A stretch of 32,000 nucleotides of DNA from Sinorhizobium meliloti (GCF_017876815.1 NZ_JAGIOS010000003.1:900001-932000); one strand, 5' to 3'. Shown: positions 1 to 32,000, counted from the first letter of the stretch. Notes: generated by a model from the letters alone, not told the origin. Translations and numbers: made by a program.

Positions 1-1718
1 GTAGGAGGAAATGAGCACCATGAGGCCAGAGTAGCCCGACCAAAAGTCCCAATACGAGGTTTCCTTCAGTTCCGGACCGATCTTTTCGAGGGCGACGACA
101 GCTTCCTCGTAACGGTCCGTCGAGAAGTAGGCGAGTCCGGCAAGGAAGTAGCGCCAGCGCGACCAAGCGGGATCGACACGTGCTGCGGCATCAAGATTGT
201 CGAGCCCATCCTCGACCCTGCCGTTAAAAATCATGGCCATACTCAGCGACTCGTAGTTGGAAGGGTCGCTGGCGTCGAGTGCTATCGCCCGCGAGGCGGC
301 GGCGATAGCCTCATCGGACTTCTGCATCATGTTCAGTCTTCCGGCAAGGAGGCGGTAGTACGCCGGAGAGGGGTTCTTGGCGGCCTGTGCGAAGTATGCG
401 TTTGCCCTGCTACGGGCTTCGTCCTGCGAAACCCCGAGTAGTTTTGAACGGGCCTCGGTCCAATGAGCTTCCCTATACATCCAGGCGAGTGCCGCCGCTG
501 CATTGCCAAAGGCATCATCATGGGCCAACGCCTGCTCGTAGTACTTTACCGCCTCTATCCAATCCTCTGGCTTTTCCCTCAGCTCCAGTTCGCGGCCGAG
601 CAGATATGCCTCGTACGCGGCAGGGTTAGTTGTTCCACCAGCGACCGCAGTTTGCTCGCTCGTGACCAGCCGAAGCTTGAGCGCCGTTGCGACCTCCCCA
701 ACCATCCTGTCCTGCAACTCAAACACTGCTTTCCATTCGCCGTCGAACCGCTCCGCCCATATGTTGCCATTGGTCATGGAGTCGATGAGTTTGCATTGAT
801 GCGCATTTGGCCCCCGGTGCGACGCAGGCTGCCTTCCAGGATGTAGCGAACGCCCAATTGTGTCGAAACGTCTGATGGCAGGCGGGGCTTGTCTTTGAAG
901 GTGAATGCGGCATTGCGTGAGATCACGAACAGCCCGGGAATGCGTGCCAGTTCCGTTGTCAAATCCTCGGTGAGTCCGTCGGCCAGATAGCCCTGTTCTG
1001 TGTCGGTGCTCAGGTTGTCAAAGGGCAACACGACAAGCGAGGGGCGGGTATCAGAGCTAACAACGGAGGCATCGCCCCCCGGCTGCCATGGCTGCCACCA
1101 TGTTAGTCCCGCAAATAAAAGGGTGGCGATCCCTATGGCGGCTACATGAACAGCTCCGGATTGCCGGTCTCTCCTTGCTCCGCTGATTTTGCCCTCTGTC
1201 ACCGGATCGAGCACCACGCGATAGACCCGGATGGGCTCCGAGATGCTCTTGACCTTCTGCTCGCCCAGCGCACGGTAGCCGATGGCGAGCTTGGATTTGA
1301 CGTGGTCGTATGTGGTTCCGGATATCGCGATGCCGCCGGGTTCCGCCAGCACCTGCATGCGGTCAGCTATGTTGACACCGTCGCCGTGAATGTCGTCGCC
1401 TTCGACGATGATGTCGCCTAAATTGACGCCGATGCGGAAAACCATTCGCTGTTCGGGCGGCAAGGCCGCGTTGCGCCGAGCTTTCTCCTGCTGCAGTTCC
1501 ACCGCGCAGTGCAGGGCGTCCACCACGCTGTGGAACTCGACAAGGACGCCGTCTCCCATTGTCTTCACAAGCCGGCCGTGATGCTGGGCGGTTCTCGGTT
1601 CGAAGAGTTCGCGCAGGTCGCTGTGGAAGAGAAGACGCGTTCTCGCTTCATCGATCTCGCTCATCCGGCTGTAACCGACGACATCCGCAATCAGCACTGC
1701 TGCTAGACGGCGCTCCAT
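1..1718 (-). pseudogene. Class III adenylate/guanylate cyclase with TolB-like/TPR C-terminal region, paralog 1, frameshifted; 3' end runs off the window
   Basis: ORF 774-1937. Aligned to the two in-window paralogs, the real start is MERRLAAVLIADVVGYS at 1718. The frame ends ..GGQMRINANSSTP* at 774, where the paralogs read VRISAQLVD and VRVTAQLID. Shifting one base at about 787-796 restores ..LIDSMTNGNIWAERFDGEWKAVFELQD.., which stays open with TPR-like repeats down to base 1. Confidence 0.85.
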
Positions 1719-1893
1719 GCCCGTCTCTTCCCGGGGGCGACCCCCAAAACAATATCTTACAACACGTCGCGTGCCGGTGCCATCACCGTCACTGCGGCTT
1801 CCAATACCTGGCCCAGCAGAGGGGAGTTGCGGTACACGGCGGCGGGCCGATCCTGTCGCGGGAATTTGGAAGCCTGCTGAAAATAGGAAAGCA

Positions 1894-2098
1894 ATGACAC
1901 ATCGAACAGCACTTATTACCGGAGGCTCCTCGGGCATCGGCGCGGTTTACGCCGAACGTCTGGCGCGCCGGGGTCACTATCTTATCCTCGTCGCCCGCGA
2001 CTTCGACCGTCTGAAATCGCTTGCCAACCGTCTGTCCGGGCGATCACGGCATGGTCGTCACTCCTCCGGCCGCAGACCTCACGAGCGCGGCCGCCCTA
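1894..2098 (+). pseudogene. Short-chain dehydrogenase/reductase, N-terminal fragment with frameshift
   Basis: MTHRTALITGGSSGIGAVYAERLARRGHYLILVARDFDRLKSLANRLS carries the SDR TGxxxGIG Rossmann motif. Near 2040 the SDR-like reading (..DHGMVVTPPAADLTSAAAL) moves into the frame of ORF 2021-2212. Similarity stops by about 2100 and the catalytic YxxxK part is absent. Confidence 0.6.
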
Positions 2099-2171
2099 AC
2101 CTGCCCCACAAAGAGCATACGAGATGTCAGGTTGCCCAAGGGACTCCGCTGCCCAAACCGGCAGATAACAA

Positions 2172-2200
2172 GGAGGTCCGCACCGCAGGAGCGGACCTCC
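2172..2200. repeat. Perfect 10-bp inverted repeat GGAGGTCCGC-N9-GCGGACCTCC (stem-loop), role unknown
   Basis: Read directly. It lies in a ~500-bp stretch (2100-2627) with no supportable gene. On the minus strand it is followed by TTGTT only, so it is a weak terminator candidate at best. Confidence 0.5.
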
Positions 2201-2562
2201 GCCCCCCACTAGATCGTCGGTCGCCGTCGCCTCACCGCAAAGGATGCCTGCCGCGGCGCGCGTGCTTAGCTTCACGATCCATGAACATGCCTCGCGCGCT
2301 GCAACGTGTCGGGCGCGAGGATCAATCGAGGTGATCGAATGGGCGAGCCGACTCGATTGCTATTCACCGAGAAATGTGCCGAACAGTCGTGCGAGCGTCT
2401 CGGCATCTTCCCACATCGACGCCTATCAGTCCAATACCGACGCCTCCCACATAAGCAGCCAGGGTCTCACCAGCATTTTTGTGTCCGCCGCCATAAAGAC
2501 CGCCGACGGCTGAAGCGAAGCCGGTGCTATCGGCCACCCTTGTCATAGTGGAACAGGCCGAG

Positions 2563-2592
2563 CTTGTTAAGCAGGCCTTTGAGGTACTATAT
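2563..2592 (+). promoter_or_regulatory. Candidate sigma-70 promoter for cyclase paralog 2
   Basis: CTTGTT (2563-2568), an 18-nt spacer, then CTATAT (2587-2592). The -10 equals the rhizobial CTATAT consensus as I recall it. It lies 36 nt upstream of the ATG at 2628. Confidence 0.3.
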
Positions 2593-2627
2593 TAGCACCC
2601 CCGAAGATAATTGCCCGATCTCGCAAA

Positions 2628-4508
2628 ATGTTAGGGATAGTGATGTGTCCGGTTCATGAGACAACGACGCATCCCCTGAAGCGTAAACTCGTAGCGATCC
2701 TTGCGGCGGACGTTGTGGGATATAGCAAACTTGTGGGAGACGACGAGGAGGGTACGCTTACTCTCTTTCACCAATACGCCGAGATTGTCTCTGAATTGGT
2801 CTCATCGCACGGCGGCCGGGTTTTCAATACAGCAGGTGACGCTTTGATGGCCGAGTTCTCGAGTCCCGTCGAGGCAGTCAGAGCTTCGCTGGCGATCCAG
2901 CGGGAAATAGAACGGCAGAATGAAAGCATCGCCAAACACCGCCGGATACACTTCCGGATAGGAATTCACACCGGCGATGTCGTGGTGGAACACGACAACC
3001 TGGAAGGGGACGGTGTAAACATCGCCGCGCGTCTTCAAAGCCTGGCAGATACGGGCGGGATACTGATCTCGGGTGACGTCCACCATCACGTTCTCGGAAA
3101 ACTCGATGCCGCCTTCGAAAGCTTAGGCAGGAAGAGGTTGAAAAACATCTCCGCGCCAGTGCCGGTCTACCGCGTGCTGCCAAAGCCCCGGTCGTCGCTG
3201 CGTCAATTGCTTCGTCGAGCCGATGAGCACCGGACGTTGGCTGTCGTCACGGCGGCAGTCGTCGCGATCGTAACGGCCATCAGTTTAACCTCCTCCCCGA
3301 GCGCTATCTGGAACACCATAGCCAGTAGGATCGAGGGGCTTCCGAAGGAACCTTCGATTGCTGTTTTACCCCTGAGGGCGCTGGGCGACGATTCGCAGGA
3401 GGAATACCTGAGCGATGGCCTCACCACGGACATAACCGGAGAGTTGTCGCGCTTCAAAAACCTGTTTGTGATCGCGAGTAATTCCAGCTTTCCGTATAAG
3501 GACAAGCCGATCGACGTGCAATCTGTCGGACGGGAGCTGGGAGTCCGATATCTTCTTCAGGGAACCTTACAAAGGGATGGTGCTCGTGTCCGGATCAGCG
3601 CGCAGCTGGTCGACGCGCCGAGTCGTCGGCAAATTTGGTCTGATCGATATGACGGTCGGGGCAACGACATCTTTGCGATCCAGGACGACATCATAGAGAC
3701 TGTCGTGGCTAGGCTCGCCGTCCAAGTCAACGTCGCAGAAAGGGAGCGTATCATGCAGAACCCGACCGACAGTGCCGAGGCTTACGATCATTACCTGAGA
3801 GGACGCCAGCAGTTTGACTTGTACTCCCGGGAAGGCAACGCCAGGGCAAAGGAGGAGTTCTCAAGGGCCATCGAGTTGGACCCGAAATTTGCTCGCGCCT
3901 ATTCATGGGCGGGTTACGCCCATCTCGAAGACTACAAGCAAGGATGGGCCGACAGCCCGGACACGGCGGTCAGATTTGCAACCCAGGCCGTCAAAATGGC
4001 TCCGGATGACTACTACACACATTGGACGCTTGCGTCCGTCTACATGGAATTGAAGGATATGGTCGGCGCGCGCAGGGAGTACGACCGAGCTTACGAGCTG
4101 AATGGTAACGATCCTGACCTGCTGGCCGAGAGGGCGGACATGCTGAGCTTCCAAGGCGATCCTGCCAGCGCCATTACCGATATTGAAAGGGCCAAACGCC
4201 TGAATCCGAGTTTTCCGGAGTGGTACCAGTGGTCGCTTGCCTTGGCTCATTTCCAAGACAGGAACTATGATGAGACAATCAGGCTGCTAACCGCGATGTC
4301 TGATCTGCCCAATGAGGCTTATTTGATGCTGGCCATGAGCCAGGCAAGAGTGGGACACTCCCCCTCACATGCCGCAATCATGAGGGATTTGCGCGCTAAG
4401 GAGTATGCGGCGTCCACGCCCCATCGATTATTCAGTTGCGGCGATCTGAGGTTGATCGACGGGCCGTCAAATGAGCTCACCGAAGAGTATCTGACGAGCT
4501 CATTGTGA
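2628..4508 (+). CDS. Class III adenylate cyclase-TPR protein, paralog 2; native to 4402, last 35 codons read into the IS66 left end (chimeric C-terminus)
   Basis: 626-aa ORF. The N-terminus RKLVAILAADVVGYSKLV..GDALMAEF..FRIGIHTGDVV..GDGVNIAARL is a cyclase catalytic domain. A TM segment, a TolB-like segment (SIAVLPLRALGDD..) and TPR-like repeats follow. The native frame ends at ..LRAKE inside the 8-bp target duplication. An alternative ATG at 2643 has AGGGA 6 nt upstream. Confidence 0.85.
   Translation: MLGIVMCPVHETTTHPLKRKLVAILAADVVGYSKLVGDDEEGTLTLFHQYAEIVSELVSSHGGRVFNTAGDALMAEFSSPVEAVRASLAIQREIERQNESIAKHRRIHFRIGIHTGDVVVEHDNLEGDGVNIAARLQSLADTGGILISGDVHHHVLGKLDAAFESLGRKRLKNISAPVPVYRVLPKPRSSLRQLLRRADEHRTLAVVTAAVVAIVTAISLTSSPSAIWNTIASRIEGLPKEPSIAVLPLRALGDDSQEEYLSDGLTTDITGELSRFKNLFVIASNSSFPYKDKPIDVQSVGRELGVRYLLQGTLQRDGARVRISAQLVDAPSRRQIWSDRYDGRGNDIFAIQDDIIETVVARLAVQVNVAERERIMQNPTDSAEAYDHYLRGRQQFDLYSREGNARAKEEFSRAIELDPKFARAYSWAGYAHLEDYKQGWADSPDTAVRFATQAVKMAPDDYYTHWTLASVYMELKDMVGARREYDRAYELNGNDPDLLAERADMLSFQGDPASAITDIERAKRLNPSFPEWYQWSLALAHFQDRNYDETIRLLTAMSDLPNEAYLMLAMSQARVGHSPSHAAIMRDLRAKEYAASTPHRLFSCGDLRLIDGPSNELTEEYLTSSL
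4395..4402. repeat. Left copy of the 8-bp target site duplication GCTAAGGA of the IS66 element
   Basis: Identical octamer immediately outside both IS ends (4395-4402 and 9688-9695). IS66-family elements make 8-bp duplications. Confidence 0.9.
4403..4435. repeat. IS66 terminal inverted repeat, left
   Basis: Matches the reverse complement of 9655-9687 at 22 of 33 positions by my hand alignment, including GTA.GCG.CGTC..CGCCCCAT. Confidence 0.75.
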
Positions 4509-4718
4509 GGCCTGGATGCGAGCGGCATAGGCCCATGGCATCAGGGCATCGATGTCTTTGGCGAGGTGGCCGTTTGCGAGGCGGGTGAAGAGGTTGCACA
4601 GATAGGCGTAGGGCTCAACGCCGTTCATTTTACAAGTGCCGATCAGGCTGGCAAACCGGGCCCAATTGCGGCCCCCTTCATCGTGCCCCGCAAAGAGCGC
4701 ATTGCGGCGGTTCATGGC
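4500..4718 (-). pseudogene. tnpC: IS66 transposase TnpC, 3' fragment (C-terminal 72 aa)
   Basis: MNRRNALFAGHDEGGRNWARFASLIGTCKMNGVEPYAYLCNLFTRLANGH..LMPWAY is the conserved IS66 transposase C-terminus. It is separated from the rest of the gene by the 4719-7302 insert. Confidence 0.9.
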
Positions 4719-4720
4719 CA

Positions 4721-5203
4721 TTGCAAGGTCATTCTACCCATATCGGCGAATATGTGACCATTCATTACCCACATCATCCGCTTTTTGGGAAGCGCGTGAG
4801 ACGTCAGGGCGTCGATCATCGCAAAGGCGGGGCGGTCGCGCACATCGAGACGACGCCCGGTAATGTCATTGTCATTCCGACGTGGATGCTGGATCCGATT
4901 GCCTGTGCGGGCATGGAGATTGGCGAGCCCCGTGCTTCCCTTGAAGCGCTCATTGAACTCGCCAGTCTATTGACCCCTCAAGGTGAGAGGGCACCCTCGT
5001 CAACTGCCAAAGCAGTTGACGAGGAGGTTCCAGATGAAACTGCCAACGCCAATTCCACCCGAGGGTCCGCGCCAGATGATCATGGCGTTCGACTCGGTGA
5101 AGACGCGTGGGATGAGCCCGCGCCAAAGGGAAGCCGCACTGATGGCATTGGCCATGTTGTTGATGGAGGCGGCCTGTGTAGCGGAGAAGGAGGCGCCGCA
5201 TGA
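4721..5203 (+). CDS. Small element-borne protein (orfA); N-terminal ~85 aa look conserved, C-terminal part doubtful
   Basis: Non-ATG start (TTG 4721 or in-frame GTG 4754). VTIHYPHHPLFGKRV..IPTWMLDPIACAGMEIGEPRASLEALIELASLL resembles, from memory, small HPxHPLxG proteins annotated as the Y4bD/Y4pK or DUF5372 type. The family name is unverified. After about 4990 the frame is low-complexity and overlapped by orfB. Confidence 0.5.
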   Translation: MQGHSTHIGEYVTIHYPHHPLFGKRVRRQGVDHRKGGAVAHIETTPGNVIVIPTWMLDPIACAGMEIGEPRASLEALIELASLLTPQGERAPSSTAKAVDEEVPDETANANSTRGSAPDDHGVRLGEDAWDEPAPKGSRTDGIGHVVDGGGLCSGEGGAA

Positions 5204-5213
5204 ACGCGTTTAG
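5034..5213 (+). CDS. Small element-borne protein (orfB), 59 aa
   Basis: ATG preceded by GAGGAGG with a 6-nt spacer. MKLPTPIPPEGPRQMIMAFDSVKTRGMSPRQREAALMALAMLLMEAACVAEKEAPHERV. Hand-counted GC3 is about 73% in this frame versus about 48% in the overlapping orfA frame. The stop overlaps the recombinase start. Confidence 0.5.
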   Translation: MKLPTPIPPEGPRQMIMAFDSVKTRGMSPRQREAALMALAMLLMEAACVAEKEAPHERV

Positions 5214-7275
5214 CCCTCTGCCGCCAGCGCTTCTGAAGCGTAAAGCCGTCGTCTATGTGCGACAATCGAGCCAAAGCCAGGTCATGCAAAATCTCGAGAG
5301 CCAACGGCGCCAATACGATCTTGTGGATGCTGCGCGCCAGCACGGTTTCCGACGGGTCGAGGTGATTGATGATGACCTCGGATTGTCGGCGAGCGGCGCG
5401 GTCGCCCGTCCGGGGTTCGAACGTCTTGTCGCCTGGCTCTGCGCCGGAGACGTCGGCGCCGTTTTGTGTTTCGATGCTTCGCGTCTCGCCCGAAACGGGC
5501 GTGACTGGCATCATTTGCTCGAACTTTGCGGCCTCGTGGACGCCCGCGTCATCGACCAGGACGGCGTCTATAATCCGTGCTCTCCTAATGATCGTTTGCT
5601 TTTGGGCATGAAGGGCACGATCAGCGAGTTCGAGCTTGGCATTATTCGCGCGCGCATGCTCGACGCTGCGCGTGCCAAGGCCAGACGCGGAGAGCTGCGC
5701 ATCAGCGTTCCTATCGGTTATATCTGGTACCGCGATGCGGGCCTTGGTTTCGATCCGGATCTGCGCGTGCAGGAAGCCGTCCGTCTGATCTTCAGCCGGT
5801 TTCGAGAGCTGAGAAGCGGTCGCCAGGTACTGTTGTCGCTGACGGAAGACAAGCTTTGCTTCCCACGTCCGACGGACGGACGCAACACGACGACTTTCGA
5901 CTGGACACCGATCCGATATCGCAATGTCATCTCGGTGCTAAAGAATCCGTTTTACGCTGGCGTTTATGCTTACGGCAAAAGCGAGAAGCGCACCGAGATT
6001 ATCGATGGCCGCGCCCGCAAGACCTATGGCCATGGCAAACCGAAGGAGGAGTGGGAAGTTTTTCTCAAAGATCACCACGACGGTTATATCGAATGGGACG
6101 AATATGAACGCAACCAGGCGCTGCTCGCCGCCAACGCCTATGGGCAAAAGGGCGGTGCAAAATCGGGCCGCGGTGGGCGTGCGCTGCTTTCTGGGCTCCT
6201 TTCCTGCGGTCGTTGCGGGCGGCGCCTGTGCGTCGCCTATACCGGCAAAACGCCACGTCCGGTTTACCGCTGCGAACGCCCCAATTTGATGTTAGGACTC
6301 AATCGATGTCTTGGCTTCGGCGGCCCGCGAATTGACAAAGCGGTTGCCGCGGAGCTTCTGCGCGTAGTCCAGCCGATGGCGATAGAGGCGGCGATGCAAG
6401 CTGAACACATGCAGTCTGAGGCGCGAGCTGAACGCCGCCGCGCCGCTGAACTCGACCTGCAGAAGGCGCAATATGAAGCTGCGCTCGCAGAACGACGCTA
6501 CGCCGCCTGCGATCCCGACAATCGCCTGATCGCGGCAACGCTGGAGAAGAACTGGGAGGTCGCTTTAAAACGCCTGGAGGCCTGCAAGACACGCCTTGAC
6601 GCCGAACAGCTCCCGGATACCCCGGCAAAGCTGCCTGATTTAGATGGCTTGGCGGAAGATCTGCAGGCCGCCTGGAATGCGCCGGGCGTCAGCACGCGGG
6701 CGCGGCAGCGCCTCGCGCGGGCGCTGATCAAGGACATCATCGCTGATGTCGACGAAGAAGCGCGCGACGTCGTCCTGACAATCCATTGGCAGGGTGGTCA
6801 GCACTCGCAACTGCGCGTCAGAAAGCCCAAGACCGGCGAACATGGTTGCAATACGTCCGAAGACGCTCTTGAGGTCATGCGTTCCATGGCTGGAAGATGG
6901 AGCGACAGCGATATCGCAGCCACTCTCAATCGCATGGGCATACGCACAGGCTTTGGCCACACCTGGACGGCTCACCGCGTCTCTTCGATCCGCCGTGTCA
7001 ACGATATTCACGCATACTTTTCTGCCGAAAAGAGCGGCAAATGGCTGACGATGACGGAGGCGGCCACCAAACTCGGCGTGACAAACCACGTCATCCGCAA
7101 CCTGATCAAGGCAAAAATCCTGCCGGCCGAACAAGTCGTGCCCAGAGCGCCTTATCAGATTAAAGCCGTTGATATCGAACGCGAAGATATCATTGAAGCG
7201 ATTAACAATAGACGACGGAAACGCCCATATCGCGACCCTCGGCAAATCGCCCTTCCAATAAATTCAATTACTTAG
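5200..7275 (+). CDS. Large serine recombinase (691 aa)
   Basis: AAGGAGG lies 7 nt upstream. The N-terminal resolvase domain reads KAVVYVRQSSQSQ..RPGFERL..VLCFDASRLARN. A recombinase domain and a zinc ribbon (CGRCGRRLCVAY..YRCERP..RC) follow. Next comes a coiled coil (AELDLQKAQYEAALAERRY..LEKNWEVALKRLE), then a C-terminal HTH-like tail. Confidence 0.95.
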   Translation: MNAFSPLPPALLKRKAVVYVRQSSQSQVMQNLESQRRQYDLVDAARQHGFRRVEVIDDDLGLSASGAVARPGFERLVAWLCAGDVGAVLCFDASRLARNGRDWHHLLELCGLVDARVIDQDGVYNPCSPNDRLLLGMKGTISEFELGIIRARMLDAARAKARRGELRISVPIGYIWYRDAGLGFDPDLRVQEAVRLIFSRFRELRSGRQVLLSLTEDKLCFPRPTDGRNTTTFDWTPIRYRNVISVLKNPFYAGVYAYGKSEKRTEIIDGRARKTYGHGKPKEEWEVFLKDHHDGYIEWDEYERNQALLAANAYGQKGGAKSGRGGRALLSGLLSCGRCGRRLCVAYTGKTPRPVYRCERPNLMLGLNRCLGFGGPRIDKAVAAELLRVVQPMAIEAAMQAEHMQSEARAERRRAAELDLQKAQYEAALAERRYAACDPDNRLIAATLEKNWEVALKRLEACKTRLDAEQLPDTPAKLPDLDGLAEDLQAAWNAPGVSTRARQRLARALIKDIIADVDEEARDVVLTIHWQGGQHSQLRVRKPKTGEHGCNTSEDALEVMRSMAGRWSDSDIAATLNRMGIRTGFGHTWTAHRVSSIRRVNDIHAYFSAEKSGKWLTMTEAATKLGVTNHVIRNLIKAKILPAEQVVPRAPYQIKAVDIEREDIIEAINNRRRKRPYRDPRQIALPINSIT

Positions 7276-7302
7276 AAAGGGGGTGCATAATGACTCATGT
7301 CC

Positions 7303-8739
7303 GGCGGGTCGGCGGATCGCGTTTTCCACCAGGTTGGAGTCGATATCGACGTGGCCGTCGTCCAGGTACAGCCGGAAGCCGTCCTGCCGCGTTAGCATAT
7401 AGGCCAGGGCTTTTCCGAGGTCAGACTTGCGTGAGATGCGCTTGGCTTGCGCTGCCAGCCAGGTGAAGAACGCGTCCACCAGCGGGAGGGACAGCTCCTG
7501 TCGAACTGCCCGGCGATGTTCGGGATCTGAGCCACGGATGCTGTCTTCGATCTTGTAGAGCGCGGCGATCCGCACCAGCGCCTCGTCGACGATGGGCGAT
7601 CCACTCTTTGGCGTGGCCTTGATCAGCTTTCTGCGCCCGTGCGCCCAACAGAAAGCCAGCCTCAAGGGATCGCCACCCACCCGGTCCGACGTGGCGAGGT
7701 GAGAGTAACCACCGTAGGCATCCACTTGGATTGTCCCGTTAAACCCGTCGAGGATTTCAGCGGCATATTCGCCTTTACGCCCGGGCCGGTAATGGAACAC
7801 CACGCCTGGCGGCGCAGAGCCATTCCAGCCGCGATCGTCACGCAACACGGCCCATAGATAACCGGTCTTCGTTTTGCCTCGCCCCGGATCAAGCACCGGA
7901 GCCGTTGTCTCGTCGACATAAAGCCGCGTGCTTTCCCACAGCAGCCGTTTGGCCATATGGTCGACCACCGGCGCGATCGCAGCACCCGTCCTGCCCATCC
8001 AATCGGCCAGGACGGTGCGGTCTATCGGCACCCCGTGTCGCGCCATGACCTCGGCCTGCCGGTTGAGCGGCATATGTTCGGAATGCTTGGAGACGGCAAT
8101 CTCAGCCAGAAGGGCTTCGGTCGGCCAGCTCCCTTCTAAGAGATGCGCCGGCGCTCTGGCCTGGACGATGCCCGTTCGACCCTTGGGGCAGGCGTATTTC
8201 GGGCGGATCGTGACGATCACCTCGTAGCGCGCCGGAATCCGGTCGAGCCGTTCCGTCCGGTCTTCGCCGATCCGGACCATGTTGCCGCAACCGCAGGGAC
8301 AAACGATGCTCTCAGGCTCGATCACCCGCTCGACCCGCGGCAAATGTTCGGGCAGTGCACGGGCCTTACGCTCCTTGCGAGGAGCGACTTTTTCCGGATC
8401 AGATGCGCTGGCTTCGATCTTTTTCTCGACGGCGGCAATCCGCGCCTGTGTTTCGGCAATTGCCGTTTCAAGGTCTTCCAGCGCCAGTTCCATCTGCGCC
8501 GGATCGAGCTTTTCCGATTTCGGCCCGAACTTCGTGCGCCGATAGTCGTGAACCTGACCTTCAAGCTTCTCGACCAGTTCCTTCAGCTCGGCGATGAACG
8601 CATCCTTTTCGGCAACCACAGCCTGCTCATGCTGACGTGCAGCACGCTCGACCGACAGCTCGAACTGCATCGCCGCAAACGCCTTCACCACCTCGGGCGG
8701 AAGGTTCGGAAACAGGCTGAGATCAAGGGGTGACGACAT
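7303..8739 (-). pseudogene. tnpC: IS66 transposase TnpC, 5' fragment (residues 1-479)
   Basis: ORF 7264-8739. It has the zinc-finger CPCGCG..YACPKG and the DDE region ..LYVDETTAPVL..GYLWAV..QVDAYGGY..CWAHGRRK... The native sequence ends ..DSNLVENAIRRPA at 7303. Twelve insert-derived codons (GHESLCTPFLSN*) then follow. Confidence 0.9.
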
Positions 8740-8801
8740 GCGGCCTTATAGCAAGGCAGCACAAAAAAGCCAAATAAAACAATGCAAAGGCAGCCGTATA
8801 T

Positions 8802-9155
8802 TTACCCTGCCGCCGACGGCGCGGTCACCCGTTGCGCCATGACCCGTCGCCAATCAAGACCTTCGAACAAAGCTTCGTATTGCCCCCTGGAAAGACGCAT
8901 CGTCCCATCCTGCACCTTGGGCCAGGCAAAGCTTCCATGTTCAAGAATTTTGTAGGTTAGCACCATGCCGGTGCCATCCCATACCAGGATTTTCAGACGA
9001 TCACCGCGCTTCGACCGGAAGATCACCGTCACCCCGGAATGCGGGTCGAGCTTCAACTCGGTCTGCATCATCAGAGCCAGCGCCTGATGCCCACAGCGGA
9101 AGTCCACCGGCCGCGTTGCAACCAGGATCGGCAGTCGTTGGCCCGCGACGATCAT
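8802..9155 (-). CDS. tnpB: IS66 Orf2 (TnpB) accessory protein
   Basis: 117 aa. PILVATRPVDFRCGHQALALMMQTELKLDPHSGVTVIFRSKRGDRLKILVWDGTGMVLTYKILE is typical IS66 Orf2. The start overlaps the tnpA stop (ATGA). Confidence 0.9.
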   Translation of the reverse strand: MIVAGQRLPILVATRPVDFRCGHQALALMMQTELKLDPHSGVTVIFRSKRGDRLKILVWDGTGMVLTYKILEHGSFAWPKVQDGTMRLSRGQYEALFEGLDWRRVMAQRVTAPSAAG

Positions 9156-9598
9156 GCCGTCCCTCGAATGGCGCGCACCAGGGCCGCCACACGTTCAACC
9201 GATACATCGCCGGGAACCCGCATCACAACGTCCGGGCCGATCGTGAGCGTCAAGACTGACGAAACCGCCTCCCGCAGTTTCAGCGGCGCCAAAACATTCA
9301 CAGCCTCGCTCGGCTCTGCCGCAATCGCCAAAGGCACAAATGCAGGCTCGGCATCGCCGCTCTCCGATAGGCCCGGCATAGACTCAAAAGGCAGCGCCAA
9401 AATGCCCTCGCGCGCTTGCCGACGCCAGAAGGAAAGCTGGTGCGGAACAACGTCATGACGGCGCGCGACATCAACAACTCGAACACCCGGCTCAAGGCTC
9501 TCCGCGACAATCCGCGCCTTCACATCATCGGGCCAACGCCGGTTTCCGCGGCGCGGCTCGACAACTTCGTAGCGCCCAACAAATCCATCATCTGCCAT
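9152..9598 (-). CDS. tnpA: IS66 Orf1 (TnpA), helix-turn-helix protein
   Basis: RRWPDDVKARIVAESLEPGVRVVDVARRHDVVPHQLSFWRRQAREG is the transposase-8/IS3-like HTH. Start chosen at MADDGF (9598) rather than the ORF-track start at 9634. Confidence 0.85.
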   Translation of the reverse strand: MADDGFVGRYEVVEPRRGNRRWPDDVKARIVAESLEPGVRVVDVARRHDVVPHQLSFWRRQAREGILALPFESMPGLSESGDAEPAFVPLAIAAEPSEAVNVLAPLKLREAVSSVLTLTIGPDVVMRVPGDVSVERVAALVRAIRGTA

Positions 9599-9654
9599 GC
9601 AAATCTCCAGATAGTCCTGGAAACCTTCTCGCACGCCCAGCCAGCCTCAAAATA

Positions 9655-9687
9655 CAGCCTATCCAATGGGGCGGAGACGGCGCTTAC
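9655..9687. repeat. IS66 terminal inverted repeat, right
   Basis: Ends ..GGCGCTTAC at 9687. Its reverse complement is GTAAGCGCC... Confidence 0.75.
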
Positions 9688-9695
9688 GCTAAGGA
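9688..9695. repeat. Right copy of the 8-bp target site duplication GCTAAGGA
   Basis: Identical to 4395-4402. Confidence 0.9.
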
Positions 9696-9804
9696 CCCAC
9701 AATGGACAACCGAGCATCTTGATCGAATGCCATTCGCGAAAGCAGAGGATCAAGAGCACTGGATGAAAGGACTTGAGATGATAGGAATCGCGAAAAGCAA
9801 ATAA
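9688..9804 (+). pseudogene. Displaced native 3' end of cyclase paralog 2 (38 codons plus stop)
   Basis: Reading from the TSD in the cyclase frame gives AKDPQWTTEHLDRMPFAKAEDQEHWMKGLEMIGIAKSK*. The reconstructed protein is 627 aa versus 629 aa for paralog 3, whose tail (..EPGWSDAERRRFINTMRLAGFP..) is similar. Confidence 0.8.
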
Positions 9805-9980
9805 TCCCAGTTCTTGGACCTCAGTAATCTGGAGGCCCATATCGACATTCCATCGATTCGGGCGGCCTGCAAGCCAAGCCGAAGCGATCTCAATTCGCGG
9901 AAGGGGACTCCCGACGCATGCCAGACCTCGGCAACCGGATGAAGCCTCCTTACCGTTGATAGTATAATGAGGGTTTAGGT

Positions 9981-10800
9981 GTGGTCGAAGCGATTTCCCA
10001 AGAGCACTTTTCAGCGCTGAAGCAGACCGTCGTGCTGGCGAACAGGCTCCGGCTCGCGTACGTCGAGATGGGTGATCCTGACGGCGTGCCCATCCTTCTC
10101 CTACACGGGTTTACAGACAGCGCTCGAAGCTGGAGCCTCACCGCGCCTTATCTCGCCACGGGCTTTCGCGTCATAGCGCCGGACCTGCGGGGCCACGGGC
10201 ATTCGGACCAGCCTGAGGGCTGCTCCACTATTCCCGAGATGGCGAATGATGTCCGGTTCCTGATAGAGGCTCTGGACCTTGCGCCGACGCACGTGGTCGG
10301 CCATTCGCTTGGGGGGCGGCTTGCGCAGGCGATCGCCGAGCGATGGCCTCATCTCGTCCGAAAAATCGTTCTTATATCGACCTCCGCCGCGCTGCGCGAA
10401 CGTCGGGGGTGGTTGTGGGAAAACATCCGGATGCTCCGCGATCCGATCGATCCAGAAAGCGGATTCATCCGGGAATGGTGTTCTGGCGCAGTACCGATCG
10501 ACGAGAATTTTCTAGACCATGCGCGCCGTGAAAGAGCCGCGGTGCCGTCACGAATCTGGCATTCGATCTATTATGAGCAGCTTGCCTATGATCCGTCGCC
10601 GCTCTTGCAGGATATCTCCGCGGCGCCCTCATCCTGCGGGAAAGGAGGACATGATCGCGACTGAGGAGCATCAGATCCAGATGAAAGATGCGATCGTCGG
10701 CGCGAAGTTCATTTCTCTTTCCGACCACGGCCACAACATCCATTGGGAAGCCCCCGAAAGGGTGGCCCATTTGATCTTGACGTTTCTGGAGCGTCCGTGA
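9981..10800 (+). pseudogene. Alpha/beta hydrolase fold protein, frameshifted near 10620-10650
   Basis: GTG start with GAGGG 6 nt upstream. The motifs HGFTDS..GHGHSD and the nucleophile elbow GHSLGG are present. Frame 1 ends ..LLQDISAAPSSCGKGGHDRD* at 10664. The expected C-terminus GKEDMIATEEHQIQMKDAIVGAKFISLSDHGHNIHWEAPERVAHLILTFLERP* continues in the frame of ORF 10519-10800. Confidence 0.8.
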
Positions 10801-11106
10801 CCGCTTCTGGCGCTTCTTCGTATTCAGATCGACGGTGGCAACGTGAACTTTCCACCCATTTGCGACGGATGGGAACCGGACAAATCGACCCGTTGCTGTC
10901 ATTGCCCAAGGCACGCTCCAATGTCTGGTGAAGCCGAAAGTGCGACATTGAAGTGCTAAGAGACTCGCCGTGACCATCTGCCACGCTTGTTGAAGCAGTC
11001 CGCCCTTACCGATGCGCAAGTGAGATCGTGTAGGTGCGATGGTCGGGCCAGTCATTTCATTTTGATGCGACCAATCCTATAATGCGCCGGGGAAGGGGCA
11101 ATCCCG

Positions 11107-12996
11107 ATGGAACGCAAGCTTTGTGCTATCCTCGCCGCCGACGTCGTGGGCTATTCCGCCCTGATGGAGCGCGACGAGGCCGGGACATTCGAGCGTCTTC
11201 ATACCGGACGCAAGGAGCTGTTTGAGCCCGAAATTGCCCGCCACCACGGCAAGGTTTTCAAGCTTATGGGCGACGGGCTGCTCGCCGAATTCGGCAGCGT
11301 CGTTGACGCCGTGGAATGCGCGGTCTCGCTACAGCGCGGGCTAACGGAGCGGAACGCCGCCGTTCCCCATGATCAGCGGATACGGGTCAGGATCGGCATC
11401 AATCTCGGCGAGGTGATTGTCGAGAGGGAAGACCGGTATGGCGAAGGCGTCAATGTCGCGGCCAGGCTTCAACAATTGGCGGAGCCGGGTGGCATCTGTG
11501 TCTCGGGAAAGGTAGCCCGGGAGGTCGAGAAGAAGCTGGCCTTCGGTTTCGAGCCAATGGGCGAACAGAAGGTGAAGAACATCATCGAACCAGTGCAAGC
11601 GTTCCGCATCATCATCGAACGGCAAGCCAGACGCCGACCGGTGATACGGTTTCAACGGTATTGGGTTGGGACAGGAACAGCGGTGCTAGCCCTTCTTCTT
11701 GTTTTGGCAGGCGCAGCCTGGCAGTTTTGGCCGACGGCCACGGTGAGCGGTAAGCCTTCTGTAGCGGTGTTGCCGTTCGACAACTATGGCGGCGACGAGG
11801 CAACCGGACGCCTCGCTGACGGCCTCACCGAAGACATCATCACCGATCTGGCGCGGTTTCCGGAATTTAAGGTCATCGCCCGAAACTCGACCGAGACTTA
11901 CAAGGGAAAGGCGATAGATGTCCGCGAGATCGGCAAGGCGCTCGATGTCGGCTTTGTGGTTGAGGGCTCGATCGCGCGCGAAGCTGACCGCGTACGCGTC
12001 ACTGCGCAGCTCATCGACTCGAAGCAAGGCCGCCACCTTTGGTCGCAGCGTTGGGATCGGCCGGACAAAGAGGTATTCGTCATTCAGGCCGAGATCGCCG
12101 AGCAGATCGCGAACCGTCTTGGAGGCGGCGCCGGGCTGGTCCAGGAGAGCGGCCGGATCGCGGCCCATCGCAAGGTGCCCGGCAATCTTAACGCCTATGA
12201 GCTCTATCTCCTCGGCACCGAAAGGCTGGAGCAGTTAGACCAGGCGAATCTCGAGGCGGCACTCTCGCTCCTCACTCAAGCGGTTCAGTCCGACCCCGGA
12301 CTCGCCCGCGGCTGGGTCGAGCTCTTCCACACGCACGACCTGCTCGCCGGTCTCGGGATTGAGCCGGAGCGGAATCGGGCCCTGGCTGATGCGGCCGCGG
12401 AGCGCGCGCTTACGCTCGACCCAAGCGATCCGGAGGCGCACGCTGTCTACGGCAGCAGTCTCGGCATGCGTGGCGACTTCGCAAGGGCGGAGGCCGAGTA
12501 TGAAGCGGCCCTGCGCATGGCGCCAAACGCCGCCGAAATCCTGATCTTTTATATCGGCTGGGCGTCTACCTTCGGGAAGCCCGAGCGCGGCGCCGATCTA
12601 GTCGAGCGGGCGATCCAGCTCGACCCGAACTACCCCGGCTGGGCCAACAGGCCCTTCGGCCTTGCCTATTTCATGGCCGGGCGCTACCCCGAGGCGGTAA
12701 CGATGTTCGAACGGCTGGGGATCGAGCGGCACAACCGCTGGAGTTGGGCGGCGCACGCAGGGGCGCTGGCCGCAGCGGAGCGGCGGACGGAGGCGGCAGC
12801 GCTCGTCGCACGGGCGATGGCGGCGCATCCCGATCTCAGCATCGAGTTGATAGCGAACGAACCCGGTTGGAGTGACGCCGAGCGTCGTCGCTTCATCAAT
12901 ACGATGCGACTTGCCGGCTTTCCCGCCTGCACCAAACCCGAGGTTCTTGCAAAGATTGAAAAACCGTTGAGGCTTCCTGAATGCGCGTCCCTTTGA
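11107..12996 (+). CDS. Class III adenylate cyclase-TPR protein, paralog 3 (intact, 629 aa)
   Basis: MERKLCAILAADVVGYSALMERDE..MGDGLLAEF..VRIGINLGEVIV..GEGVNVAARL. A TM segment, a TolB-like segment (SVAVLPFDNYGGDE..) and TPR-like repeats follow. The architecture is colinear with paralogs 1 and 2. Confidence 0.9.
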   Translation: MERKLCAILAADVVGYSALMERDEAGTFERLHTGRKELFEPEIARHHGKVFKLMGDGLLAEFGSVVDAVECAVSLQRGLTERNAAVPHDQRIRVRIGINLGEVIVEREDRYGEGVNVAARLQQLAEPGGICVSGKVAREVEKKLAFGFEPMGEQKVKNIIEPVQAFRIIIERQARRRPVIRFQRYWVGTGTAVLALLLVLAGAAWQFWPTATVSGKPSVAVLPFDNYGGDEATGRLADGLTEDIITDLARFPEFKVIARNSTETYKGKAIDVREIGKALDVGFVVEGSIAREADRVRVTAQLIDSKQGRHLWSQRWDRPDKEVFVIQAEIAEQIANRLGGGAGLVQESGRIAAHRKVPGNLNAYELYLLGTERLEQLDQANLEAALSLLTQAVQSDPGLARGWVELFHTHDLLAGLGIEPERNRALADAAAERALTLDPSDPEAHAVYGSSLGMRGDFARAEAEYEAALRMAPNAAEILIFYIGWASTFGKPERGADLVERAIQLDPNYPGWANRPFGLAYFMAGRYPEAVTMFERLGIERHNRWSWAAHAGALAAAERRTEAAALVARAMAAHPDLSIELIANEPGWSDAERRRFINTMRLAGFPACTKPEVLAKIEKPLRLPECASL

Positions 12997-13111
12997 TCTT
13001 CGAGCGACATAATAACTCGCGGTCGTCCTACATAAACGCGAGGCGCAACTTCAAGACGGCCTGACAAACAGGCCTGCCGTGCCGCAGAAGTGTCGCGGCA
13101 GCCGTTGTCAC

Positions 13112-13534
13112 TCAAACGCTGAGTTCCACCATTGCCACAAACTGGTCAAGCGCTTCCGGATTTGCCAGCGCTTCCTTGTTGACAACAGGGCGACCGTGGT
13201 CAACGTCGCGAACCGCCAGTTCGACAATCTTTCCAGACTTCGTCCTTGGAATATCGGACACCTGGACGATCTTTGTCGGCACGTGGCGCGGCGAGGCTCC
13301 CGTTCTAATCTTCGCCTTGATCTTGGCCTGAAGCTCCTCTGTGAGGTCAAAGCCATCGCGGAGCAGCACGAACAGTATGACGCGTATGTCATCGTCCCAA
13401 TCCTGGCCGATACACAGGGATTCGGCGACCTCATGCAACTGCTCGACCTGACTGTAGATTTCGGCCGTGCCGATCCTCACGCCGCCCGGATTCAAGGTCG
13501 CATCCGATCGTCCATGGATGACAATTCCGCCATG
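13112..13534 (-). pseudogene. Acetoacetyl-CoA synthetase, C-terminal fragment only (~140 of ~650 aa)
   Basis: [99 protein letters not shown] matches the AACS C-terminal domain as I recall it. The 45 residues upstream in ORF 13112-13669 are unrelated. Confidence 0.8.
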
Positions 13535-13822
13535 CTGGCTAACATCAAATACGGGCTCGGCGACCTGGTCAATTCGCGCGCTTTCATCGCTGTATGAAGA
13601 TCGAAATTCTAAATATGAAGTCGTCTCAAAGAGTGAATTGATACTCAGCCCACGCAGCGAACTCCTCAAGCCGCTCCAATGCCCTTGCCGCGTCCTTGCG
13701 AGTCTTTGCCCGAGCCGTATTGCACTTCGAGGAGGGTTCGCAAGTTTGACTCCTGCTTTGCAGGCAATGCTTTCCTCAATGCCGCTTTTAGTAGCTTGAT
13801 GACGGCCTGATGATCGCCCTGA

Positions 13823-14302
13823 TTAATCTCGCGGCGGAACTTGGCCTACGAACTCCTCATCAGTGACGAGCTTGCCCCATTCGACGTTCTTGCCCTCCTT
13901 CATGTAGGAAATCGCGATGTGGCCCATGCCGGTCTTGTTGGTTGCCCCATGCCAGTGATTGACGCCTACCGGAATCCAGACGACATCGCCGGAGTTGATC
14001 TCCCGCTTTTCGCCGCCTTCCTGCTGCACCCATCCCTTGCCAGAGGTGACGATCAGCATCTGGCCGGCGGGATGCGTGTGCCAGGCGGTCCGAGCCCCCG
14101 GTGCGAAGGTTACATGGCCGCCGGTGCCGTGCGTGAACTCGTTCGCCGGAAACAGCGAGTCGACGACGACATGCCCACTGAACAGCTTGGCGTCGCCTAG
14201 CGCGGATGGCGCTGATGCATTCGGTGTGATCTCGATCGTCTGTGCACGAGCAATTGCGGTCGACAGGATGACAAGCGATGCGGCTGCGATCAGTTTCTTC
14301 AT
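13823..14302 (-). CDS. Exported cupin-domain protein (mandelonitrile-lyase-like cupin family)
   Basis: Signal peptide [22 protein letters not shown]. Cupin motifs are [22 protein letters not shown] and [16 protein letters not shown]. Confidence 0.85.
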
Positions 14303-14385
14303 CTCGTTTCCTTTCTGGAGCTTAATAGTCCATGATGGTCAAACACCTCGGGATTGCCGAAGTCTCAGGCTGAGCGCAGCGGCCG

Positions 14386-15456
14386 TCAGTTCTGCGCGGA
14401 TAGTCTGACCAGTCGGTCCTTCGAAGGTCCTTGTCCTCGTGGTGATCGATTGGTGGTGATGAGCAGGAGATCGTCGCCGACTGGAAGCACATGCCGGACA
14501 CGCTCACCCAGACTGACGACGGGCTGGAGCGTTCGGGCTTGCCGATCGAGCACATAAAGTCCGCGCCCCTGGAGGGCCGTTACCAGGAGTTCGTTGCCGG
14601 CGAACGCTATTCCCGACGGCGCCCAGGTGTCGCCGCCCGAATGGACGAACGGCGGCTGCATACCCTCCTGGGTTTCATCGCCCGAGATGATCGGCCAGCC
14701 GTAATTGGCGCCGGGCGCAATCAGATTGATCTCATCGAGAGCGGCCTGACCGTGTTCGGAGACGAACAGCTCACCCTCAGCATTCCATGCCAGACCTTGC
14801 GGATTGCGATGGCCAAAGGAATACACGAACGAGCCCTGAAACGGATTGTCTTCGGGAACGCCACCGGCAAGCGTCAGGCGGAGAACTTTTCCGGCGAGAC
14901 TTTGGAGATCCTGCGGGCGCTCGTAATTTTCGGTCCACCCCGTCGTGACATAGAGATGGTCGTCAGGACCGATGGCGATGCGGCCGCCATTGTATAGTCG
15001 ATGACCAGGGATGGCATCGACGAGCACAGCGGTTTCACGCCAGGTGTTCCCATCAAATCTGGCGGCAACGACCCGGTTGGCTGATTCCGAGCCGGATGAA
15101 TAGGAATAATAGAAGAATGCCCGACCGCTATCGGCGAAGTCCGGCGCAAGCGCGATGCCAAGCAGCCCCGCACCGCCTTCGGTTCTCAGCGGATCGGATG
15201 TTTGGAGGGTGGACCGCTGAACGTTCCCGCCCTCGATAATCACGACGGTACCAGCTTTTTCGGTGAGGATCAGCCGTCCGCCGTCGCGAACAATGTCCCA
15301 AGGGTAGTCAAGGCCGTCGGCCAGGACGCTGGAGCTCCATGCACCCTCACCACGGTCCAGGATAGGTGTGGAGGCATCCTGCGCCATCGATGTGCCAGAT
15401 AGACAGCATCCCCCCACTAAGATCGACAGTGTGGTGCAAATCAGTCGCTTCCTCAT
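14386..15456 (-). CDS. PQQ-dependent soluble sugar (aldose/sorbosone) dehydrogenase, exported, possibly a lipoprotein
   Basis: Start taken at [17 protein letters not shown] (lipobox-like). Beta-propeller motifs present are [39 protein letters not shown] and NYGWP. Confidence 0.85.
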
Positions 15457-15554
15457 GCCTGTCCTTCTCTTCTCCGGCAAAATGGGCATGCGTAACCCTT
15501 TCCCCGCCAAGCAAGCGTGAGGCGGTAGAGCGGTTTCCTCGGGTGCGTCGCCCG

Positions 15555-16929
<1,375 letters not shown>

Positions 16930-17009
16930 TGGAAGCACTCCTGATCATGGGCACAGCAGCGCCTTGCAGCGCGCCGGGGAAGAAGATCCTTCGAGCATCG
17001 GGCATGGCA

Positions 17010-17081
17010 TCACGCTGCATACTGCTCGTCTGACACATGCTCGAGCCAGTCCACGACCTTGCCATCCTTGTCGCCGCCAGA
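17010..17081 (-). pseudogene. 23-codon relic of a second cupin gene (C-terminus only)
   Basis: Directly after the CMD stop the sequence reads SGGDKDGKVVDWLEHVSDEQYAA*. VDWLEHVSDEQY parallels [12 protein letters not shown] at the C-terminus of the in-window cupin (13823-14302). Confidence 0.45.
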
Positions 17082-17861
17082 TTAGCCGCGCCGCTTTTCA
17101 AAGACGGCCTTCGCCACCGGCAACGCCGACATCGCGTTGGGCCAGCCTGCGTAGAAAGCCAGATGCGTGATGACTTCGGCGGCCTGTTCTTCGCTCAGCC
17201 CATTGTCCAGGGCTTTGTTCAGGTGGAAGGTGATCTGTTCGACCTGGCCAACTGAGATCAGTGCAGCGATTGTCACAAGGCTGCGATCGCGCGGCGCCAG
17301 GTCGGGGCGCAGCCATAGGTCACGGAAGAGATAGTCCGTCGTGTACTGAACGAGGCCGGGGGCAACGCTGCCGAACTGGTTGCCGACAGTGGTTGCGCGT
17401 TGTGCTTCCGCCTCTTCGTCCAGCGGCAACGGCGTGGATTCGACGGCGGCGAGCTGATCCTGACCGATGCCGCGCTTGGCGAAGGCTTCACTCACCGGAC
17501 CGACCGTGGCCATGGCTTTTCCCCAACCCGAATAATACGCCAGATGCGTGATCGTCTCCGAGATCTCGGAAGGCTTCACTCCGTTCTCAAGCGCTTGATC
17601 GGCGTAGTAGGTGAGAGCCGGGGCTTCTCCCCGCGCAATCAGCGCGGCGATCGTGACAAGGCTGCGATCGCGCCGATTGAGGCCGGGGCGCTGCCAGACG
17701 TCGCCATAGAGGCGTTGTTGCGTGTACTGCTCGAGGGCGGGCGCCACCGATCGAACCTGATCGGGCGAGAAACGGCGACCTTCAACATTGGGCTGTTGAG
17801 CCCCTGCATTCGAGGTGGTCATCATCATGACTCCCATGAGAGGTGCGATTAGGCGTTTCAT
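17082..17861 (-). CDS. Exported tandem carboxymuconolactone decarboxylase (CMD/AhpD-like) family protein
   Basis: Signal peptide MKRLIAPLMGVMMMTTSNAGA-QQ. It has two CMD repeats: ..WQRPGLNRRDRSLVTIAALIARG..ITHLAYYSGWGKA and ..WLRPDLAPRDRSLVTIAALISVG..ITHLAFYAGWPNA. Confidence 0.85.
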   Translation of the reverse strand: MKRLIAPLMGVMMMTTSNAGAQQPNVEGRRFSPDQVRSVAPALEQYTQQRLYGDVWQRPGLNRRDRSLVTIAALIARGEAPALTYYADQALENGVKPSEISETITHLAYYSGWGKAMATVGPVSEAFAKRGIGQDQLAAVESTPLPLDEEAEAQRATTVGNQFGSVAPGLVQYTTDYLFRDLWLRPDLAPRDRSLVTIAALISVGQVEQITFHLNKALDNGLSEEQAAEVITHLAFYAGWPNAMSALPVAKAVFEKRRG

Positions 17862-17882
17862 CTGGGTCTCCGTTTCACCCGC

Positions 17883-18275
17883 TCAACGCAGCTTGGCGCT
17901 TAGCTGGAAGTTGTCAGTCTCGAGAAGCTTGCGGGACGTGATCATGTCCTTGGTGGTCTCGACGTATTTCCTAAAATGCGGAGATTCCCGGTGGGACTCG
18001 TAGGCGGCCTGATCGGCATACATCTCGAAGAATCTGAGATGGTGGGGCTGGCCCTTGATCGACACCGCATAGAGCGCCAGGACGCCCGGCTCGACGCGCA
18101 TGGATTCCTCCATCTCCTCTTTCACGGCAGCCGAGTAGGCGGCCATCTGGGCCGGGTCGATTTCTAGTTCCGCGATCCGGATCACGGGACCCTTCGCCTC
18201 CTGTGCGACGACCTGTTGGACGGGAAGCGGAGCGATGATCGAAGCAGCGATGATGAGAAGCCTTTTCAAACCCAT
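17883..18275 (-). CDS. Exported ABM-domain (putative quinol/antibiotic-biosynthesis) monooxygenase
   Basis: Start taken at MGLKRLLIIAASIIAPLPVQQVVA-QE. The ABM-like core is VIRIAELEIDPAQMAAYSAAVKEEME..YADQAAYESHRESPHFRKY. Confidence 0.75.
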   Translation of the reverse strand: MGLKRLLIIAASIIAPLPVQQVVAQEAKGPVIRIAELEIDPAQMAAYSAAVKEEMEESMRVEPGVLALYAVSIKGQPHHLRFFEMYADQAAYESHRESPHFRKYVETTKDMITSRKLLETDNFQLSAKLR

Positions 18276-18398
18276 GACACGGCTCCAAATTGTTTGGTTT
18301 GCAAAGACGCCAGAGCTCCTTGCGAGGGAAATATAGACTTCACCGTTTGTTTCGATTAGACGCCAATATGAGATTGTACTTATATCGAGGATCAATAA

Positions 18399-19286
18399 AT
18401 GCAGCGGGAAGAACTCGGAGACCTGCTGGCCTTTCTCGCCGTTGCCGAGGAGGAGAGTTTCACGAAGGCTGCGGCCCGGCTTGGCACGTCGCAGTCTTCG
18501 CTCAGTCTGATTATCAAGCGTCTGGAGGCACGGCTCGGCGTTCGCCTGCTAACCCGAACGACACGAAGCGTTGCCCCGACCGAAGCGGGAGAACAGCTAT
18601 TTTCCACCCTCGCTCCAGCGTTCGGCACCATCGAAGCCCAGTTGTCGGCGCTGAGCGAGTTCAGAGACAAGCCGGCGGGGAACTTCCGGATCACTGCGGG
18701 CCAGCATTCGATCGACACGATCCTTTGGCCTAAACTATCCGCATTCCTCCTCGCTTATCCCGATATCAAGGTCGAGCTCGTCGCCGAGTCGGCGCTGACG
18801 GACATCGTGGCCGAGCGGTTCGATGCCGGAGTCCGGCTGGGCGACCAAGTCGAGAAGGATATGATCGCGGTCCGTATCGGGCCGCCGGCGCGTATGATCG
18901 TCGTTGGAGCCCCTTCGTGCTTGAGGGATCGGCCGCCACCGAAGACGCCGCAGGAACTGACGACGCACCGCTGCATCAACCTGCGCCTGCCTAGCTATGG
19001 TGGATTCTATGCGTGGGAATTCGAACGCGACGGACACGAGGTCCGGGTCAGGGTCGACGGTCAGGTGGCGTTCAACGGCGTGCCGCAGATCGTGAAAGCC
19101 GCCCTGGACGGATTCGGCCTCACCTACGTTCACGAGGACGTCGTTCGGGAGTATCTCAAGAACGGACGGCTTGTGCAGGTCCTAGACGACTGGACGCCGC
19201 CGTTTCCCGGATATCATCTCTACTATCCCTCGCGCCGGCACCCCTCGCCCGCGTTCACCTTGCTGGTGGAGGCCTTGAAAGAGTGA
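18399..19286 (+). CDS. LysR-family transcriptional regulator, divergent from the 18275-13823 operon
   Basis: The N-terminal wHTH reads LLAFLAVAEEESFTKAAARLGTSQSSLSLIIKRLEARLGVRLLTRTTR. A LysR substrate-binding domain follows. Confidence 0.9.
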   Translation: MQREELGDLLAFLAVAEEESFTKAAARLGTSQSSLSLIIKRLEARLGVRLLTRTTRSVAPTEAGEQLFSTLAPAFGTIEAQLSALSEFRDKPAGNFRITAGQHSIDTILWPKLSAFLLAYPDIKVELVAESALTDIVAERFDAGVRLGDQVEKDMIAVRIGPPARMIVVGAPSCLRDRPPPKTPQELTTHRCINLRLPSYGGFYAWEFERDGHEVRVRVDGQVAFNGVPQIVKAALDGFGLTYVHEDVVREYLKNGRLVQVLDDWTPPFPGYHLYYPSRRHPSPAFTLLVEALKE

Positions 19287-19519
19287 TCGCTCGGCAAAAA
19301 GACCAGAAGCGCTCACCCAAAGGCGACGTAGTGGCAACACCGTCAAAGCACGGTCGCTGTCAGCTGACAACTCGCGGTGCTACTGGAGCATCGGCCGCGA
19401 GATCTCGGCACGCCGGATCACCGAGGATGGCGCCCGCGCCATCGATCGGCCCGCCCACCAATCTTCAGCGCGATTTTCCCGAGACAGGGATTTTGCCACG
19501 GATATGGCCCTAGGTGTTG

Positions 19520-19538
19520 GTGCAACAAGTTGTTGCAC
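19520..19538. promoter_or_regulatory. Perfect 19-bp palindrome GTGCAACAA-G-TTGTTGCAC, candidate operator
   Basis: Read directly. It is intergenic, 234 nt after the lysR stop and 78 nt before repeat R1a. Confidence 0.35.
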
Positions 19539-19615
19539 GATCCGTTCACGCCTCAGCAAAGGCGCATATATATTTGAGGTTCCACAGAGGACTGCCAGCG
19601 TTCGTTGTTCCAGGC

Positions 19616-19745
19616 GATACAATATGCGATCTTCTTAGCCCAGAACGTGAACATCCTCGCAACGAGCCGTGCACAGGGCTCGTGACGAACGGCTCCCTTC
19701 GCCCGCAAGTGGTCGTCAGCGATGGGCGCAATGAGCGGCTCGAAT
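19616..19745. repeat. Repeat R1, copy a (130 bp, identical to 23529-23658)
   Basis: 130 of 130 identity by direct comparison. Six of the next seven bases also match. It contains stem-loops ACGAGCC-N8-GGCTCGT (19662-19683) and GACGAAC-N20-GGTCGTC (19684-19717). Confidence 0.9.
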
Positions 19746-19843
19746 CAGCCCAGAGCGGACTTGAGCACCGCCCTGAAAATGATCCTCAGGTGATCTCTCA
19801 CTGCCCAAGCGCGGGCTCTCGCTTCCTCACGCCGACAGTGCGC

Positions 19844-20077
19844 CTAATAGTGCCTTACTTGGCGCACTTCGTGATGTGTGGACCGCTCGTCCCAACGTCT
19901 GAGTATCTTCCTGGCCTCCTGAGGCACATAGGCAGCCTCGTAGTCCTCCCCCTGAAACGCGATGACGTTGTCGAGCGAGTCGAATTCCATCACGGTTGTG
20001 AACTGCACCTCCTCGCCTACAATCCGCCGCAGCAGTTCAATTGACCGATATCCCGGTATCCGCTTTGCCTCGATTCG
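19844..20077 (-). pseudogene. ABM-like (antibiotic biosynthesis monooxygenase superfamily) protein, 5'-truncated
   Basis: RIEAKRIPGYRSIELLRRIVGEEVQFTTVMEFDSLDNVIAFQGEDYEAAYVPQEARKILRRWDERSTHHEV.. has no start codon. An in-frame TAG (20078-20080) lies 3 nt after the methyltransferase stop. About 30 N-terminal residues are missing relative to my recollection of the family. Confidence 0.6.
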
Positions 20078-20083
20078 CTAAGT

Positions 20084-20812
20084 CTACGTCTTCTGCCAGA
20101 CCGAAACATGTTTGTCGCTGACAGAAGTGAAGGGCTCTTTCTTCCACCCACCCCAACGATGCCGTAGCTCCATGTCTGCCAGCCTCGCCATAAGATCGAG
20201 TTCGGCGGGCCAAACATAACGAAACGGAACTGTCAATTGCCGATAGCTCCCGTCCTGGAGCCAGATGTGGTGCGACGAGAAGTTCTGGCTCACCACATCA
20301 TACGCGTCGATCCCCCAGCGCGTGTCGCTGCAGGCGAACGCTAGGATCGTCTCGCCCACAGACAGCCGTTGAAGTGGCGGAACTCCTACCTCCACCAGAA
20401 AGAAGCCACCGGGCCCCAGATGCGCGGCCGCATTCTGGAAGCAGGCGATTTGTGCATCCTGGGTGATCAGATTGTTGATCGTGTTGAAGGCCAGGTAAAC
20501 CAGAGAGAATCGTCCGTCGACATGGATGGTCGCCATGTCGCCTATCGCCACTGGAAGAGTGTCTCCTCCTTCCTTGGCGCGAAGGCGGGATACCATGGCT
20601 CGTGAAAGCTCTACGCCTTCCACTTCAACGCCTCTTTGTGCGAGCGGGAGCGCAAGCCGCCCTGTGCCGATTGCAAACTCTAGGGCTCGTCCTCCTTCCG
20701 CCAAATCGACCAAAAGGTCGACGATTGGATCAACCACCTCCGGAGCCGAGATCGCATCATCGTCATCGTAAGACGCTGCGACCATTCCATCGAAAACGCC
20801 ATCCTCATGCAT
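20084..20812 (-). CDS. Class I SAM-dependent methyltransferase
   Basis: 242 aa. Motif I is ALEFAIGTGRLALPLAQRG and post-I is VEGVELS, with ..FSLVYLAFNTINNL.. further along. Confidence 0.85.
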   Translation of the reverse strand: MHEDGVFDGMVAASYDDDDAISAPEVVDPIVDLLVDLAEGGRALEFAIGTGRLALPLAQRGVEVEGVELSRAMVSRLRAKEGGDTLPVAIGDMATIHVDGRFSLVYLAFNTINNLITQDAQIACFQNAAAHLGPGGFFLVEVGVPPLQRLSVGETILAFACSDTRWGIDAYDVVSQNFSSHHIWLQDGSYRQLTVPFRYVWPAELDLMARLADMELRHRWGGWKKEPFTSVSDKHVSVWQKT

Positions 20813-20850
20813 CTTGCACTTCTCCTATGCTGGTTGTTGTCGTGGAGAGC

Positions 20851-21174
20851 TTAGTTGAAGAGCGGCCCATTCAAGGGTTTACGAGTGGTTCGAGAAGCTC
20901 CGGCACCGACAGGTTTGCTCTTATGACGTGTGACCGTTGGGTCGTTTTGGGGCTCGGCAGTCGCGCTCGCGCGTGCACGCGCTACCTTGCGTATGTCGCG
21001 TCGAGCGACACCTATGTCTGCCAGATAGCGGTCTGAAAGCCACCGCAGTTCGTGTTCGGTCGTCGCTCGTTGCCACCACCGCGAAACGGAGTTCGCTTTG
21101 TGCCCATAAACTCGCGCCACCTTCGGAAAGCTGCGAAAGAAGCGTGCAACGGCTTCAAGTAGTTCTACTGACAC
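20851..21174 (-). CDS. DUF1127-domain protein with an unusually long C-terminal extension
   Basis: The DUF1127 core is SRWWQRATTEHELRWLSDRYLADIGVARRDI. It is followed by about 45 basic, low-complexity residues. Confidence 0.65.
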   Translation of the reverse strand: MSVELLEAVARFFRSFPKVARVYGHKANSVSRWWQRATTEHELRWLSDRYLADIGVARRDIRKVARARASATAEPQNDPTVTRHKSKPVGAGASRTTRKPLNGPLFN

Positions 21175-21269
21175 ATTAACCTCCAGCTTCTGTTGCTGTG
21201 ACGGCCAGTCTAGGGATTTGCCCGCAGACCTGTTATTGGTATCCTGACAAAAAATGTCTGGGAGACGCC

Positions 21270-22106
21270 ATGATTGCTCGTGACAACCTGATCAACGCGC
21301 ACTTGCCGGAAGATGAGGTTGGAGATTACTCGTTCACCGCTGTCGGCCAAGGTGGAGCAGAGCCCGCCGGGAAGACATACGCCTATCATGCGCACCACCG
21401 CGCCCAGCTCTTTCAGATCGTGCGCGGATCGCTAAGGCTTGAGACCGAGGGCGGGTACTTTGTTGTCCCACCTGAGCGGGGCGTCTTCGTTCCGTCTGGT
21501 GTCCTCCATGAAGTCACCTACCTGCAGGAAACCGAGCGCAGTTACCTCTTCTTCCGCCCCGAGGCTGTCGCAGACCTCCCGATGCAGGTCTCGGTCATTG
21601 GCACGACGCCGCTCCTGCGCGAACTCATCCTCGCATTCTTGGAGATACCTCGCTCAGACGCAGGCGGTCCTCCCGCTGAACGGCTTGCGGCAGTCATCAT
21701 CGATCAGCTTCAGACAAGTCCGGTCGCGCCGCTATCACTTCCTTCGCCGATGTCAGATCGTCTTCGGACTATTGCTACTGACATCCGCGACGAGCCGGGC
21801 GAGGAGTGGCCCCTTCAAGAACTTGCATCTCGTGCGGCCATGTCGTCACGAAGCTTCCAGAGGCACTTTCAATCTGAGACGGGCATGAGTTTTCGGGCGT
21901 GGCGTCAGCAGGCAAAGCTTTTGAAGGCGGTGGAGTGGCTGGCTGCTGGGAAAAGTGTTGGGGACATCGCTTTCTCTCTCGGCTATTCAGGGTCCAGCGC
22001 CTTCATTGCCGTATTCAGAGCCGCCTTCGGAACCTCACCGGGACAGTATTTCCAAGGCACACCTACAGGCTGCCGTAGTGGAGCCGCTACGAATTCGGCC
22101 GATTAA
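21270..22106 (+). CDS. AraC-family transcriptional regulator (cupin sensor plus HTH)
   Basis: The C-terminus WPLQELASRAAMSSRSFQRHFQSETGMSFRAWRQQAKLLKAVEWL..IAFSLGYSGSSAFIAVFRAAFGTSPGQY is an AraC double HTH. Start ATG 21270 has GGGAG upstream; GTG 21198 is an alternative. Confidence 0.85.
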   Translation: MIARDNLINAHLPEDEVGDYSFTAVGQGGAEPAGKTYAYHAHHRAQLFQIVRGSLRLETEGGYFVVPPERGVFVPSGVLHEVTYLQETERSYLFFRPEAVADLPMQVSVIGTTPLLRELILAFLEIPRSDAGGPPAERLAAVIIDQLQTSPVAPLSLPSPMSDRLRTIATDIRDEPGEEWPLQELASRAAMSSRSFQRHFQSETGMSFRAWRQQAKLLKAVEWLAAGKSVGDIAFSLGYSGSSAFIAVFRAAFGTSPGQYFQGTPTGCRSGAATNSAD

Positions 22107-22182
22107 CCCTGAGGACTCGCCTCCACTGGTAACGTTCAAGCCGATGACGCCTTTCGGCCCGAAACAGACACGTAGCATGCTG

Positions 22183-22584
22183 TTAAAACCAAAGATCGCG
22201 CACGCAGCGCCCTTTGGAAGGAAGGTCTTCAAAAGTGTCCAGGCCGTCGAAATGATCAATGGGCAGATCCTGAACGAGGCCCGGTGGCGCGAGCCGCAAG
22301 TTTACAGCCATGCGCCGGCGGCCATCCTCTTGAAGCCGTAAACCGCGCCAGCTCAATACACAGGCGCAGGATGGGCAGAACAGTATTTCGAGAGACGATT
22401 TGTCCCTTCCGGCGCGGGTGTAGGAGGCAATCTGCCCGGTGACCGTAATACGCTCTCCTTCGTAATCATAGGCCCACAGAGCGCCGTAGCGTCGGCAGAG
22501 CGTGCAGTTGCACGCTGTTATCGAGCCGGGATCACCTTTGAGTGTCCAGCTCGCCTTGCCGCAATGACATGAGCCCGTCAGCAT
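22183..22584 (-). CDS. GFA-family (glutathione-dependent formaldehyde-activating-like) zinc protein
   Basis: The cysteine pattern MLTGSCHCGKASWTL..ACNCTLCRRYGALWAY..FCPSCACVL is typical of GFA/CENP-V. Confidence 0.85.
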   Translation of the reverse strand: MLTGSCHCGKASWTLKGDPGSITACNCTLCRRYGALWAYDYEGERITVTGQIASYTRAGRDKSSLEILFCPSCACVLSWRGLRLQEDGRRRMAVNLRLAPPGLVQDLPIDHFDGLDTFEDLPSKGRCVRDLWF

Positions 22585-22656
22585 GAGCGTAGGTTCAATC
22601 CTGCTCGTGTTTCAAGAACGGCATCCTGCCCCAATCACGCGATGACCGCAATTGGC

Positions 22657-22743
22657 GCATTTCGGCGGTCCCGTGTGCTGGCCATGGGCGACTTCTCACC
22701 ACCCATTGCGGTCTCCGAGGTGAGTTTCGGTCCTTCGCCTTGA
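22657..22743. repeat. Repeat R2, copy a (87 bp)
   Basis: Matches 24491-24578 with 1 indel and 3 substitutions. Weaker similarity continues for about 25 nt. It contains CTCACC-N18/19-GGTGAG. Confidence 0.85.
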
Positions 22744-22874
22744 GTGGAATCGAACCCTCGGCCCCTAGCCAGTCTTAAGCTTGTGCGGCCGATGCGGTCG
22801 CTAAGACGGCCGATTCAGGCGTAGATTTCTTCACCAAATGGTGCTATTTGTAACACTAAAGCTAGGAACCGACG

Positions 22875-23075
22875 ATGCGATCGACTATCAACCTCGACGA
22901 CACTCTCATGGAAAGGGCTAAGTCCCTAACCGGCACAAAAGAAACCGCCGCTCTGGTCCGCCAGGCATTGGAGACGCTTGTTCGTGTGGAGTCAGGAAAA
23001 CGCCTCATCGCGCTCGGGGGAACTATGCCGGATGCGGAAGCAGCTCCACGCCGCCGGAGCGCAGCTGCCAAGTGA
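22875..23075 (+). CDS. vapB: Type II antitoxin VapB
   Basis: 66 aa, MRSTINLDDTLMERAKSLTGTKETAALVRQALETLV. The stop overlaps the vapC start (GTGA). Confidence 0.8.
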   Translation: MRSTINLDDTLMERAKSLTGTKETAALVRQALETLVRVESGKRLIALGGTMPDAEAAPRRRSAAAK

Positions 23076-23455
23076 TTCTTGCCGACACTTCAATCTGGAT
23101 TGATCATTTCCGGCATACCGATGCCGAGCTGCGTAGGATTATTGAGGACGATCGTCTCCTCTGCCATCCGGCCGTGATCGGAGAGCTTGCACTTGGCAGC
23201 CTTCGGGAACGCAGTAGCGTGATAGCATTCCTGATGGCTCAGCGCGAAGCACTCGTCGCAACGCACCAGGAGGTCATGATGATGATCGATCGCCACGCCA
23301 TTTTTAGCATGGGGATTGGCTACACGGATGCCCATTTGCTGGCCTCGGTTCTCCTCGATCAGCGAATGGCTTTGTGGACGAGAGACAAGCGTTTGCAGGC
23401 AGCGGCCGAAAAGGCGGGGGCGTCGCTGCACACCCCCGCCCATACGCGGAACTGA
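23072..23455 (+). CDS. vapC: Type II toxin VapC (PIN-domain ribonuclease)
   Basis: MILADTSIWIDHFR..HPAVIGELALGS..GIGYTDAHLLASVL..LWTRDKRL contains the PIN acidic residues. Confidence 0.9.
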   Translation: MILADTSIWIDHFRHTDAELRRIIEDDRLLCHPAVIGELALGSLRERSSVIAFLMAQREALVATHQEVMMMIDRHAIFSMGIGYTDAHLLASVLLDQRMALWTRDKRLQAAAEKAGASLHTPAHTRN

Positions 23456-23528
23456 ACACTAAATAAAAGGCCATGGCCGTTGCTCTTGCTGGTCAACCGG
23501 TCGAGCCACACGGCGCAAAATTCCGGTT

Positions 23529-23658
23529 GATACAATATGCGATCTTCTTAGCCCAGAACGTGAACATCCTCGCAACGAGCCGTGCACAGGGCTCGTGACG
23601 AACGGCTCCCTTCGCCCGCAAGTGGTCGTCAGCGATGGGCGCAATGAGCGGCTCGAAT
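23529..23658. repeat. Repeat R1, copy b (130 bp, identical to 19616-19745)
   Basis: Direct comparison. It ends 59 nt upstream of the BKACE start codon, on the same strand. Confidence 0.9.
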
Positions 23659-23716
23659 GAGCCCATTGCAGACCTTCTCTCTACAGCTAACATGCCCACA
23701 AATACTGGAGACCAAC

Positions 23717-24430
23717 ATGATCGTCCAAGCCTGCCTTAACGGTGCACGTCCTAGCGACTATCACCCGCGGCTACCGCTCACGGCGGATGCCATTGCCCTC
23801 GACGGTGCGGCATGCATCTCCGCGGGGGCTGCCGAACTTCACATACACCCCCGCGGCCCGGACGGACGTGAGAGCCTCCTGGCGGTCGATGAGGCGATAT
23901 ACGCCGTGCGGCGCGCTTGTCCGGGAAGTCTTGTCGGAGTGTCAACGGGCGCGTGGATAGAACGCGACGAGAAGCAGACGCGAGACTGCATCTCTGCCTG
24001 GCGGCAGCTGCCCGACTACGCCTCCGTCAATATCTCCGAGCGAGATGCTCCAGCGGTTATCGCGTTGCTGCACCGCATGGGTGTCGGCGTCGAAGCGGGA
24101 TTGGCCACGGTCGCGGATGCCGAGCGATTTGTCACGCTTCCGGATTGCCATCGAGCTTTCCGCATCCTCATCGAGATCGAAGAACAGGACCTCGGAAAGG
24201 CTGACGCAATCGCGGATGGGATCGCGCAAGTTCTTGAGCGCGCGAATATCCTACGACCAGTCCTTCTACACGGGTTGGACGCGACCGCTTGGCACTTCGT
24301 CAACCGCGCGCATCAACGGCGCTGGTCTACGCGAGTTGGATTGGAGGATGGGTGCCAACTTACGAATGGTGAAATAGCGGGTGGGAACGCCGACCTCGTG
24401 GCAGATGCGCTTCAAATCTTTCGCTCGTAA
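23717..24430 (+). CDS. BKACE-family (3-keto-5-aminohexanoate cleavage enzyme-like, DUF849) protein
   Basis: MIVQACLNGARP..ELHIHPRGPDGRES is the DUF849 N-terminal signature. GGAG lies 6 nt upstream of the ATG at 23717. Confidence 0.85.
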   Translation: MIVQACLNGARPSDYHPRLPLTADAIALDGAACISAGAAELHIHPRGPDGRESLLAVDEAIYAVRRACPGSLVGVSTGAWIERDEKQTRDCISAWRQLPDYASVNISERDAPAVIALLHRMGVGVEAGLATVADAERFVTLPDCHRAFRILIEIEEQDLGKADAIADGIAQVLERANILRPVLLHGLDATAWHFVNRAHQRRWSTRVGLEDGCQLTNGEIAGGNADLVADALQIFRS

Positions 24431-24490
24431 CATGCCAGATTGGCCTTCCATTCAGCACGGTAACACCTCGCTCGAATGGCAGCTTCGTCC

Positions 24491-24578
24491 GCATTTCGGC
24501 GGTCCCGTGTGCTGGCCATGGGCGACTTCTCACCCACCCATTGCGGTCTCCGAGGTGAGTTTCGATCTCTCGCCTTGA
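24491..24578. repeat. Repeat R2, copy b (88 bp)
   Basis: See 22657-22743. It is in the same orientation, 1834 bp downstream. Confidence 0.85.
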
Positions 24579-24678
24579 AGGAAGCAGAACCTGAGACCCC
24601 CGTCATTTGACGTCTGACGCAGTTGAGAGGATACGAACCGCCGGCCCACCAATAGCTTCGGCGGGAATGTCCGAGCGG

Positions 24679-25002
24679 TCAGTGATTGTTCGGCTCCTGC
24701 ATCCATTGCGGAATGTCTCGCTTGGCATGTAGCACGCGCCACACATCGACATGATCTGGCTGGTCGCGATAGAAAATGAGATAGGGATATCGCTTCAGAG
24801 AGACACTCCGTAGGTCAGGCAATCCCAATTCGTATGCATATCGCAACGATCCGGCCTCCGGATGGCTCGCGATCGAAGCGTACGCCGCTTGAAGTGCGTC
24901 GATAAATCCGAGGGCGACCTCGGTTCCTGCTTCGCGTGCATAATAGTCAATGGCCGCCTCGACATCGCTGCGCGCCAACTGCCGCGGGATAATAGTCGTC
25001 AC
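24679..25002 (-). CDS. parE: Type II toxin ParE/RelE family
   Basis: 107 aa. ..AIDYYAREAG..LRSVSLKRYPYLIFYRDQPDHVDVWRVLHAKRDIP is ParE-like. The GTG start overlaps the parD stop (GTGA). Confidence 0.85.
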   Translation of the reverse strand: MTTIIPRQLARSDVEAAIDYYAREAGTEVALGFIDALQAAYASIASHPEAGSLRYAYELGLPDLRSVSLKRYPYLIFYRDQPDHVDVWRVLHAKRDIPQWMQEPNNH

Positions 25003-25238
25003 TTGCTGTGCTCACCACGAACTCGATCGCGCAGACTGGTGAAATAATCCGCGTCGACCGGCTCAGTCGGTGCGGACGAGGCTCCGTCAAGCAACAGCCT
25101 GCGTAACGCGAGGCGATCCTGATCTCGACGTATCAACTCCCGAATATACTCACTACTTGTCCCATAACCCCGTCCGGCGACTTGCTCATCGACGAAGCTC
25201 TTAAGGTGGTCCGGCAGGGAAATGTTCATTGTGCCCAT
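24999..25238 (-). CDS. parD: Type II antitoxin ParD (ribbon-helix-helix)
   Basis: MGTMNISLPDHLKSFVDEQVAGRGYGTSSEYIRELIRRDQDR. The start is ATG 25238 or 25229. The ORF-track start at 25358 is not credible. Confidence 0.8.
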   Translation of the reverse strand: MGTMNISLPDHLKSFVDEQVAGRGYGTSSEYIRELIRRDQDRLALRRLLLDGASSAPTEPVDADYFTSLRDRVRGEHSK

Positions 25239-25245
25239 GCAAGTG

Positions 25246-25274
25246 ACTATACCGGTTTTGGCAAAAATTGGCAA
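25246..25274 (-). promoter_or_regulatory. Candidate parDE promoter TTGCCA-N17-TATAGT
   Basis: On the minus strand: TTGCCA (25274-25269), a 17-nt spacer, then TATAGT (25251-25246). The -10 ends 7 nt before ATG 25238. The -35 region holds a TTGCCAA / TTGCCAAAA direct repeat. Confidence 0.45.
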
Positions 25275-25351
25275 GACCGGGCTTCCCTTCGACCACGAGA
25301 CCGACGCCGCAATGCCGAATCCGCAGCATGGCAGTGACGCAGGTTCCCGTC

Positions 25352-25379
25352 GATACATTATGCGATTTCTCTAGCACAG
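25352..25379. repeat. Partial, diverged copy of the first 28 nt of repeat R1
   Basis: GATACATTATGCGATTTCTCTAGCACAG versus R1 GATACAATATGCGATCTTCTTAGCCCAG, 22 of 28 by hand alignment. Confidence 0.5.
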
Positions 25380-25502
25380 CCTTTAAGCTCGACTTGTGAC
25401 TCCCTTTCTGCTCCATTGGACGCAAGGACGGAGCATTTATGGAACTTCTGCAGCGTGAATAAGCGCCTCTCTGGCAGACGATTTTCTTTGGATTTCGAAG
25501 CG

Positions 25503-25523
25503 CTCTATCTGGTGCAGATAGAG
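25503..25523 (+). promoter_or_regulatory. Perfect 8-bp inverted repeat CTCTATCT-N5-AGATAGAG overlapping the NUDIX ribosome-binding site
   Basis: Read directly. The 3' arm runs into GAGGA (25521-25525), 6 nt before ATG 25532. Confidence 0.4.
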
Positions 25524-25531
25524 GATGCGGA

Positions 25532-26014
25532 ATGAAAAAAACCGAACGCTACCTCGCGAGACTTGCGCCACATGCGAGCACCCTAACGAAGGGTGGCGCC
25601 GCCCATCAGATCGGAGCGATCTGCTACCGAGTCAACGAAATGGGCGCCGTCGAGGTGTTGTTGATCACAACGCGCGCTTCGGGCCGGTGGACGATTCCGA
25701 AAGGCTGGCCCATTAAGAACCTGAAACCACACCAGGCGGCCGAAAGAGAAGCGTGGGAAGAGGCTGGCGTAGCTGGAAAAGCGAAGAAGCGAGCACTTGG
25801 CTATTTCACCTATTTAAAAACTCTCGACGACGGACACAAAACAGCATCGATCGTCGAGGTGTTCAGGCTGAAGGTGGACGAACTGCACCACAAGTTCCCG
25901 GAGCGAGGAGAGAGACAGATGGCGTGGCTGTCCCCGGTCGAGGCCGCCAGACGTGTGCAGGAGCCGGAACTGAAAGGGTTACTGCTGCGCATGCTCAAAG
26001 AACCCAGTAGCTAA
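25532..26014 (+). CDS. NUDIX hydrolase
   Basis: The Nudix box is PKGWPIKNLKPHQAAEREAWEEAGV (Gx5Ex7REUxEExGU). Confidence 0.9.
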   Translation: MKKTERYLARLAPHASTLTKGGAAHQIGAICYRVNEMGAVEVLLITTRASGRWTIPKGWPIKNLKPHQAAEREAWEEAGVAGKAKKRALGYFTYLKTLDDGHKTASIVEVFRLKVDELHHKFPERGERQMAWLSPVEAARRVQEPELKGLLLRMLKEPSS

Positions 26015-26142
26015 ATTCCGGCCTGGTGGCCTGATGGGCAGCACTAAGCAGAGATTGCGAGAAATTCACTCGACCAGCATCGGAAACCGTGCCCATATGG
26101 TTGAGCCGGAGCCGTCGTTCGGATCACGAAGAGGCGAACACA

Positions 26143-26313
26143 ATGTCTTACGATTGGGATGGCAGGCAATCTCATCGAAAGAGCGTGATCAGGTTCCTCG
26201 CCGCGCTGGCGCTGCCAGCGGTATTGCTCAGTTCAGCGATTGCTGTCGCCGAATGGGCGAGAGATCCAACCGCTAAGACCGCGGCCACTGAAACGCCGGC
26301 AGCTCGGGCATGA
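26143..26313 (+). CDS. Hypothetical small single-pass membrane protein (56 aa)
   Basis: MSYDWDGRQSHRKSVIRFLAALALPAVLLSSAIAVAEW.. has one hydrophobic helix and GAAGAGG upstream. No family recognised. Confidence 0.3.
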   Translation: MSYDWDGRQSHRKSVIRFLAALALPAVLLSSAIAVAEWARDPTAKTAATETPAARA

Positions 26314-26516
26314 ACTCTTCGCTTGATCTGTAGCCAATTGAAGGGAACCTTCAAGGCCGGAGGTAGCCCATCCCACGTTTCCGGCACGTTCCTCTTATAT
26401 CAGCGGACGTGTCGGCCATGATAGCATTGACTGGGAAAATCTTCCCTTCGTCCTCCAAAATGCGAGGCAATAGAACTTATCCGCGTGCGGAGCGTTTTTG
26501 CCCCGTGGAGCATACT

Positions 26517-26678
26517 ATGGGCCGCCGAGACGTCATAGCCATAGGAGGTTCGCTTGGCGCGGTGGCAGCCCTGAAGCACTTGCTTGGCAAACTTCCGGGC
26601 GACTTCGCCGCCGCTGTATTCGTCGTCATACGTGCCGGCGCACGCGGAAAAGATCTACTCGCGAGATATTCAACATGA
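26517..26678 (+). pseudogene. CheB-type methylesterase domain, N-terminal ~40-aa fragment
   Basis: MGRRDVIAIGGSLGAVAALKHLLGKLPGDFAAAVFVVI matches the start of the CheB catalytic domain. The remainder, including the catalytic residues, is absent in all frames. Confidence 0.6.
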
Positions 26679-26947
26679 CCTTCGCCGTCGCCTGAAAGCT
26701 GTCGATCGGCCGAGCGCCGGCCGTTGCCAACTTCTCGATCGTTTCCAAACGTGACGGCACATCGATAGAGTCGGTAGTTGGACGTTATGGGGCGCCCTGA
26801 AACAGCCCCCTGCTCCGATCAGGAGGCGTTCGGTGGCTGGTTAATGATCTAGGCCCAGTACGGAGCCAGGTTTGGAAACGTGGGCGATAAGTAGAACCAA
26901 TGCACAATTGCGATAAGATGTTTCATCATGTCCGTTCTTGAGGTCCA

Positions 26948-27901
26948 ATGTCTGAAGTCGATTGGCTGAGCCGTCTCCTACAAATCGTCACCGTAACCGG
27001 TCAGCTCGAGGTCCGCTGTGCCTATGGTGCGCCGTGGCGCGTGGCCTGGGGCCGGGCGGCGGCGAATGAAATCCCCTACCACGTCATCGTCAAGGGCCGG
27101 GCCATTTTCGAGGATCCGGAGACGAGAACAGCGAAGGAGTTGGTGAGCGGAGATATCGTGCTGCTACCTCACGGTGCGGCGCATGTACTGCACGACGGTA
27201 GCGGCCAGACGCCGGTCCCCACCCAGCAGCGCCAGGGAGCTGCCGGATGGATGCTGAGCGAGAACGATAGCCAGGGTGAGCAACTTGATTTGTTGTGTGG
27301 CCGATTTTTCATCGCCCCGCCCCATGATCAACTGATCCGTAATTATCTGCCCACAAATCTGGTGGCACGGACGATCGACGGCCTCGGAAAAGACGGGATC
27401 GGATCTGCTACCAATCAACTGGCCAGTTTGGTGGGCCTGATGCGAATGGAGTCCGCCGGCGATCGCGCGGGAGGACGCGCCGTTCTCAACGCGCTTTCTT
27501 CGGCCCTCTTCACATTAGTGCTGCGAGCTGCAAGTGAATCCGCGAAAGCCCCTGAAGGCTTGTTGGCCCTCGCCGGCCACCCACGACTGGCACCGGCAAT
27601 TACGGCTATGCTCGCCGATCCGGGCAAGCCCTGGAAACTGCCTGATCTGGCGGACTTGTGCGGCATGTCGCGCGCCACATTCATGCGCCACTTTCAGGAC
27701 AGGCTGGGTTGTTCGGCCCTCGATCTGTTGACTGATCTCCGCATGAGCCTGGCAGCCAACGAGTTGAAAAAGCCGAAGATCAGCACCGAGGCTGTGGCCG
27801 AAACGGTCGGCTATCAATCTGTTTCGGCATTCCGCCGTGTGTTTACTGAGAGAATGGGGATGACGCCCGGGGAATGGCGCAGACAAGCGCATACCGGCTG
27901 A
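26948..27901 (+). CDS. AraC-family transcriptional regulator (cupin_6-type N-terminus)
   Basis: N-terminus MSEVDWLSRLLQIVTVTGQLEVRCAYGAPW. The C-terminus WKLPDLADLCGMSRATFMRHFQDRLGCSALDLLTDLRMSLAANEL..VAETVGYQSVSAFRRVFTERMGMTPGEWRR is an AraC HTH. Confidence 0.9.
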   Translation: MSEVDWLSRLLQIVTVTGQLEVRCAYGAPWRVAWGRAAANEIPYHVIVKGRAIFEDPETRTAKELVSGDIVLLPHGAAHVLHDGSGQTPVPTQQRQGAAGWMLSENDSQGEQLDLLCGRFFIAPPHDQLIRNYLPTNLVARTIDGLGKDGIGSATNQLASLVGLMRMESAGDRAGGRAVLNALSSALFTLVLRAASESAKAPEGLLALAGHPRLAPAITAMLADPGKPWKLPDLADLCGMSRATFMRHFQDRLGCSALDLLTDLRMSLAANELKKPKISTEAVAETVGYQSVSAFRRVFTERMGMTPGEWRRQAHTG

Positions 27902-28029
27902 GCGCGCGCGGACTAGGATCACCCGTAGGATTGATCCTTTCGCGCATTATTCTGATGCAAATCAGTCTCGATATTCTCGCTGACGGCCGTAATTTGGGTT
28001 CCGTAATCACTTGATGAGGGAGCCACCCA

Positions 28030-28683
28030 ATGAACTACATCAGCAACGCAGCCAACGAACTGACGCCGACGAACGCCGTCATCGAAACCATCCTGAGCCG
28101 TAGTGCTGCCAAGTACTACGACACCGCCGCCACACTGAGCGACGATCAGATTCGCGACCTGGTGCGGATCGGCACGTCCGCGCCGACATCCTTCCACCTG
28201 CAGAACTGGCGGTTTATCGCCGTCCGTACGCCTGAGGCCAAGGCTCGGTTGCGTCCGATCGCCTGGAACCAGCCCGCGATCACCGACGCCGCCGTTACCT
28301 TCATCATCGTCGGCCAGTTGGCCAATGCTAGCACCGTTCCCGTGCGCCTGGCGCCGGTCGTGGAAGCCGGCATTATGCCGGCACATCTGGTGCCGGAATG
28401 GGAAATGCCCGCTCGCGGTCTGTATGACGATCAGCCGCAGCGCCAGCGCGACGAGGCGGTGCGCTCCGCTACCTTCGGCACCGCCGCAATCATCTATGCA
28501 GCCCGCTCGCTCGGCCTGGGTTCGACACCGATGATCGGTTTCGACGCAGAGGCCGTGCATCGCGAGTTCGGCCTGGCCGAACACGAAATCCCGGTGATGC
28601 TGCTGACGGTCGGGCCAGAGCGGGCCGGCAACTGGCCGCAGAAGCCGCGCATGCCGGTGGCCGATGTCCTGGACTTTGCATAA
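28030..28683 (+). CDS. Nitroreductase-family protein
   Basis: RSAAKYYD..VRIGTSAPTSFHLQNWRFIAV..AKARL..NQPAITDAAVTFIIV..LGLGSTPMIGFD. GAGGGAG lies upstream. Confidence 0.9.
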   Translation: MNYISNAANELTPTNAVIETILSRSAAKYYDTAATLSDDQIRDLVRIGTSAPTSFHLQNWRFIAVRTPEAKARLRPIAWNQPAITDAAVTFIIVGQLANASTVPVRLAPVVEAGIMPAHLVPEWEMPARGLYDDQPQRQRDEAVRSATFGTAAIIYAARSLGLGSTPMIGFDAEAVHREFGLAEHEIPVMLLTVGPERAGNWPQKPRMPVADVLDFA

Positions 28684-28716
28684 TTCCAAACCGCTCAATC
28701 ACTTATGGAGATTATA

Positions 28717-29286
28717 ATGGCAAGAATTGCTGCTCTGACGCCGGAACAGGTGCCGGCTGAATCGAAACACACCCTCGATACGTTTACGAAGAACATCGGG
28801 TTCACCCCAAACATGATGGTGGCCTTCGCGCAGAGTCCTATCGCGTTCAACGCGTGGGCCACCCTGCTCGGCTCCCTGAGCAAGGCACTCGACGTAAAGA
28901 CACGCGACAGCATCGGCCTTGCCGTCTCCGAGGTGAACGGTTGCAACTATTGCCTGACGGTTCACAGCTTCACCGCCGAACATATGGCCAGGCTGCCTGC
29001 CGATGACATCATCCTCGCCCGAAAGGGCCACGCCAGCGACCCGAAGCGGGATGCCGCTATTCAGTTTGCGCGAAAAGTCATCGGGACCCGCGGGCACGTC
29101 AGCGACGCCGATCTCAAAGACGTCCGCGATGCTGGCTATACCGATGCGAACATCATCGAGATCGTCGCGCTTGTGGCCATGTATTCCCTGACGAACTTCT
29201 TCAACAACGTGTTCGATCACGAGAAGGACTTTCCCCCCGTGACACCAGCGGCTCGATCTGAGTTTTCGCCTACCGCAACCTTTTGA
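28717..29286 (+). CDS. AhpD-like carboxymuconolactone decarboxylase family protein (CxxC peroxidase-related)
   Basis: SEVNGCNYCLTVHS holds the CxxC motif. ATG 28717 has GGAG 6 nt upstream; ATG 28705 is an alternative. Confidence 0.85.
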   Translation: MARIAALTPEQVPAESKHTLDTFTKNIGFTPNMMVAFAQSPIAFNAWATLLGSLSKALDVKTRDSIGLAVSEVNGCNYCLTVHSFTAEHMARLPADDIILARKGHASDPKRDAAIQFARKVIGTRGHVSDADLKDVRDAGYTDANIIEIVALVAMYSLTNFFNNVFDHEKDFPPVTPAARSEFSPTATF

Positions 29287-29305
29287 AGCTGTTGGGATCA
29301 ATCAC

Positions 29306-30013
29306 ATGAATATTCTCTATGTCGATAGCAGTCCGCGTCAGGAATCGCACAGCCGTCAGCTTTCGGCGGCGATCATCGAAAAGCTTCTTGAGGTTGCCCC
29401 CGGCGCGAGCATCACTCGGCGTGAATTGGGGGCTGAACCCCTGCCCCAAACCGAGGCCCTCTACGCCGCCGCGTTGGCGTCGCCGGCAACGTTGACCGCC
29501 CCGCCAATGGGTTCTCTAGATCTTTCCGAAGCGCTTATTCGGGAAGTCGAAGCGGCCGATGTGATTGTCATCGGAACGCCGATGCATAATTTGACAATTC
29601 CCTCGGTCCTCAAGGCGTAGGTCGACCAGATCCTGCGCGTCGGCCGCACAATGAAGTCAACGCCGGCCGGCAAGGTGAGAATGCTCCGGGACCGTTCGGA
29701 CTTTATCGGCGCGGCTTCTGGTGGCTTCTTCACCGGTGAGCGAGCCAACCAGCCGGATTTTCTCACGCCCTATTTGTGGCTGGCACTCAGCTCCATTGGG
29801 CTGAGGACTCAACAATTTCTCCCGCTTCAAGGCACTGCCTTCCTGGATCGGAGTCAGGGGCCGTTAGCGAGGGACAAAGCGCTCGCCGCTCTCGACCTCA
29901 CCGCCGCGGAGCATTTTCGAGAATTCCGCGATCGTCCTGCGGTGCTCTCGAGTACTGGCAGACCGTACCGCGATGTCCCCTCGCTCGGGCGACCGTCACC
30001 AGGAGCATTCTGA
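29306..30013 (+). pseudogene. azoR: FMN-dependent NADH-azoreductase with an in-frame TAG at 29618-29620
   Basis: MNILYVDSSPR..ADVIVIGTPMHNLTIPSVLKA-TAG-VDQILRVGRTMK..FIGAASGGFFTG..DFLTPYLWLALSSIGL. The stop replaces the Trp of the conserved LKAW(I/V)D block (TGG to TAG). The same frame continues in ORF 29651-30013. Confidence 0.8.
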
Positions 30014-30086
30014 GGGCGCGCACAAGCTTCGGGCGCCCGCATCCTAACCCTCTGGCCTCCGCCGGACCATTGAATATGAGGCTCAG

Positions 30087-30554
30087 ATGACCTTATCAAA
30101 TCGTACCCCTTCTCAAATCGGCGCCAGGATTTCCGACAGATCAGCACCGCCTGATGACAGCGCCGTTCGGGACTGGCTTGGACCAGAGGCATTCGGCCAT
30201 TGGACCGAGCTGCGGACCTGGATTGACGAATTCTATATGGGGGTTTTCGCGCCGGACTGGCTGTACGGCGGCAAGAACCGTGGTTGGTCCTTGCGCTATA
30301 AGAAAACGAAGGCGTTCACCACATTGGTGCCGGAATACCGGCGGTTTTCGGCTGTTGTGGTTATGGGTGGAGCAGAACGTGAGAAATTCGAGGAGCGGCG
30401 TTATGTCTGGCGCCCGCAACTGGTCAAGCTTTACGATGAAGCCAAAACATATATCGACGGAAAATGGCTGAGACTTGCCATCTTATCGGCAGACGATCTG
30501 CATGATGTGACGGAACTTTTGACGATGCAGCGCCCGCCACTGCCGCGCGGTTGA
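30087..30554 (+). CDS. DUF3788-like protein
   Basis: ..VRDWLGPEAFGHWTELRTWIDEFY..PDWLYGGKNRGWSLRYKKTKAFTTLVPEYRRFSAVVVMGGAEREKF.. matches the family by memory. Confidence 0.7.
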   Translation: MTLSNRTPSQIGARISDRSAPPDDSAVRDWLGPEAFGHWTELRTWIDEFYMGVFAPDWLYGGKNRGWSLRYKKTKAFTTLVPEYRRFSAVVVMGGAEREKFEERRYVWRPQLVKLYDEAKTYIDGKWLRLAILSADDLHDVTELLTMQRPPLPRG

Positions 30555-30714
30555 AGCCAAAATAAGGTGGGCTTGCCGCGCGAAATCACACAGCAATTCG
30601 ACAACAAGGTCTTCGCGAAAGGCGTCAAGCCGATAACGAGTTGCGGGAGAGATCGAAAAGACCTTCCACGCCTGCAATTTACCCAAACAAACAAATACTG
30701 AGGAGACAATTCCC

Positions 30715-31632
30715 ATGAAAGCGATCGTAGTGACCGACCAGGCTGCGGGAACAGCCGGAATGAAGCTGGTGGAGCGACCCGAGCCGCAGGCCGCGATAAA
30801 CGACGTCGTCGTACAGGTCCATGCGGCGGGGTTCGTCAACACCGAACTGGATTGGCCTTCGACCTGGACCGATCGGGCCTTTCGTGACCGGACGCCATCG
30901 ATTCTCGGCCATGAGCTGGCCGGTGTGATCACCGGGCTGGGCTATGGCACCACGGGACTGTCGATCGGCCAGCGGGTGCTCGGCCTGTCGGACTGGTATC
31001 GCGACGGCACACTCGCTGAGTACGTCGCTATGGAGGCCCGAAACCTCGCGCCATTGCCCGGCAACGTCGACTTCACGGTGGGCGCAAGCCTGCCGATATC
31101 TGGCCTGACCGCATGGCAGGGACTGTTTCAGCATGGCCGCCTTCGGGCGGGGCAGAGCGTCCTCGCACACGGCGCGGCTGGCGCCGTCGGCTCGATCGTG
31201 ACGCAGCTTGCGCGGGAAGCCGGCGCCTATGTTATCGGCACCGGACGCGCCGCTGACCGCCAGAAAGCTTTGGACTTCGGTGCAAATGAATTCATCGATC
31301 TTGGAAACGACATCCTGGAAGACGTCGGCGGCGTCGATCTGGTATTCGACGTTATCGGCGGCGATGTTCAGAAGCGGTCCGCAGCGCTGATCCGGTCCGG
31401 AGGAACGCTTGTGACAGCCGTCGGACCGACGGACATTCGACCTGTGGATGGCCTGGCGGTTGACTTCGTCGTCGAGGCTGATCGTGCCCAGCTATCCGAG
31501 ATCGTTCAGCGGGTCCGGGACGGAAGGCTGCGGACGAACATCGGCAAGGTTTCAAGTCTGGACGATGCGGTCGCCACCTTCAATTCGGCGGAGCGGCGCG
31601 CAGGAAAGACGGTCATTCGCGTTCTCCCGTGA
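30715..31632 (+). CDS. MDR-superfamily NADP-dependent (quinone) oxidoreductase
   Basis: GAGGAG RBS. MKAIVV..GHELAGVI..GQRVLG..GLTAWQGL..VLAHGAAGAVGSIVTQLAR is the GroES-like plus Rossmann pattern. Confidence 0.9.
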   Translation: MKAIVVTDQAAGTAGMKLVERPEPQAAINDVVVQVHAAGFVNTELDWPSTWTDRAFRDRTPSILGHELAGVITGLGYGTTGLSIGQRVLGLSDWYRDGTLAEYVAMEARNLAPLPGNVDFTVGASLPISGLTAWQGLFQHGRLRAGQSVLAHGAAGAVGSIVTQLAREAGAYVIGTGRAADRQKALDFGANEFIDLGNDILEDVGGVDLVFDVIGGDVQKRSAALIRSGGTLVTAVGPTDIRPVDGLAVDFVVEADRAQLSEIVQRVRDGRLRTNIGKVSSLDDAVATFNSAERRAGKTVIRVLP

Positions 31633-31735
31633 GGACGCGGCGAGGATATTCGCGGGGCACTTGAACCCGTCGTATCTTCCCGACGGATTGGCCTCCACGC
31701 GCACTCCTTGGAGGGGTTCCTCTAGGGAGTGCGCA

Positions 31736-31927
31736 GTGCACACAAGATGCGCGTTCCTAGCGTCTCAGATTCGTTTACCCGATGGCCTCAGTCGTTCAGC
31801 GTTTTACAGAGGCGAGATATCTCTCACGCCCGATATCGCAAAGCGGCTACTGACCGTGCTCGATGGCTTGGTCGACCTCGGCAACAGACACAGCGCGGTG
31901 CTGAAACAAACTGATGCTTGCAAGTGA
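31736..31927 (+). CDS. Hypothetical small protein, weak HTH-like segment
   Basis: GTG start with GGAG 6 nt upstream. ..LASQIRLPDGLSRSAFYRGEISLTPDIAKRLLTVLDGLVDL... No family recognised. Confidence 0.25.
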   Translation: MHTRCAFLASQIRLPDGLSRSAFYRGEISLTPDIAKRLLTVLDGLVDLGNRHSAVLKQTDACK

Positions 31928-32000
31928 GTGCAAGGCAGGGTTTAGACTAGCGTTGTGAGAACCACGATAAGATGGCCGAGGTGCTTTCTGCCGACGGCAA

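Follow-up and report, generated by a model that had tools for sequence, protein, structure and literature searches.

A compact element with a large serine recombinase that probably targets a conserved motif of IS66 transposase genes

How a transposase gene comes to be split by a gene set that holds a recombinase of a wholly different kind is the question raised by a 32,000-nucleotide stretch of Sinorhizobium meliloti DNA (GCF_017876815.1 NZ_JAGIOS010000003.1:900001-932000), referred to below as the window. An earlier note, made from the sequence alone, proposed that one mobile element here parasitises another. Our analysis supports this reading, and none of the three tests run to refute it did so. 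The insert is very probably an autonomous integrative element without cargo, which relies on a large serine recombinase (LSR) and targets a conserved motif of the IS66 tnpC gene. The features of the host insertion sequence (IS) are as follows.

4395..4402, no strand: left copy of the 8-bp target-site duplication (TSD) of the host IS, GCTAAGGA; the octamer directly adjoins both IS ends
4403..9687, minus strand: host IS, IS66 family, ISRm14 type, 5,285 bp with and 2,698 bp without the insert; boundaries by alignment to other copies
4500..4718, minus strand: tnpC C-terminal fragment, 72 codons, MNRRNALFAG... (Pfam DDE_Tnp_IS66_C, 7.4e-19)
7303..8739, minus strand: tnpC N-terminal part, 479 codons, ending ..ENAIRRPA (Pfam DDE_Tnp_IS66, 1.7e-89; LZ_Tnp_IS66; zf-IS66)
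8802..9155, minus strand: IS66 tnpB (Pfam TnpB_IS66, 9.5e-33)
9152..9634, minus strand: IS66 tnpA (HTH_Tnp_1; Pfam, 1.6e-20)
9688..9695, no strand: right copy of the 8-bp TSD, GCTAAGGA

The host IS is bounded by the terminal inverted repeats GTATGCGGCGTCCACGCCCCAT and GTAAGCGCCGTCTCCGCCCCAT, and its intact copies are annotated as 'IS66-like element ISRm14 family transposase'. A frame check of the sequence confirmed that the minus-strand tnpC is interrupted by the insert. From 8739 to 7303 the gene encodes 479 residues that end in ..DSNLVENAIRRPA and match positions 2-265 of the 284 of DDE_Tnp_IS66; reading then continues into 12 element-encoded codons, GHESLCTPFLSN and a stop, as far as 7264. 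The remainder, from 4718 to 4500, translates as MNRRNALFAGHDEGGRNWARF.. up to its stop codon and corresponds to DDE_Tnp_IS66_C. The Ala codon GCC of this C-terminal fragment overlaps the crossover core described below. When the insert and one copy of a 2-bp core are removed, tnpC reads ...ENAIRRPAMNRRNALFAG... again. The seamless joint predicted from such a deletion exists in nature, as an intact IS copy from S. medicae (locus L003, 2381-2520) has the sequence ..ENAIRRPAMNRRNALFAG.. with one GCC, and intact relatives, namely this copy and PLSDB plasmids, read ..RRPAMNRRNALFAG.. across the joint. The uninterrupted 400-nt joint was found in 110 PLSDB plasmids, and element DNA in 19 plasmid records. 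The features of the insert are listed below.

4717..4718, no strand: core dinucleotide GC at attL, the left junction; constant in its spacing to the conserved arm and co-varying with the right copy across 60 loci
4719..7303, plus strand: element itself, 2,585 bp, or 2,587 bp if one core is included, cargo-free, with orfA, orfB and the recombinase gene
4719..5203, plus strand: orfA body; third-codon-position wobble in frame for 4721-4982, conserved in 73 loci
4728..4739, plus strand: left (P') arm, GTCATTCTACCC, family consensus TCATTCTGCCCA, from family comparison
5034..5213, plus strand: orfB, a small conserved gene of ~45-60 aa; wobble in frame for 5121-5199
5200..7275, plus strand: LSR, 691 aa, with a C-terminal excisionase-like HTH (Pfam, PHROG)
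7277..7292, plus strand: orfA Shine-Dalgarno AAGGGGG (7277-7283) and ATG (7290-7292), starting 2 nt past the recombinase stop codon
7281..7294, plus strand: right (P) arm, GGGTGCATAATGAC, from family comparison
7304..7305, no strand: core dinucleotide GC at attR, the right junction, from the junction table

The three plus-strand open reading frames noted earlier (4721-5203, 4983-5213 and the 691-aa recombinase at 5200-7275) are present, and codon-position wobble confirms the frames of orfA, orfB and the LSR. The recombinase matches the Pfam models Resolvase (6.9e-24), Recombinase (3e-17), Zn_ribbon_recom (1.3e-06) and HTH_17 (1.2e-04), and the PHROG 95 integrase at 4e-61; the proposed nucleophile motif and zinc ribbon hold up, with YVRQS and four ribbon cysteines conserved among relatives. 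Its best NCBIfam model is XisF, at 79.9 bits against a cut-off of 375, the IS607 model scored 16.9 bits against a cut-off of 110, and matches to PDB entries were marginal (E ~1e-4) and confined to the catalytic domain. Pfam searches found no DUF4368 in the recombinase and no transposase gene in the insert, and a search of the plus strand for a sigma-70-type promoter found none. A TTG at 4721 is the only start codon that the orfA body itself offers, and the conserved domain of orfA covers approximately the first 90-95 codons, up to ~5000. An AF2 model of OrfA (pLDDT 79.8) predicts an SH3/KOW-like barrel and a helix, for which a structure search gave no informative match; the OrfA clusters number 1,593. 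The mechanical reading frame of orfB starts at 4983 and ends 11 nt within the recombinase gene, its product carries the conserved motif FD...L.GMS..QR..A...LA.LLMEAAG, and GenBank copies list it as a 59/60-aa hypothetical protein.

The GGC found at both junctions had been taken for the short crossover core of a serine recombinase. The core reading stands, but its length does not, since the repeated unit is GC, at 4717-4718 and 7304-7305. That a third base matches is coincidental, because the flanking G equals the last base of the element, and other element copies show cGC at the left junction. LSRs cleave DNA with a 2-bp stagger. Most loci have GC at both junctions, whereas AC/AC occurs in L028, L029, L031, L047 and L050, GT/GT in L024, L060 and L077, and AA/AA in a clade inserted in IS91-family genes. 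Four loci have mismatched cores (L002 GC/GT, L033 AC/GC, L049 GT/AC and L015 GC/GA), which we assume to be point mutations in immobilised copies. The imperfect terminal inverted repeat that had been pointed out is also present, and its arms are conserved across the family. The attP deduced from the two ends has a 6+9+2+9+6 dyad symmetry with the core at its centre, and in the tnpC sense reads AATGAC-CTTGCAATG-GC-CGGACATGA-GTCATT.

Related loci (n=80) were found in Alpha- and Betaproteobacteria, Acidobacteriota and Planctomycetota. Flanks were readable in 68 of them, and in approximately 54 of these the counterpart of RRP[A]MNRR is interrupted, in IS66 hosts whose TnpC is 27-57% identical to that of the window; tblastn of the reconstructed TnpC placed the break at residues 476-482 in ~40 loci, again at 27-57% host identity. 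The 36 distinct attB sequences align at one codon of the motif ..E(R/N)x(I/L)R(P/G)x[A]x(G/N)R(K/R)N(W/Y)LF.., which in the window is ..ENAIRRP[A]MNRR... Both this shared position and the 2-bp core bear out the idea of a single target codon in IS66 tnpC. The family reaches beyond IS66, with a distant clade in IS91-family transposase genes and the closest clade in a conserved plasmid gene that is present in 107 plasmids. Spread within Sinorhizobium is recent: another IS66 type (H3/L002) holds a copy with 100.0% identity over 2,584 nt, and an identical LSR protein occurs at the corresponding codon of at least five IS66 types, three of which occur together in one replicon, SM11 pSmeSM11c. LSR and host TnpC divergence are uncorrelated (Spearman 0.15, p=0.16); in L024 and L060, for example, the LSRs are 100% identical and the host TnpCs 45.7% identical. 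The possibility that the segment belongs to a fixed conserved gene arrangement was checked as well, and with at least five IS66 hosts, both orientations and no co-divergence, no such arrangement emerged. Identical IS::element composites are present at several genomic sites, each with its own 8-bp TSDs, and the SM11 copy of the host IS likewise has a different TSD, TTCCTAAC. This is compatible with the element travelling with the IS as it transposes, but separate insertions into separate IS copies could equally place composites at different sites.

From these data we infer that the LSR, the sole enzyme of the element, would recombine the dyad-symmetric attP with the coding attB of tnpC, making a 2-bp staggered cut at the GC with which the Ala codon begins, or in the variants at the GT of a Val codon or the AC of a Thr codon. 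Integration would split tnpC and leave a single core copy on each side of the insert, and precise excision would restore the gene. Multicopy, horizontally spreading ISs would provide the landing pads, and the IS copy that is entered would be inactivated. The central dinucleotide alone is said to determine the polarity of Bxb1 integration. Since GC is self-complementary and the DNA encoding R-P-x-A-x-G-R is partly palindromic, entry would be possible in either orientation, and both orientations are indeed found in three sub-clades with common attP arms. Roughly 43 insertions are antisense and 9 sense, whereas ~1:1 might be expected with a palindromic core; phylogenetic non-independence or selection could account for the skew.

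The predicted attP falls within codons 5-6 of orfA, the first gene of the element, so that insertion splits this gene. The ATG at the right end is in frame with the orfA body at the left end across attP in all ~60 loci for which both ends are available, and the Shine-Dalgarno GGAGG of orfA is conserved in the family. With ribosome binding site and ATG at one end and the body at the other, a whole translatable orfA would arise solely in an excised circle. This circle-only translation is not absolute, however, since the antisense flank of IS66 variants that have K-S-W provides an in-frame ATG for orfA. In two metagenome contigs from public data, attP is unsplit and the right end is joined to orfA; both contigs bear IS insertions, and they could be tandem or replicon-borne copies instead of circles. 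Depending on the state of the element, OrfA, with its SH3-like barrel, and/or the small OrfB may modulate recombinase expression or the direction in which recombination runs.

Could the insertion instead be a domesticated switch, a regulated rearrangement that holds the IS66 transposase off until the recombinase excises the element, much like the fdxN element with XisF, the skin element with SpoIVCA, or the 'active lysogeny' prophages that interrupt host genes? XisF is the top NCBIfam match of the recombinase, though far under the cut-off, excision would restore tnpC exactly, and the insertion adjoins the most conserved catalytic block, which makes for a clean on/off position. We nevertheless regard this as unlikely, as occupied ISRm14 copies are rare (19 versus 110 plasmid records), host IS and element do not co-diverge, and the occurrence of the element in at least five unrelated IS66 types, with relatives in IS91 and in a plasmid gene, points to an autonomous parasite and not to a part of one IS. 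Inheritance as an internal module of one IS66 lineage, acquired once and co-diverging with it, would fit the location of nearly all copies within IS66 elements and the identical composites with their own 8-bp TSDs. This explanation, to which we give scarcely any credence, is refuted by the abundant empty sites, by the variety of hosts, including three IS66 hosts in one replicon and identical recombinases in hosts with 45.7% identical TnpCs, by the two orientations, and by the uncorrelated divergence of recombinase and TnpC.

A GGC generated as a 3-bp TSD by DDE-type or other transposition is the least probable origin, practically negligible. Three bases are repeated at both junctions of this single copy, but the insert lacks a transposase gene, 2 bp alone are common to the junctions of other copies, the dinucleotide is central in a symmetric site and co-varies, and the site is codon-invariant across 36 distinct targets; the junction table across loci rules this origin out. 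It is also very unlikely that the LSR recognises a GC-rich, partly palindromic ~40-bp sequence that happens to occur in IS66 tnpC, with multicopy ISs prevailing in the sample through sheer number and without adaptation to life in mobile elements. The attB skeleton CGnCCnnnnGCnnnnGGnCG is an automatic outcome of the R-P-x-A-x-G-R codons, and LSRs in general often use conserved coding sequences as targets (PMC10083194). Chance is hard to invoke, however, when three diverged clades each sit in a gene borne by mobile elements (IS66, IS91 and the plasmid gene), and the AC and GT core variants follow the Val and Thr variants of the target codon, which argues for continuing adaptation to IS66 diversity. 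This alternative differs from integration by a specialised parasite in its evolutionary reading; the mechanism is the same.

The closest known systems include the clostridial transposons Tn4451/Tn4453 (TnpX) and Tn5397 (TndX), where an LSR alone produces a circle and its reinsertion, and a 2-bp core is duplicated. The joint of the Tn4451 circle reportedly creates the tnpX promoter, so that a signal for gene expression is confined to the circular form; here the circle joint would create the translation start of orfA. The clostridial transposons carry cargo (catP, or tetM and conjugation genes), have a GA core and choose targets in a relaxed manner. TnpX and TndX fall into the 'multi-targeting' clade of recombinases with DUF4368 (PMC10083194); the element, in contrast, is cargo-free, has the orfA/orfB pair and a strictly site-specific LSR without DUF4368. 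The phiC31, Bxb1, A118, TP901-1 and SPbeta SprA integrases share its resolvase/recombinase/zinc ribbon plan, the dyad-symmetric att site of ~50 bp, a central dinucleotide that sets polarity and often a conserved coding target. Sequence similarity to them is marginal, and the element further differs in its size of 2.6 kb (2,556-2,609 bp in 55 of 60 loci), the absence of phage genes, the extra C-terminal excisionase-like HTH, the palindromic core, its use of both orientations and its mobile-element target. IS607-family elements are likewise small and IS-sized, with a serine recombinase, a circular form and no DDE-type terminal duplications, but their transposases, small serine recombinases of ~200 aa with an HTH at the N-terminus, are not very selective for targets and usually come with TnpB, whereas here the enzyme is a 691-aa LSR. 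XisF and SpoIVCA also belong to LSR elements that interrupt a gene and restore it by precise excision. XisF requires two small accessory proteins, XisH and XisI, which is reminiscent of OrfA and OrfB. The fdxN and skin elements, however, measure tens of kb and are single-copy, chromosomally fixed and tied to differentiation, unlike the multicopy, polymorphic 2.6-kb element.

Landing sites within other mobile elements are known from the group II intron RmInt1 in ISRm2011-2, in the same host genus, from the Tn5053/Tn402 'res hunters' and IS1111-attC, and from helper-embedded PICIs in prophage late genes (PMC10111431). These systems use retrohoming, resolvase- or seeker-RNA-guided DDE transposition, or tyrosine integrases, and none of them aims an LSR at the codons of a transposase catalytic motif. 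Our literature search found no published description of such an element. The elements described here seem to form a hitherto undescribed family of mobile elements residing in other mobile elements, for which a landing site of this kind would mean many site copies and passive horizontal spread.

The sequence on either side of the element belongs to a single transposon of the IS66 family, whose genes lie on the minus strand as follows.

9634-9152, minus strand: tnpA, the first gene of the IS66-type set (Pfam HTH_Tnp_1)
9155-8802, minus strand: tnpB (Pfam TnpB_IS66)
8739-7303, minus strand: N-terminal part of tnpC, 479 residues ending ..DSNLVENAIRRPA, then 12 foreign codons
4718-4500, minus strand: C-terminal part of tnpC, reading MNRRNALFAGHDEGGRNWARF.. 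to the stop codon (Pfam DDE_Tnp_IS66_C)

The tnpA-tnpB-tnpC order, the IS66-type terminal inverted repeats starting GTAAGCG (GTATGCGG.../GTAAGCGC...) and an 8-bp target duplication (GCTAAGGA) are those of IS66 elements. The limits of this IS, 4403-9687, were set by alignment to other copies; its length minus the insert is 2,698 bp, and intact copies are annotated as ISRm14 family. Of the 284 positions in the DDE_Tnp_IS66 model of Pfam, the N-terminal part of tnpC covers 2-265. The split of tnpC described in the earlier note, including its coordinates and the 12 foreign codons, was recovered here in the same reading frames. The last 106 nt of a 626-aa ORF (2628-4508, plus strand) lie within the IS, past its left boundary at 4403, so the insertion of the IS replaced the natural C-terminus of this ORF. 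Within the left arm of the element, an outward-facing promoter-like sequence (TGGTCA-18-TAGAAT, 4760-4731, minus strand) is present, and an ATG arises where the element meets the core (4721-4719, minus strand; frame 4721-4500). Together these could lead to expression of the 73-aa C-terminal TnpC fragment, which carries the DDE_Tnp_IS66_C domain.

Deletion of the insert had been proposed to restore tnpC seamlessly, and in S. medicae a second, intact copy of this IS (L003, 2381-2520) matches that reconstruction exactly, reading ...ENAIRRPAMNRRNALFAG... with a single GCC. Empty sites of the same IS, proposed in the earlier note as a check, were found in plasmids: the reconstructed 400-nt joint matches 131 plasmid records and is contiguous in 110, the genera given for empty-joint records being Sinorhizobium (76), Rhizobium (31) and Agrobacterium (14). 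Since element DNA is found in just 19 plasmid records, the insertion is a presence/absence polymorphism with occupied sites in the minority. In pSymB of strain ml59 (L002, CP140948.1), a copy of the element agrees with that of the window at 100.0% identity over 2,584 nt and yet lies in a different tnpC type, ..ERAIRPQT/AITRKNSLFAG.. (the slash marks the break). By protein look-up, the exact recombinase has three copies in SM11 pSmeSM11c alone, in three different IS66 types, with the junctions ..RALRPIA/AIGRKNWLF.., ..RDIRIFA/ATGRKSWLF.. and ..AIRRPA/AMNRRNALF.., and it occurs elsewhere in two more, RPQA/AITRKNS and RPQA/ALNRKNA. In all five types, L005 included, GC is found at both ends. The presence of an identical recombinase in several IS66 types indicates that insertion is recent, repeated and site-specific.

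Several of these loci carry further peculiarities. The cores of the ml59 copy are mismatched, GC on the left versus GT on the right, so that tnpC there reads RPQT, not RPQA; the rest of the element is 100% identical to that of the window. This is probably a point mutation, which would block excision. Mismatched cores are also seen in L033, L049 and L015. The same ml59 IS66 remnant is crowded by group II intron reverse-transcriptase genes and the IS4-like ISRm16 (L002 1-2171 and 6863-8026), that is, by nested mobile elements. Directly adjoining tnpB of the IS66 host in L005 (CP050513.1) is a run of three tyrosine-recombinase genes (8372-10470) that looks like a recombinase-in-trio element, which suggests that the IS66 elements there are targets of several kinds of site-specific element. 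Identical composites of IS and element were found at different sites, each with a different target duplication; hitch-hiking on the IS and separate insertions into identical IS copies cannot be told apart in these cases.

The recombinase was scanned against 185,579 species genomes, which gave 80 loci in Alpha- and Betaproteobacteria, Acidobacteriota and Planctomycetota, with 36-86% recombinase identity. When the reconstructed window TnpC was compared with these loci by tblastn, the flanking tnpC was found to break at query residues 476-482 in ~40 of them, at a TnpC identity of just 27-57%. Using the conserved termini as junction anchors (CATTCTGCCCAT on the left, GCAYAATGA on the right), both junctions were located in 60 loci, and the targets were rebuilt.

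Targets of the element and its relatives at the 80 loci (number of loci).
IS66 tnpC at the same codon, recombinase antisense to tnpC: ~43
IS66 tnpC at the same codon, recombinase in sense: 9
IS66 tnpC rearranged, two C-terminal parts: 2
IS91-family transposase genes: 5
Conserved 219-aa plasmid gene: 4
Unclear: 5
No usable flank: 12

The view that a serine recombinase targets a conserved block of tnpC is thus borne out by ~54 IS66 loci of the 68 whose flanks are usable. The IS66 attB sites comprise 36 distinct sequences, all aligning on one codon, with the consensus gtcGAgcgcgC.AT.CGccC..T.-GC-c.TcGG.cG.aA.AAcTggcT.TT. The five relatives in IS91 transposase genes (L068, L069, L074, L079 and L084, from Planctomycetota and alphaproteobacterial MAGs) break their hosts (Y2_Tnp, 6.9e-68, and Zn_Tnp_IS91) at WVVYAKPP[F]GGPE, the break codon being bracketed; their recombinases show 36-45% identity, and the architecture of the element is unchanged, including the split orfA. 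The 219-aa gene is interrupted at ..VTEALRDL[A]RWLYRQLE.. in four Rhodobacterales loci (L009-L011 and L062), whose recombinases are the closest to that of the window among the genome-scan loci (76% identity) and yet are not in IS66. This gene occurs in 107 plasmid records, corresponds to PHROG 5162 and is annotated as hypothetical or as 'antitoxin of toxin-antitoxin stability system'.

Pairwise identities of recombinase and host TnpC are uncorrelated (Spearman 0.15, p=0.16, 91 pairs); between L024 and L060 the recombinase is 100% identical and the host TnpC 45.7%, and L028 and L029 are two copies on one chromosome in different IS66 types. Judged from these comparisons, the element is evidently not a module that is co-inherited with its IS. 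In many draft assemblies the element forms a contig of 2.55-2.75 kb ending at or near the core, as expected of a repeat with several different flanks. In L027 and L048, and probably in L013, C-terminal parts of tnpC flank the element on both sides in inverted orientation, which looks like an inversion or exchange between two oppositely oriented inserted copies.

Alignment of the junctions of the 60 loci placed the crossover core at two bases located 10-11 nt inside each conserved arm, which are the same left and right within a copy and co-vary between copies. Most loci have GC/GC. Copies with AC/AC (L028, L029, L031, L047 and L050) sit at a Val target codon (GTN), those with GT/GT (L024, L060 and L077) at Thr (ACN), and the AA/AA copies of the IS91 clade at Phe (TTY). 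Covariation of this kind at the two junctions is the mark of serine recombinases, which make staggered cuts of 2 bp. In the window, the cores lie at 4717-4718 and 7304-7305. The earlier note had taken GGC as a short serine-recombinase core; this assignment stands, with the core shortened from 3 bp to 2 bp (GC), as the third base matches by chance because the flank base equals the last base of the element. The imperfect inverted-repeat arms that had been noticed at 4728-4739 and 7281-7294 are present. With the ends joined, attP reads AATGAC-CTTGCAATG-GC-CGGACATGA-GTCATT in the sense of tnpC, a 6+9+2+9+6 dyad whose geometry is kept across the family, and excision would be predicted to yield the circle joint ...GCATAATGACTCATGTCCG-GC-CATTGCAAGGTCATTCT....

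On the target side, the R-P-x-A-x-G-R codons spell CGnCCnnnnGCnnnnGGnCG, a skeleton that is self-complementary about GC, and the measured attB symmetry peaks at offsets 5, 6, 9 and 11. As Ghosh et al. reportedly found for Bxb1 in 2003, the polarity of an LSR is set by the central dinucleotide alone, and with a palindromic GC core both insertion orientations are therefore predicted. Both were indeed found within three sub-clades, with identical attP arms inside each: Acidobacteriota (L041 and L066 versus L038, L044 and L070), Azospirillum (L053, L057 and L058 versus L014) and sphingomonads (L054 and L056 versus L077). The antisense orientation is in ~4:1 excess, which the palindromic core does not explain.

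The insert holds three ORFs on the plus strand, of 160, 76 and 691 aa, and the gaps of 2 nt and 27 nt between the ORFs and the insert ends agree with those reported before. In Pfam, the 691-aa product shows Resolvase, Recombinase, Zn_ribbon_recom and a C-terminal HTH_17/excisionase-like domain. The catalytic resolvase domain (PF00239, 6.9e-24, residues 16-165) contains the Y-x-R-x-S serine motif as YVRQS, which is invariant in the 14 family members compared (14/14), and is followed by the LSR domains PF07508 (3e-17) and PF13408, a zinc ribbon (1.3e-06) with four conserved cysteines. Residues ~395-470 (AMQAEHMQSEARAERRRAAELDLQKAQYEAALAERR...EKNWEVALKRLEACKTRLDAE) look helical and heptad-like by eye and are a candidate for the coiled coil that LSRs carry within the zinc-ribbon domain. 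PDB matches are marginal (E ~1e-4) and confined to the catalytic domain. A further LSR trait is that attL and attR share their 2-bp dinucleotide, around which the att sites show dyad symmetry. By its sequence, the protein has the domains and core dinucleotide of a large serine recombinase.

More specific assignments were weighed against this general one. The XisF equivalog model (NCBIfam NF041201) gave 79.9 bits, far below its curated cut-off of 375, and the model of the IS607 family, which has a small serine recombinase (NF033518), gave 16.9 bits against a cut-off of 110 for a protein of 691 aa. Multi-targeting transposon LSRs of the TndX/TnpX kind are characterised by DUF4368 and relaxed target specificity (PMC10083194); Pfam detects no DUF4368 in the recombinase, and its target codon is invariant. 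The core-to-core distance is 2,556-2,609 bp in 55/60 loci, and this near-constancy indicates a family without cargo; the copy in a Mesorhizobium sp. AR07 plasmid (L077) measures 5,051 bp instead of the usual ~2,600 bp, so that ~2.4 kb is inserted inside it. An integrase module of a temperate phage fits poorly with an element of this length that holds only orfA, orfB and the LSR gene, and the attP pattern has no match in the viral contigs of IMG/VR. The LSR element described here resembles Tn4451, Tn5397 and phage integrases in mechanism, by comparison, and RmInt1 in ISRm2011-2 and the Tn5053 'res hunters' in lifestyle.

The reading frames of the two small genes were tested by codon-position variability over 65 aligned elements. 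Third-position wobble was seen in the orfA frame (4721-4982), the orfB frame (5121-5199) and the recombinase frame from 5200. The orfB product is conserved (~45-60 aa; FD...L.GMS..QR..A...LA.LLMEAAG...DDER); its stop lies 11 nt into the recombinase gene, and orfB is kept even in the IS91-targeting clade. In the integrated element, orfA lacks a proper start. The conserved right-end GGAGGTGCACAATGA carries a Shine-Dalgarno sequence and an ATG in every one of the ~60 loci with both ends, and this ATG is in frame with the left-end orfA body across the circle joint (M-x4-8-HSAHIGQEVEVHYRWHPLYGRRV..., ORFs of 132-173 aa). In the window, the Shine-Dalgarno sequence (7277-7283) starts 2 nt past the recombinase stop codon (7273-7275), and the ATG is at 7290-7292. 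As attP falls at orfA codons 5-6, integration parts the gene from its translation start. A scan of the plus strand for the sigma-70 consensus revealed no promoter, and no joint promoter was found like that of Tn4451, the circle joint of which forms the tnpX promoter and is the nearest known precedent for the orfA layout. An Rfam scan of the window gave no match.

OrfA has no match in Pfam, NCBIfam or PHROGs, and its profile, run against 1.84 billion representative proteins, retrieves 1,593 clusters (at 50% identity). AF2 at first gave a poor model (pLDDT 52) and then, with 96 sequences, a good one (pLDDT 79.8), which shows an SH3/KOW-like barrel plus a helix. Foldseek against the PDB returned generic SH3/KOW/Tudor/PsaE barrels only (best E 0.11), none informative, so no function can be assigned. 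OrfA and OrfB are only candidates for control of the direction of excision.

Full-length-looking OrfA proteins in databases, beginning MTFCRGQSPGHSAH..., might be taken as evidence for an unsplit attP. However, the contigs L101 (5001-5501) and L102 (126-635) show integrated copies, in which the in-frame orfA ATG is read from the strand opposite the K-S-W codons of the target (TCATGG; CCATGA on the antisense), with no obvious Shine-Dalgarno sequence upstream; this is why many database OrfA proteins start with MTFCRGQSPGHSAH. A degenerate attP pattern did find two soil-metagenome contigs in which right end, core and orfA are contiguous. L090 has the order recombinase C-terminus, attP (unsplit, 1983-2026), orfA, and L089 the order right end, attP (unsplit, 534-577), orfA, orfB, recombinase start; each has an unrelated IS inserted nearby (IS1182-like or IS3-like). 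They may be circles or tandem or replicon-borne copies, and because of the latter two possibilities they are suggestive only of a joined form.

Taken together, the earlier interpretation is supported and extended, and the observation on which it was built holds with a 2-bp core; excision, catalysis and the roles of OrfA and OrfB are what we infer from it. IS size, absence of cargo, strict specificity for a transposase-motif codon and a gene split by attP are combined in one element. No description of this combination was found in the full-text literature on serine recombinases with IS66, IS91, tnpC or nesting, a scope outside which subscription journals and ISfinder fall, and it is absent from the text and accessible supplements of a large LSR survey (PMC10083194). 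That survey limited its high-quality candidates to 400-650 aa, a filter by which the 691-aa recombinase would be dropped. Current annotation gives 'recombinase family protein' and IS66 pseudogene fragments, and orfA is mostly uncalled.

Tentatively, and with slightly more doubt than confidence, we propose a large undescribed class of IS-sized, cargo-free LSR elements, of which that of the window would be the first recognised and OrfA, with its 1,593 clusters, the marker. Such elements would be obligate parasites of mobile elements, with clades retargeted to catalytic-motif codons of IS66 or IS91 or to a plasmid gene; the attP-split orfA would act as a built-in sensor of the integrated or excised state and, jointly with the ~50-aa OrfB, would decide the direction of recombination, with no directionality factor of the classical phage type. 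The regulatory layout is unusual in that attP lies within a gene, so that only the circle carries this gene in full. As a minimal natural LSR system, with an inferred ~50-bp attP, dozens of natural attB variants, the natural core variants GC, AC, GT and AA, and two small conserved accessory genes beside the recombinase, the family could serve studies on the evolution of specificity and directionality in LSRs, as well as genome-engineering toolkits. The element inactivates the IS copy that it enters, maybe reversibly. IS66 and IS91 elements occur widely on plasmids for symbiosis, virulence and resistance; their transposition could be damped or modulated by elements of this kind, which would travel with them. 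Mobile-element ecology thereby gains a layer, in which other transposable elements are the 'chromosome' of a site-specific element.
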